A stretch of 64,000 nucleotides of DNA. Source: Escherichia phage phiP4. The stretch lies in the sequence record PP993145.1; one strand, 5' to 3'. Positions within the stretch are counted from its first letter, which is position 1. Every line of letters begins with the position of its first letter. The translations under genes and the position numbers were made by a program. Below, piece after piece: positions 1 to 64,000 of the stretch. Below the pieces are notes generated by a model. That model made no database searches. It was not told where the DNA came from and was given only the letters and a program-made list of their open reading frames with translations.

Positions 1-12
1 ATTTCATCACGA

Positions 13-150
13 TTAAACTGCACAAAAGAACCCCCCAATCCCCACAGAAGAAACTATTCTCTTTTTAACATACTTATATGGTTTCTTTCTGCTATTAAGA
101 AGTGCAGCTCTATTTATCCTGGCTAAACGTTTTGCTTGTTCCGCTAACAT
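13..150 (-). CDS. small hypothetical protein (about 46 aa)
   Basis: ATG preceded by GGAGG-type RBS; sits directly downstream of a TTGCTA-N17-TATAAT promoter (minus strand, 155-200). Below ORF-track size cutoff. Confidence 0.3.
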   Translation of the reverse strand: MLAEQAKRLARINRAALLNSRKKPYKYVKKRIVSSVGIGGFFCAV

Positions 151-212
151 TTAATCCTCCAATCAATTTATATAACTATTATACCAAAATTTTTAGCAAA
201 AAGCAAGTAAAA

Positions 213-245
213 TAAAAGCCTGATCAGCTAAGATCAGGCTTTGTT
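213..245 (-). terminator. rho-independent terminator
   Basis: Perfect hairpin agcctgatc/gatcaggct followed on minus strand by a T-run; lies just downstream of gene 248..538. Confidence 0.6.
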
Positions 246-247
246 TA

Positions 248-538
248 TTAGTCCTCTGGATTATCATCCAGGAAATTTTTAATAGCTTCGTGCATAGTTT
301 CTTTACGAAGCTGACGTCCAATCAGAATATGATTAGCTTCTACTCGACCATTGGGTAAACGATCCGCCAGAACTACTACAGGAACTTGGCGCACACCAAA
401 TTTCTGCATTAATTCTGTATTATCAGTCTCTTTATGGATTTCCAAATTATAGTCACTGACTACTTTATCAAATACTGGCTCAAACATTTTGCAAGGGTTG
501 CAAGTGGAACCTTTCAATAGATATACTAATTTACTCAT
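248..538 (-). CDS. thioredoxin/glutaredoxin-like redoxin
   Basis: 96 aa; CNPC (CxxC) near N-terminus followed by a VPVVV segment as in the thioredoxin fold. Confidence 0.5.
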   Translation of the reverse strand: MSKLVYLLKGSTCNPCKMFEPVFDKVVSDYNLEIHKETDNTELMQKFGVRQVPVVVLADRLPNGRVEANHILIGRQLRKETMHEAIKNFLDDNPED

Positions 539-962
539 AGTTATTAATGGCCTCTAAGAAGTTTTTCATAGTTTTTACGGTTGCGGTGCTTAGATCAAGA
601 TTTACACCCAAACACTCGGTTAATGCTTCCTGATAAGGAGCCTTCAATCTGCCTTCTGGGACTTCTACCTTTTTATACTCTTTATTTTTGACCTTTTTAA
701 TCATAGTCTCTAGTACAAGAAGCGGTAATTTAGCACCTTCAATATCAGTACCCAAAAGTTCAGTTAAAATTTTATTAAGATCAAGACGAGTTAACTTTTT
801 GCCCTTAGACATAGATGCACCTACCTTTGTATCAATAGATTTTTCCGCTTTCTTTTCGAGCTTTTTGTACTCAGGAGAGTCATGATCACGGAGTGCAATG
901 TTTAGCTCGTAATGTGGTATACGAAAATGTTCCGCCATTTGAGTATAGAAACGATCAGACAT
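531..962 (-). CDS. hypothetical protein
   Basis: 143-aa ORF, ATGA overlap with downstream gene, phage-like codon usage. Confidence 0.5.
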   Translation of the reverse strand: MSDRFYTQMAEHFRIPHYELNIALRDHDSPEYKKLEKKAEKSIDTKVGASMSKGKKLTRLDLNKILTELLGTDIEGAKLPLLVLETMIKKVKNKEYKKVEVPEGRLKAPYQEALTECLGVNLDLSTATVKTMKNFLEAINNYE

Positions 963-1037
963 AATATATACCTCTCTTAACTAATTTATGTATATATTAT
1001 ATAATAACTAGGGCTAAAAGTCAACTACTTTTTTATC

Positions 1038-1454
1038 TTAATCTACTACATGTATAAATCTTTTCCTAACTAGATACATAGTTATTGGGTAAATTGAGTA
1101 CATAAGTATCGGGGAGAAAAGGGTGAAATACGCTGTAACTCCCCCAGCTAACATCAAAGGTATTAATGCTAGAGTAAGGGCCATAAGAATCATGCCGAAT
1201 GAAACAGCCAAAGCTATGGATATAGGATTCTCTAGTTCCATCCATAACCAACAATATTTCGTATCTCTATGGCAATTGCATTTACAAACGCCGAATGAAC
1301 CCATAATTATATACTCTAGTCCGTGAATAACCTTTATTAATAAGCTATTTCGGGTAGTTAATGCAAGGATAGTAAAGACTATCATTAAAACGAATACTAC
1401 TAGACTTATTTTCCAGATACCTAGCAGCATCATAGTGAATAGTTCTGCAAACAT
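1038..1454 (-). CDS. small multi-pass membrane protein
   Basis: 138 aa with several hydrophobic helices; adjacent to endolysin. Confidence 0.45.
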   Translation of the reverse strand: MFAELFTMMLLGIWKISLVVFVLMIVFTILALTTRNSLLIKVIHGLEYIIMGSFGVCKCNCHRDTKYCWLWMELENPISIALAVSFGMILMALTLALIPLMLAGGVTAYFTLFSPILMYSIYPITMYLVRKRFIHVVD

Positions 1455-1493
1455 GGCTTTCTCCTATCTTTAAAAATTATTAAAGCCCCCTTT

Positions 1494-1520
1494 GCCTAAA
1501 AAGGCGGGAATATTCCCGCC
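1494..1520 (-). terminator. rho-independent terminator
   Basis: Hairpin ggcggg-aatatt-cccgcc with T-run on minus strand, immediately downstream of endolysin stop. Confidence 0.55.
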
Positions 1521-1531
1521 TCAGTTATTAA

Positions 1532-1945
1532 TTAAACTAGTTCGACATGACCGCCATCATAGGTACCACGTTTTATTTCATCGTGGTAATCTCCCGAAGC
1601 ATTCCAATCAGCACCAAAACGAAGTTTAATGCCTAGTTCTTTACCAGCTTGTTCAAAAGCCTTTTTAACTGCCCAAAATGCTTCTAAATCATTCCAATCA
1701 ATTTTGCCATTAATGTATGGAGCAAAATCAAGGGCATCCCCAGTAATATGCTTGCTTTTACTAGGATCTTTTAAAAATGAAGTACCATTAGCAATATTCT
1801 GGGCACTTTGTGCTACTGTACGAATACCCTGTACGATTGTGAAATCATATGGAGATAATTCTAAAGCTCTACGAGCTACTTTTTGTAGCTCTGGCTTAAC
1901 GGTAGCTAATTGTTTTTCGCTATTTTTACCAAATTTAAAACTCAT
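1532..1945 (-). CDS. lys: endolysin, L-alanyl-D-glutamate peptidase (M15-type)
   Basis: 137 aa; resembles the zinc peptidase-type endolysin of T5 (same length as I recall); overlaps upstream holin-like gene by 4 nt. Confidence 0.8.
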   Translation of the reverse strand: MSFKFGKNSEKQLATVKPELQKVARRALELSPYDFTIVQGIRTVAQSAQNIANGTSFLKDPSKSKHITGDALDFAPYINGKIDWNDLEAFWAVKKAFEQAGKELGIKLRFGADWNASGDYHDEIKRGTYDGGHVELV

Positions 1946-2598
1946 ATTGATCTACCTAAAGATCTCTGTTGTGGGGAACAGAGCTTTGTTAAATACTCGT
2001 TAAATTTCTCAGAATCGGCTGCATCTACAGGATTATCTTTCCAAGCAATACCAATATATCCAGCATAGATATTGTTTAGATTGAAATACGGACAAGTGTA
2101 TATGTAATTAAAAGTAACGTTCTTAAACGCAGGTATATTTAACCCCATATATTTATTTACTTTTACACTTAAATCCGATGCGTAGTTAAAGCCTTCCAAG
2201 TGACGTCTATATAGCTCAGACGTTTTATTTACCGCTTTATCGGCCAAGTCAGCCCTATCTAATTGCGCATTGCTTTCCCATGCAATAATGTTAGAATAAT
2301 CATTAATGGCATCGGGTTTATACTTGACGACAAAAACAGCATCCGCACCCGTTTGAGAAAAGAGTACCATGCTCTTTTCTCTAGCTACATTAGGAAAGTT
2401 ATCTATCCTTTGAGTTTGAACATCCTGTAGAACCGCAGACGTGGAGAAAGTCTTTAAGAATGACATCACCTCGCTAGTATTACTAACAAATAAGAAAATA
2501 ATGACAGCAACTAAGATAGTTAGCAGACGTTTAAGAAGCGATGCTGGATCTTTCGCTTCTTGGAGCAGTACCGTTAATAATTGTAAGAACTTTTCCAA
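1942..2598 (-). CDS. holin-like membrane protein
   Basis: 218 aa with N-terminal hydrophobic segment; translationally coupled to the endolysin. Confidence 0.5.
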   Translation of the reverse strand: MEKFLQLLTVLLQEAKDPASLLKRLLTILVAVIIFLFVSNTSEVMSFLKTFSTSAVLQDVQTQRIDNFPNVAREKSMVLFSQTGADAVFVVKYKPDAINDYSNIIAWESNAQLDRADLADKAVNKTSELYRRHLEGFNYASDLSVKVNKYMGLNIPAFKNVTFNYIYTCPYFNLNNIYAGYIGIAWKDNPVDAADSEKFNEYLTKLCSPQQRSLGRSI

Positions 2599-2711
2599 TT
2601 GTAACCTCCTCTAACCAGTACCATTATACTAATTTTGGAGGAAAATTACAATGTGTTTTTAAAGATCACTTCTGGAGCATAAAATTTTGTCGTTGTCAAG
2701 AAGAATTTTAG

Positions 2712-2745
2712 ATAAAAGAAAAGCCAGGGTCGTTAAACCCTGGCT
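2712..2745 (-). terminator. rho-independent terminator
   Basis: Hairpin agccagggt/accctggct with T-run on minus strand downstream of 2755..3354. Confidence 0.55.
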
Positions 2746-2754
2746 TAAAACTAC

Positions 2755-3354
2755 TTACTCTTCTTTATGCTCCTCTGATTGAGGTAACTGGGCTTTATTA
2801 TATTGCTCAGATCGATATTTTGCCAAGATTTCAATACGCTTATGGATTTCTTTGCTATCTAGATAGATATTTTTGTTGTCTTTTACCATCTCGTCGATTT
2901 CGTCTATTGAGAAGAACGGATAGTAGACATCTAGCATCATATCTTCTACGAACTTGTTGTAAGATTCATAGGCTTTCTTGATTTCTTGACCCTTCTCACA
3001 GAATCCGCCAGAGAACGTGTGTCCCATTAGCGTAGCATGTGGATGTACTACCCACCCATGGCAGGATAAGAAAATTGTGCAGTAAGCAGAAGCACTAGGA
3101 CCAACCAGATGTCCTATAACTGTTCCACGGCAATTAGCAATTAAGTTAGATAACTGTGCAGCAGTATCAACATAACCACCCGGGCCATTAATCATCAGAT
3201 TAATTTCGTCGTCCTCATGTGCCTGCATAAGTACCATTGATAAATCACGGTATTCATCAGGTGGACCTAATTCTTCATCAAAGAAAAAGGTATACTCATT
3301 AGATTGGCGAATGGAGTGAAACAGGTTAGTCTTTTCTTCTTTTTTATTAGTCAT
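2755..3354 (-). CDS. ClpP-like serine protease (S14 family)
   Basis: 199 aa; INGPGG, GPSAS and HPHA..H segments resemble ClpP catalytic core. Confidence 0.55.
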   Translation of the reverse strand: MTNKKEEKTNLFHSIRQSNEYTFFFDEELGPPDEYRDLSMVLMQAHEDDEINLMINGPGGYVDTAAQLSNLIANCRGTVIGHLVGPSASAYCTIFLSCHGWVVHPHATLMGHTFSGGFCEKGQEIKKAYESYNKFVEDMMLDVYYPFFSIDEIDEMVKDNKNIYLDSKEIHKRIEILAKYRSEQYNKAQLPQSEEHKEE

Positions 3355-3366
3355 AGCGATCCTTGA

Positions 3367-4119
3367 TTATCCAACTAGTGGTTCTAGCTCTAAGTCACAG
3401 AAGTTATAAACTTCTAGTTTAAGGTTATTGATACCATCGAATTTATTAACTAATTCGTGAGTAATATATTTTGCAGGAATACCACTTTCAGATGGATGAT
3501 CTGATTTAATAGTGAACTTCTGCTCAGCGGGCACTACATTTACTATCAAAGAATCCATATCTAAATGGTTTGTTTCTCTGAGTAACTCTCCTTCATTGGG
3601 GAATCTAACATCTGTTATTACGGCGACATCTGGGTCGTCTTTAGCGATGGATTGCTCCAGAATTATGAGCCAAATGCGTTCATGCACCAGCTGCCTTCCT
3701 AGCTCTGTCCCTACGAGCTGTAACATTTTTCTCGGAGAAATAAATAAACTATAAAGTCCGTCTTCTTTATTCTCTGAGATAAGTTGTTGAGGATTAAGGT
3801 ATTTTTCCTCAAAAATAGGCCAAACGTACGAGAAGTCTTCAAACTTATCGATACCGTACTTAAACCATACATCTCTGGCTCGCTCCAATTGAGATTGTGT
3901 GACCGTAAACCATTGGTCAATCTCTTTTCCTCTGCGCTCTCCTAGAAACTCTGGAGTTACACCGAGGATTACGGATGCAAGTTCATAAACTGGCTTAGCA
4001 AAACTATAACGACGAGAAAAACACGTTGGATACGTGTCATTACACCAATCGATAATTAATTTTGCAACGGTATCTTTTCCCGAACCAGCTTCACCATGTA
4101 AACCGACTAATACTGACAT
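3367..4119 (-). CDS. dnk: deoxynucleoside monophosphate kinase
   Basis: 250 aa; N-terminal P-loop GEAGSGKDT as in T4 gp1 / T5 dNMP kinase. Confidence 0.65.
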   Translation of the reverse strand: MSVLVGLHGEAGSGKDTVAKLIIDWCNDTYPTCFSRRYSFAKPVYELASVILGVTPEFLGERRGKEIDQWFTVTQSQLERARDVWFKYGIDKFEDFSYVWPIFEEKYLNPQQLISENKEDGLYSLFISPRKMLQLVGTELGRQLVHERIWLIILEQSIAKDDPDVAVITDVRFPNEGELLRETNHLDMDSLIVNVVPAEQKFTIKSDHPSESGIPAKYITHELVNKFDGINNLKLEVYNFCDLELEPLVG

Positions 4120-4472
4120 TAATCTTTCCTATTGTTAATTGGTGGATAATATACTAAACAACGTTTTTCTTGCAAATCTTGACGATAGAAGCAAACCATA
4201 CTTGTCAGTCGTGAAATATATGAATATTCTGCCTCACGGCATTTTGCCAACATATTCCAATCTTTATATGGTACAACAACTACTACGCCATCTTCTCCAT
4301 TTGTAGCTAATTTCTTTTCAAACTTAAAGTCAAAGCTACAAGGTTGAAGTCCTTTAGGCCAATCTACATGAGCTGTTGGTAACTCATGTGAGGGTTCTGA
4401 CTCTATTTCTTGTGCACAGCCTGTGATTGTGATTGCGGCTGCGAGCAGTATTCCAAGTTTCCAGTTAAACAT
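4119..4472 (-). CDS. lipoprotein (candidate outer-membrane spanin)
   Basis: Signal peptide with lipobox ITGC; overlaps the upstream membrane coiled-coil gene. Confidence 0.4.
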   Translation of the reverse strand: MFNWKLGILLAAAITITGCAQEIESEPSHELPTAHVDWPKGLQPCSFDFKFEKKLATNGEDGVVVVVPYKDWNMLAKCREAEYSYISRLTSMVCFYRQDLQEKRCLVYYPPINNRKD

Positions 4473-4852
4473 GCTAATCTTTCCTCGAACTCTTTACTCT
4501 GCTTTTTAGCAATTAATGTTACCAATCCAGGCTTTGCAGCTATAATGTCTTGACGACTAAGTGCTTTATCAAGCTGACTAATTTTCTTATCTAAGTCTGC
4601 TTGAGAAATATTATTCATCGTGAAATACTGATTCATTCTAGTCTCACGAAGTTCACTTTCAGCTTTCACCTTATTAAGGGAAGTCTCTAGAGAAGAAATC
4701 TTTTTAGTAGCTACTGCAAGATCTCCCGCTAAAGTCTCCACTTTATCTACTAAGTGATAAGCACCGAATCCGATGCCTATCGCTAGACCTGCTCCCAGGA
4801 TATACCACTTACCGTGCCATATTCCTGAAAGAAGTTTTTGTATCAAATCCAT
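4403..4852 (-). CDS. membrane-anchored coiled-coil protein (candidate inner-membrane spanin)
   Basis: N-terminal TM helix then heptad-like coiled coil; 3' end overlaps lipoprotein gene. Confidence 0.4.
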   Translation of the reverse strand: MDLIQKLLSGIWHGKWYILGAGLAIGIGFGAYHLVDKVETLAGDLAVATKKISSLETSLNKVKAESELRETRMNQYFTMNNISQADLDKKISQLDKALSRQDIIAAKPGLVTLIAKKQSKEFEERLACLTGNLEYCSQPQSQSQAVHKK

Positions 4853-5507
4853 GCGCTGCTAACCTGTCTTTATCTGATACTTTAATCATATCAGGCTCAC
4901 CAGTTCCTAGTACACCGAAGATATACTGTTCGAGAACTTGGTGTAAACGGTATAAGTTACTTTCAATTTCCTGCCACGGAATACCTGACTGATGGAAACG
5001 AATGTTAGTCTGAATTACGAAGTTACGAACATCATCGTTATCGTTCTTTTTAATACCTTTCACATATGCAATCGGTACGCGCAGTTCGGATAAGATACGT
5101 TCTGCTTTAGGTTTTGCTTCAGCTAGCAGATCACGCATTGTTTCACGAACATCTCCACGACTCTTATCCATTAAGTAAGAGCGAGCATGCAATCCCATCT
5201 CTTCCATTTTATCGAACATAGTGTCGAGATTAAACGTTTTGAAGCTAAATGCTGGATGCCAGCAGTACAGCTCGTGTAACCAGTAAACTTCACCTGCAAC
5301 AAACAGTGGATTTACGAAGTATTCGAAATCACCACGGAAAGATAGTGAACCATCACGAAATACCTGGCGAGTATGCACAATGTTCTTTTCTGCATCATCG
5401 GTTACTTTAACCAGCAACTCCTCAGTTTTACGTTCCCACACACGATCTGGGTCGAACAAACTGTTCTGCAAATCATACACATCGGCGAACTTAGAAATAA
5501 TCCTCAT
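4809..5507 (-). CDS. hypothetical protein
   Basis: 232-aa ORF, no recognised motif. Confidence 0.5.
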   Translation of the reverse strand: MRIISKFADVYDLQNSLFDPDRVWERKTEELLVKVTDDAEKNIVHTRQVFRDGSLSFRGDFEYFVNPLFVAGEVYWLHELYCWHPAFSFKTFNLDTMFDKMEEMGLHARSYLMDKSRGDVRETMRDLLAEAKPKAERILSELRVPIAYVKGIKKNDNDDVRNFVIQTNIRFHQSGIPWQEIESNLYRLHQVLEQYIFGVLGTGEPDMIKVSDKDRLAAHGFDTKTSFRNMAR

Positions 5508-5580
5508 ATTTAATCCTCTTGCCTCAATCTATAAACATATTATACAAAAGTTTGGGCATCTAAGCAACTAAAATTTTATT

Positions 5581-5617
5581 ATAAAAATAGCCCAGTCGCA
5601 AAAGTGCAGGCTGGGCT
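5581..5617 (-). terminator. rho-independent terminator
   Basis: Hairpin agcccag...ctgggct with T-run on minus strand after gene 5662..6042. Confidence 0.55.
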
Positions 5618-5661
5618 TTGTCATTATTTGCTTTTGCTAGTAAGTTGATTTAGTATCAATC

Positions 5662-6042
5662 TTATGTAATATTAGTTTCTCTAGCTTTGCGTAGTACCCC
5701 TGCGTTTCTCCACAATTTGATGTCAGCAACTGTTTCTTTATATGGAGCAATGGTAGAACCAATTGGGCCAGCAACTAATAACCCAAAGAACCCTACAATA
5801 CGCATGTAGAACAAGCATTCTTTGGCTGTCATATTATTTACTGCTTTTTTCTGCTTTTCATCTTTAAACTTCTGTTCTTGATCATCAATACGTAGATACT
5901 TAATAAACCATTCAGCAGAATATTCGTCCAAATGTCTAATAATAGCTATCGCATATACAGCACCGATTAAAAACCAAGTTGTAACAAGAATTAGTAATAT
6001 AGTCATATTATCTCCAGTTATGGCTAGCAGCCACCTCACCAC
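5662..6042 (-). CDS. membrane protein
   Basis: 126 aa with two hydrophobic helices. Confidence 0.45.
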   Translation of the reverse strand: MVRWLLAITGDNMTILLILVTTWFLIGAVYAIAIIRHLDEYSAEWFIKYLRIDDQEQKFKDEKQKKAVNNMTAKECLFYMRIVGFFGLLVAGPIGSTIAPYKETVADIKLWRNAGVLRKARETNIT

Positions 6043-6116
6043 TTACCGCACTAAGGGGCACGACTCCCTTATCCGTAACAGTTGCAGGTGACGCAACTCG
6101 GTCCTACGCGAGTTCT

Positions 6117-6401
6117 TTAAGTATTCTGCATTTCAGCTTTAAATTTTTTCATATTACGAGTTTTTCTATAAAAGAAAAACACAGATGTTGGGCCTAGAAG
6201 AATATCTACAATAAATATCATAGATCTAGCACATCTGAGTAATGTTTTATCATCAAGAGGTGGCAGATCTAACGGTCGAGTTTTATGTATAACGTATAAT
6301 ATTACATCTTTATTCTTAGAAATATACAGATCATCAACCAAGCTGTAAATAGCAACCACAGATCCAATGACGAACCAAAGAGCAAATGGAGAGATAATCA
6401 T
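6117..6401 (-). CDS. small membrane protein
   Basis: 94-aa ORF, hydrophobic N-terminus. Confidence 0.4.
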   Translation of the reverse strand: MIISPFALWFVIGSVVAIYSLVDDLYISKNKDVILYVIHKTRPLDLPPLDDKTLLRCARSMIFIVDILLGPTSVFFFYRKTRNMKKFKAEMQNT

Positions 6402-6694
6402 TTCAGATCCTTTTCATTAATTAGAATATTAGTAAACAGTGGAGTAAATCCTAGACTCATAGTGGGTCCAAAGGTTTTCATAGCTACCCATAACTGCAGG
6501 GTAATCATCCCATCTTTAATCTCTGGATCTTTATATTCACCAATACGTTTTTTGGCAAAGGCAACTACATCTGGGTTATTTTTATTTTCCTGAATATAGT
6601 CATGCCAAAACTGAGTATTCTCACTACGTAGGAATGTTAAAACATCCTTAGTTGCTGGGATCTGCACTGTGCTGTTGATGTTTAGTCTTTTCAC
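6398..6694 (-). CDS. hypothetical protein
   Basis: 98-aa ORF in tightly packed minus-strand array. Confidence 0.4.
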   Translation of the reverse strand: MKRLNINSTVQIPATKDVLTFLRSENTQFWHDYIQENKNNPDVVAFAKKRIGEYKDPEIKDGMITLQLWVAMKTFGPTMSLGFTPLFTNILINEKDLK

Positions 6695-7091
6695 GTTCTT
6701 CTCTCCGACGTTTACTTTCTTTCATCATATGAGCTGCTACAACTTCATGGTAGTAGTCATTAATGTTACCTTCTGGCAAGAAATGCTTAATAGTCTCTAA
6801 CTGACAAATAACTCGATGAAGATGGTTATTTGGTAGACACAATTTTATACCTGCAACAAATCCTGAGAAGCCTGGAATACTGAACATGGGTTTGGCTTCT
6901 ACTCTACCTTCAGAGTTGATGTTAAGCTCAATTGAAATACCCATTTTCATGCTATAAAGCTGGCAATATTCTCCATTACCAGACCTTGACCAAACAGTGA
7001 AGTCCTCATCAATTTGATCTTGGATTTCTGTAATTGCAAATTTAATTCTAGGGTCTAAATTATTCATCTTCACCTTCAAAGTCGCAATCAT
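6648..7091 (-). CDS. hypothetical protein
   Basis: 147-aa ORF. Confidence 0.4.
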   Translation of the reverse strand: MIATLKVKMNNLDPRIKFAITEIQDQIDEDFTVWSRSGNGEYCQLYSMKMGISIELNINSEGRVEAKPMFSIPGFSGFVAGIKLCLPNNHLHRVICQLETIKHFLPEGNINDYYHEVVAAHMMKESKRRREEREKTKHQQHSADPSN

Positions 7092-7365
7092 AACGACAAG
7101 TAAAAGAATCAGAACTATTAGTACGTTGAGTGGTTATTTCACCGCGTTTGCTAATAGTAACGGCTGGAGTAGAGAAGTTTTTATTAGTATATATTTCTAC
7201 TTTACCATTACGTTCCTTAACATCACGAACTTTACCATACTCGGTAATAATGCCGTTCTGTTGGACTTTAACATTACCATTTTTCATAGAAACTTTGGTA
7301 GACGCCAGAGAACCGAAACTAACTGCGGAGATCATCAGTGCAATAATAAACTTATTCATCTTCAT
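7060..7365 (-). CDS. secreted small protein
   Basis: Signal-peptide-like start MKMNKFIIALMISAVSFGSLAS; upstream part of the listed ORF is probably not translated. Confidence 0.4.
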   Translation of the reverse strand: MKMNKFIIALMISAVSFGSLASTKVSMKNGNVKVQQNGIITEYGKVRDVKERNGKVEIYTNKNFSTPAVTISKRGEITTQRTNSSDSFTCRYDCDFEGEDE

Positions 7366-7633
7366 CCTCCCCACTACAATCACGACATACATCATAATCG
7401 TTGAAAGAACGTTCGTGGGCTTCACACCACCAAGAACAAGAATCACAGAGAAACATTTCGGTTTTCTCCAGTGCTTGACCTAAAAGATCATCAGCTTCCT
7501 CAGCAGTAATCTTCAATCCGCACACATCTGCCACACGTTCTTTAATTAAACGACCTGCTTCGTGGTAAGACATACAGGTTCCCGCAACATCATGTTCAAG
7601 AACATGAACAGCACAGTCTAGACGAGTTTTCAT
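7352..7633 (-). CDS. Cys-rich small protein (putative Zn-binding)
   Basis: 93 aa with CDSCSWWC and CRDC pairs. Confidence 0.4.
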   Translation of the reverse strand: MKTRLDCAVHVLEHDVAGTCMSYHEAGRLIKERVADVCGLKITAEEADDLLGQALEKTEMFLCDSCSWWCEAHERSFNDYDVCRDCSGEDEDE

Positions 7634-7709
7634 TTCAAACCTCTCTCATCAATTTATAAACATATTATAGCAAGAAAAGAGAGGTTTAGCAAATGAATTA
7701 TTTCAGAAT

Positions 7710-8057
7710 TTAGTCATAGCACCACCATAACCCACGTTTACGCATGTCATGATCGCGATTATAATCATAATTTTCTGGATCTTTCATCACGCGGTGGAGT
7801 TCTTGACGATTCCCTTGACGAACCATTTTATTAGAATGCCACTTAACATTCTTACTAATAGAATTCCAGTTATAACCATCCTTTTTCTCATTACGAATGG
7901 TTGCTTCCTTCATTTCTTTTTTGATGTCGTCCCAGGATTTGGCATAAATAACACGAATCCAGTAGCCATTTTCTTTGAGGAAAGAATATTCTTGAGAGAA
8001 TTGTTCTTTAGACTTCCACCACTGATCACCAGATTGTCTACGATAAGTACGGCTCAT
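7710..8057 (-). CDS. hypothetical protein
   Basis: 115-aa ORF. Confidence 0.4.
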   Translation of the reverse strand: MSRTYRRQSGDQWWKSKEQFSQEYSFLKENGYWIRVIYAKSWDDIKKEMKEATIRNEKKDGYNWNSISKNVKWHSNKMVRQGNRQELHRVMKDPENYDYNRDHDMRKRGLWWCYD

Positions 8058-8134
8058 ATTACCTCCATTAAGTCTTTTAAATTAACCTAATGTGGATGAA
8101 TTTTATTATACATATATTATGTACCTTTATACAG

Positions 8135-8168
8135 AAAAACCCCAGACTACTTATTCAATAGCTGGGGT
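8135..8168 (-). terminator. rho-independent terminator
   Basis: Hairpin ccccag...ctgggg with flanking T-run on minus strand after 8179..8484. Confidence 0.55.
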
Positions 8169-8178
8169 TTGTTATTAA

Positions 8179-8484
8179 TTACAGATCGGGGCGTTCATCT
8201 TCGAACGCTACGAAGCCATCAAATTCATCATTTGAAATACCACCAGTATAGGTGATGTCCGCAATCATCGCTTCCATTTTCCTGATCTCCGAGGTTTTCA
8301 TACCTGCTTTACTATTCTTATAATATTTGCGAGGGTTCCCACACATCCAACAAGAACAGATGCAAGGAGTAGTAGTGATAATACCTAACCGCTTAGGGCT
8401 TTCTTCATGTGGAAAGACTGTCCAATACTTCTTACGGTTGTTCTTCACACGTTGCCGGTGATGGCGTCTTAATGCTCGATCCAC
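8179..8484 (-). CDS. hypothetical protein, Cys-rich
   Basis: 101-aa ORF with CICSCWMC cluster. Confidence 0.4.
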   Translation of the reverse strand: MDRALRRHHRQRVKNNRKKYWTVFPHEESPKRLGIITTTPCICSCWMCGNPRKYYKNSKAGMKTSEIRKMEAMIADITYTGGISNDEFDGFVAFEDERPDL

Positions 8485-8565
8485 ACATTTCTCCTAAAAC
8501 TTGGGAGATAAACGGAGTTTGCTCGACTACCTTGCGTAGCTGGGAGAAATCGTATCCAAACCCCA

Positions 8566-8934
8566 TTACATCGCCTGAGTAAATGTACGACTAATAACGT
8601 CGTTCTGTTGTTCACGAGTCAGTGCATTAAATCGAACAGCGTAGCCAGAGACACGGATGGTCAACTGAGGATATTTTTCAGGATGTTTCTGCGCATCCAA
8701 AAGCTGATCACGGCTTAACACATTGACATTTAGGTGCTGACCACCTTCGATTTGAGGGACGACTTCCACCTTAACTTCACGGAAGGATTCAGGATCGAAT
8801 TGCGGTGTGATACCTTCTAGATCTTCAACTAGAACTTTCTGTTTAAGTTCACCGTTGTCGGAGTATAGCTGAATAATCTGATTTTCATGAACAAGGTTAA
8901 TTACGCCAGATTTAAGATTTTGATATGCTTTCAT
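8566..8934 (-). CDS. grcA: GrcA/YfiD-like autonomous glycyl radical cofactor
   Basis: 122 aa; C-terminal half closely resembles E. coli GrcA including the glycyl-radical motif RVSGYAV ([10 protein letters not shown]...[20 protein letters not shown]). Confidence 0.75.
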
Positions 8935-8976
8935 TAGATCTCCCCGATGTTAGAATTTGGCTCAGCTTTTTATTCT

Positions 8977-9171
8977 TTATACTTTTCCATAGTATACGGA
9001 AACTGTCTTACCAGTTTGGTTCATGACATATGCTACTTCATCTTCTTTTAAAAAGATGGCTTGGTCTACTCCAACTATAGCCAATCTTTTATTTCTAGGA
9101 TTAAAGCTTACACTTTTGCCTGTATGAATCTGTTCCCCATTCTTGGCTGACATTATTTTAATTGTTAACAT
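8977..9171 (-). CDS. hypothetical protein
   Basis: 64-aa ORF. Confidence 0.35.
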   Translation of the reverse strand: MLTIKIMSAKNGEQIHTGKSVSFNPRNKRLAIVGVDQAIFLKEDEVAYVMNQTGKTVSVYYGKV

Positions 9172-9208
9172 AGCTGCTCCTAAATTTAGCTATCTCTAGC
9201 TATTTTAA

Positions 9209-9284
9209 TGGTAGTTAGTAGTGGATTTGAACCACTGTAATCGCTCCGTATGAAGGAGGTGCATAACCGCTCTGCCAACTAACT
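9209..9284 (-). tRNA. tRNA, anticodon CAU (Met-type; could be elongator Met or Ile-lysidine)
   Basis: Hand-folded cloverleaf: 7-bp acceptor, T-arm AGTGG-TTCAAAT-CCACT, anticodon loop TTCATAC, encoded CCA. Confidence 0.55.
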
Positions 9285-9380
9285 ATTATGTTTTACTAGA
9301 CTAAGTAAGTATTCTTTATACTCTTTAGTCCAATTAGCTTTTTTAAACTTTCCTGGACGCATAGTCTTAATTCCTAAATT

Positions 9381-9457
9381 TGGTACTCCGGGAGGGATTT
9401 AAACCCCCGATCTCTCGGTTATCAGCCGAGTGCTTTAGATCGCTAAGCTACCGAAGT
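9381..9457 (-). tRNA. tRNA-Ile (GAU)
   Basis: Acceptor ACTTCGG/CCGGAGT, anticodon arm CTCGG-CTGATAA-CCGAG, encoded CCA. Confidence 0.65.
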
Positions 9458-9458
9458 A

Positions 9459-9686
9459 TTAACATTTTACAGCAGAACGTTTGCCATTTCTAGGCGCACC
9501 TGGAAGTCGTGCACGTTCTGCCATTATTCGCTTAATCTTTGAGATATTTTCTAGTGTTTGTTTTTCAGGCTTAATACCTGAAACACTACACCACTGACTA
9601 CCATCCCATGCGGTAATGATCATAACACCATTACTCATGATCTTTTCTGTGAAAGTAATCCTCATTATAGCAACTCGTCTAAGCAA
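9459..9686 (-). CDS. hypothetical protein
   Basis: 75-aa ORF between tRNAs. Confidence 0.35.
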   Translation of the reverse strand: MLRRVAIMRITFTEKIMSNGVMIITAWDGSQWCSVSGIKPEKQTLENISKIKRIMAERARLPGAPRNGKRSAVKC

Positions 9687-9958
9687 GAGGTATATTTAAG
9701 TTTACCATCTTTATCTACTTTGATTTCGACTTCCGCTCGTGGTACTTGACGAACTACACCATGAATCATCTTATAGCGAATGCCTTTAGCTGGTTCATGC
9801 TCTTTTGGAAATACTTGCTTAACCGTTACTACCTTGAAACCCTCACGCGGTGTTAACACTACTACTTGATCACCTTTTTTGATCTTCCAAGAGCTAGGAA
9901 ATTCATAGGTATAGCGTTGACCACCAGTTTGGAACACAACAGAAAGATAACGTTTCAT
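9665..9958 (-). CDS. hypothetical protein
   Basis: 97-aa ORF. Confidence 0.4.
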   Translation of the reverse strand: MKRYLSVVFQTGGQRYTYEFPSSWKIKKGDQVVVLTPREGFKVVTVKQVFPKEHEPAKGIRYKMIHGVVRQVPRAEVEIKVDKDGKLKYTSCLDELL

Positions 9959-10025
9959 TTGGTTTCCCTCTCATTAATTTATATAAATATTATAACAAGA
10001 AATAAGAGAGAAAGCAAATGAATTT

Positions 10026-10193
10026 TTAATAGAGTTTAGTCACTTCATAAACTATACTACGAGATTCTTTATTACGTTCTATTAAATTAGCGTATGCTTT
10101 TTCAGCTTCGTTTTTAGTATTAAAGTCTATAACGTGGGAGGTATTAGCTCTGTTTGATTGACTATACCAGATAACTACTAGGAGTTTAAACAT
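10026..10193 (-). CDS. hypothetical small protein
   Basis: ORF trimmed to second Met to avoid overlap with the tRNA at 10208. Confidence 0.3.
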   Translation of the reverse strand: MFKLLVVIWYSQSNRANTSHVIDFNTKNEAEKAYANLIERNKESRSIVYEVTKLY

Positions 10194-10207
10194 ACTAGTC
10201 CTTAAAT

Positions 10208-10294
10208 TGGTGCTGGGCACAGGATTCGAACCTGCAGTGGGATTACTCCTCCTGATTACAAATCAGGTGCATTCAACCATTCTGCCAACCCAGC
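10208..10294 (-). tRNA. tRNA, anticodon UGU (Thr-type) with unusually long variable region
   Basis: Acceptor GCTGGGT/GCCCAGC, T-arm GCAGG-TTCGAAT-CCTGT, anticodon arm CCTGA-TTTGTAA-TCAGG; 87 nt. Confidence 0.5.
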
Positions 10295-10459
10295 AGAACC
10301 CGTTATTTCAACGGGATTTCTTTTTCAATAACAGGAGACTTATCAGTCATAACTGTCATTGCCATTTGTTGTAGAAATTCAAAGGTGAAGGCTACACGTT
10401 CTTCACCAATCTCTACTTCTACACGTTTCTTTTGTTTATCGATCTTGACTTTTAGGTTA

Positions 10460-10681
10460 TCAGCCATCTTCGGGTTCTCGTTGCTGTGCTACTTCTAGCC
10501 AGTCTGGTAGAAGAAACTTTGTACGAAATTCTTCGTAAGTTTCTTTGGGATAAAAGCTAAAACCTCCTTTCTCATCATTCAGGATAACAGAGCCGTCCGT
10601 TTGTTCGTATGCTCGGTATGTTTCTCCAATAACAATAACTCGTTTATCGGTACTTTTATTACGAAACTCAAAAACGTGCAT
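10460..10681 (-). CDS. hypothetical protein
   Basis: 73-aa ORF. Confidence 0.35.
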   Translation of the reverse strand: MHVFEFRNKSTDKRVIVIGETYRAYEQTDGSVILNDEKGGFSFYPKETYEEFRTKFLLPDWLEVAQQREPEDG

Positions 10682-10697
10682 AACGTTTCCTTAAAGT

Positions 10698-10773
10698 TGG
10701 AGCGGCTAGAGGGAATCGAACCCTACTCAGCGAGGCTTGGAAGGCCTGCGACACAACCCGTGTGCTTAACCGC
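10698..10773 (-). tRNA. tRNA-Gly (UCC)
   Basis: Acceptor GCGGTTA/TAGCCGC, T-loop TTCGATT, anticodon loop CTTCCAA. Confidence 0.5.
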
Positions 10774-10781
10774 TTATTATT

Positions 10782-10857
10782 TGGCTGGAGAAGGAGGAAT
10801 CGAACCTACCATTAACGGAGTCAAAGGCCGTTGTGCTAACCGTTACACTACTCTCCA
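10782..10857 (-). tRNA. tRNA-Gln (UUG)
   Basis: U1-A72 acceptor TGGAGAG/TTCTCCA with G discriminator as in bacterial tRNA-Gln; anticodon loop CTTTGAC. Confidence 0.55.
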
Positions 10858-10863
10858 ATTGTT

Positions 10864-10939
10864 TGGCTGGGATGCCACGGATCGAACGTGGAACCTTCGG
10901 AGTCAGAGGCCGACGATCTGCCAATTGATCTACATCCCA
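10864..10939 (-). tRNA. tRNA-Gln (CUG)
   Basis: Acceptor TGGGATG/CATCCCA, discriminator G, D-arm GATC-AATTGGCA-GATC, anticodon loop CTCTGAC. Confidence 0.55.
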
Positions 10940-10948
10940 AGAATGCTA

Positions 10949-11185
10949 TTAGCTAGATGCTGTTTCTACTGGCTGAGAAACAGCAGGCTGTTCTAACGTA
11001 TCTGGTGCTGATACAGAGAAAAGAGCTTGTAATGCTGCAATATCACGCTCGTAAGTATCAATACGAGTAGTAAGAGTATCTACCATCTGTTTATGGTAGG
11101 ATAAGTTATTCTGAGATTCATCTCGAAGAGTTTGCAGTTCTGCAAGACGTGTTAACATAATTTCACTAATTAAAGCATTACTCAT
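10949..11185 (-). CDS. hypothetical coiled-coil protein
   Basis: 78-aa ORF. Confidence 0.35.
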   Translation of the reverse strand: MSNALISEIMLTRLAELQTLRDESQNNLSYHKQMVDTLTTRIDTYERDIAALQALFSVSAPDTLEQPAVSQPVETASS

Positions 11186-11375
11186 TTGTTTCTCCTAAGT
11201 TTTCCTGTTCTTCTAAACGTTTGCCTTCATGATCTACTCGAATAACTCCGCATCCTTCGCAAATCACAACTGCACCATAACCTTCTTTGACCTCAGCTTC
11301 TGTAATCAAACCAGAAAGATCACCAGTATCTCTGCCCCACATATCAATGGAGCATTGTTTGCAGAAATCAGCCAT
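11178..11375 (-). CDS. small Zn-ribbon-like protein
   Basis: 65 aa with CKQC ... CEGC cysteine pairs. Confidence 0.35.
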   Translation of the reverse strand: MADFCKQCSIDMWGRDTGDLSGLITEAEVKEGYGAVVICEGCGVIRVDHEGKRLEEQENLGETNE

Positions 11376-11400
11376 ATTTTATTTCCTATTTAAGTTAATT

Positions 11401-11477
11401 TGGGGTGGCTAGTGGAATTCGAATCCACATAGGCCTGATTCACAATCAGGATCATTAACCAATTATGATATAGCCAC
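11401..11477 (-). tRNA. tRNA-His (GUG)
   Basis: Acceptor GTGGCTA/TAGCCAC, discriminator C, anticodon arm CCTGA-TTGTGAA-TCAGG, T-arm GTGGA-TTCGAAT-TCCAC. Confidence 0.65.
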
Positions 11478-11704
11478 AATTGAAAACTCGCAGGGTTAGC
11501 GAAACCTTCCTCAATTAGCATGTTCTAGAATACTAATCAAGTTATCTCCTATTGCACGCAGCTCAAGACGAGTACGAATTTTCAATTGTGGCGGCTCTCA
11601 GAAACTCTTCTACTCTAGCTTTAGCAGCTTACTCCCGAACGCATGTCGGGGAAGTCTTACCAAGAGCATCAAATAGCACCGTTACACTTTGAGCCATAGA
11701 TGTA

Positions 11705-11800
11705 TCAAGAAGCAGAAGGATTTGAACCTTCACGAGATAGACCAGTTATCTCAGCCGCTTTATGAGGTATGTTGCAGGGAGTGGATGTTCCCTATAAACC
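11705..11800 (-). ncRNA. tRNA-like element, not foldable as a canonical tRNA
   Basis: Perfect T-arm GAAGG-TTCAAAT-CCTTC at 11716-11732 but no complementary 5' acceptor strand found within 100 nt; bounds are a guess. Confidence 0.25.
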
Positions 11801-12040
11801 TTTTAGGCAGCCCCGTCTACCGATTCCGGCATACTTCAAGAATTTTTTATAAACCAGCAGAAGCCTCATTTAAAGCATCAACAATAGCTTCACGTTGGGT
11901 CATTCCATACCCGGTGGAATCTAGGTGTGGCAAATAAGCCATCCATCCCTTATCTGTTTCATGAAGACATGCTTTAAATTTTTTACCATCCTTCATTGTT
12001 ACAGTAACTGTTTTGCTCATAAGATTTCCTTATAGTTAAT

Positions 12041-12130
12041 TGGCAGAAGATAATGGAGTCGAACCATCACCGTATCGCTACAGCGGGCTGGTTTTCAAGA
12101 CCAGTTACGTACCACTACGTCCTATCTTCT
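12041..12130 (-). tRNA. tRNA-Ser (UGA), type II
   Basis: Acceptor AGAAGAT/ATCTTCT, anticodon arm CTGGT-CTTGAAA-ACCAG (as in E. coli tRNA-Ser UGA), long variable arm, 90 nt. Confidence 0.65.
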
Positions 12131-12143
12131 AGTATTTATTATA

Positions 12144-12491
12144 CTAATAGTCACTCGTACTAGTGAAGTTTTCTACTTTTCCACAGATTTTACAAGTCCT
12201 ACGATGATAGTAGGTAATTTTTACTTTAGACCAGCCATCGTGATCATTACCTAGGTTTTCTGTTACTCCCCAAGTATGAGAACACTCATTTTCAATTTGC
12301 TTAGTAAGAGCGTTATAGCGAGTATAAAACTCCTCCTGAGCAATAGCAAATTCTTTCTGTAGTTTATCACGAGCAATAATAGCACGTTCCAGATATGTTA
12401 AATCAGGCATTCCAGCTTTTTCAGCAACATCTATAATCTTATCTTCATCTAAAGATGCTAAAAACTCTAGAGCTTTATCTTTTGTTAGCAT
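12144..12491 (-). CDS. hypothetical protein with C-terminal Zn-ribbon-like motif
   Basis: 115 aa; CSHTWG ... CKICGK. Confidence 0.4.
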   Translation of the reverse strand: MLTKDKALEFLASLDEDKIIDVAEKAGMPDLTYLERAIIARDKLQKEFAIAQEEFYTRYNALTKQIENECSHTWGVTENLGNDHDGWSKVKITYYHRRTCKICGKVENFTSTSDY

Positions 12492-12510
12492 TATTATTAC
12501 CTCAAGTGTT

Positions 12511-12601
12511 TGGCGGAAGAGGAGAGATTTGAACTCTCAAGCCGTTTTACCAGTCAGCCACTTTCCAAGCGGTTTTCGTCACCAATTCGATTTGCTCTTC
12601 C
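12511..12601 (-). tRNA. tRNA-Ser (GGA), type II
   Basis: Acceptor GGAAGAG/CTCTTCC, anticodon region CCGC-TTGGAAA-GTGG resembling E. coli tRNA-Ser GGA, long variable arm, 91 nt. Confidence 0.55.
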
Positions 12602-12611
12602 AATAATAAGA

Positions 12612-12706
12612 TGATGCCTCTATCACACCAGGCAGTTACGCCTCGCTGGGATTCGAACCCATTAAAACAGCTCAACCGAGATAGTAGGTTTAATTTACTC
12701 TGACCA
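12612..12706 (-). ncRNA. tRNA-like element / degenerate tRNA
   Basis: T-arm-like TGGG-TTCGAAT-CCCA at 12646-12662 without an adjacent acceptor stem; distal ends (12612-12618 and 12700-12706) are partly complementary. Confidence 0.25.
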
Positions 12707-12713
12707 TCAAATT

Positions 12714-12790
12714 TGGTGCGTGACAAGGGATTCGAACCCTCAAAACCCGACTTCTAAGGACGGTATGTATGCCAATTCCATCAATCACGC
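12714..12790 (-). tRNA. tRNA, anticodon UAG (Leu-type anticodon, short variable arm)
   Basis: Acceptor GCGTGAT/GTCACGC, T-arm GAGGG-TTCGAAT-CCCTT, anticodon loop CTTAGAA; anticodon stem has one mismatch. Confidence 0.45.
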
Positions 12791-12795
12791 ATATT

Positions 12796-12874
12796 TGGTG
12801 GAGAATAACGGAATCGAACCGTTCTGATGTCCTCGGTGCAAGCGAGGTGTCCACTCCATGCAGACCCATTCCCC
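12796..12874 (-). tRNA. tRNA-Ala (UGC)
   Basis: Acceptor GGGGAAT/ATTCTCC with G3-U70 pair, anticodon arm CCTCG-CTTGCAC-CGAGG. Confidence 0.65.
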
Positions 12875-12887
12875 AAATTCTTTAGTT

Positions 12888-13072
12888 TACTAAGGCTATT
12901 AGCTCGGCGTAACTACAGCACCTTCGCTTCGAGCGGAAGGAACTGCGTCATCTCGCAAACCCAATACACTATTCAGTTGCCGCTGAATCTAGTGGACCAA
13001 TCTAGAACTTCTCCCGAATCAGGGGGATCGTGCTTTTTGGCAGCCAGTCCTAGGTCGAGCTAATACCTTAGT
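12888..13072 (-). ncRNA. structured ORF-free element closed by terminal inverted repeat (candidate small RNA)
   Basis: About 16-nt inverted repeat taaggctattagctcg (12890-12906) / cgagctaatacctta (13055-13070) enclosing a GC-rich stretch with internal hairpins; strand not determined. Confidence 0.3.
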
Positions 13073-13159
13073 GAACTATGATGAGGATTTCTCCTCATCA
13101 ATTTATATAAATATTATAACAAGAAATTAAGCATCAAGCAACTGCGTTTTTTCTTGAAA

Positions 13160-13239
13160 TTGGTAGATCGCCTGGGACTCGAACCCAGAACCTTCCGATT
13201 AAAAGTCGGATGCTACTAAACCTATTGAGCTAGCGATCT
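13160..13239 (-). tRNA. tRNA-Lys (UUU)
   Basis: Acceptor AGATCGC/GCGATCT, anticodon arm TCCGA-CTTTTAA-TCGGA, T-arm CTGGG-TTCGAGT-CCCAG. Confidence 0.7.
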
Positions 13240-13428
13240 ATTAGTAACCATTATACACTTCTTTAATAGAGTGGACTTTTAAGTAAGGGTGATTAGTACT
13301 AAACTCTACCATTACTTCATCCCAATTTTTACCATAATGAGCAAGTAAGGATTTTGATGTATTCTTACCTAATCGTTTATCACTTACTACTAATCGAAAT
13401 ACTTTCATTTCGAAATCCTCTATTAAAA

Positions 13429-13506
13429 TGGAAGCGGGTGCAGGAATCGAACCTACCTCTTTCTAGCTTATGAGACTAGCGATCTCTACCAGAGATCTAA
13501 CCCGCG
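13429..13506 (-). tRNA. tRNA-fMet-like (CAU), initiator-type
   Basis: Anticodon loop CTCATAA; 5' end CGCGGGT with unpaired position 1-72 (C1/U72), the hallmark of bacterial initiator tRNA. Confidence 0.55.
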
Positions 13507-13512
13507 ATTATT

Positions 13513-13588
13513 TGGTCAGTGCGGCAGGACTCGAACCTGCGACCCGAAGCATCCAAGGCTCCCACGCTACCAACTGCGCTACGCACTG
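13513..13588 (-). tRNA. tRNA-Pro (UGG)
   Basis: Acceptor CAGTGCG/CGCACTG, D-arm GCGC-AGTTGGTA-GCGT, anticodon loop CTTGGAT. Confidence 0.65.
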
Positions 13589-13797
13589 TTAATTTTTGTT
13601 AACTCACTTTATAAGATATATTATACAGAGAATTAAGCAGAATAGCAAATGAATTTTTAATAAATTTACTTATTGTGTAGGCCACCTAGAGGCTATGAAC
13701 CCCACGGCTGACAAAGAAGTTTGCGAGACTTCTCTTAAATGCCAGAATAGACCCGCCGATCTATCGGAACCTACATAATAAGTAAACTTTATAGTGT

Positions 13798-13918
13798 CAT
13801 TCTAGACAGGACTCGAACCTGTTATCACTTGTGCGGACTTACGAGAACCATTCTTTCACTCGAATCGAACGAGCTTCTGCCCTCGCCAAGCTGGTTTCCC
13901 CATCAACCACGCTAGAAT
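13798..13918 (-). ncRNA. unusual tRNA-like RNA of about 120 nt (tRNA with large insertion or novel tRNA-like ncRNA)
   Basis: Perfect 7-bp acceptor pairing between 13799-13805 and 13912-13918, perfect T-arm ACAGG-TTCGAGT-CCTGT, D-arm-like TGGT-loop-ACCA, but about 45 extra nt between D-arm and T-arm including a second T-arm-like hairpin. Confidence 0.4.
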
Positions 13919-14040
13919 GTTTGATTGTTTTCAGTGCAAGAGTCCGAGTCTTGGACACGACCGCTTCGCAAGTACATAGGCAGCTTATCATGAGTCAGCA
14001 CTTCCGAATTGCTAGCTCCGTGTTCTGCACTGAAATTTTA

Positions 14041-14388
14041 TTAGTTTAACCGTAAAGTATTATCTACTTCACCATTAATTGTTCGGCATTCTTCTGGGAT
14101 TGCCGGGGTAGCCTTATATTCCCACCACTCAGCACCATCATATTCCCCACGTTCTAACCAAGTTCCATCGGCAAACCATACATTACCATAAAGTAATTGT
14201 CCACCGTATCCAGAATCATATTCAAAGTCTAGGTTATTAAGAAAATCCTCAATATCTTCTTCTGTATAACCTAAAGGTAATACCCAAACTTTTTTATCCC
14301 CATAATACCCGAATTCTATTTTAATACACTTAACTTCAGAATTAGTATTTTTTAAGGCAAGTAACAACTCTTCTTTAGCATTACGCAT
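14041..14388 (-). CDS. hypothetical protein
   Basis: 115-aa ORF. Confidence 0.4.
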   Translation of the reverse strand: MRNAKEELLLALKNTNSEVKCIKIEFGYYGDKKVWVLPLGYTEEDIEDFLNNLDFEYDSGYGGQLLYGNVWFADGTWLERGEYDGAEWWEYKATPAIPEECRTINGEVDNTLRLN

Positions 14389-14413
14389 AATATATTCTCA
14401 TACTGAATTAATT

Positions 14414-14490
14414 TGGCGCGACCGATGGGATTCGAACCCACATTCTCTCCCGTGACAGGGGAGTACCATTACCAAGCCAGCCCCGGTCGC
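14414..14490 (-). tRNA. tRNA-Asp (GUC)
   Basis: Acceptor GCGACCG/CGGTCGC, anticodon arm CTCCC-CTGTCAC-GGGAG. Confidence 0.7.
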
Positions 14491-14499
14491 ATGATCTGT

Positions 14500-14685
14500 T
14501 TATTCAGCTTTGAGTTTTTCAATAGCTGCATTAAGTTCTTTAAGAAACTCTTTTCGTACATTAAGACGATTGAGACTTACTAGTATATCATGTTTAAGTT
14601 CTTCGATGTATTTCTTCTCAACTTCAATATTGTTGATAGTGCTATCACGATGAACTTCTAACTGTGCAATTACATTCTTGGACAT
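14500..14685 (-). CDS. hypothetical coiled-coil protein
   Basis: 61-aa ORF. Confidence 0.35.
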   Translation of the reverse strand: MSKNVIAQLEVHRDSTINNIEVEKKYIEELKHDILVSLNRLNVRKEFLKELNAAIEKLKAE

Positions 14686-14787
14686 GCTTATTTCCTCAGT
14701 TATTAATGAAAATGGTATCTGTGGCTGAATTCGATGTCAGCAATGATAGCTGGTTGGCTACCGGTTTACTTAACTCTACACAGAATT

Positions 14788-14870
14788 TGGCGGGCCGTGT
14801 AGGATTCGAACCTACGTTGTCTTTCGACATGGATTAACAGTCCACCGCCAAACCGCTTGGCTAACGACCC
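14788..14870 (-). tRNA. tRNA-Asn (GUU) with extended variable arm
   Basis: Anticodon arm TGGA-CTGTTAA-TCCA as in E. coli tRNA-Asn; extra GTC-GAAA-GAC hairpin in the variable region; 83 nt. Confidence 0.55.
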
Positions 14871-15022
14871 TAAATTTATATTGCTGACTAGGATTTTCAC
14901 CTAGACGGAGTTAGCACCGTAGCGTGTAGCGGCATACCTCTCCAAACCGTGCCTCATCTTTCAATTACGGAGACAGTGTTCCTACGCGTGCCTGAATTGA
15001 TTTAACAATTCTTTCAGCAAAT

Positions 15023-15098
15023 TGGACGACCGCATGAGATTTGAACTCACATAAAAAGGATTTGCAATCCTTCGCCTAAGCCATTCAGCCAACGGTCG
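15023..15098 (-). tRNA. tRNA-Cys (GCA)
   Basis: Acceptor CGACCGT/GCGGTCG, anticodon arm AAGGA-TTGCAAA-TCCTT. Confidence 0.65.
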
Positions 15099-15165
15099 AT
15101 TTATTATCTTTCATAACGTGCAGCTACATGGTCGGAACCACAACACTTAAATCTAACTAATCGTT

Positions 15166-15408
15166 TCATTTAACACGCTCCGGTAGATCTTCTAGTTTAT
15201 ATTCAGTAGCCACATTAGCAGCATCTAAAAGTAATCCCATGTGTTTAAGGATTTTAGTGATAGATTCGCCTTTGGCTTCTTCTACGAAAGAACGTAGATG
15301 AACAAAGTCAATTCCACCGTCCATACCAGAGAAAATATTTAGTAAGCGAAGCATTACCAGCTTACGTTCATTCAATTCTTGTTCTGTCATGTTGCTTCTC
15401 CAGTTCAA
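15166..15408 (-). CDS. hypothetical protein
   Basis: 80-aa ORF. Confidence 0.35.
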   Translation of the reverse strand: MNWRSNMTEQELNERKLVMLRLLNIFSGMDGGIDFVHLRSFVEEAKGESITKILKHMGLLLDAANVATEYKLEDLPERVK

Positions 15409-15440
15409 TTTATATAATTATTATACAGAACTTTTGGAAA

Positions 15441-15728
15441 CTAAGCAACTACATTTTTTAAGAATTTGATGCCTTTCTTTTTCTTCTTATATTTCCACGT
15501 TAAGGGATTCTGTCGATTATGAACGCTTGAGATCTTCGTCTCGTCAAAGTTCTTCAATATCATGTAATCACAAGATAATTGTTCTAGTGGAATGTGATCA
15601 CCGTCAAAAGCGTATACATAAGGCTGTTGACTAGCACGATAATGATAGACTTTGTTAATTCTACGTTTCAGCGACTTATCCGCGCAGTAAATAAAGAAGT
15701 TTTCAGGATGCATCAGCAGCTCCTTCAA
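15441..15728 (-). CDS. hypothetical protein
   Basis: 95-aa ORF with TTG start. Confidence 0.35.
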   Translation of the reverse strand: MKELLMHPENFFIYCADKSLKRRINKVYHYRASQQPYVYAFDGDHIPLEQLSCDYMILKNFDETKISSVHNRQNPLTWKYKKKKKGIKFLKNVVA

Positions 15729-15730
15729 TT

Positions 15731-15805
15731 TGGTGCACCCTGTTCGTATCGAACGAACCTCTCAAGCTCTTCAGGCAAGCGCTAATCCATCTCAGCTAAA
15801 GGTGC
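15731..15805 (-). tRNA. tRNA-Phe (GAA)
   Basis: Acceptor GCACCTT/AGGGTGC, D-arm GCTG-AGATGGAT-TAGC, T-arm GTTCG-TTCGATA-CGAAC, anticodon loop CTGAAGA; anticodon stem has two U-U mismatches. Confidence 0.45.
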
Positions 15806-15812
15806 AAATTTT

Positions 15813-15888
15813 TGGCAAACCTACTAGGACTCGAACCTAGACCGTACGGTTTTGGAGACCGACATGCTGTCCAGTAACACTCTAGGAA
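15813..15888 (-). tRNA. tRNA-Trp-like (CCA anticodon arm), acceptor not resolved
   Basis: Anticodon arm TCGGT-CTCCAAA-ACCGT matches E. coli tRNA-Trp, T-arm CTAGG-TTCGAGT-CCTAG, but no complementary 5' acceptor strand; 5' bound is a guess. Confidence 0.35.
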
Positions 15889-15897
15889 TGCAGGAAT

Positions 15898-15974
15898 TGG
15901 CGTCCTGTGAGGGGATCGAACCCGCAAATCCTACCTTGAAAGGGTAGTGACTTTACCAGTTTGTCTAACAGGAC
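15898..15974 (-). tRNA. tRNA-Glu (UUC)
   Basis: Acceptor GTCCTGT/ACAGGAC, anticodon arm CTACC-CTTTCAA-GGTAG. Confidence 0.65.
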
Positions 15975-15980
15975 TTAAAT

Positions 15981-16068
15981 TGGTGGGGAAAGATGGAGTC
16001 GAACCACCCGAGTCGCAATGACAACTGATTTACAGTCAGCTCTGCTACCACTTACAGAATATTTCCCC
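15981..16068 (-). tRNA. tRNA-Tyr (GUA), type II
   Basis: Acceptor GGGGAAA/TTTCCCC, anticodon arm GCTGA-CTGTAAA-TCAGT as in E. coli tRNA-Tyr, long variable arm, 88 nt. Confidence 0.65.
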
Positions 16069-16199
16069 ATATTTAGAAGTATTCAAAAAATTCTCATTTA
16101 AACACTTTTAAATATGTTTCCAAATTAGATAAATATTATATCAAGTTTTATAGCACTGAGCAAGTCAAATTTTAAAGAACTTGCTCAGTGCTGTATTAG

Positions 16200-16475
16200 T
16201 TAGTCGAACTTAGGAGTGACAGTTAAGGAGAATGGAAGTTCGAAAACTTCTTCACCCTCATCACTAACAGTAATTACACGACCTTTAAGTTCAGACATTG
16301 AAATATCAATATCAGCTTTTGCATCTGGAGCCATGCCAGCTTCAACACATTTAGCTTTAATTTCCGGTAGAAGTTCTACATCGTAGAAATAAAGCCATTC
16401 AATCTCACCTTCCCAGCCTTCCCAGGATTTACAGATTGCACTTTCAATACCAGCTGCTATAACACGATTTTGCAT
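16200..16475 (-). CDS. hypothetical protein
   Basis: 91-aa ORF. Confidence 0.4.
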   Translation of the reverse strand: MQNRVIAAGIESAICKSWEGWEGEIEWLYFYDVELLPEIKAKCVEAGMAPDAKADIDISMSELKGRVITVSDEGEEVFELPFSLTVTPKFD

Positions 16476-16565
16476 TCGTTAACTCCTCCATCAATTTATA
16501 TAACTATTATACCAGAAATTTAAAGCAAAAGGCAAGTACATTTTTAAAAATTCTGTTTGGAAGAG

Positions 16566-16772
16566 CTAAACTCCAGACTCTTCAGCCAAGTCTAGACTAA
16601 TAAGAGATATAGCCATAATTGCTGCTCCATGTTCTTTTTCTCCAGTTTCTTTAGCTAGAGTTATAATATCAAGAAATTGCTTATGAAAATCTGCAACCTC
16701 TTGAGTTAAACCCGCCTCAGCAATCATACCTTTAAGCATGAAACGTTGTGCGGTAATTTCAGGATTAGCCAT
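16566..16772 (-). CDS. hypothetical protein
   Basis: 68-aa ORF. Confidence 0.35.
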   Translation of the reverse strand: MANPEITAQRFMLKGMIAEAGLTQEVADFHKQFLDIITLAKETGEKEHGAAIMAISLISLDLAEESGV

Positions 16773-16947
16773 GTTGTTTCTCCAGTTTCATCTTTAATAG
16801 TCTACAAATAAAATCAATGTCTTCATCCGTGCCTAGATCTCTATCTTCAAGAGTTGCCTTGAAGTTTTTAGTCAATTCCATGAGAATAACTTCTCTAGAA
16901 CGACGTGTTGGCGGAGGTGGATGTCTATACATCTTATTTCCTTAATT

Positions 16948-17024
16948 TGGTAGGGGTGGTGGGATTCGAACCCACAAAACCTGAATTTTAAGTCCAGTAC
17001 CTATGCCAATTCGATTACACCCCC
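16948..17024 (-). tRNA. tRNA, anticodon UAA (Leu-type anticodon, short variable arm)
   Basis: Acceptor GGGGGTG/CACCCCT, T-arm GTGGG-TTCGAAT-CCCAC, anticodon arm GGAGT... CTGGA-CTTAAAA-TTCAG. Confidence 0.5.
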
Positions 17025-17125
17025 ATGTAATCAGTTTATTAGTTGATACATATTATAGCCTAGTGAAAATCCTACTACTAATCCCACAAACCAACCAATA
17101 TAATAATCTTTTAGTTTCACAGGTA

Positions 17126-17311
17126 TTATCCTCGTTCAATATCTAGGGAAATACCGCAGTTAGGATTAATACCTGTACCATTGCAATTTGCGCAAACCCA
17201 GATATTGCAAAAAGTATCTCCTGCTTCTGCATCAGAACTTTCACCAATTCCCCTACACTCAGGGCAGGCACATTCCTCTAGCTCTTGCTTGAGTTCTTGA
17301 AACTTGGACAT
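17126..17311 (-). CDS. Cys-rich small protein (putative Zn-binding)
   Basis: 61 aa with CACPEC and CANCNGTG clusters. Confidence 0.35.
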   Translation of the reverse strand: MSKFQELKQELEECACPECRGIGESSDAEAGDTFCNIWVCANCNGTGINPNCGISLDIERG

Positions 17312-17319
17312 ATAGTCTC

Positions 17320-17508
17320 CTAGTTAATTACTTTTGAGGCTTCTAAAGCATTGACGTAGTAAACATCTTCTACATTATACATATAGTCTACTACTTTGTC
17401 CATAGCATGGAGTTCAGATGTAGCCTTTACTAGTCTGTACCCTTGCTTAAACTCGTCCGAATGTTCTCTATCTTGTGCAAATTTAACAGAAACTATGAAT
17501 AATTCCAT
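17320..17508 (-). CDS. hypothetical protein
   Basis: 62-aa ORF. Confidence 0.35.
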   Translation of the reverse strand: MELFIVSVKFAQDREHSDEFKQGYRLVKATSELHAMDKVVDYMYNVEDVYYVNALEASKVIN

Positions 17509-17527
17509 TAGTTGTCCTTATTTAATT

Positions 17528-17605
17528 TGGTGGCTCCCCGAGGATTCGAACCTACGTACCTTCCGGTTATGAGCCGGGTGCTCATACCATATGAGCTTGA
17601 GAACC
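17528..17605 (-). tRNA. tRNA, anticodon CAU (Met-type)
   Basis: Acceptor GGTTCTC/GGGAGCC, D-arm GCTC-ATATGGTAT-GAGC, anticodon arm CCGG-CTCATAA-CCGG; T-stem weak. Confidence 0.5.
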
Positions 17606-17611
17606 AAAATC

Positions 17612-17700
17612 TGGCGGAAGAAGTGGGAATCGAACCCACAAGGCTATATTTCAAGCCGACAGATTAGCAATCTGCTGCAATACCGTTATGCTATTCTTCC
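17612..17700 (-). tRNA. tRNA-Ser (GCU), type II
   Basis: Acceptor GGAAGAA/TTCTTCC, anticodon loop TTGCTAA, long variable arm hairpin GGCT...AGCC, 89 nt. Confidence 0.65.
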
Positions 17701-17721
17701 GAATTTATAAGATATATTATA

Positions 17722-18291
17722 TTAGAAATTTAGCTTCATAGCAAGAAAATTTTTCAAGTTTTCGGTAGACATCTCATCCACATCTACAGGAGAAACAAAG
17801 CCGTTTAATTTTCTAGCAAATTTTTCACCTGCAGGGTCATTATCCCCGACAGCTACCAATTTAAAAGGTAATAATTTCAGTTGCTTTAATAACGCTTTTC
17901 CTGGAGAAGAACCCAACATTGCCAGGGCTGGATAACCAGCGTTATGTAACGCAACTGCCTTAAATACAGATTCAGCAATCAATACTACTTTTTCATCTCC
18001 ATTGAGAGTTTCTAGTCCCCATACACACTGGATAGTAGAATAAGTAAAATATTTAGCTTCAAATGGGCACTTACCATGACCTTTTGGAGCAGAAGGATTA
18101 TACGTCTGATAGCCTCTCAACATCCCAGAGAAGTCATACAACGGGACTGTTAGCCATCCTTCCGGACTTAACCAGCAATGATATTTATCTGTATCAAATC
18201 CTCTAGATAAGAGGTGCTGTGTTAGCTCATCAACATTCATATTTGGTTCCTCTCTCAAATTTATAGATATATTATACAGAGAATTTAGCAT
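17722..18291 (-). CDS. Toprim-domain protein (primase-core-like)
   Basis: 189 aa; conserved Glu segment VVLIAESVFKAVAL and DxD segment VAVGDNDPAGE typical of Toprim folds. Confidence 0.45.
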   Translation of the reverse strand: MLNSLYNISINLREEPNMNVDELTQHLLSRGFDTDKYHCWLSPEGWLTVPLYDFSGMLRGYQTYNPSAPKGHGKCPFEAKYFTYSTIQCVWGLETLNGDEKVVLIAESVFKAVALHNAGYPALAMLGSSPGKALLKQLKLLPFKLVAVGDNDPAGEKFARKLNGFVSPVDVDEMSTENLKNFLAMKLNF

Positions 18292-18409
18292 TCAAGCAAT
18301 CAAATTTTTTAACTTTTTAGAGGAAAATCATATGGCACTTAAGGGTAGCAGATAAGTGGTGAGGACCAAAATTTGTGACCCCACTAAAAATCCGGGGGTA
18401 ATTTTTAAA

Positions 18410-18450
18410 GACCCCTTGACATTTTCTCGGGGGTAGTGTAAAGTATACGT
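18410..18450 (+). promoter_or_regulatory. sigma70-type promoter
   Basis: TTGACA (18416-18421), 17-bp spacer, TAAAGT (18439-18444), upstream of the plus-strand three-gene unit. Confidence 0.5.
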
Positions 18451-18506
18451 TATGGATGAGTGATCAAAGAGACACACATTTTCTATATACTAGGAGGTGT
18501 CAAAAA

Positions 18507-19493
18507 ATGACAGAAGAAGTAGCTAAGAGTCCTGAGACCGTCGCTAGCGTTGCAGCAGAACTGCACCGTCACGAGGAATCGGATAAGAAAAAGTGGGAGA
18601 AGGTCAGAGCCTACGAAGAGAAACATCGCGAACACGACGATGAAGAAGATGACGATGATGAACATTGTCATAAATATGGAAAACATAAAATGCAAGAACC
18701 AGTAAACGTATTCACTAGTGGCTTCCCTGGCCTACTGGGTGGTTACCCAGCAAACGCAGGTGCTTTCGGTGGTGAAGGTATGGGACTATTCGGAGCTATC
18801 CTAATCGGTGCTCTATTAACAGGCGGATTCGGTGGTTTCGGTGGATTCGGTGGACGTGGTGTAGTTGGTGATGGTACCGCAGTTGATGCAGTACTTCAGA
18901 ACCAAGATACCGCTAGTATTCTAGCAGCTATTAACACTACTCGTACAGAAGCTAACCAGGGTACTGGAGCTGTTTTAAGCGCAGTTAACAATGGTTTTAG
19001 CCAGACATCCCAAAACCAGAGCCGTGATACTCAGTCTGTACTAACTACGATCTATGGTACAGGTGCTAATCTGTCTAATCAGATCTGCCAGGAAACTCGC
19101 AACGTTATTCAGGGTCAGTTCGATCTTTCTCGCCAGATTGATCAATCTTTCGCAGCTAACCAGATAGCTCGTGCACAAGATAAGTTTGATTCTGCACAGA
19201 TCGCTTTCCAGCAGACTTTACAAACTAATAACCAGTTTGCCGCTGTTCAGGCTCAGATGTGTGCTAACCAGAACTCTCTGGAACGTCAGATCGCTGAATG
19301 TTGCTGTGAACTTCAGACTGCGATCGCTGGTGTAACTACTGCGCGTATCCAGGATGAGTTAGACGCATGTCGCCTACGTGAAGCAATCGCTGCTGGTAGC
19401 GGTGCTAACGGTCAGGTAATTAATCAAATCGCTTTAAGTCTTGGTGCTATCACTCAGACTCTGGCTGGTCTGCAGGCTAAACTGCCGGCTTAA
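18507..19493 (+). CDS. Gly-rich membrane protein with Gln/Asn-rich C-terminal region
   Basis: Start ATG after AGGAGG; charged N-terminus, glycine-zipper TM (GLFGAILIGALLTGGFGGFGGFGG), long Q/N/A/T-rich domain; host-like codon usage. Confidence 0.6.
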   Translation: MTEEVAKSPETVASVAAELHRHEESDKKKWEKVRAYEEKHREHDDEEDDDDEHCHKYGKHKMQEPVNVFTSGFPGLLGGYPANAGAFGGEGMGLFGAILIGALLTGGFGGFGGFGGRGVVGDGTAVDAVLQNQDTASILAAINTTRTEANQGTGAVLSAVNNGFSQTSQNQSRDTQSVLTTIYGTGANLSNQICQETRNVIQGQFDLSRQIDQSFAANQIARAQDKFDSAQIAFQQTLQTNNQFAAVQAQMCANQNSLERQIAECCCELQTAIAGVTTARIQDELDACRLREAIAAGSGANGQVINQIALSLGAITQTLAGLQAKLPA

Positions 19494-19514
19494 TATTAAG
19501 GGGAGGAGCCCATT

Positions 19515-19919
19515 ATGAGTAAATATGGTTTTGTAAATAACGGACTTAATCAAAGTATGGGCTCCCAGCAGCCCATGCCGGGTCTGGATAACCCCTACTT
19601 ACAACAGTTGCAACAGCGTTTAGCAGAAGCGCAACAGATGCAGCAACAACTCCAGCAAAACCCTGGAAGTGTGAGTCCTATGCAAATGATGCAGCAAATG
19701 AGCGGGCAGTCGCAAATGCCTCAACAAATGCAGCAACAGGTGCCGCAGCAGCAAACCCAACAACCGCAGGTTTCTGCGGAAGGACAGGCAGTACTAGCCC
19801 TTTTCGAAGACTTCGCAAAGACAGAGGATGGGAAACAGCTTGTATCACTTATGGGTAAGTTTAATAGCTTCTGCCAAAGCCAAGTTGCAAAAGCTCAAAA
19901 TGGTGGTAATAACTCCTAA
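19515..19919 (+). CDS. Gln-rich low-complexity protein
   Basis: 134 aa, MQQ/QQL repeats; strong RBS GGGGAGGAG. Confidence 0.5.
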   Translation: MSKYGFVNNGLNQSMGSQQPMPGLDNPYLQQLQQRLAEAQQMQQQLQQNPGSVSPMQMMQQMSGQSQMPQQMQQQVPQQQTQQPQVSAEGQAVLALFEDFAKTEDGKQLVSLMGKFNSFCQSQVAKAQNGGNNS

Positions 19920-19928
19920 GGAGGAATT

Positions 19929-20123
19929 ATGTGTTGCAGAAAATCTGTTTCGTGCTGCCCAATGCCTGTAACACGTTGTTGCTCTCCAGCAATGTTTACG
20001 CAAATACCGGCGTTCAATCCGTTTGCCTTTAAACCTATTCTTATCCTGCCCCCTAGAGTAGATTTTCAGTCAAGATTGGCCTCCCGTATGGGTGGTTGCT
20101 GTACACCGAGAGTGTGGTTCTAA
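19929..20123 (+). CDS. small Cys-rich protein
   Basis: 64 aa with CC pairs (MCCRK..CC..CC..GGCC); RBS AAGGAGG. Confidence 0.45.
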   Translation: MCCRKSVSCCPMPVTRCCSPAMFTQIPAFNPFAFKPILILPPRVDFQSRLASRMGGCCTPRVWF

Positions 20124-20137
20124 ACCAAAAAACAAAA

Positions 20138-20170
20138 GCCCCTGCCGAAAGGTAAGGGGCTTTTTCTTTT
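20138..20170 (+). terminator. rho-independent terminator (plus-strand unit)
   Basis: Hairpin gcccct-gccgaaaggta-aggggc followed by TTTTTCTTTT. Confidence 0.65.
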
Positions 20171-20184
20171 GCCTTAAATACAGA

Positions 20185-20220
20185 AAAGCCCGCGCTCTCG
20201 GAGGAAACGCGGGCTTGGTT
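20185..20220 (-). terminator. rho-independent terminator (SPFH gene)
   Basis: Hairpin agcccgcg...cgcgggct with T-run on minus strand, downstream of 20240..21187. Confidence 0.6.
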
Positions 20221-20239
20221 CGAAGATTACGTGTAACTA

Positions 20240-21187
20240 TTACTTGTTACGCATATCCATGATCATTTGACCATCGTAGCCAGTACCTACCACAGTCTGA
20301 GGCACACCACCTTGATACTTCTGAGCACGAATCATTTCAACTTCCAGTTGCTTCCAGCGAATCATCTCAGGAGTAATGGTACGTTGCAATGCGGCGTTAG
20401 CTTCAGCTTCTTTTTTAGCTGCGTACAGTTTAGCATCTGCGTCACGTTCGTTAGCAATAGCCTGGTTATTACGGGCTTCACGGTCTGCTTCTGCCTGTTT
20501 AACTTTTTGCTGTGCTTCTTGTTCAACACGAGCCAACTCAGCTTTTGCAGCATTAACTTGCTCTTCACGAACTTTGGTATTCTGTACCTGTTCCATGATT
20601 ACTGGTGGCAGAGTAATATCCTGAAGGAATACCTGCTTAACTGTGTAACCATATGGGCGTGCATACTCTTCAACTTCTTGTTGAATTGCAGTTTGCAATT
20701 GAGCCTGAATTTTAGCATCAAACAAATCTTGTGCTTTAGGTACAGACTTACCAAACTCACGAATAGTAGACAGTAATTTTTCAGTTACATATTTGTCTAA
20801 CGCTTGATCCTGAGTACCCGCATTAATACGGTTAATCGGTGCCTTAGAACCATCAAACTGCAACATAACAGTCAGGTCAACAGTGGATTTAAACTTATCC
20901 TGGCTAGGAACCTGAAGTTTATCTAATTTTACAGCAATATCTTTTGTACTAAAAGTATCGAAAGATGCAAATGGGTTTACAAGATGGAAACCCGGTAATA
21001 CTGGGTTAGGATCTACTTTACCCAGAAATGTTTGGGTTTTAACCGTACCATCAGAAACAATAGTATATGAATTAAAGGCTAGAATCAAGCCTGCTAAACC
21101 AACTACAGCACCAATACCCCAACGTTTAATAGTACGAATTACTTTCTGCTCAGAAGTCAGTTCTTTCATATTTTTAGTATTAAACAT
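20240..21187 (-). CDS. SPFH/band-7 (stomatin-prohibitin-HflK/C-like) membrane protein
   Basis: 315 aa; N-terminal TM helix, SPFH-like core, C-terminal coiled coil rich in A/E/Q/K/R (AEADREARNNQAIANERDADAKL). Confidence 0.65.
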   Translation of the reverse strand: MFNTKNMKELTSEQKVIRTIKRWGIGAVVGLAGLILAFNSYTIVSDGTVKTQTFLGKVDPNPVLPGFHLVNPFASFDTFSTKDIAVKLDKLQVPSQDKFKSTVDLTVMLQFDGSKAPINRINAGTQDQALDKYVTEKLLSTIREFGKSVPKAQDLFDAKIQAQLQTAIQQEVEEYARPYGYTVKQVFLQDITLPPVIMEQVQNTKVREEQVNAAKAELARVEQEAQQKVKQAEADREARNNQAIANERDADAKLYAAKKEAEANAALQRTITPEMIRWKQLEVEMIRAQKYQGGVPQTVVGTGYDGQMIMDMRNK

Positions 21188-21221
21188 ATATTTCCTTTGT
21201 TTTAGTTACAGTTAATAAAAT

Positions 21222-21296
21222 TGGCCGAGGTGACAGGATTCGAACCTGCATAAAGGAATTTAGAAGACTCCTGCCTCTCCCTTAGACTACACCCCG
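21222..21296 (-). tRNA. tRNA-Arg (UCU)
   Basis: Acceptor CGGGGTG/CACCTCG, T-arm GCAGG-TTCGAAT-CCTGT, anticodon arm GGAGT-CTTCTAA-ATTCC. Confidence 0.6.
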
Positions 21297-21798
21297 TTTA
21301 AGTATTTTTAAGAACTCTCGTAAAAACTCTTAAAAATACAGACGATACCGGGAGAGTCATAAGTCTCACTCATTAAGTATTTCAAGACAAAATACAGTAA
21401 CGTCTATTATTTTCCAGTTTAAGTCAAGGTGACTTAGTGGTTATGTCCTGCGGTATATTGAGGACTCGGTTAGGCTTGGGGTCATGACTTCCCGCCTTTT
21501 GCTGCTACTCAACAGGAGTTATCGCGAATTACCTGTGCTATTGTGCACCATTAGTGACATCTCTCATGTCAGCATTTCCCACTTTGTGGATAGCTTGAAA
21601 AACTACTCCGATATGGAGAAAGAACTTCACTATCCTAGAATACCTTCTAAAGTTCTTCTTTAGCCTGGACATAGTTAAATCGTAATAAAACTATTCAGCA
21701 GACTGGTTGGTTAGTCTGGAACCAACTACCGCGTGGTTTAGGCAGTGCGCAACTAACCTCGGAAGCTTTTACGTTAAAAGCATCAGTTATCCAGTTCT

Positions 21799-21870
21799 TA
21801 CCGACCGTAGGATTCGAACCTACATCTTCCACCAGTTACGGCTTGATAATACCAATTATACTAGGACGGC
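21799..21870 (-). ncRNA. tRNA-like element (possible pseudo-tRNA)
   Basis: T-arm GTAGG-TTCGAAT-CCTAC and near-complementary acceptor strands, but the anticodon arm does not fold. Confidence 0.3.
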
Positions 21871-22089
21871 AGTGTTACTACATAAGTGATTTCCACACCC
21901 CACTATTTATAAATTAGAGAAGAGTTTAAGGGAGAGGTTTCAGACGCCTCATTTTACACGTTCTAGCCACTAACCGGGATTGCCGCCCCCTGTGTACTAG
22001 TTTTACAACTAACCCACCGACTCTATTCAATGCGCTCCGGTTGGGATTCTGCACTCAGCGTAATCGGCTCGCTGTTCCCTAATTTATGA

Positions 22090-22125
22090 ATATATTATAC
22101 ATAATTTATAAGCATTTAGCAAATG
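22090..22125 (-). promoter_or_regulatory. T5-type early promoter driving leftward transcription into the tRNA region
   Basis: Minus-strand TTGCTA (22117-22122), 17-bp spacer, TATAAT (22094-22099). Confidence 0.5.
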
Positions 22126-22130
22126 AATTT

Positions 22131-22565
22131 TTAGAAAAATTCACTAGCAATCAAAGCAGTTGTTTTACCGTCATAACGTCCAGGAAATTCTGCCTTAATA
22201 GTTTTCATTAAAAGAGCTTTGGTAATTCCTGGATTTAATTTAACCAGTTCTGCAAAATACTCACGAATTTCAGTTTCAGTCAGTTGACTTGGCTGATACT
22301 CTTGCAGCATGGAATAAAGCAGTTGCTCATAGTCTACATCAGTAGGAACTTTCATACCAACTTTAATAGCGCGCTGTTTTGCATTTTCTAGAGCCTTAAT
22401 CTGAGCTTTCAGATAGGCTACGAACTCGGTTCGAGTAACAATGTCTTTATCAATACGTTGCAGATCACCAATCATGGTCTGAAGATTAAGTGCCCGCTCT
22501 TTATCACCGTGAGTACGTGCTAGACTAAGCAGTCCACGAAGGGTCATTAGGATATTTTCACCCAT
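22131..22565 (-). CDS. hypothetical protein
   Basis: 144-aa ORF. Confidence 0.45.
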   Translation of the reverse strand: MGENILMTLRGLLSLARTHGDKERALNLQTMIGDLQRIDKDIVTRTEFVAYLKAQIKALENAKQRAIKVGMKVPTDVDYEQLLYSMLQEYQPSQLTETEIREYFAELVKLNPGITKALLMKTIKAEFPGRYDGKTTALIASEFF

Positions 22566-22803
22566 TATTTCATCCCCAATGCTTGGTTAAAAGATTGTTC
22601 TGTCATAACTGCTGAGACTTTGGCGAAATCAAACTTTTTAGGGTTCGTAGTGATTTCAGCAACGTTAGAAGTTTTAACAGTTTTCGTAGTACGAATACCG
22701 CGAGTGTTAACACCAATAATTACAACTGATTTCATATTTCGCTTCCTCTCATTAATTTATGAAAGTATTATACAGAAATTTAAGTAGTTAAGCAAGTAAA
22801 TTT

Positions 22804-23271
22804 TTAAGTTTTAGTGACAACAGGTTTATAGAATGTATGTCCCTTAATCTTAGTTGTTTTCTTAAATTTCTTTGTCCAGTAAGGTTTATCTTTACCACTA
22901 TGGAAGTATAGTGCTCCATGTGTAGGATCTTGTGGTAAATCAACGTAGTATATCACTCTAGCTAAATTCTTAGCTGTTTGCCAAGCCTCATCAGTTTTAT
23001 CAACTTTTGGTCTCTTAGATACCCAAGAGAACTGGTTAGACTGATATACTACTTTACAGTAGGAATCTGGGAATTTACCGGAGTTTACACGGTTTTTAGT
23101 AACATGTGCAATCGCCGTCATTCCCTTTATGCCCTCACCACGACTTTCGAAATAGATATTTTTAGCAATGCAATCTATTTCTTTTGCATCGTGCGATGCC
23201 TGACTACTAAAGCTGAAGGTAAGGGCAGCTACTAAAAGCAAAGCTGCCTTCATTCTTTTTACTCCTGCCAA
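22804..23271 (-). CDS. secreted cell wall hydrolase (SleB/Hydrolase_2-like)
   Basis: 155 aa; signal peptide, conserved segments NIYFESRGE, AIAHVTKNR, YCKVVYQSNQFSW. Confidence 0.6.
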   Translation of the reverse strand: MAGVKRMKAALLLVAALTFSFSSQASHDAKEIDCIAKNIYFESRGEGIKGMTAIAHVTKNRVNSGKFPDSYCKVVYQSNQFSWVSKRPKVDKTDEAWQTAKNLARVIYYVDLPQDPTHGALYFHSGKDKPYWTKKFKKTTKIKGHTFYKPVVTKT

Positions 23272-23576
23272 TCATATTCAACACGATTGGGATTTTCTTT
23301 ATACCCTAAGTCAAGCAAATCATTACGCATATTTTGCTTAGCTACTGGGTTCGAGGTTACTAGTACCACTTTCTTTGGTCTCTGCCCAAATTCTAAGAGT
23401 AAACGAAGAATTTGATAACCTTCCATACCATCTACAGCCAAGTCATTATCCATATAAACGAAATGGCCTGTGGTATCAGTTTTATTCAGAAACTCTACAG
23501 CGGCTTCTGGGGTTCGAATGATAATGTCCATTCCGTGAAGATTACGCACATCATCAATCAAAATATGAAAAGTCAT
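23259..23576 (-). CDS. standalone CheY-like receiver (REC) domain protein
   Basis: 105 aa; acidic pair ILIDDV, putative phospho-acceptor context YMDNDLAVDGMEG, VVLVTS and conserved Lys region. Confidence 0.5.
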   Translation of the reverse strand: MTFHILIDDVRNLHGMDIIIRTPEAAVEFLNKTDTTGHFVYMDNDLAVDGMEGYQILRLLLEFGQRPKKVVLVTSNPVAKQNMRNDLLDLGYKENPNRVEYDWQE

Positions 23577-24018
23577 AATAGCCTCGTTTCATCAATTTAA
23601 AAATATATTATACAGATAACTTAGTAAATTAGCAAATACATTTTTAAATTGTGAAACTAGTAAACCGATAAACAGCCTAGAGGCGCCACAGGCCATATCT
23701 TATGAGCCATGTACCTTTGATCTAGGGTTTGAATCATCAACGAATACTTTGCATCTTTTAGCTTTAGAAGTTTAGAAGTTTGAGTTCTTTAAACTTTTCA
23801 GCTTTCATACTTAAATGTTGATCTTTGAAGTTGTGTCGGTAATATCAACGACGCTTTGTTTTTACGTGTCAGATTAAATGTCTGATGTAATAAACATAAT
23901 CTCCAATAGATTATACTTTATAGTATGGTCAGCGGTCTTATTTAACCTCGTATTTCAACCGCTGCTGCGAGGTAAGATGCTTGGGCTTTCGTCTACCGAT
24001 TTACTAGCTTTTAAATTA

Positions 24019-24657
24019 TTACTCTACTTCAATGAAGGTAGAGGCGTTAGACTCGGACAGAACAAAGTCAACATTTGTTGCAAAGTCCTGGTATTCCTCG
24101 TCATGCTGCTTAATCAGCTTCTCCAGTTCCAGCGGATCAATCAAGAATGGAGTATTCTTGAGTTCCAGCAGATTGAGCTGCATTTTAACTTCATCTTCGG
24201 AAGTTTTCTTATCGCGGGTAGCCATGCTATCCTGCAAACGCTCATATTTAGCATCAAACTGTGCTTTCTGCGTATTAAACTTAACCGTAGCGGCATGGAA
24301 CTGCTTACGCATGTTAGCCAGCAGTTGAGCTTTAAGCTCCATAGAACGCTTAGCTTCAATTGCTTCCGCAACAGTCATTTTACGAGAACCGATCTCAACG
24401 ATTGTTTCTGCATTGCTCTTAATCAGAGCAGACTTGATACGATCACGCTGAGACATCATATCCAGCAGAGATTGGAAATCAGTCTTAATACGAGTAGACA
24501 GGTCATCTACTTCGATTGCAGCTCCAACTACAACCTGGTTTTTATCCTTACCTTCACCAACAGCAATCAGAAGCTGCTGTTCAGTAGCTTTACGGATTTT
24601 AGCTTCCAGAGATTTGATAGTTGCCAGAGCGCGAGTTTTAGAGATACGAGTAGTCAT
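24019..24657 (-). CDS. hypothetical protein, probably highly expressed
   Basis: 212 aa; strongly E. coli-optimal codons (ctg, cgt, ggt, aaa, gaa); antisense ORF 23878..24690 judged spurious. Confidence 0.55.
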   Translation of the reverse strand: MTTRISKTRALATIKSLEAKIRKATEQQLLIAVGEGKDKNQVVVGAAIEVDDLSTRIKTDFQSLLDMMSQRDRIKSALIKSNAETIVEIGSRKMTVAEAIEAKRSMELKAQLLANMRKQFHAATVKFNTQKAQFDAKYERLQDSMATRDKKTSEDEVKMQLNLLELKNTPFLIDPLELEKLIKQHDEEYQDFATNVDFVLSESNASTFIEVE

Positions 24658-24710
24658 TATTTGCTTCCTTATATGAAGTTTGAGATTTGAATTTATTTAA
24701 AGTTGGTCTA

Positions 24711-24905
24711 TTACAGACCAATTGCCAGCAGAGTGCGCAGAACAGTATCGTTACTGTTATCAATTTTAGGATTAGCACGATTTAGCAGATCAAAGATTTT
24801 CTGGACACCTGATTGACGTTCAGCCATACGACGGATACCCAGATTACGAGTAGCTTTCTTACCATTTTTACGAACATTTTTACGAACATTTTTAGATACT
24901 GGCAT
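24711..24905 (-). CDS. small basic protein
   Basis: 64 aa, Lys/Arg-rich N-terminus with KNVRKNVRKN repeat. Confidence 0.4.
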   Translation of the reverse strand: MPVSKNVRKNVRKNGKKATRNLGIRRMAERQSGVQKIFDLLNRANPKIDNSNDTVLRTLLAIGL

Positions 24906-24975
24906 ATTTGTTTTCCTTTTATTGTTTTCTCAAATTTATGAATATATTATACAGAATTTTGGAGCCGGAAGCAAA

Positions 24976-25677
24976 TCAAATTTTCATTTTTTCGATCATA
25001 GCTGCAACACAATAGCTCTCAACTAAGGCATCGAATGCTGGATCATGCTTAACTGGATAGATTCCATAACGAATAGTGTCCATTTTCTCCATTTTAGCGG
25101 TTGCCCAGCTAATACCTTCAGCCTCTAGCTCTTTGTAACTATATCCAGCTTGCATCCAGAGATTACGAAGAGATCGAACATTGCCCAAATTCCAGAATTT
25201 CCACGGAACTACCTCTTCATTGGTTCCAGCATGGAAAGTGTTTGCAGAGTAGATAGTCATATCAAACTCTGGGCCATTGCCATAATACAAAGCATTATCG
25301 CCTAGAGCCAACTCCATAATATTTTGAGCCATAGAGTAGGCAGCATAGTTAGAGCCGAGTTTATTAGTACAATGATGTTTACCGTTTTGGAATGCAATCA
25401 GCTTTGGATTACGCTCGTTCATAGCTTGCATAATGTGGATAGCAGACGGGCTGTCTTTAGCTTGATCCATCCAGAATGCTAGAGTAGATGCTGTAACTTT
25501 AGCACCAGAGTTAAGCTGATCTTGTACATCCAAAGTAACAAATACTAGATCAGGGTCTTTATCAATTCCATGCATAGCCACAAAAGCGAAAGAAGGCATT
25601 GCGATATGAGTAGTACCACAATCTCCTGGAGTTCCTAGAGATTCAATATCTAGCATACCAAATGGTTTTACTTTCAT
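24976..25677 (-). CDS. DEDD-type 3'-5' exonuclease-like protein
   Basis: 233 aa; N-terminal DxE motif MLDIESLG and C-terminal HDPAFD (H-x4-D) motif. Confidence 0.45.
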   Translation of the reverse strand: MKVKPFGMLDIESLGTPGDCGTTHIAMPSFAFVAMHGIDKDPDLVFVTLDVQDQLNSGAKVTASTLAFWMDQAKDSPSAIHIMQAMNERNPKLIAFQNGKHHCTNKLGSNYAAYSMAQNIMELALGDNALYYGNGPEFDMTIYSANTFHAGTNEEVVPWKFWNLGNVRSLRNLWMQAGYSYKELEAEGISWATAKMEKMDTIRYGIYPVKHDPAFDALVESYCVAAMIEKMKI

Positions 25678-25705
25678 AACTTATCCTTTATTGTGTAGAA
25701 AACTA

Positions 25706-25942
25706 TTAAAGAGCTGTCTCTTTAATAGACTCCCACTTCTTGGGGTCTTTAAAACCAGGAAGCATATCCTCACTGACATCCCAGTTCTCTTCCATAGAGA
25801 AGTCGGGCCATTCATTCCAGCTACCTTCCAGCTCTTCATAACAGGTGTCCATTACCTCATGACTAGAAAGTCGTGTATAATCCCTAGCTGACTTATGGGT
25901 GCTAGCACGGTTAAAATCATTCTTTGCCACAAAATTACGCAT
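25706..25942 (-). CDS. hypothetical acidic protein
   Basis: 78-aa ORF. Confidence 0.4.
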   Translation of the reverse strand: MRNFVAKNDFNRASTHKSARDYTRLSSHEVMDTCYEELEGSWNEWPDFSMEENWDVSEDMLPGFKDPKKWESIKETAL

Positions 25943-25983
25943 AGTTTCTCCAAATAAGAGGGGCTTTCGCCCCCTGATTTAAA

Positions 25984-26199
25984 TCACTTGCCCAGCAGTT
26001 TAAAGATATTTTCCATAATAGTTTGGGCAGATTTTTCACTCTTGTTGGTTTCAGCCAACTTTAAAGCGAGTTCTTCCTGCTGTTTCTGAATATCAGCTGC
26101 GATTTTTTGATCAGCCTCAATACGAGCTTGAAGCTCATCAGTGATAGTGGTAAAGGAAGCAACGATTTCAGTAACGGAACGTGGTTTCTTAGAGAACAT
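25984..26199 (-). CDS. hypothetical protein
   Basis: 71-aa ORF. Confidence 0.4.
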   Translation of the reverse strand: MFSKKPRSVTEIVASFTTITDELQARIEADQKIAADIQKQQEELALKLAETNKSEKSAQTIMENIFKLLGK

Positions 26200-26262
26200 A
26201 AAAATATCCTTGATTAGTTAGAGAATTAGTAGATTGTAGGGGCTTCTGCCCCTATTTATCTA

Positions 26263-26778
26263 TTACTTCGCTTTACGCTTGCTAGCTGGTTTAGCAGATT
26301 TACGAGCAGAATCACCCGTGAACTTAATGCCTACACCGTAACACAGAGCGCGAACGTTATCTTTACTATACTCTACGCCAAAGATATTTGGCTTAACAGA
26401 ACCAAACTGTCCACGAGCATCACGTAGTACGTCTGCCGTTGGTTTACGCTTCTGGTTAACTGCTTTCTCATAGTCTTTCATAGCCATACCATTACGAGAG
26501 AACAATTCAGCCCCAGCGTTGAAGCTCAGGGAAACTGGGGCAGATTTGTGGCCGTAATTTTCTACATACATAACCATTTTGTAGGATTTACGGGTGGCAT
26601 TTTTAGCTTTAGGCTTCTGACGAATCGGAGCCGGATTATTCAGTGCTTGTGCAGCCTGAGCATCGGTAGGATGCTTACGCAGGTGGCGTTCCAGACGAGC
26701 TTTGCGATTAGCTTCGGTCTGCGGGAAAGTTTTAACTGCCGGAGCTGCTTGAGTTTTTGCGTTTTTCTGTTTAGCCAT
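26263..26778 (-). CDS. basic protein, probably highly expressed
   Basis: 171 aa, Lys/Arg/Ala-rich termini, host-optimal codons. Confidence 0.5.
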   Translation of the reverse strand: MAKQKNAKTQAAPAVKTFPQTEANRKARLERHLRKHPTDAQAAQALNNPAPIRQKPKAKNATRKSYKMVMYVENYGHKSAPVSLSFNAGAELFSRNGMAMKDYEKAVNQKRKPTADVLRDARGQFGSVKPNIFGVEYSKDNVRALCYGVGIKFTGDSARKSAKPASKRKAK

Positions 26779-26853
26779 TATTTGTTTTCCTTTTTGTTTA
26801 TCAATTTATGAAGTATATTATACGAGAATTTGAAGCGTTTAGCAAATGAATTT

Positions 26854-27303
26854 TTAATTTATTAACTGTAAGCTTCTTTTAATTTCAGACCTTACCTGCA
26901 TCAAAAGAACTCCTAAAGTATTATCCCCGATGCCTCGGCAAACACCCCAATATGTATCTCCCCAGGTATTTCCTTCGATCAAAGTTGCATTTTTTGTTGC
27001 TAACAGTTTGTCTCTCAAATCAGGGATTGCAAACTTTAACCGTAAAAGCTCTAGCATTACATCATCTTTTACCTTATCCCAGTCAGAGCGCAGAGTTAAT
27101 TTACGTCCTCTACGTTTGGCAACACCTGCATTTAGGGAGCGCAGTACATGAGCTACATCATCTTTTTGGTCGGATTTCATAGCCTGAAAAGCGTGTTCTA
27201 CAGTATCAGCATGCCATATTTCATTTAGATATTCGAAAGTAATTGGTGATAAATAAAAGTTTGATAAGAAACTATAAGCACCTTTAAATTCAGTAATCTT
27301 CAT
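26854..27303 (-). CDS. NADAR-domain protein (YbiA-like)
   Basis: 149 aa; FLSNFY ... EHAFQAMK ... WGVCRGIGDNTLGVLLM segments as in the NADAR/YbiA family. Confidence 0.7.
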   Translation of the reverse strand: MKITEFKGAYSFLSNFYLSPITFEYLNEIWHADTVEHAFQAMKSDQKDDVAHVLRSLNAGVAKRRGRKLTLRSDWDKVKDDVMLELLRLKFAIPDLRDKLLATKNATLIEGNTWGDTYWGVCRGIGDNTLGVLLMQVRSEIKRSLQLIN

Positions 27304-27584
27304 TTTTTACGCCCCGCATCTTTAGCCTCTTCGGCTGTATAGATATACTGATAAGCCCCTTTGGAGTAGGCTGGAGCAGTACACATTTTCTTACGCTCAA
27401 TCTCTTCTTGAGCTTTTCTTTCGCGTTCAGCTAATTCTTCGTCCAGATAAACTAAACGTTGTTCTGGAGGGGGTGGAAGACGTGTTTCTGGCTCACCAAT
27501 ATTAGCCTTTCTTATTTGACGAGGTGATTGTGCACGTTTTCTCAATGGTTTAAATCCTAATGAATTTGAGTTATAAATCCGCAT
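27300..27584 (-). CDS. hypothetical protein
   Basis: 94-aa ORF coupled to NADAR gene. Confidence 0.4.
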   Translation of the reverse strand: MRIYNSNSLGFKPLRKRAQSPRQIRKANIGEPETRLPPPPEQRLVYLDEELAERERKAQEEIERKKMCTAPAYSKGAYQYIYTAEEAKDAGRKK

Positions 27585-27661
27585 AAAGCCCTCCTCACTT
27601 TCAATACGAATATTATACTAAATTAGAGGGCTTTAAGCAAGAGAATTTTTTAATTTATTTA

Positions 27662-28150
27662 TCACATCTCAGCCATTTCAGCTTCAGTAATAACTGTATT
27701 ACATAAGGCATCTACAGCTTCATTACCACTAATACCAGAATGTCCTTTAACCTTAATAAAGGTAGGGTTAGTATTATGAAAGTTGATATACTGCTGTGTT
27801 AATTTAAATGCTTCCTGCCAAAGTTCTAGATTAAGAGGAACTTCACCATCTGCTTTCTTCCAGCCTTTCCTTTGCCAAGAAAACATCCAACTTTCCATGC
27901 CATTTTTGCAATAAGCAGAGTCAGTATAGATAGCAATTGGTCTATTATCTTTTTTAACAGACCAACGTAGAGCTTCTACAATAGCTGTGAGTTCCATCTC
28001 ATTATTTGTAGTTTTAGGACTATAACCAGATTTAGAGCCTAAACGATCGTCGTTATCATCATAGACAATAAAACCCCAAGCACCTGGACCCGGGTTAGCC
28101 TTACAAGCACCATCTGTGTAAATGTGGAAAACCGACATTATACCTCCCAA
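27662..28150 (-). CDS. rnhA: ribonuclease H
   Basis: 162 aa; N-terminal YTDGACKANPGPGAWG as in RNase HI. Confidence 0.8.
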   Translation of the reverse strand: MGGIMSVFHIYTDGACKANPGPGAWGFIVYDDNDDRLGSKSGYSPKTTNNEMELTAIVEALRWSVKKDNRPIAIYTDSAYCKNGMESWMFSWQRKGWKKADGEVPLNLELWQEAFKLTQQYINFHNTNPTFIKVKGHSGISGNEAVDALCNTVITEAEMAEM

Positions 28151-28419
28151 CTAATTTTAAGACCCATGTCTACAAAGGCGGCTTCTCGGTAGTATTGTGA
28201 GAGATGATACCCCTTATCCGATAAGGTTTTTAGTACCGATTTAGCTGCTCCTGGCATTTCTCTAGGATTATATAGCCACCTAGCGTAAGGATTATCTCGA
28301 ATAATTACTTCTGTATTTCCAGACTTAGCAGCTTCTACAATCTTTTCTTCTATAAACTTTAGAAGTGCGGGGACTTCTGTTAATCCTGCAAGTTCTTGAG
28401 CTTCTTTGGCTGAAATCAT
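28138..28419 (-). CDS. hypothetical protein
   Basis: 93-aa ORF. Confidence 0.4.
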   Translation of the reverse strand: MISAKEAQELAGLTEVPALLKFIEEKIVEAAKSGNTEVIIRDNPYARWLYNPREMPGAAKSVLKTLSDKGYHLSQYYREAAFVDMGLKISWEV

Positions 28420-28435
28420 GGCTTTTCACCTTCTG

Positions 28436-28618
28436 CTACACTTCTAGTTTTTGATGGAATGGGGGGTTAGGTTTTATAGCCTCTAATTCTCTATCTAAGA
28501 ATTCCTCTATTGCTCTATCTACAAAGTAGTCATAGGGTAAATGATAATATTCTGATAGAGTAAGAAGTTTGTGTTCTTGCCCTTCTGTTAAATAAACTTT
28601 CTTTCTAAAGAGTCCCAT
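28436..28618 (-). CDS. hypothetical protein
   Basis: 60-aa ORF. Confidence 0.35.
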   Translation of the reverse strand: MGLFRKKVYLTEGQEHKLLTLSEYYHLPYDYFVDRAIEEFLDRELEAIKPNPPFHQKLEV

Positions 28619-28712
28619 ATGTGTATCTCCAATTTATAAAATATATTATATTTAAATTTCACTAAATAAGCAAATGAAATTTAAATATAATAGCCCCGAA
28701 GGGCTACTTAAG

Positions 28713-29552
28713 TTAAGAGGACATTTTAGCTTTAAGAGCTGGATGTGGGTCATATCCTTCAAGGTGGAAGGACCAAGCCGCAGTATTATTCTCTAATAAA
28801 TCATAGAGATCTACAAATTCTGGCATTACTAGAGTTGGCAAAGGACGTGGTTTACGTTTCATTTGCTCCTCTACTTGCTCTATATGATCACTGTAAATAT
28901 GTGTATCTCCACCACTAAAGATGAGATAACGAGGTTTTAATCCAGTCAATTTTGCTAGGATATGTGTTAATAAAGCATAACTAGCAATATTGAAAGGTAG
29001 GCCTAGAAAACAGTCTACAGAACGTTGTGTCCATTTAAGATCTAAGTATCCATCATTACTTACGTAACACTGGAAACCATAGTGACATGGTGGTAATGCC
29101 ATCTTATCTAGTTCGGCAACGTTCCATGCAGATACTAGGTGTCTACGACCATGTGGATTATTCTTGAGACCCTCAATGAGTTCTAGGATCTGATCTCGTC
29201 CACCAAAGTTGCGCCATTGTTTACCATATACTGGTCCTAGATTACCGTTGTCATAGCCCATACTTATAGCTTGGTCTTCATAATTTGGAGTCCAGATAGT
29301 CCACTGTCCTTCGTCACGCCCAAATGTGAATACTCGCAGATCATGGAGATTTGTAGATCCAGATAAAAACCACAGGAGTTCTCCAACTACTGATTTCCAA
29401 GCTAGACGTTTAGTGGTTACGGCGGGGAATCCCTCACGTAGGTCGAACTTAGCATAGGAATCAAAAATTGAAACTGTGCCTGTTCCTGTACGATCGTTAC
29501 GTGGTTCACCCAGTAAAATTACATCTGTTAGAATTTTTAAATATTGTTGCAT
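28713..29552 (-). CDS. thyA: thymidylate synthase
   Basis: 279 aa; NDRTGTGT, FPAVTTKR, ELLWFLSG conserved blocks. Confidence 0.95.
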   Translation of the reverse strand: MQQYLKILTDVILLGEPRNDRTGTGTVSIFDSYAKFDLREGFPAVTTKRLAWKSVVGELLWFLSGSTNLHDLRVFTFGRDEGQWTIWTPNYEDQAISMGYDNGNLGPVYGKQWRNFGGRDQILELIEGLKNNPHGRRHLVSAWNVAELDKMALPPCHYGFQCYVSNDGYLDLKWTQRSVDCFLGLPFNIASYALLTHILAKLTGLKPRYLIFSGGDTHIYSDHIEQVEEQMKRKPRPLPTLVMPEFVDLYDLLENNTAAWSFHLEGYDPHPALKAKMSS

Positions 29553-30085
29553 TAATAAGTAACCAATTCCTGTACAAATCGCAGGCTGTTATCACTGTTT
29601 GCGCCAGTTGCGTAAACTAAACGAGTAGATTCATAGTTGTAATCTAGAATCGTATTATCTAGATGTACATCTGCCTCTAGTTTTTGATCACTAAAGATTG
29701 TGGATACAAAAGCACTTTCAATATGTCCATGAATATACATTTCGTACAGTAATGTTGCACCACCTAAAACCACTGTCTGTTGATCTTTCAGAAATGTAGG
29801 TAAAGCATCCCCAATCTTAGAAATTGGAGTGTAAATATCATGTGTAATATCGTCTGGTAGTGGACGATCAGCACGAATAAATAGGTCAGAAGCTCCAATC
29901 ATACGTTCCCTAACGGCGTATGGAAGAGCTAAATAAGTACCCGCACCAATGATGATGTTATCTGGATTCAACACGTCCAGTTGAGAATAGAAAGCATCTA
30001 GTTCTTCTTTGAAGGAACCCCATGGAAGTTTACCGCGGAGGCCGAACTCCCCATTCGGCCCAACTGCATACATTGCTGTAATCAT
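29552..30085 (-). CDS. folA: dihydrofolate reductase
   Basis: 177 aa; LPW and VLGGATLLYE segments; translationally coupled to thyA and nrdB. Confidence 0.75.
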   Translation of the reverse strand: MITAMYAVGPNGEFGLRGKLPWGSFKEELDAFYSQLDVLNPDNIIIGAGTYLALPYAVRERMIGASDLFIRADRPLPDDITHDIYTPISKIGDALPTFLKDQQTVVLGGATLLYEMYIHGHIESAFVSTIFSDQKLEADVHLDNTILDYNYESTRLVYATGANSDNSLRFVQELVTY

Positions 30086-31227
30086 AAGAAATCTCCAAAT
30101 TCATTACCCAGATCTTTCAGAGTATCAGTAGAGGTCTCAGTTACCTGACCTACACGGTAAGCTGCACCAATCTGGATTTCTTGCGGAGCAGGCTGTAGAG
30201 AAGTAGTATCCAACCAGTTCATGATCCACGGAATAGGGTTTTTGGTGATTACTGGTAAGTGACTAGGCCATTCTACACCGATGTGCATAAATGCATTACG
30301 CCCCACAAAGTACAGATATTCTTCTAGAAGTTCTGCATTCAAGCCAATCAGACTACGACCTTTGAAAATGAAATGACCCCATTCAATTTCAGTTTTCAGA
30401 GTTTTCAGGAGCTGTGCTGGTGCTTTAGCCACTGCTTCATCTACCAGATCTTTGTCAAACTGCTGGAACATAATCTGGATGATTGCTTTAGACATCTGAG
30501 TGTGTAGAGCTTCATCTTTAGCAATTAATTGTAGGTTTTTAGCAATACCTTGCAGAATATCGTTCTCTGCTAATGCAAAGGTACATGCAAAGGATGCATA
30601 AAACTGCATTGCTTCCAGACCATAGATCGCAAAGTAAGCGTCTAATAGTTTAGCCTGAGTTTCACGTTTAACTTCAGGGAACTCAGTTTCTGGATATGTA
30701 TTGTCGCCACGATGATCGCGTACTGCGATGAAATACTGACCTAACTGGTACAGTTCATCGAATAGTTCAACAGAATCAGCGATGCGTGCGAATGCTTCTT
30801 GGTTTTTGGTTACAGAATCAATAAATTCTGCTGGATCAGTTAGCACATTACGAATAATATTGCTATAAGCACGACTATGCAGATCTTCGAAGTAGCTCCA
30901 CTGCTTGAGCATACCTTCCAATTCTGGACGACTTACAAGCGGCATAATAGCTGCTTCAGGAGCACGACTGATAAAGGAATCTGTTTGAGTTTGCCATGCT
31001 AAGTTCAGGAGTGTAATTTCCTGAATTTCCCGTGGGAGATTAGGCCATTGTTTCTTATCTGCTTCCAGACTGATTTCAGTTTCAGTCCAAAATTGAGAGC
31101 GTTGCAGAAGTGCCAGACGTTCTAGTTCTGGATGTGCTACACGTACATAATCTGCGATACCGAGAGAATCGCCCAGGAAAAGATCAGCGTTAGTATGGTC
31201 CCAATTCAGGTTTAGTAAAGTAGTCAT
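30082..31227 (-). CDS. nrdB: ribonucleotide reductase class I beta subunit
   Basis: 381 aa; diiron-site EALHT and conserved C-terminal region. Confidence 0.9.
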   Translation of the reverse strand: MTTLLNLNWDHTNADLFLGDSLGIADYVRVAHPELERLALLQRSQFWTETEISLEADKKQWPNLPREIQEITLLNLAWQTQTDSFISRAPEAAIMPLVSRPELEGMLKQWSYFEDLHSRAYSNIIRNVLTDPAEFIDSVTKNQEAFARIADSVELFDELYQLGQYFIAVRDHRGDNTYPETEFPEVKRETQAKLLDAYFAIYGLEAMQFYASFACTFALAENDILQGIAKNLQLIAKDEALHTQMSKAIIQIMFQQFDKDLVDEAVAKAPAQLLKTLKTEIEWGHFIFKGRSLIGLNAELLEEYLYFVGRNAFMHIGVEWPSHLPVITKNPIPWIMNWLDTTSLQPAPQEIQIGAAYRVGQVTETSTDTLKDLGNEFGDFL

Positions 31228-31333
31228 TGATTTTCCTCTTTCTCACTATTTCAGGAATATTATAGCAAATCTGGTAGCGATTAGCAAGTAAAATTTCAAA
31301 GAAAAAGGAGACCCGAAGATCTCCTTGTTTTTA

Positions 31334-33664
31334 TTAAATAGTACAACCACCGGATGCACAACCTGCTGCTTCTTCTCCAGCACCTCCACCATTTGCAGTA
31401 TTGAAGTTAGCATAGTAGAAAGTTTTCCACCCATACTTAACAGCAGTCATGAAATCACGAACTACTACTGGGCCAGGAATGATTTCATTCTCAAACTTGG
31501 TGTAGTCATAGTACATATTCGTACTGATAGACTGGCTGAAGAATTTCTGCATAGTTGCTACCCACTTGATCCACTCGATACGATCTACATCATAAGCCAG
31601 TTTATAGCTCATTAACGTTTCCCAATCGGTTGCACCTGGAGCAATTGCAATTACTTTATTCACTGCACTACCCTTGATAGATACAATCTTACGAGGCGGT
31701 TCAATAGAGTTAGTAACACCTAACAGAACAGAAGAACTTTCTCCTGGCATCTGAGCAGTCAGAACAGAGTTACGCATACCATATTTCAGAATATCTGCAC
31801 GCAGAGACTCCCAATCCATTTCTAGACCTACGGATACCAGTTCATCAACAGTTTTCTTGTAAGTGTCGATTACCAGAATTCCTTTAGATGGTTTAGTACG
31901 ATCAAACCACTCACATGCACCCTGTTCTTTAGCTAGGCGTACAGAGGCTTTATGCAGAAAGTAAGACAGTTTTTCAGCCTCACGGTGAATCCAGTTACGG
32001 GCTTCAATACCTTCATAAGCCAGACCTTCTGCTGCCATTGCACCTGCTGCGTTCATCAGGCCAATACCAACATTACGACGTTTCTTAGCCGTATATTCCA
32101 TAGTTGGGAACGGATAATCCTGAATTTCAATAATTGTATCAACGAATTTCAGGAGGATGTAGCAAGTTTTTTCCCACTCAGCCAGAGATTCCATGCGTCC
32201 AAGTACAACACCACCTAAGTTACACAGAGATACTTCACCAATATCCTCCGGCTTCATTTGATCAAGCTGCTCTTTTGTCTTATACAGCTCTGTGATATGA
32301 TGGAACGGGCGTGTAGGCTGAGTAATTTCAACACAAAGGTTTGTCATACGGATCGGATCAAGGAAGTTACCGTGACGGTTAGATTCCCCGATGTGATGAG
32401 CGTACATACGTCCTGTTTCCATTCGGATACGTAGCCAAGTATCTAGGATTTCTTTTGCAGAGACTTTAGGAGCTGCAGGAACTGTTTTTCCTTCGTGGTC
32501 GATCTTTGTAAGAGATGCCACACGTTTCTCCGCTGCCACGTAGATTTCTTCAAATTTAGCCTCGTCATCACTATAAAACGCTTCATGAACTTCTGGAGCA
32601 TAGAAGTATGACATTAGCGTAATATCTTCGTTTTTAAGATAACGTTTTAACAAAAGATTGTTAAAGCTCAGAGAATAATCCATCTTATCGATTTTATTCT
32701 CATCTGTAGCACGTTGTTGCTTAACCTGCATCAATTGAATGATTTCAGGGTCGAAGTACGGATAAGACACTGTGGCAGAACCACCACGAGTTTGCTGAGT
32801 ATTGGCCTTTACTGAGCGGTCAATGTGTCGATAATATGGCAGTTTTCCGGAATGCGGGAATGCCCCATTTCGCACCGGATCAGCAATTGATCGGCTTTCA
32901 AGATGATACCCGATTCCCGCTCTGGCTGCGACCATTTTGAAGACGATGTGCTCGGCGGTGTCGATTGAATCCAACGTGTCAGTGGAATCCACGAGGCAGC
33001 AACTAGCAAATCCACGGTCACTAGAGCGCAGACCAACCAGTGGCGGCGTAGGAACGTTGATTTTGTGGAGTGACATTGCATTGTAGAGGTCGATTGCATC
33101 TAGAATTGTCCAGTTAGGTTGAGATAACATCGCCATTGCCATACCCATGTAGGCAAACTGCGGGGTTTCATAAATTTCACCAGTGGCTATGTTACGACGG
33201 GAATACTTATCAAAGAACTGTTTCAGCCCACCACTAGTAAAAAGACGGTCACGATCGTGGTCTATAACCTGATTCAGAGCTTCAAATTGCTCATCGGTAA
33301 TCCATGCACTCATGTCTTCCCATGCACCTACGCTAACCATATGGTCATGGAAGAAGCGTAGAGAGGGTGGTTCGAAAGAATCATAAAGGCGTTTACGCAT
33401 TTGCGCAAGACGTAATTCCTTTGCTGGCACATCGTATGCTGGATTATCTTTGATAAGACTTTCAGCAGCTTTAATTAATGCATCCATCAGAGTGTCGGAA
33501 TCTACAACCCCTTTAGGCAGAGTTTTTTGAGCAGCCATAGTAATGGCTGACCAACTTACATCAACTGTTTTGCAACCATACTCTGCCCAACCATTGAGTT
33601 TTTCAGGAGCAAAGTCTTCTACAGTACCGTCACGTTTAATTACTTTTTCAATGCGATGGCTCAT
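31334..33664 (-). CDS. nrdA: ribonucleotide reductase class I alpha subunit
   Basis: ATP-cone start MSHRIEKVIKRDG with RBS AAGGAAA; catalytic core including NLCVEI; upstream in-frame Met codons of the 811-aa ORF probably not used. Confidence 0.9.
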   Translation of the reverse strand: MSHRIEKVIKRDGTVEDFAPEKLNGWAEYGCKTVDVSWSAITMAAQKTLPKGVVDSDTLMDALIKAAESLIKDNPAYDVPAKELRLAQMRKRLYDSFEPPSLRFFHDHMVSVGAWEDMSAWITDEQFEALNQVIDHDRDRLFTSGGLKQFFDKYSRRNIATGEIYETPQFAYMGMAMAMLSQPNWTILDAIDLYNAMSLHKINVPTPPLVGLRSSDRGFASCCLVDSTDTLDSIDTAEHIVFKMVAARAGIGYHLESRSIADPVRNGAFPHSGKLPYYRHIDRSVKANTQQTRGGSATVSYPYFDPEIIQLMQVKQQRATDENKIDKMDYSLSFNNLLLKRYLKNEDITLMSYFYAPEVHEAFYSDDEAKFEEIYVAAEKRVASLTKIDHEGKTVPAAPKVSAKEILDTWLRIRMETGRMYAHHIGESNRHGNFLDPIRMTNLCVEITQPTRPFHHITELYKTKEQLDQMKPEDIGEVSLCNLGGVVLGRMESLAEWEKTCYILLKFVDTIIEIQDYPFPTMEYTAKKRRNVGIGLMNAAGAMAAEGLAYEGIEARNWIHREAEKLSYFLHKASVRLAKEQGACEWFDRTKPSKGILVIDTYKKTVDELVSVGLEMDWESLRADILKYGMRNSVLTAQMPGESSSVLLGVTNSIEPPRKIVSIKGSAVNKVIAIAPGATDWETLMSYKLAYDVDRIEWIKWVATMQKFFSQSISTNMYYDYTKFENEIIPGPVVVRDFMTAVKYGWKTFYYANFNTANGGGAGEEAAGCASGGCTI

Positions 33665-33806
33665 TTGGCTTTCCTTTTTATAGTTATCAGGATTTAAGGA
33701 ATATTCTACTTTATTATCGGTCATTAGGCAAATAAAATTTTCTGATAGAAAAGGCCCGAGTATTTTCATACCCAGGCCCTGTATATTACCAGTCTAGCTT
33801 TTTAGC

Positions 33807-34028
33807 TTATTCAATTACTTTAGCTCTAGCTACTTCTTTTAATAGAATATCTATGGAGGTGCTCAGCTCGTTATAGTTGAATGGTTTATTTGGATTTGAG
33901 GTTACAATTTTCCACGCTAGGGTTGTCTTAGGACTTTCTTCCCCTTCCTTACGTGTAATCATATTAGCAGCACTCAGTGAAGTACGATGTATTTTAGTTT
34001 TACGGCTCAGATGAACGACGTTTCCCAT
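33807..34028 (-). CDS. hypothetical protein
   Basis: Trimmed to Met overlapping phoH stop (ATG/TAA overlap). Confidence 0.3.
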   Translation of the reverse strand: MGNVVHLSRKTKIHRTSLSAANMITRKEGEESPKTTLAWKIVTSNPNKPFNYNELSTSIDILLKEVARAKVIE

Positions 34029-34029
34029 A

Positions 34030-34791
34030 TTACACCTTCCCCATGTCTTTAAAAATATCATAGAATGCTTTAGACTCAACAGAACGAACGTTATCAATCA
34101 ATTCGATCATTGAGAATGGGGCATTTTCGTATTTTTCATAGACTTCCATAAGGAGTGCTAGACCTGAGTCACCTTTAATGTCTTTCTGAGCTATATCTCC
34201 GCAGATAATTAAACGGCAGTCTTGTCCTACACGAGTTAGGAGACAAATCATTGCCTCAACGGAAATATTCTGAGCTTCATCGACAATTACATAGGAGTTG
34301 TTGAAAGTTCTGCCACGAGCATGTTCGATAGCCAAAAATTTAATTTTCTGACGTTCGACATATCCTTTATATGCATGATCGCCGATGGCCCATTTCATAC
34401 CATCAGCTATTGGCTCCAACCAAGGCTCTAGCTTTTCCGCTAGATCACCAGGAAGCATACCAAGAGACTTACCTAGAGGTTCATTAGGACGTACGAGAAT
34501 CACTTGCTCAATATCTGAGTGAATGTCTACGAGTTCCTGAGCTGCAAGAACGGACGGAATAAAGGTTTTACCAGTACCTGGCTCGCCGATACCCACAGTC
34601 ACTGTGTTGTTCTTGATCATATTGATATATGATTTTTGCTCGCGGTTTTTACCTACTAGGGATTTAGCAACTGGGTTAGCGTAATCATTAGAAAAATCAG
34701 CCTGAATTACGTTGTTCTCATATTTGTTGCCACGCTTTCTTGAACCATTGCGGTTCTCTCTTTTTTGACGTGCTTTTCCCATAAATAACAC
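34030..34791 (-). CDS. phoH: PhoH-like ATPase
   Basis: 253 aa; Walker A GEPGTGKTF and DEAQN Walker B. Confidence 0.85.
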   Translation of the reverse strand: MLFMGKARQKRENRNGSRKRGNKYENNVIQADFSNDYANPVAKSLVGKNREQKSYINMIKNNTVTVGIGEPGTGKTFIPSVLAAQELVDIHSDIEQVILVRPNEPLGKSLGMLPGDLAEKLEPWLEPIADGMKWAIGDHAYKGYVERQKIKFLAIEHARGRTFNNSYVIVDEAQNISVEAMICLLTRVGQDCRLIICGDIAQKDIKGDSGLALLMEVYEKYENAPFSMIELIDNVRSVESKAFYDIFKDMGKV

Positions 34792-35069
34792 TCCTATAGT
34801 GTACTTCGCTAACAGAGGATCAACAAAAAGATCTTGTTTATCAACTTACAAATATATTATACCAATATATACAGTAAAAAGCAACTACAATTTTAAATAA
34901 GCCTATGATATTGCATTTAAATAAAAAATTTGCTTGCTTTTAACGTGAGATGTGTGATACTAGATAATCATTTTATATCGCGTGCACGAGTGCGTGATTA
35001 TACAATTTTTAATAGAGATTGGCAAATAAAATTTTTTGACTCAGATCATGTTACAGAACTTTATAGTAA

Positions 35070-35110
35070 AATATTGTTGACATCCGCCCTCGAATGAGTT
35101 ATAATAGTAG
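35070..35110 (+). promoter_or_regulatory. sigma70-type promoter for nrdD
   Basis: TTGACA (35077-35082), 17-bp spacer, TATAAT (35100-35105). Confidence 0.55.
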
Positions 35111-35134
35111 TCTTAGTTAGAGAAGGAGAGTATA

Positions 35135-37009
35135 ATGAATCGCAATGAAGAACTAAAGTATAAAGAAATGCAGGCGTTAATTAGAAACTGCAAAGAGATT
35201 ATCGAAGGGTCAGCAGATGAAGAGCTGCTGTTTAATAATGCTAATAAACCCTCAGAACGTTTCCCTACACAAAGGGATATGCTTGCAGGTGAGTTGAGTA
35301 AGTATCTGATTCTAGAAGAAATGCCAATTCAGATTCGAAATGCTCATATGATTGGGGATATTCATTTCCATGATGCTGATTATGCTGCATTAGGCATGAC
35401 TAACTGTTGCCTGGTAGCTCTGGAAGATATGTTAAAGAATGGTATGAAGGTTGGTAATGCTGAAATTAGCACTCCAAACTCTATCACTACTGCGGCGGCT
35501 ATCACTGCTCAGATTATCACTCAAGTTAGCTCCCATCAGTATGGTGGTACTTCTGTAGATCGCCTTGATGAAGTATTAGCCCCTTATGTTCGTAAATCCT
35601 ATGACAAAAATCATGCGTTTGCAAAACGTTGGACTAAGGATGAAGCCAAAGCATCTGTAATGGCTACGGAGATGACTGAAAAAGAAGTCTATGACGCTTG
35701 TCAGGGTTTAGAATATGAAATCAATACCATGTTTAACTCTAATGGTCAGAGTCCATTTATTACCTTTGGTTTTGGTCTAGGAACTTCCTGGGAAGCACGT
35801 CTAGTACAGAAAGCAATACTGAAAGTACGCATGGATGGTTTAGGTATCAATAAACGTACAGCTATCTTCCCAAAACTGGTATTTGTACTTCGTGATGGCG
35901 TAAATATGAAACCAGGAGATGTTAATTATGACATCAAGAAGTTAGCTATGAAATGTACTGCTGAACGTATGTATCCAGATTATATCAGCTATGACAAAGT
36001 TGTAGAAGTTACTGGAGACTACAAAGTTTCTATGGGCTGCCGTTCATTCCTAGCTGCTACAGAAGATGGTGAAACTGCCGGTCGTAATAACTTAGGTGTT
36101 GTTTCTGTAAACTTGCCTAGAATTGCTATCGAAGCTGAAGGAAATATTGACCTATTCTTTGATTTGCTTGAGCTACGTGTGGATACAGCATTAAAAGCGT
36201 TGGAGTGGAGAGTTGATCGCTTAAAATATATCCAAGCTAAAGCTGCACCCATCCTCTATATGTCAGGAGCTTTTGGGTTACGCTTGGAGCCTGATGAATA
36301 TGTATTCGATCATTTCTATAACCGTGCTTCTGTATCCCTAGGGTATATTGGTTGCCATGAAATGCTACAGTTCATGTTTGGCAAAGATGTAGACACAATG
36401 TCCGAGACCTGCATCAAGTTTGTTCAGCGTGTATTGCAGTACATGCGAGATAGGGTAGATCAGAAGAAGGAAGAAACTAAGTTAGGTTATAGCCTATATG
36501 CTACACCATCGGAATCCCTATGCGATCGTTTTTGTCGTCTAGACCGTGAGTATTTCCCGGAGCATGAAGATATTCTGTCCAAAGGATACTACACTAACTC
36601 GCACCACCTTGATGTAGAACGTAAAGTTGCTCCTAACGTCAAATTTGATTATGAATCTAACTTTACTCCGATTGCTTCTGGTGGGTGCATTTCCTATGTA
36701 GAACTACCAGATATGAAACGATTCCCAGATGCACTGGAATGGGTTATTAATTATGCCGCTAGTAAAGTTCATTACTTCGGTATCAATACTCCAGTGGATT
36801 CTTGTGGTAAATGTGGATTCTTAGGTGAAACAATAGCATCCGAGGATGGATTTAAGTGCCCTATCTGTGGTAATCATGACCCCGAAACTCTTGAAGTAAC
36901 TCGTCGAGTTTGTGGGTATCTTGGAAATCCGGGTGCTCGTCCCTTTAACCCCGGCAAACAGCACGAGGTGATGGGCAGAGTGAAACATCAGGATATTCGA
37001 GCTAAATAA
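35135..37009 (+). CDS. nrdD: anaerobic ribonucleotide reductase class III
   Basis: 624 aa; C-terminal glycyl radical motif RVCGYLG and Cys-rich Zn site. Confidence 0.9.
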   Translation: MNRNEELKYKEMQALIRNCKEIIEGSADEELLFNNANKPSERFPTQRDMLAGELSKYLILEEMPIQIRNAHMIGDIHFHDADYAALGMTNCCLVALEDMLKNGMKVGNAEISTPNSITTAAAITAQIITQVSSHQYGGTSVDRLDEVLAPYVRKSYDKNHAFAKRWTKDEAKASVMATEMTEKEVYDACQGLEYEINTMFNSNGQSPFITFGFGLGTSWEARLVQKAILKVRMDGLGINKRTAIFPKLVFVLRDGVNMKPGDVNYDIKKLAMKCTAERMYPDYISYDKVVEVTGDYKVSMGCRSFLAATEDGETAGRNNLGVVSVNLPRIAIEAEGNIDLFFDLLELRVDTALKALEWRVDRLKYIQAKAAPILYMSGAFGLRLEPDEYVFDHFYNRASVSLGYIGCHEMLQFMFGKDVDTMSETCIKFVQRVLQYMRDRVDQKKEETKLGYSLYATPSESLCDRFCRLDREYFPEHEDILSKGYYTNSHHLDVERKVAPNVKFDYESNFTPIASGGCISYVELPDMKRFPDALEWVINYAASKVHYFGINTPVDSCGKCGFLGETIASEDGFKCPICGNHDPETLEVTRRVCGYLGNPGARPFNPGKQHEVMGRVKHQDIRAK

Positions 37010-37016
37010 GCTAATC

Positions 37017-37050
37017 AGCCGGGTTGCTAGTCGACCTGGCTTTTATTTTA
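37017..37050 (+). terminator. rho-independent terminator
   Basis: Hairpin after nrdD stop followed by TTTTATTTTATTT. Confidence 0.5.
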
Positions 37051-37088
37051 TTTGCTTTCAGCCAAAAATTTATATATAATAGATTTAT
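37045..37088 (+). promoter_or_regulatory. T5-type early promoter
   Basis: TTGCTT (37052-37057), 17-bp spacer, TATAAT (37075-37080), A/T-rich upstream. Confidence 0.55.
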
Positions 37089-37108
37089 AAATTTGATGAG
37101 AGAAAGAT

Positions 37109-37321
37109 ATGAGAGTTCACAAGGTAGATAAAGAACGTATCTATTTTATTATGGATTCTGGGGCGTATGGTTCCATTCTCCGTGGGGATATAACTAAATT
37201 ATGTTTAGTAAATACTTGGATGAACGAAGGGAAGATTGATCCTAGGGTGGGATTGTGCTTATCCGAACCCGCCCTTTCTATTGCTAATGCAGAAATTGAA
37301 ATGTTTGAGGAACAAGAATGA
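37109..37321 (+). CDS. hypothetical protein
   Basis: 70-aa ORF with RBS. Confidence 0.4.
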   Translation: MRVHKVDKERIYFIMDSGAYGSILRGDITKLCLVNTWMNEGKIDPRVGLCLSEPALSIANAEIEMFEEQE

Positions 37322-37521
37322 AAAACGTAAAACATCTTAAATATCGCTTAATTTACAACGGACGTATGGAAACAGAAGATCTGGCCCAGTTAGCTATTAA
37401 TTCTAATGAGGTTACAGTGCGTGCGCTGGCAATTGAAAAGTTGCGTGCCTCTTATGAAAATCGTGTTATGGAACTAGAGGAGAAACTTTATGGCATTCTC
37501 GAAGCTGATGCTACCAGATAA
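37318..37521 (+). CDS. hypothetical protein
   Basis: 67-aa ORF, ATGA overlap. Confidence 0.4.
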   Translation: MKNVKHLKYRLIYNGRMETEDLAQLAINSNEVTVRALAIEKLRASYENRVMELEEKLYGILEADATR

Positions 37522-37711
37522 GGGTTTAAACGACGCTTTGGAAAACGCATTAATGCAGCAGTGGGAAACTGGCTATAAGGATGGTGTTGAATCCTGTGCT
37601 ACTATGCTAGAAGTTATTGCTAATACCTTAATGGAGAAAGGCAATAAAGAATTAGCTGAGCTATTAGACAGTATTGGGCAAAACTTCAGAGAACAGGTGA
37701 AAAATGCGTAG
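37490..37711 (+). CDS. hypothetical protein
   Basis: 73-aa ORF. Confidence 0.4.
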   Translation: MAFSKLMLPDKGLNDALENALMQQWETGYKDGVESCATMLEVIANTLMEKGNKELAELLDSIGQNFREQVKNA

Positions 37712-38519
37712 ATTAATTATTATTAGTGGTGCAGGTTTGAGTGTTGAAAGTGGTGTACGAGCTTTTCGTACTGATACTGCTAGTGGTAAAGCATTGTGGG
37801 ATGATTATGATCTAGAAGAGGTATGTAATATTCATGCCTTTCGTGGTAATTTTTATCATAAAACCCATATGTTTTACAACAAGCGTCGTGAAGAGCTAAA
37901 AACTGTTGAACCCAATCTTGCGCATTTGCGTATTGGTGAATGGTATAAACAATATCCAGGCCAAGTAGTAAACTTGACTACCAACGTTGATGACCTTATT
38001 GAGCGTGCTGGCGTTCCACATAGTGACATTCTGCACATTCACGGATATTTAAAAGAGGTTGTTGTAGCTGATAGCTACAATAGTAGCAATAAACGGATTA
38101 TTGATGTAGGGTACAATTCTATTGATCCAGACGATTATAAATGGGTTAAACCTAATGTAATCTTTTTTGGGGAGCATGCTCCAGCGTACGCAGAAATGTA
38201 CAATGTTTTTGATGGTATTACCAGTCAAGATATGATCGTTGTGGTTGGTTGCTCTAACCAAGTAATTAACTTCTACTGGGAATTATTTCCTGTTCTTAAT
38301 TTGACTGCTGCCAAGCTAATGGTTGTTAACTACTATGATAGTGCCCTAGCGGCGGAACCGAGCTATCAAGGTATGACTCGTAGTGAGATGTACCAGCTGG
38401 AAGAACGCGGTATCCCTTACTGGAGTAAAGGTGCGGTAGATGCTTTCAGTGATCCTGATTTTATTGCTCGTGTAGAAGCTCATTTAGAGGGTAGACCTTA
38501 TGTGTCAGGAAATAAGTAA
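37704..38519 (+). CDS. Sir2-family (sirtuin-like) NAD-dependent protein
   Basis: 271 aa; N-terminal GAGLSVESGVRAFR matches the sirtuin NAD-binding signature; HIHGYL catalytic-His context. Confidence 0.6.
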   Translation: MRRLIIISGAGLSVESGVRAFRTDTASGKALWDDYDLEEVCNIHAFRGNFYHKTHMFYNKRREELKTVEPNLAHLRIGEWYKQYPGQVVNLTTNVDDLIERAGVPHSDILHIHGYLKEVVVADSYNSSNKRIIDVGYNSIDPDDYKWVKPNVIFFGEHAPAYAEMYNVFDGITSQDMIVVVGCSNQVINFYWELFPVLNLTAAKLMVVNYYDSALAAEPSYQGMTRSEMYQLEERGIPYWSKGAVDAFSDPDFIARVEAHLEGRPYVSGNK

Positions 38520-39012
38520 TACTCCAATTATTTTTCTAGACATTGATGGGGTGCTCAATTCGAGCATCTCCCAATATCATGCGCCTGATGATGAAAAGAT
38601 TTTCTTTGGAAGTGATTGGGTTTTCAAACCGCTTCTCAAGGCTTTTCAGGACTTTATTCGTCCTTCTCCAATAATGATTGTTGGAGTATCATCTTGGTTC
38701 TCTGTCAGAAATGAGATGGAGAACGTTCAGATTATGACCGGATTAGGTCTTATCGATCGTTTTCTTGGTACAACGGATTTTACTGGGGGTGGATTATCTA
38801 GGGGTAATTCTGTTCTTCGCTTCGTTGAAAAGCATAAGCTCAAACATTGGTGTGTGCTTGATGATGCGGGTGCTATGATGTATCAGTATCCAACGGTTAT
38901 AGTCAACGGTAGGACTGGAATAAATCTTCAAGATTTAAGAGCTGTTAGCTATATGTTAGAATTTAGTCCGGATCTTGAAATGTGTAAATCCTTACAACAA
39001 TTTAAGGTGTAA
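38500..39012 (+). CDS. HAD-superfamily phosphatase-like protein
   Basis: 170 aa; N-terminal FLDIDGVLN resembles HAD motif I. Confidence 0.4.
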   Translation: MCQEISNTPIIFLDIDGVLNSSISQYHAPDDEKIFFGSDWVFKPLLKAFQDFIRPSPIMIVGVSSWFSVRNEMENVQIMTGLGLIDRFLGTTDFTGGGLSRGNSVLRFVEKHKLKHWCVLDDAGAMMYQYPTVIVNGRTGINLQDLRAVSYMLEFSPDLEMCKSLQQFKV

Positions 39013-39014
39013 AT

Positions 39015-39443
39015 ATGTTCAACAATGTATTCTCTAAAGAAGCTAACCCAATTTTGGTTAACTTTTGGCGTACTCTCCCAGCTAGCCTGTATAATGAGAC
39101 TATTAACTCTTTGAAAATATGGTGTGAGAATAACGAAATCTCCTTTGCTTTTAAAGATGATATTGATGAGGCTCCCTGTATTGGTTTAATTGTTCAGGTA
39201 GAGGAGGGTCTTGAAGAGATTGTCGGCTGGAAAGAGTTAGATGAAATGGGCTTAGTTTTTGCATTAAACTATAAGCTGTTTATGCCTGCTAAGCATCGCC
39301 TCGTTGTTAACTATAAAACTAGTGAATCTCCTGGTTTTCAGGTTAATGAACGTTATGGTTGGTCTTACTCACCGGAAGAAGTAAATGAGGGGATTCAGAA
39401 ACTTCGACGTTTCGGGTATATGATCCCAGGTTTAACTGCTTAA
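39015..39443 (+). CDS. hypothetical protein (paralog 1 of tandem pair)
   Basis: 142 aa; shares W..L.EMGL.FALN..LF.P and C-terminal G(Y/I)..PGL with the next ORF. Confidence 0.5.
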   Translation: MFNNVFSKEANPILVNFWRTLPASLYNETINSLKIWCENNEISFAFKDDIDEAPCIGLIVQVEEGLEEIVGWKELDEMGLVFALNYKLFMPAKHRLVVNYKTSESPGFQVNERYGWSYSPEEVNEGIQKLRRFGYMIPGLTA

Positions 39444-39452
39444 GGAGGCAGA

Positions 39453-39845
39453 ATGGAACAAGTATATTGGCGTCAGATTGATCCTAGTTTGGTGAAACGT
39501 GCGGAGAAGCTGCTACAACGTTGGTTGGGGGTAAGACAAGCCTCCTTCACTTTTCCGGAGCAGCAAATAGATGATCCCTGTGTTGGTGTTTTCCTATCCG
39601 GCTACGCGGGGGGATGGGAGTTGGATTGGAATGAATTGTCTGCTATGGGCTTGATTGTTGCCCTAAACTTCTCTTTGTTCCATCCACGTGGTTTGGCCAT
39701 ATGTCGTGTGCCGGATGATGGTTGTTCGCCATATCTTTTACAGGTGGAAGATGATATTTGGGAGTACACTCCAGATATTCTCGCAGAAGCTAAAGAACAA
39801 TTAAATCGTGTTGGGATTTATGTTCCGGGCCTAAATGATGAATGA
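39453..39845 (+). CDS. hypothetical protein (paralog 2 of tandem pair)
   Basis: 130 aa; same conserved blocks as 39015..39443. Confidence 0.5.
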   Translation: MEQVYWRQIDPSLVKRAEKLLQRWLGVRQASFTFPEQQIDDPCVGVFLSGYAGGWELDWNELSAMGLIVALNFSLFHPRGLAICRVPDDGCSPYLLQVEDDIWEYTPDILAEAKEQLNRVGIYVPGLNDE

Positions 39846-39875
39846 TTTTTATTAGCTCAACTCTGATTACCGAGT

Positions 39876-39906
39876 CATTTTGGCTCGGTTTTATCCGTAC
39901 TCAAGA
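39876..39906 (+). terminator. rho-independent terminator
   Basis: Hairpin accgag-tcattttgg-ctcggt followed by TTTTAT. Confidence 0.5.
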
Positions 39907-39929
39907 CCAATGATAGCACCATCCGGAAA

Positions 39930-39972
39930 ATTTTACTTGCAGGATGCCCAAAATCTTGATATAATATTTATA
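39930..39972 (+). promoter_or_regulatory. early promoter
   Basis: TTGCAG (39937-39942), 17-bp spacer, TATAAT (39960-39965). Confidence 0.5.
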
Positions 39973-39974
39973 TT

Positions 39975-40464
39975 GAATTGAGAGACATTAGTAAAAATTG
40001 ATTTTGCTAATTTTTCTTGTTTACAATCCGCGATACGGAACAGTTAGGCTGCCCCATTAAGGGTTGTTTTAACTGTTACGTGTTAGTTTTTAAACAAATA
40101 GTTAATAGAATACTTAGCGATCTACATCCCGTAGGAACCCTGGTAAGGCCTCGAAGCAACCTAGTGTGAGGTGGTTGTGAAGTGAGACGGGAGGAGTGAA
40201 AAACTCCGAGAAGTGATGACGTAAGGTATACTGCATCTAGTATGAGCTAGTACATGAAGCATTAGGTGAGCAAATCTGGCTTAGCGGCCATCCTCAAGGA
40301 TTTGTGCGGTATAGTGAAGCGGCAGTGTAGCGTGAAAGTGGAAGTTGCCACCCCACTTCAGTATTTGCAATTAATTTGTTGAGAAATTGACAGTAACAGT
40401 TGTTCTATTCTTTCTGAATAGTCCTAAAGAAAACTTATTTCATTTCCAACACAGGAGTATTGTT
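39975..40464 (+). other. long ORF-free leader with repeated GTGAAG-like motifs (candidate origin/iteron array or structured 5' UTR)
   Basis: About 490 nt without an ORF of 60 aa or more on either strand; purine-rich, GC-richer than surroundings; repeated (A)GTGAAG / GTGAAA units. Confidence 0.4.
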
Positions 40465-43254
40465 GTGTTCTCAATCCTACAAGGTCATGCAGGATTTCAT
40501 CGCGACTTAGCCACAGGCATTTGGCGAGAAGTTAAAGCAGAAGACTATCTTTTTGCTAAAAGATTTTCCTCAAAGCATCCTGAAGGTAAACCAGCTTCAA
40601 TGCCCTTCAAGTTTGATGTAATTGATGAAGTTGATCCTCAAACCCTAGTAGAAATGCTCCCTCTTATGAGACGTTTAACGTCTGACCCTCATATCGTTGC
40701 GGTACGAGGTCGATGTCTTGCACCTAAAAATAATGTGCGACGTAAGAAGGGCAACTTTAATGTATCTAATCCAAGTCATATAATTGCAATGGATGTGGAT
40801 GGTATTGTAGATACAGGTGGTTGTAACAAGTTTGATCTTGTTGGCATGGCTCGACATATTATTAGAATGTTAAATAGTATTAGTGAGGATATGTTTCCTC
40901 TTGATGCAGGGTTTATCGCTCATGCATCGTCTTCGGCTGGGCTAAAACCAGGTATCCGAATGCACTTAATACTAGAATCTAATGTTAAGGTAACTCAGGG
41001 TCAAATCAAGTTCTTATTTACATCTATCAACGAAAGTAGTAGACAAAAGTATGGCTTTGATATTGCCGACTTAGCTTATTACTCTTCCGTACAGCTCCAT
41101 TATTTCGCAGATCCGTTATTTACTGATGGTATAGTAGATCCGTTTAAAGCGGAGGGTGCTTCACGTCTGGTATTTGTTAAGGGTTCTAAAGTAAATTTAC
41201 CAAATAATCTGGTTGACTATGAAACAACTAGAGGTGAGTTTAAGGAGGAGTTTTACTCTTTACTCGATCAAATTAAAGGTAAAAAAGCTGCCTCTGATAA
41301 AGTAGAGGAAACTATCAGCGAACTAGAAGAAGCTGAGGATGGAGTGTATCTACGTATCATACCTAAACTCTATCACAGAGCTTTAGAGGATGGTGTTGAT
41401 TTTGCATGGCTAGAAAAAGAAATCCGTCCAGCCTTATCAGAATATATTGCAACTAAAGATAATAGTCGTAATATTCAAGATTACTTTAATAATGGTCGTA
41501 AACAGGCTCTGAAGGCGTTTGTTAATAATTCTAAACGCGATATACCTGATGTTTTAAAAGGTATTCCACTTAAAAAGCTAGAAACTAATTCTCTAGAAAC
41601 TGATAACTTCTTGAAATTAAATACTGTACCACCAGAAGGTTATATGACTTTTGTAAAAGCAAGTCTAGGTACAGGTAAAACTACGGCGGTTGTGCGTTGG
41701 TTAGATTCAGGAGTTATTAAAGGTAATTTCTTAGCAATTACCAACACTCGAGCACTGGTATCTTCAAATGCTAAGAAATTTAGTGCAGGACAATATGATA
41801 AGTCTGTAGATATGCTTAATTTTAAGCGTGGCGCTATTGACCGTATGTCCACAACTATTCACTCTTTGCATAAGTTCAAGAGTTTTATTGGTCAAATTGA
41901 TGCAATCTTTATCGATGAATGTGATGCTGTAATGAATGACCTATTATTCGCCCCGGTTGTTAAACAACGTCGTGAATGTATTCAGGTTCTTCGGGATATT
42001 CTTGCAACTGCAAAAATTATTATATTATCTGATGGGGATATTAGTGCAGAAACAATTGAAGCATATGGTTCTTTGATTGAGTTCGATAAACCGGTTGCAT
42101 TTTATAATCATCACCGTAAAATGCTATCAAAAGCTCATGCTTATGAGTTCCCGGATGAATCCAGTATTTGGGTTGCACTTCAGACTTCTCTAGAAATGGG
42201 TGAGAAATCTATTCTGGTATCTGATTGTGGTCCTGATGAACTGAATGAGAAGGGTATGGCACTGCGTCGTAATACGGGTGCATTAGTTAAGGAAATCCAC
42301 TCAAACTCTACGTCTGATGTAGATATTCGACGTATTCTGGATTACACAACTAATGAGCTAATTGACCAACAAATTGATTGCTTATTATGTAGTCCATCCG
42401 TAACGAGTGGTGTTGACTTCAACTACTTTGATAACGTATTCGTTATTACTAGAACTAGTAATCAAGCGCCAAACATGCGTTTCCAAGCAATCAGGCGCGA
42501 CCGTGGCGCTCAGAACATTTATTATTTTATTGATAAATCTACTAGTGGATTCTCTGCAGGTTCTGAACAATATAACATTGATGAAGGTTGGCTGGAGTTA
42601 GCACAGCAATTATACGCACGTCGTAGGGAGCTGGAGTCTAGGAACTATACTAGTACTTTACGTTATTACTTGCTTGATCAGGGTGCAACTATTGATATTT
42701 TCAGTGAAAGCTGGGGAACTATCGAAGGTGCAGGAAAAGAGTATACGGAAGAGCGAATCAAAGCTATTTTGTATTCAACTCCTGATTATTGTGCTCCACG
42801 CCATGCAGATGCGTATGAAGCTAAACTACTTCTTGTTCGCTATTATCATCTTGAGTCTATTAAAGATGTAACAGTTGAGCACGTTGAACAATATATCAAG
42901 GATAAACCGAATGATCGAGCGGCATTCTTCCATAAAATGCACGAGATGTTCTGGGAAGATATTAAGAAGTGTTCAAATGTCACTATCAAACCATTCATAG
43001 AAGCTCTGAAAGGTAAGAAGAAAGATTTCTTCCTTAAAACAGGCCAGAGTGCTAACCCAAAATATGCAAGAATGTATCTTGGTATGATGGGTATTGGTAA
43101 GGATATGAACACGGAGAATATTGTAGACTGGTACAGAACCTATTGTAAAATCGAGTGTATGCCAATCCCGTATAAGTTTATGACTGATGAGGAGAAACAT
43201 ATGCATGATGAAGCAATGGCAGAGCTAGGTGCTAGAAATGACAGTGAAGAATAA
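40465..43254 (+). CDS. putative replication origin-binding helicase with N-terminal primase-polymerase-like region
   Basis: GTG start after AGGAG (in frame with the 40387 ORF); Walker A SLGTGKTT, Walker B IFIDECD; N-terminal IIAMDVDG and SSAGLKPGIRMHLIL resemble AEP prim-pol motifs I/II. Confidence 0.55.
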   Translation: MFSILQGHAGFHRDLATGIWREVKAEDYLFAKRFSSKHPEGKPASMPFKFDVIDEVDPQTLVEMLPLMRRLTSDPHIVAVRGRCLAPKNNVRRKKGNFNVSNPSHIIAMDVDGIVDTGGCNKFDLVGMARHIIRMLNSISEDMFPLDAGFIAHASSSAGLKPGIRMHLILESNVKVTQGQIKFLFTSINESSRQKYGFDIADLAYYSSVQLHYFADPLFTDGIVDPFKAEGASRLVFVKGSKVNLPNNLVDYETTRGEFKEEFYSLLDQIKGKKAASDKVEETISELEEAEDGVYLRIIPKLYHRALEDGVDFAWLEKEIRPALSEYIATKDNSRNIQDYFNNGRKQALKAFVNNSKRDIPDVLKGIPLKKLETNSLETDNFLKLNTVPPEGYMTFVKASLGTGKTTAVVRWLDSGVIKGNFLAITNTRALVSSNAKKFSAGQYDKSVDMLNFKRGAIDRMSTTIHSLHKFKSFIGQIDAIFIDECDAVMNDLLFAPVVKQRRECIQVLRDILATAKIIILSDGDISAETIEAYGSLIEFDKPVAFYNHHRKMLSKAHAYEFPDESSIWVALQTSLEMGEKSILVSDCGPDELNEKGMALRRNTGALVKEIHSNSTSDVDIRRILDYTTNELIDQQIDCLLCSPSVTSGVDFNYFDNVFVITRTSNQAPNMRFQAIRRDRGAQNIYYFIDKSTSGFSAGSEQYNIDEGWLELAQQLYARRRELESRNYTSTLRYYLLDQGATIDIFSESWGTIEGAGKEYTEERIKAILYSTPDYCAPRHADAYEAKLLLVRYYHLESIKDVTVEHVEQYIKDKPNDRAAFFHKMHEMFWEDIKKCSNVTIKPFIEALKGKKKDFFLKTGQSANPKYARMYLGMMGIGKDMNTENIVDWYRTYCKIECMPIPYKFMTDEEKHMHDEAMAELGARNDSEE

Positions 43255-43471
43255 AAAATGGGAAACAAGGAAGTTCCCAGTAAAAGAGCGTAAAGTTCCT
43301 GTTTACGACACTTCGGAAAAGCTATGTAGGGTGGTACCACATAGATTAGCTGGCATCCCTAACATATCCGAGTGGTTACTTAAACAACGGAAAACAAACG
43401 TGTCTCTTCGCATCGGCTTTGAGTTAGATAAAGTCTATGCTGAACTTGCTTCTTTGCTCAAGGAATCGTAA
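43229..43471 (+). CDS. hypothetical protein
   Basis: 80-aa ORF overlapping the 3' end of the preceding gene. Confidence 0.3.
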   Translation: MLEMTVKNKKWETRKFPVKERKVPVYDTSEKLCRVVPHRLAGIPNISEWLLKQRKTNVSLRIGFELDKVYAELASLLKES

Positions 43472-43516
43472 AAATTTATTTGCTTTCAGGAAAATTTTTC
43501 TGTATAATAGATTCAT
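43470..43516 (+). promoter_or_regulatory. PN25-like strong early promoter
   Basis: AAAAATTTATTTGCTTTCAGGAAAATTTTTCTGTATAATAGATTCATAAATTTGAGAGAGGAG matches the T5 PN25 promoter as I recall it; TTGCTT 43480-43485, TATAAT 43503-43508. Confidence 0.8.
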
Positions 43517-43539
43517 AAATTTGAGAGAGGAGTTTAAAT

Positions 43540-44244
43540 ATGGCTGGTTCTCGTAGAAAGAAACACATTCATGAAATCCCGGATGAGGTCTTTAAAAAGG
43601 TTATAGAGCATCTGGAGAACGGGGGCACTAAGAAAGCAGCATGTGAAATGCTCGGCGTATCATCCAATCCAACTATGGAAAGGATGATTGAAGAATGGCA
43701 AGACCGCCAGATTCAAGTTGCCGAAATGAAGAAAAAGAAACGTGGCACACTTATTGAGGGCATCGAGTTAGCTAACGTTATTGAGCAGTATTTATCTGGT
43801 GATTCTTTCGAAGAAATTGCCGATCGTAATTACCGCTCTGTAGCAATGGTTAAATCTGTTCTGGAACGATATGGTGCTCTACTTCGTTTGAACGATATTG
43901 TAGATCCATTGAATCCCCCAATTATTCCTGATGATGCTGTAGCAGAAGAATTTGCAGTTGGTGAGCTTGTTTGGGTTCCTGGATACCAGTGTATCGGTGA
44001 AATCAAAAAAGCAATGGATAATCCTGTTGGTTGTTACCGTGTATGGCTTCTATCGGAAGGCAAACAACAGAACGTCCATTATATGAATTACGAGCTGGCC
44101 TCTGTTAAACATCTGGAAAAGCTAGGGGTTGACGTAAAGTCTCTGGGATATAAATGGACTCGTGAAGAAATTATTACGTTGATTAACGAAGCTGTTAAGG
44201 CTGCCCTGAAACTTGATAAAGAAAAAGGAAAACGCCGTGAGTAG
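43540..44244 (+). CDS. HTH DNA-binding protein
   Basis: 234 aa; N-terminal helix-turn-helix-like segment GGTKKAACEMLGVSSNPTMER; first gene downstream of the PN25-like promoter. Confidence 0.45.
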   Translation: MAGSRRKKHIHEIPDEVFKKVIEHLENGGTKKAACEMLGVSSNPTMERMIEEWQDRQIQVAEMKKKKRGTLIEGIELANVIEQYLSGDSFEEIADRNYRSVAMVKSVLERYGALLRLNDIVDPLNPPIIPDDAVAEEFAVGELVWVPGYQCIGEIKKAMDNPVGCYRVWLLSEGKQQNVHYMNYELASVKHLEKLGVDVKSLGYKWTREEIITLINEAVKAALKLDKEKGKRRE

Positions 44245-44488
44245 GCTAACTGATTTGCTTAAAGATGGGGAAGTAAAAACTCTCTATCGTAGAAGCTGGG
44301 ATAATGATAATAATGGCTTAGTATTACTAACTCTAGATGCTGACTCAGATGTAGTTACCCAACATACCTGGGTAGCTGGTAATTATCCCTATAGTGAGGT
44401 TGTTACGTTAACAGTATGCGAAGCTATTGCCGACGATTGGGAGGTTGCCAGCATCGATGATATGCTCGCTGTTGGCCTGGTGGAGTAA
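44213..44488 (+). CDS. hypothetical protein
   Basis: 91-aa ORF. Confidence 0.4.
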   Translation: MIKKKENAVSRLTDLLKDGEVKTLYRRSWDNDNNGLVLLTLDADSDVVTQHTWVAGNYPYSEVVTLTVCEAIADDWEVASIDDMLAVGLVE

Positions 44489-44499
44489 CTACAGAAAAA

Positions 44500-44542
44500 T
44501 TTCAGTTGCTTAATCCTATAATTCTTGATATAATATTCTCAT
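44500..44542 (+). promoter_or_regulatory. T5-type early promoter
   Basis: TTGCTT (44506-44511), 17-bp spacer, TATAAT (44529-44534). Confidence 0.55.
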
Positions 44543-44591
44543 AGTTTGAAAGAACTATTCTGTTTAATTCTTAATTAAGGAAATATAAAAT

Positions 44592-45002
44592 ATGACTACT
44601 CCAACTCAGTGGACTGATGAACTGTTCGAAAAAATGTCTTCCGAATACGTTGCTCGTATGGAGCAATTCCCCGAGGATGAACGTCCGGGTGTTAGCATGG
44701 AAATTGTTAGCGAAATTGCCCAGGAAAATGGTGTAACTCCGAACGGTTTTCGTATGAAGCTGACTAAAGCAGGTTTGTATATCAAGAAAGCTGCTGGCTC
44801 CGCTTCTAAATCTAGCGCATCTACTGGAGAAAAAGCTTCTGGTGGTTCTCGTACTTCCAAAGCTCAAGCTCATGCCGATCTTCGTTCAGCATTCTCTGAT
44901 GCTGGCCTAGCACCAGATTTTCTGGATGATGCAATTATCGACAAACTGACCGGTAAAGCGGCCGCTCATCTGGCAGAAGCAATCCGAGCTATCACTAAGT
45001 AA
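44592..45002 (+). CDS. hypothetical protein, probably highly expressed
   Basis: 136 aa; strong RBS, host-optimal codons. Confidence 0.55.
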   Translation: MTTPTQWTDELFEKMSSEYVARMEQFPEDERPGVSMEIVSEIAQENGVTPNGFRMKLTKAGLYIKKAAGSASKSSASTGEKASGGSRTSKAQAHADLRSAFSDAGLAPDFLDDAIIDKLTGKAAAHLAEAIRAITK

Positions 45003-45039
45003 TTTTTAGATAAATCCACCAACAAAAGGAACTACAGTT

Positions 45040-45336
45040 ATGACCAAAGCTGAAATTATCGCACAATGTGAAAAATTTGGTGAGTTTTATCTTCATTACG
45101 AGAAACTTCGTCAGAAAGGAACCACGTACCTTCAGGGTACGATGGAATTTGATCCAGCCCAAGATAAATATCTGGCTGAGCGTATTAAACGTGAACGTAT
45201 TCGTAAAGCGAAAGATGATGAGATCCTTGTCTTCTCTCGTACTAATGATAGCTTCCGTTTTATTCCTGTCGAGAAAGTCCGTCGTGTGACTAGCCTCCAA
45301 TCAGAGTTAGATCGTGCTTCTCCAGTAGGCCGATAA
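45040..45336 (+). CDS. hypothetical protein
   Basis: 98-aa ORF. Confidence 0.45.
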   Translation: MTKAEIIAQCEKFGEFYLHYEKLRQKGTTYLQGTMEFDPAQDKYLAERIKRERIRKAKDDEILVFSRTNDSFRFIPVEKVRRVTSLQSELDRASPVGR

Positions 45337-45345
45337 GAAACCAAT

Positions 45346-45376
45346 TAGCCCCTATATGGGGCTTTTTGTGTATTTG
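45346..45376 (+). terminator. rho-independent terminator
   Basis: Hairpin agcccc-tatat-ggggct followed by TTTTTGTGT. Confidence 0.6.
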
Positions 45377-45386
45377 GGATATGTAA

Positions 45387-45695
45387 ATGAGCGAACAGGT
45401 AAATCAAAACTATGAAGGACACGTTGATGACCAGTCCATCATACTTTGGGAGAAGGAGGGAGAACAAGTAAGATTAACAGTATCTGAATTTCGTGGGAAT
45501 CTATACATGGGTATTCGTTACTGGCTTCTTGATATTAATGATGAATGGTTTCCAACGAAATCTGGCTTCTCTTTTCCTTACACCCTAGAAACAACATCAC
45601 AGCTTTTCTACGCGTTTACACAGATTCTTAGCGAATCTGAGGTTTTGCATGAAGTACAGAAACGAGCTGAAGAACTCAAAGCCAAGAATGCCTAG
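45387..45695 (+). CDS. hypothetical protein
   Basis: 102-aa ORF. Confidence 0.45.
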   Translation: MSEQVNQNYEGHVDDQSIILWEKEGEQVRLTVSEFRGNLYMGIRYWLLDINDEWFPTKSGFSFPYTLETTSQLFYAFTQILSESEVLHEVQKRAEELKAKNA

Positions 45696-45712
45696 TTCTT
45701 GGCTTTTTCTTT
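45681..45712 (+). terminator. rho-independent terminator
   Basis: Hairpin gccaagaa...ttcttggc followed by TTTTTCTTT. Confidence 0.55.
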
Positions 45713-45714
45713 AT

Positions 45715-45760
45715 AAATGTATTTGCTTTCAACTCAGTTTTGTTATATAATATTTATATA
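45715..45760 (+). promoter_or_regulatory. T5-type early promoter
   Basis: TTGCTT (45723-45728), 17-bp spacer, TATAAT (45746-45751). Confidence 0.55.
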
Positions 45761-45782
45761 AATTAATGAGAGATATAAATAA

Positions 45783-46754
45783 ATGACTAATGTAAAAGAA
45801 TTTATTAAACGCTGTCAAGAAGCATATTATCAAGGCATGTCTTTAATCTCTGATGAAGAATATGATCGTCTTATTAAAAGATTCCCACTAGAGGAAGAGA
45901 TTGGGCCTAAGGGTGATATTCCACATCTGTATCGTATGTATTCTTTACAGAAAGTTTATTATAATCGTGGAGATAAACCTCCGTTTAACCCATTAGGTCA
46001 GGTAGAAACTGATAAGTTAGATGGTTGTGCGATTTCTCTGCTATATATTAATGGAGAATTTGTTCAAGCATTAACTCGTGGTAATGGTATTCTAGGGAAT
46101 GATGTCACAAGCAACGTAAGATTGCTGAACATCCCTAAAAAGATCTCCCAAAAAGTACCTACTCAAATCACTGGTGAAGTTCTAATTACAAAAGAAGTAG
46201 AAAATAAACGTAACTTTGCCTCTGGTGCTATTAACCTCAAAGATAGTGATGATTTCGTACAACGTATCGGAGAAGGTGGTTTAATCTTCGTTGCATACGG
46301 TATCCAGTGTTCTGCTGAATCTGTAGGTATTACAGAAGCATATTTAAAAGATATGCTTTGGCTGGAGAATGAGAACTTCTTAACAGTTGTTAATGTGCGT
46401 TCCTTCTTTAAATGGATTCCGACGGACGGTAAAGTTGTTCGTATTAATGATAACAACAAATTCTTTCGTGAAGGCTGGACTAATAAATTTCCTCGTGGCG
46501 CATTCGCTATTAAAGAAGATGAAGAAGGCGAAATTACAACTCTTACTAAAGTTGAATGGCAGGTAGGGGCTTCTGGTAAAGTAACTCCAGTTGGTTATTT
46601 CGAACCGGTAATTATTGATGATGCTACAATTGTTAAAGCGACTCTTAATAACGTTGATTATATTAACTCTCTTGATCTAGAGATCGGTTGCCAGATTCGA
46701 GTAATTCGTGCTGGTGGTGTAATCCCGTGTATAGTAGAGCGAGTATACGATTAA
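45783..46754 (+). CDS. ligA: NAD-dependent DNA ligase, N-terminal portion (adenylation and OB domains)
   Basis: 323 aa; KxDG adenylation motif DKLDGCAISLLY and TRGNGILGNDVTSNV block; ORF ends before the Zn-finger region. Confidence 0.75.
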   Translation: MTNVKEFIKRCQEAYYQGMSLISDEEYDRLIKRFPLEEEIGPKGDIPHLYRMYSLQKVYYNRGDKPPFNPLGQVETDKLDGCAISLLYINGEFVQALTRGNGILGNDVTSNVRLLNIPKKISQKVPTQITGEVLITKEVENKRNFASGAINLKDSDDFVQRIGEGGLIFVAYGIQCSAESVGITEAYLKDMLWLENENFLTVVNVRSFFKWIPTDGKVVRINDNNKFFREGWTNKFPRGAFAIKEDEEGEITTLTKVEWQVGASGKVTPVGYFEPVIIDDATIVKATLNNVDYINSLDLEIGCQIRVIRAGGVIPCIVERVYD

Positions 46755-46799
46755 TACATAACCCTTTGCTACCCATCTACCATATCGGAATTATAAAGT

Positions 46800-46842
46800 G
46801 GTTATTGACATTTTCGCCGCTTAGGTATATACTATTATCATT
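46800..46842 (+). promoter_or_regulatory. sigma70-type promoter inside the ligase gap
   Basis: TTGACA (46805-46810), 17-bp spacer, TATACT (46828-46833). Confidence 0.5.
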
Positions 46843-46889
46843 CAGTTGAGGGATAGAAAGTTATGGCGAGGGTAAGCAAAGTTAGTTAA

Positions 46890-46935
46890 AATTGTAGTTG
46901 CTAAATGCTTAAATACTTGCTATAATATTTATATA
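46890..46935 (+). promoter_or_regulatory. T5-type early promoter inside the ligase gap
   Basis: TTGCTA (46898-46903), 17-bp spacer, TATAAT (46921-46926). Confidence 0.5.
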
Positions 46936-46953
46936 AATTGATAAGGAAGAAAT

Positions 46954-47727
46954 TTGATGAAAATCGAAATTCCAACACAATGTCCCTCTTGTGGTTCTAA
47001 GCTAGATCTTGTCAACGGACAATTATTCTGTCGGAATAAGTCCAACTGTCCAGCGCAATCAAGTAAGTTAATTGAGAACTTCTGTACAAAAATGAAGTTA
47101 AAGGGCTTTGGTCCGAAAACTATTGAGAAGCTGGAGCTGACGAAGATTTCAGAACTATTTTACCTAACCGAAGAAGATTTGGTTAGAGCCGTGGGTAGCA
47201 AGGTTGCCGCTAAGTTAATTAGCGAATTAAATACTAAAGTTCGCGGAGACATTGACTTTGGTTCAGTTCTCGGTTCTTTAGGAATCCCTCTAATCGGAGA
47301 GGTTGCAGCAAAGAAATTATCCCAAAATTGCACTAGCTTCCACGATGTGAAGGCTGACGGCAAGGCTGGAGAAAACTACAAAGCCTGGCTAAATTCCCCA
47401 CAAGGCAAGGATGTTATCGAACTACCGTGGAAATTCTCAACTGGTGCTAAAGCTAAAACCGTCGTTACTGATGATTTAGTTGCCCAGCCAAATGGAATCG
47501 TGGTATGTATTACCGGATCTTTGCAAGATTTTGCAAATCGAACGGATGCAACAAACTATTTAGAAAGTCTAGGATATACGGTTAAGAAATCCGTTACCAA
47601 AGACGTCAAATACCTAATCTGTGAGGATGAATCAAAACGTTCCTCCTCATCTTATAAGAAAGCCGAAACGAATGGGATAGAAATCCTGTCGATTAAAGAA
47701 CTATTGGAGAAAAATAATAATGTCTAA
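46954..47727 (+). CDS. ligA: NAD-dependent DNA ligase, C-terminal portion (Zn finger, HhH, BRCT-like)
   Basis: 257 aa; Cys4 Zn finger CPSCGS...CRNKSNCPAQ directly at the N-terminus as in LigA domain 3. Confidence 0.7.
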   Translation: MMKIEIPTQCPSCGSKLDLVNGQLFCRNKSNCPAQSSKLIENFCTKMKLKGFGPKTIEKLELTKISELFYLTEEDLVRAVGSKVAAKLISELNTKVRGDIDFGSVLGSLGIPLIGEVAAKKLSQNCTSFHDVKADGKAGENYKAWLNSPQGKDVIELPWKFSTGAKAKTVVTDDLVAQPNGIVVCITGSLQDFANRTDATNYLESLGYTVKKSVTKDVKYLICEDESKRSSSSYKKAETNGIEILSIKELLEKNNNV

Positions 47728-48487
47728 ACTGAACTGGAACGTAGAAGGTGTAACCGAGTCTCTGAAAGCAAAAGCCACTGCTCTGGGTGTTGCTGTAATC
47801 TCTCAAGAACAAGTAGCTGCTATCGCTGCTGAACTGGCCGCTGAAACTGGCAAAGATGTTACCGCTCGCTCTGTTGGCTCTAAACTGCGTAAAGAAGGTT
47901 TTGAAGTACAGAAAGCTAATGAAGTACAGAAATCTCCGTGGACTCCTGAGCAGGAAGCTGAACTGGTTGATTTCCTGAACGCTCATGCTGGTCAGTATAC
48001 CTATGCTGAAATCGCTGCTGCTGTAGCTGGTGGTCAGTTCGGTGCTAAGCAGGTACAGGGTAAGATCCTGAGTCTGGAAATGACCGCTTCTGTTAAGCCA
48101 ACCGAAAAAGCTGCTGCTGTTCGTTCCTTCACTCCGGATGAAGAAACTGATTTTGTTAATCAGGTTGTTGCCGGTGCTACTATTGAAGCTATCGCTGCTC
48201 ACTTCGGTCGCAATATTAAGCAGATCCGTGGTAAAGCTCTGAGCCTGCTTCGTGAAGGTCGTATCGCTGCTATGCCGGTACAGGAAACTTCAAGTGCTAA
48301 AACTCGTGAAGATCTGTTAGAAGGTCTGGATCTGGTTAACATGACTGTTGCTGAGATCGCTGAGAAAACTGGTAAGTCTGAGCGTGGTGTTAAATCTATG
48401 CTGTCTCGTCGTGGTCTGGTTGCTAAGGACTATGATGGTGCCGCTAAGCGTGCTAAACTGGATGCAAAAGCTGCGGCTGCTGAATAA
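47720..48487 (+). CDS. abundant repeat-containing protein (possible DNA-binding protein)
   Basis: 255 aa; four internal repeats of an (E/A)IAxxxGxx...K.LSL..G unit; extreme host-optimal codon bias. Confidence 0.55.
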   Translation: MSKLNWNVEGVTESLKAKATALGVAVISQEQVAAIAAELAAETGKDVTARSVGSKLRKEGFEVQKANEVQKSPWTPEQEAELVDFLNAHAGQYTYAEIAAAVAGGQFGAKQVQGKILSLEMTASVKPTEKAAAVRSFTPDEETDFVNQVVAGATIEAIAAHFGRNIKQIRGKALSLLREGRIAAMPVQETSSAKTREDLLEGLDLVNMTVAEIAEKTGKSERGVKSMLSRRGLVAKDYDGAAKRAKLDAKAAAAE

Positions 48488-48503
48488 TCTGGTAAATTAA
48501 ACC

Positions 48504-48540
48504 TAAGGGGAGGGGGCTATGCTCCTTCCCCTTTTTGCAT
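48504..48540 (+). terminator. rho-independent terminator
   Basis: Hairpin aggggaggg...ccttcccct followed by TTTTGC. Confidence 0.5.
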
Positions 48541-48569
48541 TTAGAAGGCACGAAAGCGTGCAAAGGAGA

Positions 48570-50042
48570 ATGACCTTGTTTAACGTGCAAGCTGTAGTGT
48601 TGAAGATGCTTCTAGCTTCCGAACAGAAGCAAATAGCATTGGAAACATTCTCAAAACTGCATAAAGATCATTTTAATGACGCTTTCTCCTCAATTTACCA
48701 AGCCGTCCAGAATTATTATAAAAAATATAACACAATGCCGTCCATTGACGCACTTATGCTTGAAGCTAATAGGAACGCCCGCCTTTCTCAAGCCCTAGTC
48801 GTCTTAGCTAACACTCAAATTCCAGAAGTGAGCATGGAACAGGCACTTGAAGTCCTAGAGGCCGAATATACACAGGATTTATTCCTGAAGCTTCTAGAAA
48901 CAGACGTGCTTCAAGATTTAACAATGCTGGATCAGGGAGAAATTCTCAACCGAGTTGCCTCCCTTCACTTAAAATTAGAAGAGAAAGTAACGAATACTGG
49001 AAAAGTATTCAACGCAGATAACATGCGTATTTTCCAGAGAGAAGAAGATACCAAACTGAACTTAATCGCTCTTGGTATTTGTAATGAGTTCGACGCTCAA
49101 ATTGGTTTAGCTCGCACAGAAACGTTACTGCTTGGTGGTTGGCGTGGTACTGGTAAATCCATTATCTGTTCAAACATACAGGTTCAGCAATATTTGAATG
49201 GGGATATTGCTCCATACTTCTCAATTGAGATGAAAGAACATGAAGTATTTAGACGTAATCTAGCCATGTTAGCTGGTGTATCAGCATTAGCAATGCGTAA
49301 TAATACTCTAGAAGGTGCAGCTCTATTGAGATTAGCCAGAACTAGAGCTAGAATGTTTAATGGGGGTGAAGAGCTTTTCGATAACTTCGTTAAACAGTAT
49401 ACAATGGCTAAGATGAGTGATTTCTACGATATGGAGAGTAAGCTAATAGAAGGGTATGAGCTACATACTCCTATGATTATTGTTTATGACCCTGAGCTGT
49501 CTATTACAACAGTTGACGTAGAATTAAATAAATTAGTTGCTAGATATGGAGATAAAGTTACAGTAGCTTTACTGGACTATATTAACCAAACCCGACTTCC
49601 AGACTCTAAAACCATTGATATGTATGACTGGAAAGAACAGATGGTTGTTAGCTCGTCTTTCAAATCTATCTGCCAGAAACATAACGTGGCTGGTGTAGCT
49701 CCTTACCAGATCGATCAAGATGGTAGAACACGTATGTCAAAGGGGATTCTTGATTCCGCAGACATGGCTGCTAATCTTAATGCTGCAAAAGCTGATAATG
49801 GTCAAGGTGCCATTATGTTTGACTTCGTTAAGACTCGTTCTTCTGATAGCGTGAAGTTTATGCCTAAAATGAACTGGGAAACTCTGCGAATGGATAACAC
49901 TACCAACCTAGCAATGGAAGATATATCTCAAATGGAAGCTGAGTTCGTTATCCCTATTGAGAAGGATAAGCCGGCTCAACCTAAACGTGCTAAGAAAGAC
50001 AAAACTGAAAATTCAACAGGTGAACAGGCCAGCGATATATGA
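48570..50042 (+). CDS. DnaB-like replicative helicase
   Basis: Start at MTLFNVQ after AAGGAGA; RecA-like core with Walker A GWRGTGKS. Confidence 0.65.
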   Translation: MTLFNVQAVVLKMLLASEQKQIALETFSKLHKDHFNDAFSSIYQAVQNYYKKYNTMPSIDALMLEANRNARLSQALVVLANTQIPEVSMEQALEVLEAEYTQDLFLKLLETDVLQDLTMLDQGEILNRVASLHLKLEEKVTNTGKVFNADNMRIFQREEDTKLNLIALGICNEFDAQIGLARTETLLLGGWRGTGKSIICSNIQVQQYLNGDIAPYFSIEMKEHEVFRRNLAMLAGVSALAMRNNTLEGAALLRLARTRARMFNGGEELFDNFVKQYTMAKMSDFYDMESKLIEGYELHTPMIIVYDPELSITTVDVELNKLVARYGDKVTVALLDYINQTRLPDSKTIDMYDWKEQMVVSSSFKSICQKHNVAGVAPYQIDQDGRTRMSKGILDSADMAANLNAAKADNGQGAIMFDFVKTRSSDSVKFMPKMNWETLRMDNTTNLAMEDISQMEAEFVIPIEKDKPAQPKRAKKDKTENSTGEQASDI

Positions 50043-50929
50043 GTAGAATAACAGAACTACTTGATCTGAAAGGCATTGAATATAAAGACACAGGTGGGGA
50101 CATCCTCATCTGTTGTCTCAATCCAGATCATGACGATAAACACCCAAGTTTGCGTATTGATCCTGAAACAGGTATTATGCACTGCTTGAGTTGTGGCTTC
50201 GGTAAAGGTATACCGAGCATTTACCATTATTTTAATGAGACTCAGTACCGACAGTCTCCAAGACTATCGCAGGTACGTAAAAAGATTTCAGAGATTAGGA
50301 ATGGATCTACGAATCTTGCAATTCCTGAATCTGCTTACCTTTTCGAAGGTGATTTCCGAGGTATAAGTTCTAAGACCTTGAAGAAATATTTTGCTTTCCA
50401 ACATCAAGCAGACTGGGAAGGCAGAATTGTATTCCCAATCACAGATGCTGTTGGACGCAATATCCTATTTTTGGGTCGTTCTATAAACAGTTCTGCCCCT
50501 CCTAAATACTTAGTAAAACCAAAACAAGTTTCACCACCGATTTTCCCTGTACGATATAATACTCCAGTTCTTATTCTAGTTGAAGGTATCTTTGATATGC
50601 TGAACCTAGAGGATAATGGTATAGACTATGCTTCTTGCTGCTTTGGTACACATCAGTTTACTTCGGATAACATTGCAGATAAGTTCAGTCCTTATATTAT
50701 TGCTGGTGTAAAAGTTGTTGTTATCTTACTAGATAATGATGCTTCTGGTAATAAAGCTGCACAAGCATTGGCCAAGTTAATTCGTACAAAAACGCGTTTA
50801 ACACCTGTAGTTGCTAACTTTCTTCTGCCCGAAGGCAAAGATCCTGGTGATTTAAACAAAGATGAAATTGATATGTTAGCAAAACGTATTGAAATTTTAG
50901 TTGCTGAATCGCTTAAAGATTTGGTATAA
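50039..50929 (+). CDS. DnaG-like DNA primase
   Basis: 296 aa; CHC2-type Zn finger (C..H..HCLSCG) and Toprim segments LVEGIFDM / LLDNDASG. Confidence 0.8.
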   Translation: MSRITELLDLKGIEYKDTGGDILICCLNPDHDDKHPSLRIDPETGIMHCLSCGFGKGIPSIYHYFNETQYRQSPRLSQVRKKISEIRNGSTNLAIPESAYLFEGDFRGISSKTLKKYFAFQHQADWEGRIVFPITDAVGRNILFLGRSINSSAPPKYLVKPKQVSPPIFPVRYNTPVLILVEGIFDMLNLEDNGIDYASCCFGTHQFTSDNIADKFSPYIIAGVKVVVILLDNDASGNKAAQALAKLIRTKTRLTPVVANFLLPEGKDPGDLNKDEIDMLAKRIEILVAESLKDLV

Positions 50930-50991
50930 TATATTGGTAAGTTAGAGAAGAAACACTGAAGTTATACTTACTTACCAAGAGGAGATTAAAT

Positions 50992-53559
50992 TTGAAAATC
51001 GCAGTAGTTGATAAAGCTCTAAATAACACTCGTTACGATAAACATTTCCAGCTATACGGCGAGGAAGTTGATGTATTCCATATGTGTAATGAGAAGTTAT
51101 CCGGTCGTTTGCTCAAAAAGCATATTACTATCGGGACTCCGGAAAACCCATTTGATCCGAATGATTATGATTTTGTTATACTGGTAGGTGCCGAACCTTT
51201 CCTGTACTTTGCTGGTAAGAAAGGCATTGGTGACTATACTGGTAAACGTGTAGAGTATAATGGATATGCTAACTGGATTGCGAGCATCAGCCCAGCCCAG
51301 TTACACTTCAAACCTGAAATGAAACCAGTTTTCGATGCAACAGTAGAGAATATCCACGATATTATCAATGGTCGTGAGAAGATTGCAAAAGCTGGTGATT
51401 ACCGTCCTATTACTGACCCTGACGAGGCGGAAGAATATATCAAGATGGTGTATAATATGGTTATCGGACCTGTAGCATTTGACTCCGAAACCTCAGCACT
51501 ATACTGTCGAGATGGTTATCTGCTTGGTGTTTCTATGTCTCACCAAGAATATCAGGGTGTATATATCGATTCTGATTGTCTCACAGAGGTTGCAGTATAT
51601 TATCTCCAGAAAATTCTGGATAGTGAAAACCACACTATTGTTTTTCACAACCTGAAGTTTGATATGCACTTTTATAAGTACCATCTGGGACTTACTTTTG
51701 ATAAAGCACATAAAGAACGCAGGCTCCATGATACAATGTTGCAGCATTATGTTCTAGATGAGCGTCGTGGTACTCATGGCTTGAAATCTCTAGCAATGAA
51801 GTATACCGATATGGGTGACTATGATTTTGAACTAGATAAGTTCAAGGAGGATTATTGCAAAGCACATAAAATCAAGAAAGAAGATTTCACCTATGATTTA
51901 ATTCCGTTTGATATTATGTGGCCTTACGCTGCAAAAGATACCGATGCCACCATACGTTTGCACAACTTCTTCTTACCAAAAATTGAGAAGAATGAAAAAC
52001 TTTGCAGTCTGTATTATGATGTTCTAATGCCTGGTTGCGTGTTCCTGCAACGTGTTGAGGATCGTGGTGTACCTATTTCTATTGATCGTTTAAAAGAAGC
52101 TCAGTACCAGTTAACCCATAATCTGAATAAAGCTCGTGAGAAACTGTATACTTATCCAGAAGTCGTTCAGCTAGAGAAAGACCAGAACGAAGCGTTTAAC
52201 CCAAACTCTGTTAAGCAGCTACGTGTTCTTCTGTTTGATTATGTTGGGTTAACTCCAACAGGTAAATTGACAGATACTGGAGCGGACTCTACAGATGCAG
52301 AAGCTCTGAACGAATTGTCTACGCAGCATCCAATTGCTAAGACCCTACTAGAGATTCGTAAGCTGACTAAGCTGATCTCTACTTACGTTGAGAAGATTCT
52401 TCTGAGCATTGATGCTGATGGTTGCATTCGTACTGGCTTCCATGAGCATATGACTACTTCTGGTCGTCTGAGTTCTTCTGGTAAACTGAACCTGCAACAG
52501 TTACCTCGTGATGAATCCATTATCAAGGGTTGTGTAGTAGCCCCTGTAGGATACCGTGTAATTGCATGGGACTTAACAACTGCGGAAGTTTATTATGCTG
52601 CTGTTCTATCTGGTGATAGAAATATGCAACAGGTATTTATCAACATGAGAAATGAACCTGATAAATACCCTGACTTCCACTCTAACATCGCACACATGGT
52701 GTTTAAACTCCAATGCGAGCCTCGTGATGTTAAAAAGTTATTCCCAGCTCTGCGTCAGGCTGCTAAGGCAATTACCTTCGGTATTTTGTATGGTTCTGGC
52801 CCGGCTAAAGTAGCTCATTCTGTTAATGAAGCTCTTCTGGAACAAGCTGCTAAGACAGGTGAACCGTTTGTAGAGTGTACTGTTGCAGATGCTAAAGAGT
52901 ACATTGAAACTTACTTCGGTCAGTTCCCGCAGCTTAAGCGTTGGATTGATAAATGTCATGACCAGATCAAGAATCATGGGTTTATCTATAGTCACTTTGG
53001 TCGTAAACGTCGTCTGCATAATATCCATTCCGAAGACCGTGGTGTTCAGGGTGAAGAAATCCGTTCTGGATTTAACGCAATCATTCAGTCTGCTTCTTCT
53101 GACAGTCTCCTTTTAGGTGCTGTAGATGCAGATAATGAGATCATTTCTCTTGGCCTAGAACAAGAGATGAAGATTGTTATGCTGGTTCATGACTCCGTAG
53201 TTGCTATTGTTCGTGAGGATTTGATCGACCAATACAATGAAATCCTGATTCGTAATATCCAAAAAGACCGTGGTATCAGTATTCCTGGCTGTCCGATTGG
53301 TATTGATTCAGATTCTGAAGCCGGAGGTTCTCGTGACTATTCTTGTGGTAAGATGAAGAAACAGCACCCATCAATCGCTTGTATTGATGATGATGAATAT
53401 ACTCGTTATGTCAAGGGTGTATTACTTGATGCAGAGTTCGAGTATAAGAAACTAGCTGCAATGGATAAAGAGCATCCAGATCATAGCAAATACAAGGATG
53501 ATAAGTTTATTGCTGTATGTAAAGATTTGGATAACGTGAGAAGGATTCTCGGTGCTTGA
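50992..53559 (+). CDS. DNA polymerase, family A, with 3'-5' exonuclease domain
   Basis: 855 aa (TTG start); exo motif FDSETSAL, Pol A motif B RQAAKAITFGILYGSG, motif C LVHDSVV. Confidence 0.95.
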   Translation: MKIAVVDKALNNTRYDKHFQLYGEEVDVFHMCNEKLSGRLLKKHITIGTPENPFDPNDYDFVILVGAEPFLYFAGKKGIGDYTGKRVEYNGYANWIASISPAQLHFKPEMKPVFDATVENIHDIINGREKIAKAGDYRPITDPDEAEEYIKMVYNMVIGPVAFDSETSALYCRDGYLLGVSMSHQEYQGVYIDSDCLTEVAVYYLQKILDSENHTIVFHNLKFDMHFYKYHLGLTFDKAHKERRLHDTMLQHYVLDERRGTHGLKSLAMKYTDMGDYDFELDKFKEDYCKAHKIKKEDFTYDLIPFDIMWPYAAKDTDATIRLHNFFLPKIEKNEKLCSLYYDVLMPGCVFLQRVEDRGVPISIDRLKEAQYQLTHNLNKAREKLYTYPEVVQLEKDQNEAFNPNSVKQLRVLLFDYVGLTPTGKLTDTGADSTDAEALNELSTQHPIAKTLLEIRKLTKLISTYVEKILLSIDADGCIRTGFHEHMTTSGRLSSSGKLNLQQLPRDESIIKGCVVAPVGYRVIAWDLTTAEVYYAAVLSGDRNMQQVFINMRNEPDKYPDFHSNIAHMVFKLQCEPRDVKKLFPALRQAAKAITFGILYGSGPAKVAHSVNEALLEQAAKTGEPFVECTVADAKEYIETYFGQFPQLKRWIDKCHDQIKNHGFIYSHFGRKRRLHNIHSEDRGVQGEEIRSGFNAIIQSASSDSLLLGAVDADNEIISLGLEQEMKIVMLVHDSVVAIVREDLIDQYNEILIRNIQKDRGISIPGCPIGIDSDSEAGGSRDYSCGKMKKQHPSIACIDDDEYTRYVKGVLLDAEFEYKKLAAMDKEHPDHSKYKDDKFIAVCKDLDNVRRILGA

Positions 53560-54049
53560 TTTCAAATTGCCCGTATATGCTTTACGGGCGTTTGTATCAA
53601 TTGAGCAAGAAGGTGATTATTCCGTAATTACAACAAGGTATAATAAATATGTGCTAGATAACAGGAAGTTGCCCGGCACTTTTTCTCAACGTAGGCTTAT
53701 TCTATTTGAGAAACGGAAAGAATTACCATACAAGCTCTACCCTATTAGAGGTAGAATATCAATGTTGTCTCAATTAGTTGGGTCAAAGCGTAGCCAATTT
53801 ATAGATTCTGATGGAAATCTTATTAACTGGAAGAAAACTACGTTCTATGATGTTGTCACCTCTAAAGTTTTGCATTCAGCTAGAATTTATAACGGAAAAT
53901 ACCAATGCTATGTAGCTAAAGTTCCATATCCATTTGTATTATCCTATGTTCCAGCTTATATAAGCTATATTCTGGTAAATAATAGCCCTGTTATTTATCA
54001 AGTCCATCAAGAGGAGCCTGAAATTCCTAGACTTAGAATAAAATTATGA
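53552..54049 (+). CDS. hypothetical protein
   Basis: 165-aa ORF coupled to polymerase gene. Confidence 0.45.
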   Translation: MLDFKLPVYALRAFVSIEQEGDYSVITTRYNKYVLDNRKLPGTFSQRRLILFEKRKELPYKLYPIRGRISMLSQLVGSKRSQFIDSDGNLINWKKTTFYDVVTSKVLHSARIYNGKYQCYVAKVPYPFVLSYVPAYISYILVNNSPVIYQVHQEEPEIPRLRIKL

Positions 54050-55398
54050 AGGTTGTTATATCTAATAAAGCCTATTTCAAGCCCGATGATGAACTTTGGG
54101 ATTACTGTAGTAAGCAAACCACTTATCACATAGAGACAATGACTAGTAAATACCCTATTATGTATAAGAATAGTGGTGTTGTTGCTAAAGAGATTAAGTG
54201 GATTCCTATCACGCGTCTGGATTTATTAGATGCTAAAGGAGTAAAATACGAATTAGTTGATAAACGCACATTAGCTCCGGTAGATATACCAAAACCTAAG
54301 TTCAAGCTGCGTGAAGAAGACCAGCTCCCAATATATGAAGAGTGTGATGATACCTGTATTATTAATGGTAAGCCCGGATTTGGCAAAACTATCCTAGCTC
54401 TTGCACTTGCATATAAATTTGGTCAGAAAACTCTGGTAATATGTACGAATACATCCATTCGTGAGATGTGGGCAGCAGAAGTTCGTAAATGGTTTGGGTT
54501 TGAACCAGGCATCATAGGTTCTGGGAAATATAACATTGATCCACCAATTGTGGTCAGTAATATTCAAACAGTGAATAAACATGCGAATAATCTTTCTAAA
54601 GTATTCGGTACTGTTATAGTTGATGAGGTTCACCATTGTGTGGCTACAACTTTCACTAACTTCCTAGAAATATCATGTGCTCGCTATAAGATTGGATTAT
54701 CCGGTACATTAAAACGAAAAGATGGTCTACAAGTTATGTTCAAAGATTTCTTTGGATATAAGATCTTTAGCCCACCGGTTAATAATACTGTTGCACCTAC
54801 AATCCATAGGTACTCCGTACCTGTTGAGTTATCAGGAAACCAAAACGTACCGTGGGCATTACGTGCTAACGATGTGTATAATCATCCTGAATATCGAGAG
54901 ACTATTATAAATCTAGCACATTTATACGTGAATATGGGGCATAAAGTACTCATTGTAAGTGACAGAACAGAGTTAATCCAAACAGTACTAGAAGCTCTTG
55001 CACAGCGTGGTGTTACAACATATGAAATTATAGGGGCAACCCACTTGGATGACCGATTAAAAATTCAGGAAGATATAGCAAAAGGTGGCCCTTGTGTACT
55101 TGCAGCAGCTCAAAGTATCTTCTCTGAAGGTATTTCCCTTAATGAGCTGTCTTGTTTAATAATGGGAAGTCTCATTAATAATGAATCTCTCATTGAACAG
55201 CTTGCAGGACGTGTTCAACGTATTGTCGATGGTAAACTCGACCCTATTGTTGTGGATCTAATTATGAAAGGTGGCACTGGACTAAGACAGGCTTCTGGAC
55301 GTATGGCAGTATATCGTAACAACGGGTGGAAAACTATTACCATGACTCCGGAGAAAGCAGTTCAATTAGCTAAAATTGCATTTGGCAACAGCCCATAA
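54046..55398 (+). CDS. SF2 DNA helicase (DEAH-like)
   Basis: 450 aa; Walker A GKPGFGKT, motif II VIVDEVHH. Confidence 0.7.
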   Translation: MKVVISNKAYFKPDDELWDYCSKQTTYHIETMTSKYPIMYKNSGVVAKEIKWIPITRLDLLDAKGVKYELVDKRTLAPVDIPKPKFKLREEDQLPIYEECDDTCIINGKPGFGKTILALALAYKFGQKTLVICTNTSIREMWAAEVRKWFGFEPGIIGSGKYNIDPPIVVSNIQTVNKHANNLSKVFGTVIVDEVHHCVATTFTNFLEISCARYKIGLSGTLKRKDGLQVMFKDFFGYKIFSPPVNNTVAPTIHRYSVPVELSGNQNVPWALRANDVYNHPEYRETIINLAHLYVNMGHKVLIVSDRTELIQTVLEALAQRGVTTYEIIGATHLDDRLKIQEDIAKGGPCVLAAAQSIFSEGISLNELSCLIMGSLINNESLIEQLAGRVQRIVDGKLDPIVVDLIMKGGTGLRQASGRMAVYRNNGWKTITMTPEKAVQLAKIAFGNSP

Positions 55399-55475
55399 AT
55401 GATGTATAATATATACATAAATTTGAGAGAGAAAGTTTCGGATTAATAAGAAAGTCCGAAGCAGAAAAATAAAAA

Positions 55476-55520
55476 TTTTAGTTGCTAAATTCTCTCGAAA
55501 TCTAGTATAATATATACATA
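55476..55520 (+). promoter_or_regulatory. T5-type early promoter
   Basis: TTGCTA (55482-55487), 18-bp spacer, TATAAT (55506-55511); -10/leader segment is a direct repeat of 55405-55431. Confidence 0.5.
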
Positions 55521-55619
55521 AATTCGAGGAGAAAACAAAAAATTAAATTCTTCGATTATGAAAAGCTATACTTACTAGCTAGAGGAAATTCCGACCTAAT
55601 TATTAAGCTATTCAAAAGA

Positions 55620-55904
55620 ATGCTTACAGAGCCTGATGCTCACCAATTATTGGTCGGTTCCTCATTCATTTTGAATGAATCAACAATAGTTGATAATCCA
55701 AATAAATTGTCTAATAGACAACTGGCAGAATATCTAGGAATTTTAAGTCTACGAAATTATGCCGAATACAAGTTTACAAACGATCCTAGTTTGGACATAC
55801 AATATGTTCCAGTATGGATACCACGTTTAGTAATCGACACTAACCCACTAATCGCAATTAACAAATCGAAATTAATCTTTAAAGAGGAAATAAAATATGG
55901 CTAA
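55620..55904 (+). CDS. hypothetical protein
   Basis: 94-aa ORF. Confidence 0.4.
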   Translation: MLTEPDAHQLLVGSSFILNESTIVDNPNKLSNRQLAEYLGILSLRNYAEYKFTNDPSLDIQYVPVWIPRLVIDTNPLIAINKSKLIFKEEIKYG

Positions 55905-56670
55905 GTCTTGGGGCGAAACTACTGGCGGTTCTAACGATAAAATCGAATTCCTGAAGTTCAACAACGGCATCACTCGTGTTCGTATCGTTTCTGGTGTTCT
56001 TCCACGTTATGTCTATTGGCTGACTAATAAAGAGGGTAATGTAGCTCCTTTCGAATGTCTCCGTTTTAACCGTGACAAAGAGAGTTTTGTTCGTGGTAAA
56101 GCTGATCCGGTTCATGAGATGGGCTTCTTCGAGAAAGAGCTGGATAAAGATGGTAATCGTGTTCCACTGAAGCCGAAGAAAAACTATATCGCTTTTGTTA
56201 TCGACCGTTCTGATAACAAACTGAAAGTAATGGAAGTCAAGGCTACTATCCTGAAAGGCATTCAGTCTATCATGAAGCAGTTGAGTCTGGCAACTCCGTT
56301 TGATATTGATATTTCTATCGAGAAAAAAGGTAAAGGTTTCGATACTGAGTATGATGTACAGCAGATTGCTGCTATGCAGTTCCAGATTAAGCTGCAAGAT
56401 CCTAACAGTGCAGAATCTAAGCAATATGCTGCAGATGTAGATCTGATCGGTGAAGCTATGTGTGATGAAGATGGCGACATCATTAAGTTCGAAAAAGTTC
56501 CTTCTCTGGAACAAACCTATCCGGTTCCTACCTATGAAGAGCAGAAAGAAGCAATTCTAGCCTTCATGGAGGGTCGTGAGAATAAAGATGATGATGCCAA
56601 ATCTGGTAATAGCAATGCAGGTTCCCAGAAAGGTATTGACTCAGAAGCTGCAAGCGATCTGGACGACTAA
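55897..56670 (+). CDS. putative ssDNA-binding-like protein (acidic C-terminal tail)
   Basis: 257 aa; host-optimal codons; C-terminus GIDSEAASDLDD is acidic like SSB tails. Functional call is inference. Confidence 0.35.
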   Translation: MAKSWGETTGGSNDKIEFLKFNNGITRVRIVSGVLPRYVYWLTNKEGNVAPFECLRFNRDKESFVRGKADPVHEMGFFEKELDKDGNRVPLKPKKNYIAFVIDRSDNKLKVMEVKATILKGIQSIMKQLSLATPFDIDISIEKKGKGFDTEYDVQQIAAMQFQIKLQDPNSAESKQYAADVDLIGEAMCDEDGDIIKFEKVPSLEQTYPVPTYEEQKEAILAFMEGRENKDDDAKSGNSNAGSQKGIDSEAASDLDD

Positions 56671-56676
56671 TAAATA

Positions 56677-56700
56677 GAGGGGCTTCGGCCCCTTTCTTTT
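56677..56700 (+). terminator. rho-independent terminator
   Basis: Hairpin gaggggc-ttcg-gcccct followed by TTCTTTT. Confidence 0.6.
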
Positions 56701-56706
56701 TAACCA

Positions 56707-57684
56707 ATGAGAATATTATTTAGTGCTGATCATCATATCAAACTGGGACAAGATAAAGTTCCAAAGGAATGGCAGAAGCGTCGCTTCCTGATGCTAGGAG
56801 AACGGTTAAATGATATATTCCATAATCATAACTGTGATCTTCATATTGCTGGTGGTGATATACTTGATGTTGCCGACCCGTCGTCAGAAGAAATAGAACT
56901 GCTTGAACAGTTCATGTCAAGACTTGACCACCCAGGCAAAATCTTTACTGGAAATCATGAAATGTTAACTAAAACCATTTCATGTCTATATCATTATGCA
57001 GGAGTTATTAATAAAGTAACGAGTGGTAAGTGGGAAGTAATTACCAAACCATATCGTTCCCCTGAATTTGATATTGTTCCGTATGATGAAATCCATAAAT
57101 CTAAGTGGAAACCATCTGAATCAAAACTATGTTTCACGCATGTTCGTGGTGAAATCCCTCCACATGTAAAACCAGAAATTGATCTAACTAAGTATAACTG
57201 TTATGATACTGTAATTGCTGGCGATTTACATTCTTATACTAATAGCCAGACTATCGGATCTACTAGACTTCTCTACCCAGGGTCTCCATTAACTACATCG
57301 TTCCATAGAGAACGCACAAAAGGTACAAATGGTTGTTTTATCGTTGATACCGACACATTAAAAGTAGAATGGATTGAACTCGGTGATTTACCACAACTGA
57401 TTCGTAAAACAATCGGAGCCGGTGAAGAGATGGAACCTAGTGATTATGATCGTGTAGTCTATGAAGTTACTGGTGACGTTGTTCAATTAAAGTCTATCAA
57501 AGACTCTGATTTATTAGATAAGAAGATTAACCATCGAGTTACTAAAGACGCTAAGTTAAATCTTGTTGATCTTGATATGTTAGGCGAACTTGAACTTTAC
57601 TTCCGTGAAGTCGAGAAGCTATCTCAAGGCGACATTGATAGAATCTTGGCTAGAGCTGCGAAATATGTCAAAGATTACAATTAA
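56707..57684 (+). CDS. Mre11/SbcD-like nuclease
   Basis: 325 aa; calcineurin-like phosphoesterase motifs (SADHH, GDILD, GNHE). Confidence 0.75.
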   Translation: MRILFSADHHIKLGQDKVPKEWQKRRFLMLGERLNDIFHNHNCDLHIAGGDILDVADPSSEEIELLEQFMSRLDHPGKIFTGNHEMLTKTISCLYHYAGVINKVTSGKWEVITKPYRSPEFDIVPYDEIHKSKWKPSESKLCFTHVRGEIPPHVKPEIDLTKYNCYDTVIAGDLHSYTNSQTIGSTRLLYPGSPLTTSFHRERTKGTNGCFIVDTDTLKVEWIELGDLPQLIRKTIGAGEEMEPSDYDRVVYEVTGDVVQLKSIKDSDLLDKKINHRVTKDAKLNLVDLDMLGELELYFREVEKLSQGDIDRILARAAKYVKDYN

Positions 57685-59503
57685 GACACTAAAATTTAGT
57701 AACGTTATGTCTTACGGTAAGGACATCGTAATTCATTTCGATAAGAATCCAGTTACTCAACTAATTGGTGGCAATGGGTTAGGAAAATCCACCATCGCCA
57801 CTGTTATTGAAGAACTCTTTTATAATAAGAACTCACGCGGTATTAAGAAGGATGCTCTGTTCTCCTGGTCTTCTCCGAAAAAAGAATACGATATGCACGC
57901 TTACTTCTCGAAAGATGAAGATGAGTACGAACTGCATAAAGTAGTTAAATCAACTGCTAAAGTAACTCTTATTAAGAATGGAGAAGATATTAGTGGGCAT
58001 ACGGCAACCCAAACATACAAGATGATTGAAGAGATTATGGGTGGTGACTTCCAAACATTCACCAAACTAATTTATCAATCAGTGGGTTCCAACCTAGATT
58101 TTCTAAAAGCAACAGATGCAACACGTAAGGCTTTTCTTGTTAACTTGTTCAATCAAGAACAGTATAAAGAAATGTCAGAAACTATTAAGGCTGACCGTAA
58201 AGAAATAGCAAATACCTTAAATAATTTGCAAGGCCAAATGGCTGTAATTACGAAAATCCTTAATGGAAAGAATAATCTGGGAACTTTGCAGGAACCTGTA
58301 GAAGTACCAGAGTTTGATGAAGAGCCATTAGCACAAGAACTTACTGAATCGAAAATTAAGGCGGCATTAGCCAAGTCTCAAGAGGCTAATATTACTAAAT
58401 TGCGTAATTTGGACAAAGCTGTACAAGTTGCCGAACAATCTTTCGAGCCTTTCAAAAATTTACCCGCGCCCACTGACCAAAACGAAGAGATCTCAAGTGT
58501 TACGCGTGACCTAACGATTGTGACCTCACGTGCGGGAGAAGTTAAGAAACGTTATCAGAAGTTCAAGCAAGAGGCTTCAAATACTGAATGTCCTACTTGC
58601 GGTACTCATCTGGATACAACTGCTGCTCAAAAAGCAATGGATATGGCTAGAACAGAATATGATCCTCTGTTCAAAGAGAAGCAATCTCTTGAAGCTAAGT
58701 TAGAACAGTTGAAGAAAGAACAATTTGAGTACGTTGCGTATACTAGAGCAAAGGATGCTTTGGATAAAGCAGTGGTAGCTAGAGACGAGTTCAAAAATTC
58801 AATGAGTGATGCTTATTTTGAAGAACTCAATGTGCAAATCCTACAGGTGCAAATCCGACAATTAGAACAGGAAATCGCTGATGGCCGTTCTAAGGTTGCA
58901 ATTGCCAAAGAACATAATGCAAATGTAGAATTAGCCAATGCAAAATATAAAGCGAAACTAGAACAGATTGAGAAAGCTGAGGCAGAACTGTCTGAGATTA
59001 CTTCCAAACTGGATGAGGTATCAGAGGCTGTTGCTGATCTCGATATTCTGATCGCTGCACTAAAGAATCTAGTAGGATATAAACTAGAGCATAGTGTGAA
59101 AGTATTTGAAGAGCTTATCAATAAATACCTTTCCATTATGACTGGCGGTAAGTTCGCACTTGGATTCGAACTTGATGAAACGAAATTACAAGTAGTAATC
59201 TTCAATGATGGAAATCGTACCAGTATGGAGAATTGCTCTACTGGTCAGCAAAGTCGAATCAACCTAGCAACTCTGTTAGCTATTCGAATGTTACTAACAT
59301 CTATTAGTAAAGTTAATATTAATCTTCTATTCCTTGATGAAGTAATTAGCTTTATTGATACTAAAGGACTTGACACCCTTGTTGAATTATTAAATGAGGA
59401 AGAAAGTCTAAATTCTATCATTGTTTCTCATGGGCATACGCATCCATTAGCTCATAAGATTACTGTTAAAAAAGATGCAGAAGGATTTTCCTACTTAGAA
59501 TAA
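57665..59503 (+). CDS. Rad50/SbcC-like ATPase
   Basis: Start MSKITIK overlapping upstream stop; Walker A GGNGLGKST, long coiled coil, central CPTC hook-like motif, C-terminal signature and Walker B (LLFLDE). Confidence 0.75.
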   Translation: MSKITIKTLKFSNVMSYGKDIVIHFDKNPVTQLIGGNGLGKSTIATVIEELFYNKNSRGIKKDALFSWSSPKKEYDMHAYFSKDEDEYELHKVVKSTAKVTLIKNGEDISGHTATQTYKMIEEIMGGDFQTFTKLIYQSVGSNLDFLKATDATRKAFLVNLFNQEQYKEMSETIKADRKEIANTLNNLQGQMAVITKILNGKNNLGTLQEPVEVPEFDEEPLAQELTESKIKAALAKSQEANITKLRNLDKAVQVAEQSFEPFKNLPAPTDQNEEISSVTRDLTIVTSRAGEVKKRYQKFKQEASNTECPTCGTHLDTTAAQKAMDMARTEYDPLFKEKQSLEAKLEQLKKEQFEYVAYTRAKDALDKAVVARDEFKNSMSDAYFEELNVQILQVQIRQLEQEIADGRSKVAIAKEHNANVELANAKYKAKLEQIEKAEAELSEITSKLDEVSEAVADLDILIAALKNLVGYKLEHSVKVFEELINKYLSIMTGGKFALGFELDETKLQVVIFNDGNRTSMENCSTGQQSRINLATLLAIRMLLTSISKVNINLLFLDEVISFIDTKGLDTLVELLNEEESLNSIIVSHGHTHPLAHKITVKKDAEGFSYLE

Positions 59504-59506
59504 AAC

Positions 59507-59989
59507 ATGGCTGTAGATAGTAGAGAGAAAGGTAAACGTGGTGAATATCAGGTAAGAGATATTTTACGTGAACGTACAGGTCTTGAGTGGGAACGTGTTC
59601 CTGGCTCTGGTGCTTTTGGCCAGAGCCACGGGCTGAAAGGTGACATCTACCTTCCACCACAAAGTGGACACATTAGTAAATACTGCTTCGAAGTTAAGTG
59701 GTATAAAGATGATAATATATCAAGTAATTTATTTAATGTTGGTGAATCCACTCTAGAGAAGTGGTGGCAGCAATGCTCACGTGAAGGTGAGCAGATGAAC
59801 TCCAAACCTGCATTAATATTCAAGAAAGACAGAGGACAGTGGTTAATAGCTTTGGATAGCTCAGACCCGATGGTTGACAACTTAATGAGTCGTACCCATA
59901 TGGTGTTAAATAAGAAAGACATGGAAATCGTAATTGGTTTATTTGAGCCGTGGCTACATCATGCATCTGTTGAGGACTTAATTAAATAA
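59507..59989 (+). CDS. hypothetical protein
   Basis: 160-aa ORF between recombination ATPase and flap endonuclease. Confidence 0.5.
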   Translation: MAVDSREKGKRGEYQVRDILRERTGLEWERVPGSGAFGQSHGLKGDIYLPPQSGHISKYCFEVKWYKDDNISSNLFNVGESTLEKWWQQCSREGEQMNSKPALIFKKDRGQWLIALDSSDPMVDNLMSRTHMVLNKKDMEIVIGLFEPWLHHASVEDLIK

Positions 59990-60864
59990 TGAGTAAATCC
60001 TGGGGAAAATTTATTGAAGAAGAGGAAGCTGAAATGGCTTCCCGTCGTAACCTAATGATTGTCGATGGAACTAACTTAGGCTTTCGCTTCAAGCATAACA
60101 ATAGTAAAAAACCATTTGCCTCAAGTTATGTTTCCACTATTCAATCTCTTGCAAAATCTTATTCTGCTAGAACTACAATAGTTTTAGGAGATAAAGGGAA
60201 GTCCGCATTCCGCCTAGAGCATCTCCCCGAGTATAAAGGGAACCGAGATGAGAAATACTCGCAGCGTACGGAAGAGGAGAAAGCGTTAGATGAGCAGTTC
60301 TTCGAGTATTTGAAAGATGCTTTCGAGTTATGTGAAACTACATTCCCAACTTTCACTATTCGTGGTGTAGAAGCAGACGACATGGCAGCTTATATTGTTA
60401 AGCTCATCGGGCATCTATATGATCACGTTTGGTTGATTTCTACTGACGGTGACTGGGATACCTTATTAACTGATAAAGTTTCTCGCTTCTCTTTCACAAC
60501 ACGTCGTGAATATCATCTTCGTGATATGTATGAGCATCATAATGTTGACGATGTAGAGCAGTTTATCTCTCTGAAAGCAATTATGGGTGATTTAGGGGAT
60601 AATATCCGAGGTGTTGAAGGTATTGGGGCAAAACGCGGGTATAATATTATTCGTGAATTTGGTAACGTTCTGGATATTATTGATCAGCTTCCACTACCTG
60701 GAAAACAGAAATATATACAGAATTTAAATGCTTCGGAAGAATTGCTTTATCGAAATTTAATTCTGGTTGATTTACCAACCTACTGTGTAGACGCTATTGC
60801 TGCGGTAGGTCAAGACGTATTAGATAAGTTTACAAAAGATATTTTGGAGATTGCAGAACAATGA
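59989..60864 (+). CDS. 5'-3' exonuclease / flap endonuclease
   Basis: 291 aa; N-terminal LMIVDGTNLGFRF and acidic metal-binding clusters typical of FEN/5'-exo family. Confidence 0.85.
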   Translation: MSKSWGKFIEEEEAEMASRRNLMIVDGTNLGFRFKHNNSKKPFASSYVSTIQSLAKSYSARTTIVLGDKGKSAFRLEHLPEYKGNRDEKYSQRTEEEKALDEQFFEYLKDAFELCETTFPTFTIRGVEADDMAAYIVKLIGHLYDHVWLISTDGDWDTLLTDKVSRFSFTTRREYHLRDMYEHHNVDDVEQFISLKAIMGDLGDNIRGVEGIGAKRGYNIIREFGNVLDIIDQLPLPGKQKYIQNLNASEELLYRNLILVDLPTYCVDAIAAVGQDVLDKFTKDILEIAEQ

Positions 60865-61307
60865 TTAAAATTAAATTAACTCATCCAGATTGTATGCCTA
60901 AGATTGGTTCCGAAGATGCTGCAGGTATGGATCTGCGAGCATTCTTTGGTACTAATCCAGCTGCAGACTTACGCGCTATTGCACCAGGCAAATCCCTAAT
61001 GATTGACACCGGTGTCGCGGTAGAAATTCCGCGAGGTTGGTTCGGTTTGGTAGTTCCTCGTAGCTCCTTAGGTAAGCGTCATCTGATGATTGCAAACACC
61101 GCAGGAGTGATCGACTCAGACTATCGCGGAACTATTAAGATGAACCTTTATAACTATGGTTCTGAAATTCAAACTCTGGAGAATTTTGAAAGACTCTGTC
61201 AGCTAGTAGTAGTACCACACTACTCAACTCATAATTTTGAAATCGTTGACGAACTAGGGGAGACTAATCGTGGGGAAGGCGGATTTGGAAGTTCAGGAAG
61301 CAAATAA
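60861..61307 (+). CDS. dut: dUTP pyrophosphatase
   Basis: 148 aa; dUTPase motifs AGMDLR, RSSLG, GVIDSDYRG. Confidence 0.9.
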   Translation: MIKIKLTHPDCMPKIGSEDAAGMDLRAFFGTNPAADLRAIAPGKSLMIDTGVAVEIPRGWFGLVVPRSSLGKRHLMIANTAGVIDSDYRGTIKMNLYNYGSEIQTLENFERLCQLVVVPHYSTHNFEIVDELGETNRGEGGFGSSGSK

Positions 61308-61530
61308 TTTTACCGATCCTAATATAGTAGGTATTGATACTAGTACATCAACTTATCAGATTAAAACTACTAAACCAGAAACAGTTGTACTAAAAACAGA
61401 TAAAGAAGGTAATGTTATTTTCTGGGATCCTGAAGGTTTTGTAGAGCTTTGTACTAATAGCGACAATGAGCATTTAAAAATACTGTTAACCATTTATAAT
61501 CTTGGTATTATAGAGGGTTGTAGAAGCTAA
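61270..61530 (+). CDS. hypothetical protein
   Basis: 86-aa ORF. Confidence 0.4.
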   Translation: MGKADLEVQEANNFTDPNIVGIDTSTSTYQIKTTKPETVVLKTDKEGNVIFWDPEGFVELCTNSDNEHLKILLTIYNLGIIEGCRS

Positions 61531-61537
61531 TAATAGA

Positions 61538-61575
61538 AAAACCCCAGTGGATTTTGTCCACCGGGGTTTCTTTTT
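61538..61575. terminator. bidirectional rho-independent terminator
   Basis: Hairpin cccagtgg...ccaccgggg flanked by A-run and T-run, between convergent plus-strand replication genes and minus-strand tail fibre gene. Confidence 0.6.
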
Positions 61576-61580
61576 ATATT

Positions 61581-64000
61581 TTAACTATTTTTCATGGTAG
61601 TCAACAGATGCTCTACTACAGTTTTCAAGTCTTCCACATCTTTCTCAAGTTTATTAATACGTTCGGTTTTCTCCTCATCCCGTTGTGCTAATACTTTTAT
61701 AGCACATAGCGCGTCTAGTAAAAGCACGTTATTATCTAGAACAATCCTTTCCTTTGTATCAGTATACCCTTGAACAACCCCCTCATCATCAACAATAGGC
61801 TCTCCACATGGTTCATACGTATGTTTAACGTATGTAGGATCTATCTGCTCAATCTGCTGAGCAATAACCCCCCTGCGAGTACGTTTTTTCTCATCATCCT
61901 TAAATACAAAAGTAACAAGATCCATAGCCTTAATATTTTCTATGGAATGAATACCGTCATATTCTTCTATATTAGTCTTGTAGTTAATATCTGATGTACC
62001 ACTAAGTGCTAGGGTACCTCCCGCTGTAGGGAAGTGTATGATCCATTGTCCAGTAAGGTTACTTCTATTACGTCGAGCCAAGTAAAAACTATTGTCTGGT
62101 GCAACCTCAAATTGGTTACGTGCACCAACACTATCAGTTGAGGATGTTGTAATAAAAGAAATGCCACTATACCCTGAAGTAGTTACATCTACAGAACCTC
62201 TAGATGTCCAGCCTTGTTCAAATCTTGTGTTTAACGTGAAATACGAGCTTACTCCCAGCTTTAAATTGTTTTGGGATCGGCTGTAGTTAAATATTTCCGC
62301 ACCTCCAGTATTATCCCTATTAAGTCTAAAACCACCCCCATCTGCTACAAACATGTACGTAGAGTTATTCACGTCAGACTCTACAAAAGATAATGTAGGG
62401 TTTGCAGACGTAAGAGTAAGCGGATTGGCAGCACTACATAGAATATCTCCAATAAAGGTATTAGTACCAGTAAAGCGGTTATCCAGCTCCAACATAGCAG
62501 CACTTTTCCAGGGAACATCAGTTTTCGAAGTTGTAGGCTGATTAGTTGTTAGAAATCTGCTGTAGAGTCTTCCAGCGGCATCAATCCAGCTCTGCATAAT
62601 GCGGTTTTCAGCGTAACTAGACTGAAAACCCCCACCATTGCTAGGTGCCCAAGAGGTATCTCCTGCGTTATCACTGATGAAACCATCTCGTGCATCCGTA
62701 GGAATTTTAGGGGCTAATGTAGCAGTAATAAGTTTTAACCATTCTTTACTTTCCCCAGATTCGATACTTCTTACCCAAAATCTGGAATTACGTCCTGCAA
62801 GTTGAGTAGCATAACTTTCACTAAAACTGGTGTGAAAACCAGCATAAACAATTCCATTTTCCGGTGAGTTTACTTGTCCAGCAATAGGTTTAAACTTATT
62901 TACTCCATCTGTATGTTGAGTATTCCAATCTTGGTTTAAGTATGTTGCAACACCATTTGCCGGCTGGATAGTGCCATTTGCTGATATTACTGAGTAAGGA
63001 TCTCCATACTTATTACGATATGTATCAGAGCAATAAAACCCTGCTGCACCCGATGTAAAATCAAGTAAATTTCCGTATATACCTAGACCACCGTCAATGC
63101 CGTCATTTGCATCTGAGATACCCCATTTATAAACAGGAGCATCACTTGCAGTTGCTGGCGACCAATCTGCTGTAGGAATGGTGATAGTAGATCCTACTGT
63201 TGCAGCAAGTCTAATTGGAAAAGCGTCACCGCGAACATAGATCGCGTTATGTGGATAGTATGCCTTGTCAGTACCACGCACACAAAGTATAGCTACCTCA
63301 CCAGAATCATAGCAATGGTAGTGCCCAAAAGCTCCCTGACCCATATCAGACCAACCAGCATCACGAATCCACATATGTATCATGTTACAGTTTGGCTCTT
63401 GTGATCCACTAAGAGATCGTGTACGCATTGACACTTCTACAAATGCATCGCCATTCCATCCTGCCGGATGACTAATAATTACTGGGTAATATTTTTTAGC
63501 TTCAGCTCCTGCAGGGGCGTTATAGTCATACCAACGAGATAATCCAGTATTAGGAATTAATAGACTATCTTTTGTTTGTTGCAATCTTGCTTTGGGAACA
63601 GATAGGAGATTAGCCCGTACATTTGGTAAGTCAATCTGGTCATCCCTATAACTGTAACCTATTACGTATTCACCATTATACCCGTCTCCATCTTTTTGTA
63701 TACGCCAGTTACCACCATCAAAAATGAAGTTGTAGTAAGGGGCATCAGATGGACGATCACTTTCATCAAACTTAATAGTAGGATGCTGGCTTGTCAGAGT
63801 TAATGGATTATTTACATTAGACCTTAAGTTAGCACTAGAACCAATGAACTTTCCATAAGTAGCAACGTTACCATCTTCATCCAGTCCAAGATACTGATTT
63901 TTATCACCTGTTTGCAGGTGCAGTGTAGCCCACCCTCTATTATCTCCTCGAAATTCTGGGTATACTCGGAGCCGCATTCTTTGTGAACCAGCACCGTCAT
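61581..64000 (-). CDS. tail fibre protein, 3' portion (gene continues beyond window end), with C-terminal chaperone-like domain
   Basis: ORF runs to the window edge; Gly/Ser/Thr/Asn-rich beta-type sequence; C-terminal about 130 aa end in a coiled-coil segment, resembling intramolecular-chaperone domains of phage fibres. Confidence 0.6.
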   Translation of the reverse strand, partial: DGAGSQRMRLRVYPEFRGDNRGWATLHLQTGDKNQYLGLDEDGNVATYGKFIGSSANLRSNVNNPLTLTSQHPTIKFDESDRPSDAPYYNFIFDGGNWRIQKDGDGYNGEYVIGYSYRDDQIDLPNVRANLLSVPKARLQQTKDSLLIPNTGLSRWYDYNAPAGAEAKKYYPVIISHPAGWNGDAFVEVSMRTRSLSGSQEPNCNMIHMWIRDAGWSDMGQGAFGHYHCYDSGEVAILCVRGTDKAYYPHNAIYVRGDAFPIRLAATVGSTITIPTADWSPATASDAPVYKWGISDANDGIDGGLGIYGNLLDFTSGAAGFYCSDTYRNKYGDPYSVISANGTIQPANGVATYLNQDWNTQHTDGVNKFKPIAGQVNSPENGIVYAGFHTSFSESYATQLAGRNSRFWVRSIESGESKEWLKLITATLAPKIPTDARDGFISDNAGDTSWAPSNGGGFQSSYAENRIMQSWIDAAGRLYSRFLTTNQPTTSKTDVPWKSAAMLELDNRFTGTNTFIGDILCSAANPLTLTSANPTLSFVESDVNNSTYMFVADGGGFRLNRDNTGGAEIFNYSRSQNNLKLGVSSYFTLNTRFEQGWTSRGSVDVTTSGYSGISFITTSSTDSVGARNQFEVAPDNSFYLARRNRSNLTGQWIIHFPTAGGTLALSGTSDINYKTNIEEYDGIHSIENIKAMDLVTFVFKDDEKKRTRRGVIAQQIEQIDPTYVKHTYEPCGEPIVDDEGVVQGYTDTKERIVLDNNVLLLDALCAIKVLAQRDEEKTERINKLEKDVEDLKTVVEHLLTTMKNS

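What the first reader, a model, noticed from the sequence alone, without database searches (positions are those of the whole stretch)
11480..15900. Several T-arm-bearing elements in the tRNA cluster that do not fold as canonical tRNAs
Besides 25 foldable tRNAs, at least four loci carry near-perfect T-arms without a matching acceptor stem or anticodon arm: 11705-11800, 12612-12706, 15813-15888 (Trp-type anticodon arm but no acceptor) and 21799-21870. One further segment, 14882-15020, has complementary ends (ttgctga / tcagcaa) and a hairpin ctagg-attttca-cctag. These may be pseudo-tRNAs, processing signals or small stable RNAs of the kind reported for T5-like phages.
Basis: seen in the sequence. 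Interest (0 to 1): 0.5.

Follow-up and report, generated by a model that had tools for sequence, protein, structure and literature searches.

The report
tRNA-shaped small RNAs in T5-like phage
Between the tRNA genes of this T5-like phage lie several conserved, tRNA-shaped RNAs that cannot decode codons; some match small stable RNAs already annotated in phage T5, and two are unannotated, one of them shared with an unrelated phage family.

Summary
The window is a T5-like phage (Demerecviridae), and all its tRNA genes are on the minus strand. The five loci are real but differ in kind.

- **15813-15889:** an ordinary tRNA-Trp(CCA), called by ARAGORN and by Rfam. It has two conserved U·U mismatches in the acceptor stem.
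- **21799-21870:** a conserved tRNA-like RNA found in 446 phage records. The acceptor, D and T arms are good, but the anticodon arm is 3-4 bp with a 6-nt loop, and no CCA is encoded.
- **11705-11800:** lies inside the homologue of T5 "RNA1" (11696-11840). This is a class-II tRNA shape whose anticodon loop is replaced by a ~50-nt extension.
- **12612-12709 ("D"):** a roughly 98-nt RNA with a T-loop hairpin, unannotated, with compensatory changes between two clades.
- **14881-15020 ("E"):** a 140-nt RNA with cloverleaf topology, an expanded anticodon domain and an odd T-loop (UGAAAAU). Of its 39 base pairs, 16 show compensatory changes. It has no Rfam hit and occurs in 219 phage records, including Klebsiella Mydovirus (Vequintavirinae).

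All 25 tRNAs encode CCA, whereas E, RNA1, rna2 and the 21799 element do not.

The best reading is non-decoding tRNA mimics, co-transcribed with the tRNAs and cut out by tRNA-processing enzymes. Their function is unknown, as it is for T4 RNA C and RNA D. I rate this a new member of a known kind, of moderate interest.

The parts
14881..15020 (-). Element E, a 140-nt RNA with cloverleaf topology. It has a 7-bp acceptor-like stem (UUGCUGA/UCAGCAA), a 6-bp hairpin in the D-arm position, and a 10-bp helix in the anticodon-arm position that encloses a three-way junction. An 8-nt variable region follows, then a T-like arm (CUAGG-UGAAAAU-CCUAG) that abuts the 3' acceptor strand. No CCA is encoded. It begins 2 nt after the CCA of tRNA-Cys and ends 10 nt before tRNA-Asn.
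   Evidence: 39 pairs, 99.3% of cells paired against 27-43% when partners are slid, 16 pairs changed on both sides, 0/500 shuffles reach this. Covariance model R1 scores 162.9 bits here, single copy. No Rfam hit. Present in 219 phage records, nearly all unannotated.
12612..12709 (-). Element D, a roughly 98-nt structured RNA. A terminal helix (UGAUG/CAUCA) stacks on an 8-bp helix (CCUaCUAUC/GAUAGAGG). That helix closes a junction carrying a canonical T-loop hairpin (UGGG-UUCGAAU-CCCA, 12647-12661) and a second hairpin. It always starts 4 nt after the CCA of tRNA-Leu(UAG). It does not have cloverleaf topology.
   Evidence: 22 pairs, 132/132 cells canonical, 6 compensatory and 3 one-sided changes between the E. 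coli/Salmonella clade and the Klebsiella clade. Present in 248 phage records.
11696..11840 (-). Homologue of T5 misc_RNA 'RNA1'. It has a class-II tRNA shape: acceptor stem, a D-arm that from memory resembles that of tRNA-Leu, a long variable arm and a canonical T-arm. The anticodon loop is replaced by a ~50-nt extension ending in an invariant loop, GAACAUCCACUC. No CCA is encoded.
   Evidence: blastn to AY692264 RNA1, 85% over 145 nt. Rfam tRNA 26.5 bits at 11707-11838 with a 45-nt insertion; 37 pairs, 95% paired against 39-49% slid, 10 pairs changed on both sides.
11589..11695 (-). Homologue of T5 RNAI (107 nt). Terminal stem GGCUC/GAGCC followed by GCCA.
   Evidence: 92% to the AY692264 feature.
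11479..11584 (-). Homologue of T5 RNAIII (106 nt). It has a 12-bp terminal stem and abuts the 5' end of tRNA-His.
   Evidence: 99%; z = -2.9.
21799..21870 (-). Conserved tRNA-like RNA without CCA. The acceptor, D and T arms are tRNA-like. The anticodon arm is reduced to a 3-4 bp stem with the 6-nt loop GUAACU.
   Evidence: Rfam tRNA 35.5 bits. ARAGORN calls it only at a relaxed threshold. Present in 446 phage records, annotated as nothing, tRNA-OTHER or tRNA-Sec, and as a pseudo-tRNA in T5 record AY587007; 3 of 4 pairs of the short stem changed on both sides.
15813..15889 (-). Ordinary tRNA-Trp(CCA) with an encoded CCA end and tandem U·U mismatches at 2-71 and 3-70. The mismatches are conserved in Klebsiella T5-like phages.
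13795..13919 (-). It has cloverleaf topology: an 8-bp acceptor (CAUUCUAG/CUAGAAUG), a D-like arm with GG in its loop, an expanded anticodon domain holding a second T-loop-like hairpin, and a canonical T-arm. No CCA is encoded.
   Evidence: 97%; 36 pairs, 8 with changes on both sides.
13674..13776 (-). Homologue of T5 RNAIV. It folds into a four-way junction with an 8-bp terminal stem.
   Evidence: 96%; z = -3.6.
12894..13065 (-). Homologue of T5 RNA2H (172 nt). It has a long terminal helix and lies just downstream of the P13b-like promoter.
   Evidence: 96%; z = -3.5.
12511..12601 (-). Low-scoring tRNA-Ser(GGA) with an encoded GCCA end. It lies immediately downstream of D.
   Evidence: Annotated tRNA-Ser in chee24.

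Best explanation
The five loci are not one kind of thing.

**What each locus is**
- 15813-15889 is a working-type tRNA-Trp.
- The other four belong to a set of at least nine small structured RNAs interleaved with the tRNA genes of T5-like phages.
- Four of that set (RNA1, rna2, E and the 21799 element) keep the tRNA cloverleaf topology: a 7-8 bp acceptor stem with the T-arm stacked directly on its 3' strand, and an arm in the D position.
- In these four the anticodon arm is either expanded into a 50-70-nt domain or shrunk to a 6-nt loop.
- None of the four encodes the 3' CCA that every true tRNA in the cluster encodes.
- D is a different fold that displays a canonical T-loop hairpin.

**How they most likely work (inferred)**
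- They are transcribed by host RNA polymerase from the early promoters of the tRNA region, as parts of polycistronic tRNA/ORF precursors.
- Because they present the acceptor/T-arm stack that RNase P and the 3' tRNA-trimming enzymes recognise, they are excised like tRNAs and accumulate as stable small RNAs.
- They cannot decode. I propose they act in trans as tRNA mimics that engage tRNA-binding host or defence proteins. This last step is conjecture.

**Shown versus inferred**
- Shown here: identity with annotated T5 RNAs, conserved secondary structures with compensatory changes, the CCA difference, the distribution across phages, and the absence of the elements from T5 itself.
- Inferred: transcription, processing and stability.
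- Speculative: the trans-acting function.

**How the confidence breaks down**
- About 0.9 for what each locus is.
- About 0.6 for the processing route.
- About 0.25-0.3 for the trans-acting mimic function.
For: **Identity**
- The window is T5-like.
- The T5 st0 record annotates RNAIII, RNAI, RNA1, RNA2H, RNAIV and rna2 as misc_RNA. All six map to the window at 85-99% identity.

**Structure under selection**
- E: 99.3% of cells paired and 16 of 39 pairs changed on both sides, against 0-2 such pairs when partners are slid.
- RNA1: 95% of cells paired, 10 of 37 pairs changed on both sides.
- The 21799 element: 3 of 4 pairs in the short anticodon stem changed on both sides.
- D: 132/132 cells canonical, with 6 compensatory pairs.
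- rna2: 8 pairs changed on both sides.
- Invariant G·U pairs (for example 29-111 and 78-91 in E) are valid only on the minus-strand transcript.

**Non-decoding**
- There is no 7-nt anticodon loop with U33 in any of the four tRNA-shaped RNAs.
- 22 of 22 ARAGORN tRNAs and the three low-scoring tRNAs encode CCA. E, RNA1, rna2 and the 21799 element do not.

**Co-transcription**
- All elements are on the tRNA strand.
- They start 2-4 nt after an upstream tRNA CCA end.
- T5 P13a- and P13b-like promoters are present, and no strong minus-strand terminator lies between the elements.

**Not merely punctuation**
- E sits between two tRNAs that are themselves processing sites.
- Even so, its internal domain is conserved between Demerecviridae and Vequintavirinae.

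**Precedent**
- T4 rnaC carries a perfect T-arm.
- T4 RNA C and RNA D are expressed stable RNAs of unknown role (PMC3014915, PMC9697503).
Against: - No transcript, processing or stability data were available for this phage. The experimental basis of the T5 misc_RNA features could not be read in the paper library.
- Only 2-3 diverged lineages exist for D and E, so each compensatory change represents few independent events.
- D lacks the acceptor/T-arm arrangement, so the RNase P argument does not apply to it directly.
- E's T-loop (UGAAAAU) and D-position loop lack the consensus residues that form the tRNA elbow. Recognition by tRNA enzymes is therefore assumed, not shown.
- T5 itself lacks both D and E, and laboratory deletions of the tRNA region are viable (PMC11464382, PMC12483538). 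Any function is therefore accessory.
- Nothing found here points to a specific protein partner.
Confidence: 0.6

Rival explanations
1. They act only in cis, as processing or punctuation signals. The tRNA-like folds would exist to direct RNase P or RNase E cleavage, separating neighbouring tRNAs and small-ORF mRNAs, and the excised pieces would have no function of their own.
For: All elements lie within polycistronic tRNA/ORF units and start 2-4 nt after a tRNA CCA end. RNA1, RNAI and RNAIII lie between an ORF and tRNA-His, and rna2 and RNAIV lie between an ORF and promoter P13a. These are places where an extra cleavage site could be useful.
Against: - E lies between two tRNAs with 2-nt and 10-nt spacers, where no extra processing site is needed.
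- The interiors of E and RNA1 hold invariant loops and junction sequences conserved across genera and even families: GAACAUCCACUC in RNA1, and GGAGAGG, GCUACACG and CUAAC in E. A simple cleavage signal would not need these.
Confidence: 0.2
2. They are decaying pseudo-tRNA genes, relics of duplicated tRNAs that are drifting without function.
For: - The 21799 element is flagged as a pseudo-tRNA in AY587007 and as tRNA-OTHER or tRNA-Sec elsewhere.
- RNA1 looks derived from a class-II tRNA.
- T5 tolerates the absence of D and E.
Against: - Compensatory double substitutions maintain every helix, including the aberrant anticodon stems.
- The elements persist in 219-446 phage records spanning Tequintavirus, Epseptimavirus and Sugarlandvirus, and for E also Mydovirus.
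- The inserted domains are themselves conserved.
Confidence: 0.07
3. RNA1 and E are interrupted tRNA genes. The extra domain in the anticodon arm would be an intervening sequence that is removed to give a functional tRNA.
For: In both RNAs the insertion sits exactly at the anticodon-loop position of a cloverleaf. Bacterial and phage tRNA genes with group I introns in the anticodon loop are known (established knowledge).
Against: - The inserts are 50-70 nt, far below group I intron size, and match no Rfam intron or ribozyme family.
- The junction sequences are not conserved as an anticodon loop: the position-33 residue is U in the window but G in T5 RNA1.
- In E, removing the insert leaves no loop at all.
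- No CCA is encoded, unlike every tRNA in the cluster.
Confidence: 0.04
4. The segments encode small peptides or opposite-strand proteins rather than RNAs.
For: - Mechanical ORFs overlap the elements: 12547-12726(-), 59 aa; 11689-11937(+), 82 aa; 13831-14049(+), 72 aa.
- E contains GGAGAGG-U-AUG followed by a 12-codon frame that ends at the UGA in the T-loop (read).
Against: - The AUG of the E mini-frame is AAG in phage Shiner.
- The substitution pattern is pairwise-compensatory, not period-3.
- The plus-strand ORFs run against the direction of all transcription units here.
- G·U pairs fix the functional strand as minus.
Confidence: 0.03

Closest known systems
Small stable RNAs of phage T5 (RNAI, RNAIII, RNA1, rna2, RNA2H, RNAIV; misc_RNA features of GenBank AY692264)
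   Same: - Six of the window's elements are direct sequence homologues at 85-99% identity, in the same order between the same tRNA genes.
- D and E share the genomic setting, the size range (100-170 nt), the strand and the tight spacing to tRNAs.
   Different: - D and E have no counterpart in T5. Their slots hold an HNH_3 ORF and a T5orf172/MUG113-domain ORF instead.
- D and E show no sequence similarity to any T5 RNA.
- The 21799 element is annotated in T5 as a pseudo-tRNA, not as a stable RNA.
Phage T4 species 1 and 2 RNAs (rnaC, rnaD)
   Same: These are small stable RNAs of 139 and 119 nt encoded in a phage tRNA cluster. rnaC carries a perfect T-arm, CCGGG-UUCGAAU-CCCGG. Their function is unknown after decades (PMC3014915, PMC9697503).
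   Different: There is no sequence homology beyond the 13-nt T-arm consensus. The model of E finds nothing in the T4 locus.
Canonical tRNA (Rfam RF00005)
   Same: - Cloverleaf topology with tRNA spacing: 7 bp, 2 nt, arm, 1 nt, arm, variable region, T-arm, 0 nt, 7 bp.
- RNA1, rna2 and the 21799 element keep the GG of the D-loop and the UUCRANU T-loop.
   Different: - There is no 5-bp anticodon stem with a 7-nt loop, and no encoded CCA.
- E also lacks the T-loop and D-loop consensus.
- Only the 21799 element reaches the Rfam gathering score.
Other tRNA mimics (tmRNA tRNA-like domain, bacterial YrlA Y-RNA, plant-virus 3' tRNA-like structures)
   Same: The general principle is shared: an acceptor/T-arm mimic combined with a non-decoding domain.
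   Different: ARAGORN finds no tmRNA and Rfam gives no match to tmRNA or YrlA-type families. In YrlA the RNA termini form the Ro-binding stem rather than the acceptor stem, and viral tRNA-like structures are the 3' ends of genomic RNAs (both from established knowledge).

Membership tests
Canonical tRNA (RF00005) | Covariance-model score at or above the Rfam gathering score (29 bits), or an ARAGORN call | tested here: inconclusive
   - 15813-15889: met (36.3 bits plus an ARAGORN Trp call).
- 21799-21870: met for Rfam only (35.5 bits); ARAGORN calls it only at a relaxed threshold.
- 11707-11838: not met (26.5 bits).
- D and E: not met, no hit at E<=10.
Canonical tRNA (RF00005) | A 5-bp anticodon stem closing a 7-nt loop with U33 | tested here: not met
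   This is met only by tRNA-Trp. The 21799 element has a 3-4 bp stem and a 6-nt loop. RNA1, rna2 and E have 50-70-nt domains in this position. D has no such arm.
Canonical tRNA of this phage | Genomically encoded 3' CCA after the discriminator base | tested here: not met
   22 of 22 ARAGORN tRNAs, plus Ser(GGA), Met at 17531 and Gly at 10701, encode CCA. E, RNA1, rna2 and the 21799 element do not, and neither do their homologues. tRNA-Trp does encode it.
T5 small stable RNAs (AY692264 misc_RNA set) | Sequence homology and synteny with an annotated T5 misc_RNA | tested here: inconclusive
   Met for 11696-11840 (RNA1, 85%), and for RNAI, RNAIII, RNA2H, RNAIV and rna2. Not met for D and E: they are absent from the T5 loci and have no similarity to the T5 RNAs.
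T5 small stable RNAs / T4 RNA C and D (stable small RNAs from a phage tRNA cluster) | Accumulates as a discrete, stable, processed RNA in infected cells | not testable with these tools
   No expression data were available. The primary T5 papers are not in the searchable library.
tmRNA | A tRNA-like domain combined with a tag reading frame, detectable by ARAGORN or Rfam | tested here: not met
   ARAGORN finds no tmRNA and Rfam gives no hit. The 12-codon frame inside E loses its AUG in phage Shiner.
Pseudo-tRNA (non-functional relic) | No selection on structure: helices decay in relatives | tested here: not met
   Helices are kept by compensatory changes in E, RNA1, D, rna2 and the 21799 element.

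The most novel reading that the evidence does not exclude
T5-like phages, and through E some Vequintavirinae, carry a dedicated class of CCA-less tRNA mimics with a remodelled anticodon arm. On this reading they are made by the host tRNA-processing pathway and act as decoys or sponges for tRNA-binding proteins, for example tRNA-targeting anti-phage nucleases or tRNA-modifying and processing enzymes. They would complement the nuclease-resistant phage tRNAs already known from T5. E would then be a mobile RNA module that moves between the tRNA arrays of unrelated phages and competes for the same inter-tRNA slots as nuclease-domain ORFs.
Probability: 0.2. Interest if true: 0.8.

Novelty: new member of a known kind. 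Interest (0 to 1): 0.45.

Why it matters
Phage tRNA clusters have recently been recognised as counter-defence loci: T5 tRNA-Lys acts against PARIS (PMC11464382) and T5 tRNA-Tyr against retron Eco7 (PMC11555353). The non-tRNA RNAs interleaved with these genes have been ignored by annotation pipelines and have no assigned function, like T4 RNA C and D.

This analysis gives concrete candidates to test:
- It shows the elements are under structural selection.
- It shows that four of them are tRNA-shaped but systematically CCA-less and unable to decode.
- It shows that one of them (E) is shared between two phage families.
- It supplies coordinates, structures and a covariance model for adding them to RNA family databases and phage annotation.

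The finding also corrects the tRNA count. Trp, Ser(GGA), Met at 17531 and Gly at 10701 are tRNAs; the 21799 element is not a decoder.

Tried and rejected
- **Wider family for E.** I scanned IMG/VR with GCCGCTACACGCTACGG and JGI metagenomes and GTDB genomes with CTACACGCTACGGNNCTAAC. These returned only T5-like and Mydovirus copies plus chance matches. L008, L011, L017 and L023 are a coding gene. L027, L029, L043 and L044 give no hit to the E model.
- **T-arm pattern scan.** Scanning IMG/VR with GTCTNGGTGAAAATCCNAG gave weak model hits of 15-20 bits. L045, L046, L048 and L050 show period-3 substitutions and are therefore protein-coding, and L049 is low complexity. Only L047 is a genuine tRNA-like RNA.
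- **Homology to T4 or between elements.** Nothing is shared beyond the T-arm consensus.
- **tRNA parent.** I looked for a close parent of RNA1, E and rna2 among the phage's own tRNAs and found no convincing match.
- **tmRNA or mini-ORF reading of E.** Rejected, because the AUG is lost in phage Shiner.
- **Intron reading.** Rejected on insert size, the lack of a conserved anticodon loop and the lack of CCA.
- **MAFFT alignments of E and D.** MAFFT misaligned the 5' strands. I replaced these with hand alignments. The hand alignment of E was held in place by padding gaps with N. D was counted by script on the hand alignment.
- **Alternative hairpin in E.** ACGG..CCGU (columns 104-108 with 115-119) is compatible with all sequences but excludes the long-range helix. 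I prefer the long-range helix because pair 31-109 (C-G to G-C) is explained only by it. A conformational switch is not excluded.
- **Literature.** Searches for the primary T5 stable-RNA work found nothing readable.
- **KKP_3822 copy of E.** Set aside as a probably error-rich sequence with homopolymer deletions.

Full report
**Source and layout**

The 4.4-kb region matches T5-like phages (Demerecviridae). The best matches are Escherichia phage Stokescottia at 97% and chee24 at 95%, with 647 records matching in all. ARAGORN finds 22 tRNA genes, all on the minus strand between 9.2 and 21.3 kb. Rfam finds 22 tRNA matches, two of which ARAGORN does not call: 17531-17605 and 21799-21870. The elements must therefore be read on the minus strand.

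**Checking the observation**

The T-arm consensus GGTTCRANTCC occurs 22 times in the window, against 0.12 expected by chance. Every copy is on the minus strand inside the tRNA region.

Six copies lie outside the ARAGORN tRNAs:
- 10712, a low-scoring tRNA-Gly
- 11718
- 12649
- 13809
- 17542, a low-scoring tRNA-Met
- 21810

The complementary ends and the 5-bp/7-nt hairpin at 14881-15020 are present as described. The five loci, however, turn out to be different things.

**Locus 15813-15889: an ordinary tRNA**

ARAGORN calls this tRNA-Trp(cca) with a complete cloverleaf. Rfam gives 36.3 bits, and the gene ends in GCCA. The Klebsiella phages Shiner and Roth37 have the same two mismatches, although other pairs of the acceptor and T stems are changed compensatorily. 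The mismatches are therefore a conserved peculiarity, not decay.

**Locus 21799-21870: tRNA-like, but not a decoder**

Rfam scores it at 35.5 bits. ARAGORN finds it only at a relaxed threshold, with a meaningless anticodon. It is present in 446 phage records and is annotated as nothing, as tRNA-OTHER or as tRNA-Sec. T5 record AY587007 flags it as a pseudo-tRNA.

Six variants were aligned. They support the acceptor, D and T stems and a short 3-4 bp stem closing a 6-nt loop. Three of the four pairs in that short stem change on both sides. Overall, 83% of cells are paired, against 32-49% when partners are slid. The standard 5-bp/7-nt register gives purine-purine mismatches and G33 in the window variant. 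No CCA is encoded.

**Locus 11705-11800: part of a known T5 RNA**

The T5 st0 record AY692264 annotates six misc_RNA features between the tRNA genes: RNAIII, RNAI, RNA1, RNA2H, RNAIV and rna2. All six map to the window:

| T5 feature | Window coordinates (minus strand) | Identity |
|---|---|---|
| RNAIII | 11479-11584 | 99% |
| RNAI | 11589-11695 | 92% |
| RNA1 | 11696-11840 | 85% |
| RNA2H | 12894-13065 | 96% |
| RNAIV | 13674-13776 | 96% |
| rna2 | 13795-13919 | 97% |

Rfam aligns 11707-11838 to the tRNA model end to end at 26.5 bits, with a 45-nt insertion in the anticodon loop and a long variable arm.

Eight homologues were aligned, including T5 and the Klebsiella Sugarlandvirus phages. 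Across 37 pairs, 95% of cells are paired, against 39-49% when slid. Ten pairs change on both sides: four in the acceptor stem, two in the anticodon stem and four in the extension. The hairpin loop GAACAUCCACUC is invariant. From memory, the D-arm (CCG-GAAUCGGUAGA-CGG) resembles that of bacterial tRNA-Leu. A comparison with the phage's own tRNAs gave no close parent.

**Locus 14881-15020 (element E): a new conserved tRNA-shaped RNA**

E matches no Rfam family at E<=10. It is present in 219 phage records and is almost never annotated. T5 and chee24 lack it. In those phages the slot between tRNA-Asn and tRNA-Cys holds a 172-aa ORF with T5orf172/MUG113 domains.

Besides E. coli, Salmonella, Klebsiella and Yersinia T5-like phages, E occurs in Klebsiella Mydovirus (Vequintavirinae). 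There it lies between two tRNA-Ser genes, at 75% identity.

A structural alignment of seven variants gives six helices:

| Feature | Description |
|---|---|
| Acceptor-like stem | 7 bp |
| Spacer | 2 nt (AA) |
| Hairpin in the D-arm position | 6 bp |
| Spacer | 1 nt |
| Bulged helix in the anticodon-arm position | 10 bp, enclosing a variable hairpin and a conserved hairpin with loop GGAGAGG |
| Variable region | 8 nt |
| T-like arm | 5 bp, loop UGAAAAU, directly abutting the 3' acceptor strand |

This is exactly the spacing of a tRNA cloverleaf.

Of the cells, 99.3% are paired, against 27-43% when partners are slid. Sixteen of 39 pairs change on both sides, and 0 of 500 shuffles reach this. 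An alternative local hairpin (ACGG..CCGU) is also compatible with all sequences, but it cannot explain the C-G to G-C switch at pair 31-109.

A covariance model finds one copy per genome (162.9 bits in the window) and none in T5, chee24 or T4. Scans of IMG/VR, JGI metagenomes and GTDB genomes added no further lineage.

E starts 2-3 nt after the CCA of an upstream tRNA: Cys in the window, Asn in the Klebsiella T5-like phages and Ser in Mydovirus. It encodes no CCA of its own.

**Locus 12612-12709 (element D): conserved, but not cloverleaf-shaped**

D matches no Rfam family. It is present in 248 phage records. It always begins 4 nt after tRNA-Leu(UAG), and is followed either by tRNA-Ser or by an ORF. 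T5 has an HNH_3 ORF at this position instead.

Two clades were compared, the E. coli/Salmonella/Yersinia type and the Klebsiella type. All 132 cells across 22 proposed pairs are canonical, with six compensatory and three one-sided changes. The changes lie in the 8-bp helix, in the T-loop hairpin (UGGG/CCCA against CAGG/CCUG) and in the second hairpin.

The T-loop hairpin sits in an internal junction, not next to the terminal helix. D is therefore not a tRNA mimic in the same sense as E.

**A diagnostic that separates tRNAs from mimics**

All 22 ARAGORN tRNAs encode a 3' CCA. So do the three low-scoring tRNAs: Ser(GGA) at 12511-12601, Met at 17531 and Gly at 10701. E, RNA1, rna2 and the 21799 element do not, in the window or in their homologues. 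RNAI ends in GCCA.

It is established that E. coli can process CCA-less T4 tRNA precursors (RNase BN) and add CCA. Lack of an encoded CCA therefore does not by itself exclude a CCA end in vivo.

**Other elements in the range**

- rna2 (13795-13919) also has cloverleaf topology: an 8-bp acceptor, a D-like arm with GG in its loop, an expanded anticodon domain containing a second T-loop-like hairpin, and a canonical T-arm. Eight pairs change on both sides.
- RNAIV folds into a four-way junction (z = -3.6).
- RNA2H folds into a long-stemmed structure (z = -3.5).

**Transcription context**

Homologues of T5 promoters P13a and P13b are present (the consensus scan finds TTGCTA-17-TATAAT at 13648-13620). 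There are no strong minus-strand terminators between the elements. Mechanical ORFs overlapping the elements are short or on the wrong strand. The 12-codon frame inside E loses its AUG in Shiner.

**Mechanism**

- *Shown:* these are conserved, strand-specific RNA structures. Four are tRNA-shaped and cannot decode.
- *Inferred:* they are co-transcribed with the tRNAs and excised by RNase P and the 3' tRNA-maturation enzymes, because they present the acceptor/T-arm stack. They would then accumulate as stable RNAs, as implied for the T5 homologues by their misc_RNA annotation and as shown for T4 RNA C and D (PMC9697503).
- *Speculative:* they act in trans as tRNA mimics.

A purely cis "punctuation" role is less likely for E, which lies between two tRNAs and has a strongly conserved interior. 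The relic, intron and coding readings are each contradicted (see the rival explanations).

The function must be accessory. T5 lacks D and E, and deletions of the tRNA region are viable (PMC11464382, PMC12483538).

**Comparison and novelty**

The closest known systems are the T5 small stable RNAs and T4 RNA C and D, whose biological roles are unknown (PMC3014915). Direct homology places the 11705-11800 locus in the already-annotated T5 set.

D and E are unannotated members of the same kind of element. E is notable for its full cloverleaf topology with a non-consensus elbow and for its presence in a second phage family. The systematic absence of an encoded CCA in the mimics and the conserved 6-nt-loop variant at 21799 are, as far as I could check, not recorded in the annotations examined.

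Overall this is a new member of a known kind, of moderate interest.

Noticed in passing
window 12714-12790 and 16948-17024 (minus strand): Both tRNAs with Leu anticodons (UAG, UAA) are 77 nt with a 5-nt variable loop. This is a class-I shape rather than the long-variable-arm class-II shape usual for bacterial tRNA-Leu. T5's 85-nt tRNA-Leu1 gave no blastn hit in the window. Phage phiR2-01 annotates the homologue as tRNA-Pseudo-TAG.
   Followed up: no
L047:4181-4248 (minus strand; IMGVR_UViG_3300032312_001269): A 68-nt tRNA-like RNA ending in CCA lies 6 nt after a tRNA-Gly in an unrelated viral contig's tRNA cluster. Its acceptor is GCGGAAA/UUUCCGC and it has the same unusual T-arm, GUCUUGG-UGAAAAU-CCAAG, as the Mydovirus copy of E. 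Its 'anticodon' loop is only 5 nt. Both ARAGORN and Rfam miss it.
   Followed up: partly
window 13920-14045 (minus strand): A 126-nt segment lies between an ORF and rna2. It has a 10-bp terminal stem (UUUCAGUGCA/UGCACUGAAA). It is 99% identical in T5 but unannotated there. It may be another stable RNA or a processing hairpin.
   Followed up: partly
L005 ~5145-5230, L024 ~7085-7165, L025 ~7117-7200: In Klebsiella and Yersinia T5-like phages, E is followed immediately by a further ~75-nt GC-rich segment that looks structured (UAGGGUAAGAACAGCGACUUAGG...GGUGCGCCCUAAU). The window lacks it.
   Followed up: no
L040:607-678 (Salmonella phage S132) and L041 (Obesumbacterium phage Ob_P): The Epseptimavirus variant of the 21799 element has the loop CUUCACC and is annotated tRNA-SeC-TCA. 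In the standard register it could be read as a near-canonical tRNA with a UGA-reading anticodon (4 of 5 stem pairs). The window variant cannot be read this way.
   Followed up: partly
T5 and chee24 loci: L001:5758-6276, L002:5026-5610: The inter-tRNA slots that hold E and D in the window are occupied in T5 and chee24 by a T5orf172/MUG113-domain ORF and an HNH_3 ORF respectively. Nuclease-domain ORFs and structured RNAs therefore appear to be alternative cargo at the same positions.
   Followed up: partly
window 20126-20227 (minus strand): A strong terminator-like hairpin lies at 20216-20186 (12 bp, followed by a T-run). It attracts several weak sub-threshold Rfam leader and sRNA matches, such as anti-hemB and Thr_leader. 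It is probably just an intrinsic terminator.
   Followed up: no
Phage collection records OR847827 (Listeria phage LM 4-11-1, 1517 bp) and MG065692 (Campylobacter phage C13): These records carry copies of E at 100% (OR847827) and 79% (MG065692, to the Mydovirus copy) and, for C13, the 21799 element at 92%. The host labels look inconsistent with T5-like sequences and may reflect contamination or mislabelling.
   Followed up: no

What the first reader, a model, noticed from the sequence alone, without database searches (positions are those of the whole stretch)
12888..13072. About 180-nt ORF-free element closed by a 15-16 nt terminal inverted repeat between tRNA-Ala and tRNA-Lys
taaggctattagctcg (12890-12906) and cgagctaatacctta (13055-13070) are reverse complements with one indel and would form a long closing helix. 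The interior is GC-richer than the genome and contains further hairpins (for example ccttcgc-ttcgag-cggaagg). A closed, bubble-containing RNA of this size resembles small regulatory RNAs such as 6S-like RNAs, but that is speculative.
Basis: partly seen in the sequence, partly recalled or inferred. Interest (0 to 1): 0.5.

Follow-up and report, generated by a model that had tools for sequence, protein, structure and literature searches.

The report
Phage T5 stable RNA "RNA2H"

Summary
A 21-bp closing helix (12884-12906 with 13056-13077, one bulged G) encloses about 150 GC-rich bases between tRNA-Lys and tRNA-Ala.

The window is a T5-like phage. The element is 96% identical to T5 misc_RNA rna2H ("RNA2H, stable RNA with unknown functions"). 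It lies on the minus (tRNA) strand, just downstream of the P13b-type early promoter.

No Rfam family matches it. Homologues occur in eight Demerecviridae lineages: Tequintavirus, Epseptimavirus, KKP_3711, Sugarlandvirus, My1, DU_PP_V, PM135 and Providencia phages.

Covariation supports P1-P6 plus two pseudoknots, in which the 5' core strand pairs with the loops of hairpins P4 and P5. Across 18 representatives, 93.7% of cells are paired, against 73% in shuffles. PK1 is paired in every sequence.

The RNA ends annotated in T5 lie inside P1 and leave a 2-nt 3' overhang. The same holds for RNAIII and RNAIV. This points to RNase III excision, which is an inference.

Phage FFH1 has naturally lost the core, so it is not essential.

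It is not 6S-like. The function is unknown. My best guess, at low confidence, is a trans-acting accessory RNA that binds a protein or acts as a decoy.

The parts
13113..13141 (-). Early promoter (T5 P13b type): -35 TTGCTT at 13141-13136, a 17-nt spacer, and -10 TATAAT at 13118-13113. The inferred transcription start is near 13106.
   Evidence: Sequence read. The T5 feature 'promoter P13b' maps to 13087-13151 at 98% identity. The same TTGCTT-N17-TATAAT consensus is annotated at this spot in AKFV33. Promoter-like sequences also precede the RNA in Sugarland-type, KKP_3711 and My1 phages.
13080..13099 (-). 5' leader hairpin (GAUGAGGA-GAAA-UCCUCAUC) between the inferred transcription start and P1.
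   Evidence: A hairpin of different sequence sits at the same place in KKP_3711, My1, DU_PP_V and PM135/Providencia phages, and is absent in Sugarlandvirus.
12884..13077 (-). The whole structured element (194 nt; RNA position p = window 13078 - p), including the full closing helix P1.
   Evidence: The covariance model R1 scores 221.7 bits on the minus strand. In T5 the antisense strand scores only 31 bits against 226 for the sense strand.
12894..13065 (-). Equivalent of the 172-nt mature RNA2H as annotated in T5 (RNA positions 13-184).
   Evidence: T5 misc_RNA rna2H (31808-31979) maps here at 95.9% identity.
13056..13077 (-). P1 5' strand (RNA positions 1-22).
   Evidence: 99.7-99.9% paired, with 13 of 21 pairs showing compensatory changes.
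12884..12906 (-). P1 3' strand (RNA positions 172-194). G182 (window 12896) is bulged in every lineage.
13045..13050 (-). Pseudoknot PK1, 5' strand (RNA 28-33, GGACUG).
   Evidence: Pairs with 12994-12999. 100% paired in 50 and in 18 sequences. Four of six pairs show double changes: GACU/AGUC, AGUC/GACU, AGCC/GGCU, AACC/GGUU.
12994..12999 (-). Pseudoknot PK1, 3' strand (RNA 79-84, in the loop of hairpin P4).
13039..13042 (-). Pseudoknot PK2, 5' strand (RNA 36-39, UGCC), followed by a conserved A-tract (13034-13038).
   Evidence: Pairs with 12978-12981. The pairing is UGCC/GGCA here, ACCA/UGGU in Sugarland, UACCA/UGGUA in KKP and DU_PP_V, UUGC/GCAA in My1 and CGCCA/UGGCG in PM135.
12978..12981 (-). 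Pseudoknot PK2, 3' strand (RNA 97-100, in the loop of hairpin P5).
   Evidence: Support is weaker than for PK1.
12966..13033 (-). P2 domain. P2 (45-48 with 109-112) encloses the variable hairpin P3 (51-66), P4 (72-90) and P5 (91-106).
   Evidence: P2 changes to AUGC/GCAU in PM135. P4 changes from UCUAG/CUAGA to UCUGA/UCAGA in PMBT31 and SB13.
12907..12956 (-). Variable hairpin P6 (RNA 122-171) with a 3-bp base (GCG/CGC, GUG/CAC or GAG/CUC) that abuts P1.
12714..12874 (-). tRNA-Ala(UGC) and tRNA-Leu(UAG), downstream on the same strand with no promoter or terminator detected between them and the RNA.

Best explanation
This is the window phage's orthologue of bacteriophage T5 RNA2H (rna2H, T5s04). 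It is a non-coding RNA gene on the minus strand, placed first after the early promoter P13b, with tRNA-Ala and tRNA-Leu following on the same strand.

Shown here:
- The RNA has a conserved fold: a 21-bp closing helix P1 with an invariant bulged G, a 4-bp helix P2 enclosing three hairpins (P3-P5), and a variable hairpin P6.
- There are two pseudoknots. The 5' core strand (positions 28-39) pairs first with the loop of P4 and then with the loop of P5.

Inferred:
- Host RNase III cuts both strands of P1 (after G12 and after C184). This releases a 172-nt RNA whose ends are protected in a 10-bp helix with a 2-nt 3' overhang, and frees the downstream tRNA precursor for RNase P.

Best guess:
- The released RNA acts in trans as an accessory factor, not essential for growth. 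It would bind or sequester a host or phage protein, for example a defence or RNA-processing factor.
- The reasoning is that its invariant core and pseudoknots are maintained by selection, while its peripheral hairpins are freely swapped.
For: Identity and context:
- 95.9% identical to T5 rna2H over 172 nt, with the same neighbours.
- The T5 record calls it a stable RNA and annotates promoter P13b just upstream.

Strand:
- G.U pairs, and a CM score of 226 bits for sense against 31 for antisense, fix the RNA on the tRNA strand.

Structure, 45 copies:
- 96.6% of cells paired, against 87.0% in shuffles and 29-42% with slid partners.
- 28 pairs show changes on both sides.

Structure, 18 representatives of 8 lineages:
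- 93.7% paired against 73.1% in shuffles.
- 48 of 61 pairs show double changes. PK1 is 100% paired.

Pseudoknots:
- They were not part of the covariance model, so the model could not have biased them.
- PK2 complementarity recurs with different sequences in at least five lineages.

Distribution:
- 426 phage records at E<=1e-3 with the window copy, and 506 at E<=1 with the SB13 copy.
- CM hits in My1, PM135, DU_PP_V, PR1 and PSTCR5 at E from 1e-10 to 1e-28.

RNase III:
- The T5-annotated ends of RNA2H, RNAIII and RNAIV all lie inside stems of 20 bp or more and leave 2-nt 3' overhangs.

Accessory role:
- FFH1 has lost 126 nt of the core but keeps the promoter and P1.
- The T5 tRNA region is a deletable, anti-defence-rich region (PMC12483538; bioRxiv 10.1101/2023.03.15.532788).

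Not coding: no conserved ORF.
Against: - No transcript data were available here. 'Stable RNA' rests on the T5 GenBank annotation, and I could not trace it to a paper.
- RNase III cleavage is inferred only from the annotated ends.
- No partner protein is known, and no conserved neighbouring protein gene was seen. The gene after the RNA is a tRNA in some lineages and an unrelated ORF in others.
- PK2 is only partly formed in Yersinia phage phiR2-01. It needs a one-base register shift in My1 and Sugarlandvirus.
- The position right after a promoter fits a cis-acting leader equally well.
Confidence: 0.5

Rival explanations
1. It is a cis-acting 5' leader. The fold would work on its own transcript, protecting the 5' end, guiding processing of the tRNA precursor, or making RNA polymerase resistant to termination across the long, largely untranslated tRNA array (as put or EAR RNAs do). 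Any stable product would be a by-product.
For: The RNA sits 0-35 nt after a promoter in T5-like, Epseptimavirus, Sugarland, KKP_3711 and My1 phages. Genes always follow on the same strand, and their identity varies. FFH1 lost the core but kept the promoter and P1.
Against: There is only one copy per genome, although the tRNA region has many promoters that lack it. In PM135 no promoter is visible within 160 nt upstream. A simple stabiliser would not need two covarying pseudoknots. The T5 record lists it as a discrete stable RNA.
Confidence: 0.2
2. It is a processing by-product. Only P1 matters, as an RNase III site that separates the leader from the tRNAs, and the interior has no function of its own.
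For: RNAIII and RNAIV show the same pattern of ends inside a long stem. FFH1 is viable without the interior.
Against: The interior has invariant tracts and compensatory changes in six helices and two pseudoknots across eight lineages. That pattern requires selection on the fold. 412 of 426 matching records keep at least 80% of the element.
Confidence: 0.1
3. It is a catalytic or ligand-sensing RNA, either a self-cleaving ribozyme that frees itself from the tRNA transcript or a riboswitch-like sensor.
For: The architecture is typical of such RNAs: a conserved core, two pseudoknots and variable peripheral hairpins.
Against: No ribozyme or riboswitch model in Rfam matches. No terminator or RBS-sequestering platform follows it. 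P1 is a stable 21-bp helix, unlikely to switch. The annotated ends fit RNase III.
Confidence: 0.08
4. It is an RNA-only assembly.
For: Covariation cannot tell pairing within a molecule from pairing between molecules. ROOL and GOLLD are pseudoknotted RNAs encoded near phage tRNA islands and form homo-oligomeric cages (PMC12286853).
Against: The RNA is 3-5 times smaller. It does not match the ROOL or GOLLD models. Loop and linker lengths are compatible with ordinary H-type pseudoknots within one molecule (my inference from the sequence).
Confidence: 0.07
5. It is a 6S-like regulator of RNA polymerase.
For: Similar length (about 180 nt) and paired ends.
Against: No 6S model hit at E<=10 in six homologues. 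The fold is branched and pseudoknotted, not a rod with a central bubble.
Confidence: 0.03
6. It is not an RNA gene but a DNA-level element (a MITE-like terminal inverted repeat or a cruciform) or a small protein gene.
For: Terminal inverted repeat. A mechanical 78-aa ORF overlaps it. Some GenBank records annotate 'hypothetical protein' over it.
Against: Single copy, fixed syntenic position and no target-site duplication. G.U pairs are strand-specific and the pseudoknots covary. No conserved reading frame.
Confidence: 0.02

Closest known systems
Bacteriophage T5 RNA2H (gene rna2H, locus T5s04, NC_005859 31808-31979)
   Same: Orthologue. It is 95.9% identical, on the same strand, with the same promoter (P13b) upstream and tRNA-Ala and tRNA-Leu downstream.
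   Different: Nothing essential. The window phage lacks the tRNA-Val gene that T5 has upstream of the promoter. The T5 record gives no structure or function. The fold, the pseudoknots and the distribution described here are additions.
Other T5 'stable RNAs' of the tRNA region (RNAIII, RNAIV; also RNAI, RNA1-3, RNAX), and by analogy the T4 tRNA-cluster RNAs C and D (own knowledge)
   Same: Small stable RNAs of unknown function encoded among phage tRNA genes. RNAIII and RNAIV are also closed by stems of 18-20 bp, with annotated ends inside the stem that leave 2-nt 3' overhangs.
   Different: There is no detectable sequence or model similarity to RNA2H: R1 finds one copy per genome. They are shorter (about 105 nt). 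Their conservation was not examined.
RNase III processing stems (the stems flanking 16S and 23S rRNA, and T7 early-mRNA sites; own knowledge)
   Same: A long, nearly perfect double helix formed by sequences flanking the product, with staggered ends and a 2-nt 3' overhang.
   Different: Here the excised interior is itself a conserved pseudoknotted RNA. Cleavage by RNase III has not been tested.
ROOL and GOLLD RNAs
   Same: Elaborate, pseudoknotted non-coding RNAs of unknown function encoded in phages and prophages near tRNA islands (PMC12286853).
   Different: They are 500-800+ nt against about 170-220 nt here, and occur in other host groups. The Rfam models do not match. Oligomerisation is unknown for RNA2H.
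6S RNA
   Same: Similar length, with paired 5' and 3' ends.
   Different: 6S is a rod with a central bubble. RNA2H is branched with two pseudoknots and gives no model match.
phi29 packaging RNA (pRNA) and Y RNA/YrlA (own knowledge)
   Same: Phage or bacterial RNAs in which the 5' and 3' ends form a long helix with a conserved bulge, while an inner domain carries loops that pair.
   Different: No sequence or model similarity (the Y_RNA models in Rfam do not hit). No tRNA-like module. T5 packaging is not known to need RNA, and the RNA2H core is dispensable in FFH1.

Membership tests
T5 RNA2H (rna2H) family | Sequence homology to the annotated T5 gene | tested here: met
   95.9% identity over all 172 nt. 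96.5% over the 200 aligned bases of the 201-nt query (H60).
T5 RNA2H (rna2H) family | Same genomic context and strand: after promoter P13b, before tRNA-Ala and tRNA-Leu, on the tRNA strand | tested here: met
T5 RNA2H (rna2H) family | Accumulates as a discrete stable RNA in infected cells | not testable with these tools
   Stated only in the T5 GenBank record. No paper was found.
6S RNA | Match to the 6S covariance models | tested here: not met
   No hit at the gathering threshold or at E<=10 in the window or in six homologues.
6S RNA | Rod-like double helix with a large central bubble | tested here: not met
   The covariation-supported fold has eight helices in two junctions plus two pseudoknots.
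6S RNA | Binds sigma-70 RNA polymerase and templates pRNA | not testable with these tools
   Needs biochemistry.
tRNA / tmRNA / Y RNA (YrlA) | Detected by ARAGORN or by the Rfam tRNA, tmRNA or Y_RNA models; a tRNA-like module | tested here: not met
   ARAGORN finds nothing at 12875-13160. Rfam gives no hit there at E<=10.
RNase III substrate | About two turns (20 bp or more) of double-stranded RNA | tested here: met
   P1 has 21 bp and is conserved through compensatory changes.
RNase III substrate | Product ends staggered with a 2-nt 3' overhang | tested here: met
   True of the ends annotated in T5 for RNA2H, RNAIII and RNAIV. Whether those ends were measured is unknown.
RNase III substrate | Cleaved by RNase III in vitro, and unprocessed in an rnc mutant | not testable with these tools
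   Needs experiment.
H-type pseudoknotted RNA | Hairpin-loop bases pair with a distant single strand, shown by covariation | tested here: met
   PK1: 6 pairs, 100% paired, 4 with double changes. PK2: 4-5 pairs, with a different sequence in at least five lineages, but with exceptions.
Riboswitch | Expression platform (a terminator or RBS-sequestering helix) coupled to the aptamer | tested here: not met
   No terminator-like site on the minus strand downstream. P1 does not overlap an RBS. In three lineages an RBS lies 3-8 nt beyond P1 and remains free.
ROOL / GOLLD | Match to the Rfam models; length over 500 nt | tested here: not met
   The element is 172-220 nt.
MITE / transposable element | Several dispersed copies flanked by target-site duplications | tested here: not met
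   One copy per genome. The same syntenic place in all lineages. No duplication in the window.

The most novel reading that the evidence does not exclude
RNA2H is the founding member of a new class of compact, double-pseudoknotted phage RNAs that act in trans. It would either be a decoy or inhibitor of a bacterial defence or RNA-processing enzyme, or a self-assembling RNA particle, a miniature counterpart of ROOL and GOLLD in phage tRNA islands. This would give a first function to one of the T5 'stable RNAs', which the reference T5 record still lists as being of unknown function.
Probability: 0.2. Interest if true: 0.8.

Novelty: already known. Interest (0 to 1): 0.45.

Why it matters
The reference T5 genome record lists this RNA only as a stable RNA of unknown function. 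I found no paper or Rfam family describing it.

This analysis supplies three things that make the question testable in a model phage:
- a covariation-backed fold with two pseudoknots;
- a likely maturation route, RNase III cutting in P1;
- the finding that the RNA is conserved across the enterobacterial Demerecviridae yet dispensable in a natural isolate.

The RNA lies in the tRNA-rich region that recent work treats as an anti-defence island, so an anti-defence or host-takeover role is plausible and could be screened. It also adds a small example to the pattern of elaborate non-coding RNAs sitting in phage tRNA islands (ROOL, GOLLD). If only the identity holds, the finding is ordinary: a correctly spotted, already annotated gene.

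Tried and rejected
- Rfam at the gathering threshold on the whole window, and at E<=10 on the element and six homologues, gave only tRNAs and noise.
- ARAGORN found no tRNA or tmRNA in the element.
- The pattern CCAAAAARCAC..AGTGTA..TTTG was scanned in metagenome contigs (46 loci) and genome contigs (20 loci). Every locus that was not T5-like or Sugarland-like failed the covariance model, so those were chance matches and no bacterial homologue emerged.
- blastn against 5,426 complete E. coli genomes gave no match.
- The 50-kb tRNA region of Vibrio phage IW18 gave no hit, even with filters off. The rest of that genome was not searched.
- R1 with filters off found no second copy or paralogue in T5, so RNA2 is not a homologue despite the name.
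- RNAalifold proposed pairing the P5 loop (GCAA) with the UUUGC junction. I rejected it because it holds only in T5-like sequences.
- I found no support for pairing the A-tract with UUU at 119-121. The variants CCACCAAG and CCAACAAG (L006, L009) have no compensating change.
- Coding potential was rejected.
- A MITE or target-duplication reading was rejected. In PM135 and Providencia phages the upstream 12-mer equals the P1 3' strand itself, not the downstream flank.
- Literature searches for RNA2H and T5 stable RNAs found nothing on this RNA.

Full report
**What is there.** The window is a T5-like phage. The region around the finding is 98-99% identical to many Tequintavirus genomes. The 22 tRNA genes ARAGORN found, and the three further tRNA matches from Rfam, are all on the minus strand. 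The element lies between tRNA-Lys (13161-13239) and tRNA-Ala (12796-12874).

It is the inner part of a 21-bp helix, 12884-12906 with 13056-13077, with one bulged G and one C.A mismatch. Both strands fold better than shuffles, with z = -4.4 for the minus strand and -6.6 for the plus strand. GC is 0.49, against 0.39 for the window.

**It is already annotated.** In the T5 reference genome the homologous stretch is misc_RNA rna2H (T5s04), "RNA2H, stable RNA with unknown functions". It spans 31808-31979 on the minus strand. Promoter P13b lies just upstream and tRNA-Ala 19 nt downstream.

The T5 feature maps to window 12894-13065 at 95.9% identity, and P13b maps to 13087-13151. In the window I read these features:
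- -35 TTGCTT at 13141-13136;
- -10 TATAAT at 13118-13113;
- an 8-bp leader hairpin at 13099-13080;
- then P1.

I found no paper that mentions RNA2H. No Rfam family matches at gathering or at E<=10, either here or in six homologues.

**Relatives.**
- blastn with the window copy finds it in 426 phage records at E<=1e-3. Tequintavirus copies are at least 93% identical. Epseptimavirus copies are 70-83% identical, and most of them carry a roughly 22-nt insertion.
- blastn with the SB13 copy at E<=1 finds 506 records. This adds 81 Klebsiella (Sugarlandvirus) phages and Enterobacter phage KKP_3711.
- A covariance model built from 45 distinct copies (R1) then found it in further phages:
  - Yersinia phiR2-01, 212 bits;
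  - Pectobacterium DU_PP_V, 101 bits;
  - Pectobacterium My1, 62 bits;
  - Providencia PSTCR5 and PR1, about 60 bits;
  - Proteus PM135, 42 bits, E about 1e-10.
- It did not find it in the tRNA region of Vibrio phage IW18.
- Pattern hits in metagenomes and bacterial genomes outside these phages failed the model. E. coli genomes hold nothing similar.

**Structure.** I number the RNA 1-194 from window 13077 down to 12884. The helices are:
- P1: 1-22 with 172-194, with G182 bulged;
- P2: 45-48 with 109-112;
- P3: 51-54 with 63-66 (variable, expanded in Epseptimavirus and others);
- P4: 72-76 with 86-90;
- P5: 91-95 with 102-106;
- P6: 122-171 (variable, with a 3-bp base next to P1).

There are two pseudoknots:
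- PK1: 28-33 with 79-84, in the P4 loop;
- PK2: 36-39 with 97-100, in the P5 loop.

The pair counts support this model:

| Alignment | Cells paired | Shuffled | Slid partners | Pairs changed on both sides |
|---|---|---|---|---|
| 45 copies | 96.6% | 87.0% | 29-42% | 28 |
| 50 copies | 97.3% | 85.8% | 31-42% | 44 of 64 |
| 18 representatives of eight lineages | 93.7% | 73.1% | 34-41% | 48 of 61 |

No shuffle in 500 reached the observed values for percentage paired, pairs or cells changed on both sides, or covariation score.

PK1 is paired in every sequence. Its central four pairs read:
- GACU/AGUC in T5;
- AGUC/GACU in Sugarland B01;
- AGCC/GGCU in Uniso31;
- AGUC/GGCU in My1, with one G.U pair;
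- AACC/GGUU in KKP_3711, DU_PP_V, PM135 and the Providencia phages.

RNAalifold found this helix unaided. The pseudoknots were not in the covariance model, so the model-fitted alignments do not favour them.

PK2 is perfectly complementary but different in each lineage:
- UGCC/GGCA in T5;
- ACCA/UGGU in Sugarland;
- UACCA/UGGUA in KKP_3711 and DU_PP_V;
- UUGC/GCAA in My1;
- CGCCA/UGGCG in PM135.

Each PK2 case alone is weak, with shuffled loops doing as well in 2-23% of trials. The register shifts by one base in some lineages. PhiR2-01 keeps only 2-3 pairs. I rate PK1 as established and PK2 as probable.

G.U pairs fix the RNA on the minus strand: invariant G33.U79 in most lineages, and G45.U112. 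So does the model score of 226 bits for sense against 31 for antisense. There is no conserved reading frame.

**Maturation (inferred).** The ends annotated in T5 are U13 and C184. They lie inside P1, not at its ends. They leave a 10-bp terminal helix with a 2-nt 3' overhang next to the bulged G.

Two other T5 stable RNAs, RNAIII and RNAIV, are also enclosed by 18-20-bp inverted repeats. Their annotated ends also lie inside the stem with 2-nt 3' overhangs. From established knowledge of RNase III, this is its signature.

**Dispensability and context.**
- Phage FFH1 carries a 126-nt deletion between two GCTCGA repeats. It removes the whole core and leaves the promoter, leader hairpin and P1.
- The T5 tRNA region is a known hotspot of viable deletions (PMC12483538).
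- An 8-kb deletion of a tRNA-rich region makes T5-like phages sensitive to retrons and AVAST. The authors call that region an anti-defence island (10.1101/2023.03.15.532788).
- Whether RNA2H lies within that 8-kb deletion was not checked.
- Even so, 412 of 426 matching records keep at least 80% of the RNA.
- What follows the RNA varies between lineages:
  - tRNA-Ala in T5, Epseptimavirus and Sugarland;
  - tRNA-Leu(UAG) in My1 and DU_PP_V;
  - an unrelated small ORF in KKP_3711, PM135 and the Providencia phages.

**Interpretation.** The identity (T5 RNA2H orthologue) and the RNA-level fold are secure. The function is not known.

The pattern is an invariant core, two maintained pseudoknots and freely exchanged peripheral hairpins. 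P3 and P6 occur in different combinations in T5, TrudiRoth and STyj5-1. This is what one sees in RNAs that present a specific three-dimensional surface to a partner.

Together with excision as a discrete RNA and dispensability in the laboratory, this makes a trans-acting accessory RNA my preferred reading. It would bind a protein or act as a decoy, possibly in defence evasion or host takeover. Confidence in that mechanism is low.

The main rival is a cis-acting promoter-proximal leader. The single copy per genome argues against it, since many promoters in the region lack such an element. So does the apparent lack of a nearby promoter in PM135.

The 6S analogy fails on both model match and architecture. 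A self-cleaving, ligand-sensing or self-assembling RNA is not excluded. The last would parallel ROOL and GOLLD, which are also encoded near phage tRNA islands (PMC12286853).

**Verdict.** The feature is an already annotated but uncharacterised gene. What is new here is the fold with two pseudoknots, the probable RNase III maturation, and the distribution across eight Demerecviridae lineages. Interest is moderate.

Noticed in passing
window 11479-11584 (-), 11589-11695 (-), 11696-11840 (-), 13674-13776 (-), 13795-13919 (-), 14713-14785 (-), about 21297-21926 (-): The other T5 'stable RNAs of unknown function' (RNAIII, RNAI, RNA1, RNAIV, RNA2, RNA3, RNAX) are all present in the window at 84-100% identity to T5. 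None reaches an Rfam gathering score, apart from a tRNA match (21799-21870) inside the stretch that corresponds to RNAX.
   Followed up: partly
window 11473-11490 with 11575-11592, and 13662-13681 with 13770-13789: RNAIII and RNAIV are each enclosed by an 18-20-nt inverted repeat. Their T5-annotated ends lie inside that stem and leave 2-nt 3' overhangs, as for RNA2H. This suggests a common RNase III excision route for three unrelated RNAs.
   Followed up: partly
window 12514-12710 (-): Where T5 has tRNA-Ser(GGA) and the homing endonuclease gene hegC, the window has about 200 bases of tRNA-like remnants. These give a weak Rfam tRNA hit of 16 bits at 12514-12566.
   Followed up: no
window 17531-17605 (-) and 21799-21870 (-): Rfam calls tRNAs here (40 and 35.5 bits) that ARAGORN did not list.
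   Followed up: no
L113 710-777 (Escherichia phage FFH1, NC_024139): A natural 126-nt deletion of the RNA2H core between two GCTCGA repeats. The promoter, leader hairpin and closing helix are kept as a 68-nt hairpin.
   Followed up: yes
L111 19280-19304 (PM135); L137 2340-2364 and the corresponding place in L133 (Providencia phages): A 12-nt copy of the P1 3' strand (CUUUAAUYAACU) sits directly 5' of the P1 5' strand and makes a near-perfect palindrome. It could form a hairpin that competes with P1. The 150 nt upstream are also conserved and structured between PM135 and the Providencia phages.
   Followed up: partly
L110 14282-14363 (-) (Pectobacterium phage My1, JX195166): A tRNA is missing from the record's annotation: Rfam gives 41.9 bits, and the anticodon loop reads as Leu-UAG. 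It lies a few bases after the RNA2H homologue.
   Followed up: partly
phage collection: A few records named for unrelated hosts (Listeria phage LM 4-14-1, a 5.7-kb record, and two 'Campylobacter' phages) contain the T5-type RNA. They may be mislabelled or contaminating T5-like fragments.
   Followed up: no
L010 and L011 351-494 and 568-672 (PMBT31, SB13); several other records: Some GenBank records annotate short 'hypothetical protein' genes across RNA2H or antisense to it. Given the RNA-level conservation, these are probably false gene calls.
   Followed up: partly

What the first reader, a model, noticed from the sequence alone, without database searches (positions are those of the whole stretch)
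13798..13918. About 120-nt tRNA-like RNA with perfect acceptor and T-arm but a large internal insertion
Sequence 13799-13805 is exactly complementary to 13912-13918 (7-bp acceptor). A perfect T-arm ACAGG-TTCGAGT-CCTGT lies next to the 3' acceptor strand and a D-arm-like hairpin next to the 5' strand. About 45 extra nucleotides, including a second T-arm-like hairpin CTCG-TTCGATT-CGAG, sit where the anticodon and variable arms should be. It could be a tRNA with an intron-like insertion, a tRNA with an extreme variable arm, or a tRNA-mimic ncRNA.
Basis: seen in the sequence. Interest (0 to 1): 0.65.

Follow-up and report, generated by a model that had tools for sequence, protein, structure and literature searches.

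The report
Phage T5 RNA2: tRNA-shaped non-decoding RNA
This is the gene for phage T5's long-known but unexplained "RNA2", a tRNA-shaped RNA whose anticodon loop is replaced by a 55-nucleotide folded module that turns out to be conserved in many unrelated large phages, so it is a real functional RNA of unknown role rather than a working tRNA.

Summary
On the minus strand, 13918→13798 folds into a tRNA cloverleaf (7-bp acceptor stem, D arm, 5-bp anticodon stem, 4-nt variable loop, T arm). A 55-nt insert replaces the anticodon loop. The window is a T5-like phage, and this locus is the ortholog (96.5% identical) of T5 rna2, annotated in GenBank AY543070 as a "tRNA-like stable RNA with unknown functions". 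The RNA is therefore already known. Neither ARAGORN, at default thresholds, nor any Rfam family at its gathering score calls it.

I found homologs in T5-like, T4-like and jumbo-sized phage contigs and in metagenomes. In 19 of the 20 loci scanned for tRNAs they lie in tRNA arrays on the tRNA strand. Covariation supports every helix (92–94% of cells paired, against 31–48% in controls). The insert is a three-way junction carrying a second T-arm-like hairpin (loop UUCGAUU) and a small hairpin with a UGG loop, joined by invariant linkers.

It has no usable anticodon loop. It lacks the encoded CCA that 21 of 22 neighbouring tRNAs have. A viable T5 deletion strain removes it. The best reading is a tRNA-derived, non-decoding RNA processed like a tRNA, whose conserved module binds an unknown partner, possibly as a decoy. 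Its function remains open.

The parts
13798..13918 (-). Whole RNA2 cloverleaf, 121 nt including the discriminator G at 13798. The T5 annotation maps to 13795-13919 (125 nt), adding a C at position -1 and a 3' ACA tail.
   Evidence: Covariance-model hit of 134.3 bits spanning exactly these coordinates. 96.5% identical to T5 rna2.
13912..13918 (-). Acceptor stem, 5' strand (AUUCUAG, RNA nt 1-7)
   Evidence: Pairs with 13799-13805. All 7 pairs change on both sides across the family.
13892..13909 (-). D arm (UGGUU-GAUGGGGA-AACCA, nt 10-27), with a GG-containing loop
   Evidence: All 5 pairs covary.
13887..13891 (-). Anticodon-type stem, 5' strand (GCUUG, nt 28-32). It pairs with nt 88-92 (13827-13831).
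   Evidence: All 5 pairs covary, 92.7% of cells paired. This differs from the single-sequence minimum-free-energy pairing.
13832..13886 (-). Conserved 55-nt module replacing the anticodon loop (nt 33-87)
   Evidence: Insert length is 55 nt in 23 of 31 homologs. It contains long invariant stretches.
13879..13882 (-). Module helix P2', 5' strand (G37 G38 G39 Y40). It pairs with nt 81-84 (13835-13838). C34-G85 lies below it.
   Evidence: G-C 34/36, G-C 36/36, G.U 33/36. Pair 40-81 is U-A in 21 and C-G in 8 sequences. Mostly invariant, so the helix is inferred.
13876..13877 (-). Module helix P3', 5' strand (G42 N43). It pairs with N75 C76 (13843-13844) and stacks under the mini-hairpin.
   Evidence: Pair 43-75 was found de novo by the mutual-information scan at rank 17: A-U 16, U-A 10, G-C 5, C-G 1. 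G42-C76 is 36/36.
13859..13873 (-). Inner T-arm-like hairpin P4' (CUCG-UUCGAUU-CGAG, nt 46-60)
   Evidence: Three of 4 stem pairs covary. The closing pair G49-C57 and the loop UUCGAUU are essentially invariant.
13854..13858 (-). Junction strand U61-G62-A63-A64-A65 (UGAAA), which matches a T-loop-type pentamer
   Evidence: Conserved in about 27 of 31 sequences, but replaced by other sequence or by a ~50-nt hairpin in some lineages.
13845..13853 (-). Mini-hairpin P5' (GAA-UGG-UUC, nt 66-74) with an invariant UGG loop
   Evidence: Pair 67-73 is A-U 18, U-A 11, G-C 2, C-G 1. The loop U69 G70 G71 is invariant wherever it is present.
13832..13842 (-). Invariant 3' strand of the module, G77-U78-A79-A80-N-U82-C83-C84-G85-C86-A87
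   Evidence: Within the CGUAA block (nt 76-80), CGUAA is 31/31. CC and A87 are 31/31.
13823..13826 (-). Variable loop (GAUA, nt 93-96)
   Evidence: Alignments A2 and A3.
13806..13822 (-). T arm (ACAGG-UUCGAGU-CCUGU, nt 97-113)
   Evidence: Four of 5 pairs covary, 96.6% of cells paired.
13799..13805 (-). Acceptor stem, 3' strand (CUAGAAU, nt 114-120). It is followed by the discriminator G (13798) and ACA (13797-13795), not CCA.
   Evidence: 21 of 22 tRNAs in the window encode CCA; RNA2 does not.

Best explanation
This is the gene for phage T5 RNA2, a tRNA-derived RNA that does not decode.

Shown: it lies on the same strand as the phage's tRNA genes, inside the tRNA array. It folds into a tRNA cloverleaf. 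Its anticodon loop is replaced by a conserved 55-nt three-way-junction module.

Inferred: it is transcribed as part of a longer tRNA-array transcript. It is cut out by the tRNA maturation machinery (RNase P at the 5' end, nucleases at the 3' end), and the tRNA scaffold makes it a stable RNA of about 121-125 nt. It cannot read a codon and is probably not charged with an amino acid.

The working part is the module at the tip of the extended anticodon arm. It carries a second T-arm-like hairpin (loop UUCGAUU) next to a small hairpin with an invariant UGG loop. These two loops probably dock on each other the way the T loop and the D-loop GG do in a tRNA elbow, held in place by invariant linker nucleotides.

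I infer that this module is a binding surface for a conserved partner that normally handles tRNA, and that the RNA acts in trans as a decoy, sponge or adaptor. It lies in the dispensable tRNA-rich region of T5, which is known to counter host defences, so an anti-defence role is the most likely biological setting. The partner is unknown.
For: Identity:
- The window is 96-97% identical to T5-like phages.
- The 141-nt stretch matches 478 phage records, and the T5 record annotates it as rna2, "tRNA-like stable RNA with unknown functions".

Structure:
- Every helix covaries.
- The 43-75 pair was found independently by the mutual-information scan.

The scaffold derives from a tRNA:
- With the insert swapped for a 7-nt loop, ARAGORN of 31 scaffolds as tRNAs, against 0 of 31 unspliced.
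- Rfam's tRNA model scores one relative at 44.8 bits, above its threshold of 29.

It is not a working tRNA:
- No ARAGORN call at default thresholds and no Rfam call above gathering score.
- No canonical anticodon loop.
- 21 of 22 real tRNAs in the window encode CCA, while RNA2 has G-ACA.
- The discriminator base and the acceptor sequence vary freely among lineages, so no conserved charging identity is visible.

The insert is the selected part:
- Its length is 55 nt in 23 of 31 sequences.
- It has long invariant stretches, while the scaffold stems vary.
- It is conserved across T5-like, T4-like Acinetobacter, jumbo-sized and metagenomic phage contigs.
- It was found only in phage-like DNA. A scan of 185,579 bacterial and archaeal species genomes gave one true hit, on a 167-kb contig (L037) that closely resembles the T4-like members.

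Context:
- In 19 of the 20 loci scanned, members sit within tRNA arrays on the tRNA strand.
- There is no terminator-like site anywhere in 13500-14500, and a promoter-like site lies downstream of RNAIV.
- No protein-coding neighbour is conserved across the family.

Dispensability and setting:
- The viable strain T5Mos carries deletion 30661-38625, which removes rna2 at 32959-33083.
- That region supplies anti-defence tRNAs (PMC11464382; PMC11555353).
Against: - Nothing here shows a binding partner or a phenotype.
- Stable accumulation rests on the GenBank annotation alone, because the original RNA work is not in the searchable library.
- The proposed docking of the UGG loop onto the inner T-loop involves invariant nucleotides, so covariation cannot test it.
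- The T4-like members lack a convincing acceptor stem, so processing by RNase P may not apply to the whole family.
- The T5-type scaffold is degenerate, with C at position 8 and a 5-bp D stem. Even with the insert removed, ARAGORN does not call the window's scaffold or most other T5-type ones as a tRNA.
- Loss of RNA2 in T5Mos has no reported phenotype of its own.
Confidence: 0.6

Rival explanations
1. [quoted passage not shown] RNA2 would then stack onto the elbow of other tRNAs, or mimic the L1 stalk.
For: - The defining core signature is AGNNA...UGNNA. In the L1 stalk an extra U sits between residues 4 and 5 of T-loop 1 (PMC3664808).
- E. coli 23S rRNA has AGGAUA at 2114-2119 and UGAAA at 2167-2171. 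RNase P RNA has AGAGA at 132 and UGAAA at 178; from memory, these flank helix P12.
- RNA2 has A36-G-G-G-Y-A41 and U61-G-A-A-A65 on either side of a hairpin, in the same order.
- Position 40, the "extra" residue, covaries with position 81.
- The elbow review expects more such modules to be found (PMC4810234).
Against: - UGNNA is the least conserved block of the module. It is replaced in L004/L039, L092, L112/L159 and L170, and by a ~50-nt hairpin in L288.
- The AGGGYA strand is also predicted to form a regular helix with U82-C83-C84 (91.6% paired), which competes with a T-loop fold.
- I noticed the motif match after the fact.
Confidence: 0.15
2. RNA2 acts only in cis. It would be a tRNA-shaped processing or punctuation signal, or a stabiliser, for the polycistronic tRNA-array transcript, and the released RNA would be a by-product.
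For: - Members are embedded in tRNA arrays and often abut neighbouring tRNAs.
- No own promoter or terminator is evident.
- T5 carries several other structured stable RNAs in the same array: RNAIV and RNA2H.
Against: A processing signal needs only the acceptor and T-arm shape. Here the acceptor sequence drifts freely, while the 55-nt module, which is irrelevant to RNase P, is invariant in sequence and length across distant phages.
Confidence: 0.12
3. It is an intron-containing tRNA gene, for example tRNA-Arg(CCG), and the insert is removed to give a working tRNA. This would resemble the "enigmatic introns" reported in megaphage tRNAs.
For: - With lowered thresholds ARAGORN calls tRNA-Arg(ccg) with a 48-nt intron spanning exactly 13918-13798.
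- Other tRNAs in related arrays carry 60-73-nt inserts in the anticodon loop.
- Conserved introns in Lak phage tRNAs have been reported (bioRxiv 10.1101/356790).
Against: - Default intron mode finds nothing.
- The residual loop would have G32 and C37, or U37 in the T4-like members. A pyrimidine at position 37 is not seen in working tRNAs (established knowledge).
- There is no group I core or other Rfam intron family, and 55 nt is far too short for a group I intron.
- No encoded CCA, unlike its neighbours.
- T5 annotates the stable RNA at the unspliced length.
Confidence: 0.05
4. It is a decaying tRNA pseudogene carrying a chance insertion and has no function.
For: The T5-type scaffold is degenerate and fails tRNA detectors even when the insert is removed.
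Against: - Compensatory changes occur in every helix.
- The insert length is constant.
- Sequence blocks are invariant across T5-like, T4-like and environmental phages.
Confidence: 0.02
5. The conservation reflects a small protein-coding gene overlapping the locus. Several GenBank records annotate a hypothetical protein here.
For: - Overlapping ORFs exist, for example + strand 13831-14049 (72 aa).
- They cluster across phages.
- Several records annotate hypothetical proteins over the match.
Against: - The substitutions are compensatory for RNA helices.
- Total lengths vary by 1-2 nt and are spread over all three residues mod 3.
- The ORFs differ in strand, frame and extent among phages.
Confidence: 0.01

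Closest known systems
Phage T5 rna2 (RNA2), GenBank AY543070 / NC_005859, misc_RNA 32959..33083
   Same: It is the ortholog: 96.5% identical over 141 nt, on the same strand, in the same position between the T5.067 homolog and RNAIV/promoter P13a. The annotation describes it as a tRNA-like stable RNA of unknown function.
   Different: Only point substitutions, for example A70 here against G70 in T5, which gives U3.G70 in T5. The annotation gives no structure, no family and no function.
Phage T4 species 1 and species 2 RNAs (rnaC, rnaD)
   Same: They are small stable RNAs of unknown function, encoded at the end of a phage tRNA cluster. rnaC ends in a T-arm-like hairpin.
   Different: They are not homologous. 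The RNA2 model scores them at or below 16.7 bits, no better than background. T4-like Acinetobacter phages do carry a true RNA2-family member.
Engineered "tRNA scaffold" for expressing recombinant RNA in E. coli
   Same: The design is the same: a structured RNA is grafted in place of the anticodon loop, so that tRNA processing and folding make it stable. This comparison rests on my own knowledge; PMC3753655, listed, concerns the method.
   Different: RNA2 is natural, is conserved in phages, and has a payload of unknown function.
tmRNA tRNA-like domain
   Same: It has an acceptor stem and a T arm, with the anticodon arm replaced by another domain.
   Different: RNA2 has a D stem and an anticodon-type stem, and no tag reading frame or pseudoknots. 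ARAGORN's tmRNA mode and Rfam find nothing.
Double T-loop elbow-docking modules (L1 stalk, RNase P J11/12-J12/13, T-box Stem I)
   Same: T-loop-type pentamers AGNN(U)A and UGNNA lie on either side of a hairpin.
   Different: The UGNNA block is not conserved throughout the family, and the first block may be helical. Neither the 3D fold nor tRNA binding has been tested.
"Enigmatic introns" in Lak megaphage tRNAs (Devoto et al., bioRxiv 10.1101/356790)
   Same: These are conserved inserts of tens of nucleotides within phage tRNA genes. One is itself predicted to look like a tRNA. I found similar insert-bearing tRNAs in related arrays.
   Different: Those hosts keep a recognisable anticodon, whereas RNA2 does not. 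Sequence relatedness to RNA2's module was not tested.
Bacterial Y-RNA-like YrlA tRNA-like module
   Same: It is a non-coding RNA that mimics the tRNA D and T arms (my own knowledge).
   Different: The topology is opposite: in YrlA the RNA ends form the Ro-binding stem, not the acceptor stem. No Rfam hit was found here.

Membership tests
Phage T5 RNA2 (rna2) | Sequence orthology to the annotated T5 rna2 | tested here: met
   96.5% identity over 141 nt to AY543070 32954-33094, which overlaps misc_RNA rna2.
Phage T5 RNA2 (rna2) | Same genomic position and strand within the tRNA region | tested here: met
   It lies between the T5.067 homolog and RNAIV/P13a on the tRNA strand.
Phage T5 RNA2 (rna2) | Accumulates as a stable RNA of about 125 nt in infected cells | not testable with these tools
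   This rests only on the GenBank annotation.
Canonical tRNA (Rfam RF00005) | Cloverleaf with acceptor, D, anticodon and T helices | tested here: met
   All four helices covary.
Canonical tRNA (Rfam RF00005) | 7-nt anticodon loop with U33, an anticodon and a purine at position 37 | tested here: not met
   A 55-nt module replaces the loop. The best forced loop is G-U-CCG-C-A.
Canonical tRNA (Rfam RF00005) | Passes tRNA detectors at their curated thresholds | tested here: not met
   No ARAGORN or Rfam call in the window, even at E<=10. One distant relative, L103, does pass Rfam at 44.8 bits.
Canonical tRNA (Rfam RF00005) | 3' CCA end, encoded as in the other tRNAs of this phage | tested here: not met
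   21 of 22 tRNAs in the window encode CCA. RNA2 has G-ACA. Only one lineage in the family encodes CCA.
Canonical tRNA (Rfam RF00005) | Is aminoacylated and used in translation | not testable with these tools
   This needs acid-gel or periodate assays.
Intron-containing tRNA | Removing the insert leaves a canonical anticodon loop | tested here: not met
   The residual loop has G32 and C37. In T4-like members the equivalent sequence is UCCAUA.
Intron-containing tRNA | Recognisable intron class (group I core or similar) | tested here: not met
   No Rfam intron family matches. The insert is 55 nt.
Intron-containing tRNA | A spliced product exists | not testable with these tools
   This needs RNA-seq or Northern blots.
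tmRNA | tRNA-like domain together with a tag reading frame, detectable by tmRNA models | tested here: not met
   ARAGORN tmRNA search and Rfam find nothing.
Double T-loop elbow-docking module | Six-residue core AGNNA...UGNNA, conserved | tested here: inconclusive
   The window has AGGGCA (with the extra residue) and UGAAA. The UGNNA block is lost in several lineages, and the first block may be helical.
Double T-loop elbow-docking module | Interdigitated 3D fold that stacks on the tRNA G19:C56 platform | not testable with these tools
   This needs structure determination and binding assays.
T4 rnaC / rnaD stable RNAs | Homologous sequence and structure | tested here: not met
   The RNA2 model scores at most 16.7 bits on the T4 rnaC/rnaD region with filters off.

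The most novel reading that the evidence does not exclude
The 55-nt module is a self-contained second "elbow" or T-loop platform mounted on a tRNA scaffold. That would make RNA2 a natural tRNA-scaffolded aptamer. Phages would use it to bind or impersonate tRNA for a conserved tRNA-handling factor, such as a tRNA-targeting immune nuclease or a T-arm-recognising enzyme. RNA2 would then be an RNA anti-defence decoy, spread among T5-like, T4-like and jumbo phages, and possibly a fourth natural class of T-loop-based tRNA recognition.
Probability: 0.2. Interest if true: 0.8.

Novelty: already known. Interest (0 to 1): 0.5.

Why it matters
T5 is a model phage, and its tRNA-rich region has recently been shown to neutralise host defences that attack tRNAs (PARIS and retron Eco7). 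RNA2 lies in that region and is annotated in GenBank as a stable RNA of unknown function. It has no Rfam family and no published structure that I could find.

This analysis gives it a covariation-supported structure. It shows that the conserved part is the insert, not the tRNA scaffold. It also shows that the same module occurs in very different large phages. Together these turn an unexplained annotation into a set of direct experiments: precise deletion, module swaps and pull-downs.

It also shows that the hypothetical-protein calls over this locus in several GenBank phage records are probably spurious. More broadly, insert-bearing tRNA-shaped genes recur in phage tRNA arrays.

Tried and rejected
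- **Single-sequence folding** gave z = -1.0 and paired nt 28-32 with 78-82. Comparative data showed the true partner is 88-92.
- **Rfam** found no family for the insert, at gathering and at E<=10 on the window, and at E<=1 on five divergent loci.
- **ARAGORN** in default, intron and tmRNA modes found nothing. Lowered thresholds force an implausible tRNA-Arg with an intron.
- **T4 rnaC/rnaD** as homologs: rejected.
- **"tRNA-Lys" annotated under the match** in smaug and vB_EcoS-26175I: in smaug it is an adjacent gene that barely overlaps the match. The other record was not inspected.
- **Pair 43-73** as an alternative helix: rejected. The partner of 43 is 75.
- **Pairs 33-86, 35-85/86 and 36-85** as helix extensions: no support.
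- **Conserved protein neighbour:** none. Only spurious ORFs overlapping the RNA cluster together.
- **Loose half-motif scans** returned mostly ordinary tRNAs or coding false positives, which the covariance model filtered out.
- **Literature searches** for T5 RNA2 and for tRNA-scaffold RNAs in phages found no description of this RNA. The original T5 RNA papers are not in the library.
- **Resemblances I noticed by eye** to 5S rRNA, the L11-binding region of 23S rRNA and RNase P conserved region III were not pursued. The matching words are specific to T5 or are too short.

Full report
**What is at the coordinates.** The window carries 22 ARAGORN tRNA genes, all on the minus strand. The finding lies between tRNA-Pro (13513-13588) and tRNA-Asp (14414-14490). 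ARAGORN, Rfam at gathering thresholds and Rfam at E<=10 over 13589-14413 call nothing here. The single-sequence fold is not better than shuffles (z = -1.0).

**Identity.** The window is a T5-like phage (Demerecviridae), 96-97% identical to T5_ev212, EC148, SP15 and others. The 141-nt stretch around the finding matches 478 phage records. In the T5 reference AY543070 it is annotated as misc_RNA rna2, "RNA2, tRNA-like stable RNA with unknown functions", at 32959..33083. That corresponds to window 13795-13919: the cloverleaf plus one 5' C and a 3' ACA. Next to it T5 annotates RNAIV, another stable RNA, and promoter P13a. The object is therefore already known as an RNA gene, but its function is not. 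Most other phage records leave the spot unannotated or place a hypothetical protein on it.

**A family far wider than T5.** BLAST and pattern scans of viral contigs, metagenomes and bacterial genomes recovered homologs from several sources:
- Tequintavirus and Epseptimavirus.
- Klebsiella Sugarlandvirus and Serratia phage Slocum.
- T4-like Acinetobacter phage Acj9, and related 160-167-kb contigs.
- A 311-kb contig, and contigs of 164 and 204 kb.
- Many environmental contigs.

A covariance model built from 18 sequences separates the family cleanly. Members score 50-136 bits. They are about 112-124 nt long, apart from one 167-nt variant (L288). Ordinary tRNAs score <=37 bits by skipping the insert. 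The window has exactly one member, at 13798-13918 (134.3 bits). Among 185,579 bacterial and archaeal species genomes, the strict core pattern gave one true hit, on a 167-kb contig (L037) that closely resembles the T4-like members. In 19 of the 20 loci scanned for tRNAs, members lie within tRNA arrays on the tRNA strand, often a few nucleotides from a neighbouring tRNA. T4's own cluster-encoded stable RNAs, rnaC and rnaD, are not members.

**Structure.** On 31 and then 36 aligned homologs, the proposed structure pairs 93.7% and 92.4% of cells, against 31-48% when partners are slid. 26 of 29 and 28 of 36 pairs change on both sides. Covariation scores are 0.81 and 0.71, against <=0.15 in the slid controls, and were reached by 0 of 500 shuffles. 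An unbiased mutual-information scan of all column pairs put the model's pairs at the top. It also revealed one pair I had not modelled, 43-75 (A-U 16, U-A 10, G-C 5, C-G 1), which sits next to the invariant G42-C76.

The resulting picture is a complete cloverleaf:
- Acceptor stem, 1-7 with 114-120.
- D arm, 10-14 with 23-27.
- Anticodon-type stem, 28-32 with 88-92.
- 4-nt variable loop.
- T arm, 97-101 with 109-113.

The anticodon arm then continues through these elements:
- C34-G85.
- A largely invariant helix, 37-40 with 81-84, in which 40-81 covaries (U-A 21, C-G 8).
- An asymmetric loop, with A41 opposite G77-U78-A79-A80.
- The 2-bp helix 42-43 with 75-76.
- A three-way junction.

The junction bears a T-arm-like hairpin, with a 4-bp covarying stem, an invariant G-C closing pair and loop UUCGAUU. 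It also bears a 3-bp hairpin with an invariant UGG loop, joined to the first by UGAAA. Insert length is 55 nt in 23 of 31 sequences.

**Why it is tRNA-derived but not a tRNA.** When the insert is replaced by a 7-nt loop, ARAGORN of 31 scaffolds as tRNAs, against 0 of 31 unspliced. Rfam's tRNA model scores one distant member at 44.8 bits. There is no anticodon loop, however. Only with lowered thresholds does ARAGORN force a tRNA-Arg(CCG) with a 48-nt intron, and the residual loop G-U-CCG-C-A has a pyrimidine at position 37. 21 of 22 genuine tRNAs in this window encode CCA, whereas RNA2 has G-ACA. Across the family the tail is rarely CCA, and the discriminator is G, A, U or C. The acceptor stem sequence is entirely different from lineage to lineage. 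No conserved identity for a charging enzyme is visible. The constraint falls on the insert.

**What the module might be.** Two tertiary readings are possible.

(a) A second mini-elbow. The invariant G70-G71 in the small hairpin loop would dock on U51-C52 of the inner T-loop, as D-loop G18-G19 does on the T loop in tRNA. The GG-containing loop is kept even in lineages where that hairpin is rebuilt (L170) or where a ~50-nt hairpin is inserted beside it (L288). This is an inference, because invariant bases cannot covary.

[quoted passage not shown] The core of that module is AGNNA...UGNNA, with an extra U in the L1 version (PMC3664808). E. coli 23S rRNA has AGGAUA at 2114 and UGAAA at 2167, and RNase P RNA has AGAGA at 132 and UGAAA at 178. 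RNA2 has AGGG(U/C)A, then a hairpin, then UGAAA. Against this reading, UGAAA is the least conserved block, and the first block is equally well explained as a helix strand.

I rank (a) above (b). Neither is shown.

**Biological setting.** No protein neighbour is conserved. The only shared ORFs are artefacts lying over the RNA itself. The scan of 13500-14500 finds no terminator-like site, and a promoter-like site lies downstream of RNAIV, so RNA2 is probably excised from a longer transcript. The viable strain T5Mos lacks 30661-38625, which includes rna2. The coordinate system is the same as AY543070, because the paper's "Fragment 1, 31885-32870" contains exactly the annotated Val, Lys, fMet and Pro tRNAs (PMC11464382). 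This dispensable tRNA-rich region supplies tRNAs that defeat PARIS and retron Eco7. A trans-acting decoy or sponge role in host takeover or anti-defence is therefore the most economical hypothesis. It remains an inference.

**Rivals.** The following were considered and given lower weight, for the reasons listed under each rival:
- A cis-only processing signal.
- An intron-containing tRNA, compare the "enigmatic introns" of Lak megaphage tRNAs.
- A pseudogene.
- An overlapping protein-coding gene.

**Verdict.** The "tRNA-mimic ncRNA" reading is right, and the variable-arm and intron readings are not. The feature is the already-annotated T5 RNA2, so its novelty as an object is low. What is new here is a covariation-supported structure, the recognition that a 55-nt T-loop-rich module is the conserved element, and its wide distribution among large phages. 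That makes a long-unexplained RNA experimentally tractable.

Noticed in passing
window 13674-13776 (-): This is the ortholog of T5 RNAIV, annotated as a stable RNA of unknown function. It folds into a four-way junction that resembles a cloverleaf, with an 8-bp closing stem (z = -3.6; 0 of 200 shuffles fold as well). It has no T-loop and is not in Rfam.
   Followed up: partly
window ~13931-14035 (-): A structured element with a ~10-bp closing stem (UUCAGUGCA.../...UGCACUGAA) lies between the T5.067 homolog and RNA2. T5 does not annotate it. The folding signal is weak (z = -1.96). It could be a processing site or another small RNA.
   Followed up: partly
window ~12889-13072 (-): This region corresponds to T5 rna2H, annotated as a stable RNA of unknown function. 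It folds with a ~17-bp closing stem (z = -3.4). It is not a member of the RNA2 family according to the covariance model.
   Followed up: partly
window 17531-17605 (-) and 21799-21870 (-): Rfam calls two tRNAs (40.3 and 35.5 bits) that ARAGORN does not call. The second is the only tRNA-like gene in the window, apart from RNA2, that lacks an encoded CCA.
   Followed up: no
window 12875-13160 (-): Neither ARAGORN nor Rfam calls the tRNA-Val that T5 has between promoter P13b and tRNA-Lys, and the Ala-Lys gap is about 87 nt shorter than in T5.
   Followed up: no
window 13831-14049 (+): A 72-aa ORF lies antisense over RNA2. Comparable ORFs are annotated as hypothetical proteins in several GenBank records (for example Slocum_106 and Acj9p148) and are probably artefacts of the conserved RNA gene.
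   Followed up: partly
L315 1455-1599; L049 1967-2098; L135 6158-6275; L076 9321-9457; L181 8968-9094: Other tRNA-shaped genes in phage arrays carry unrelated structured inserts of 45-73 nt. ARAGORN's intron mode calls two of them Thr-UGU with a 73-nt insert and Gly-CCC with a 60-nt insert. One has a huge variable region. Insert-bearing tRNA genes seem to recur in large phages, as reported for Lak phages.
   Followed up: partly
L009 5451-5523; L023 6751-6823; L037 7053-7127; L049 1300-1373 and 2473-2546: Suppressor-type tRNAs, with anticodons CUA and UUA, are present in the tRNA arrays of several phages that carry an RNA2-family member.
   Followed up: no
window 13919 and 13798 (-): The nucleotide before the acceptor stem (C at position -1) is complementary to the discriminator (G). 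The same holds, as U:A, in about nine other lineages. This suggests an 8-bp acceptor stem and matches the 5' end given in the T5 annotation.
   Followed up: partly
L006, L008, L023, L037 (T4-like members): These members start right after the CCA of an upstream tRNA and lack a convincing acceptor stem or D stem. They keep the anticodon-type stem, the module and the T arm, so their maturation may differ.
   Followed up: partly
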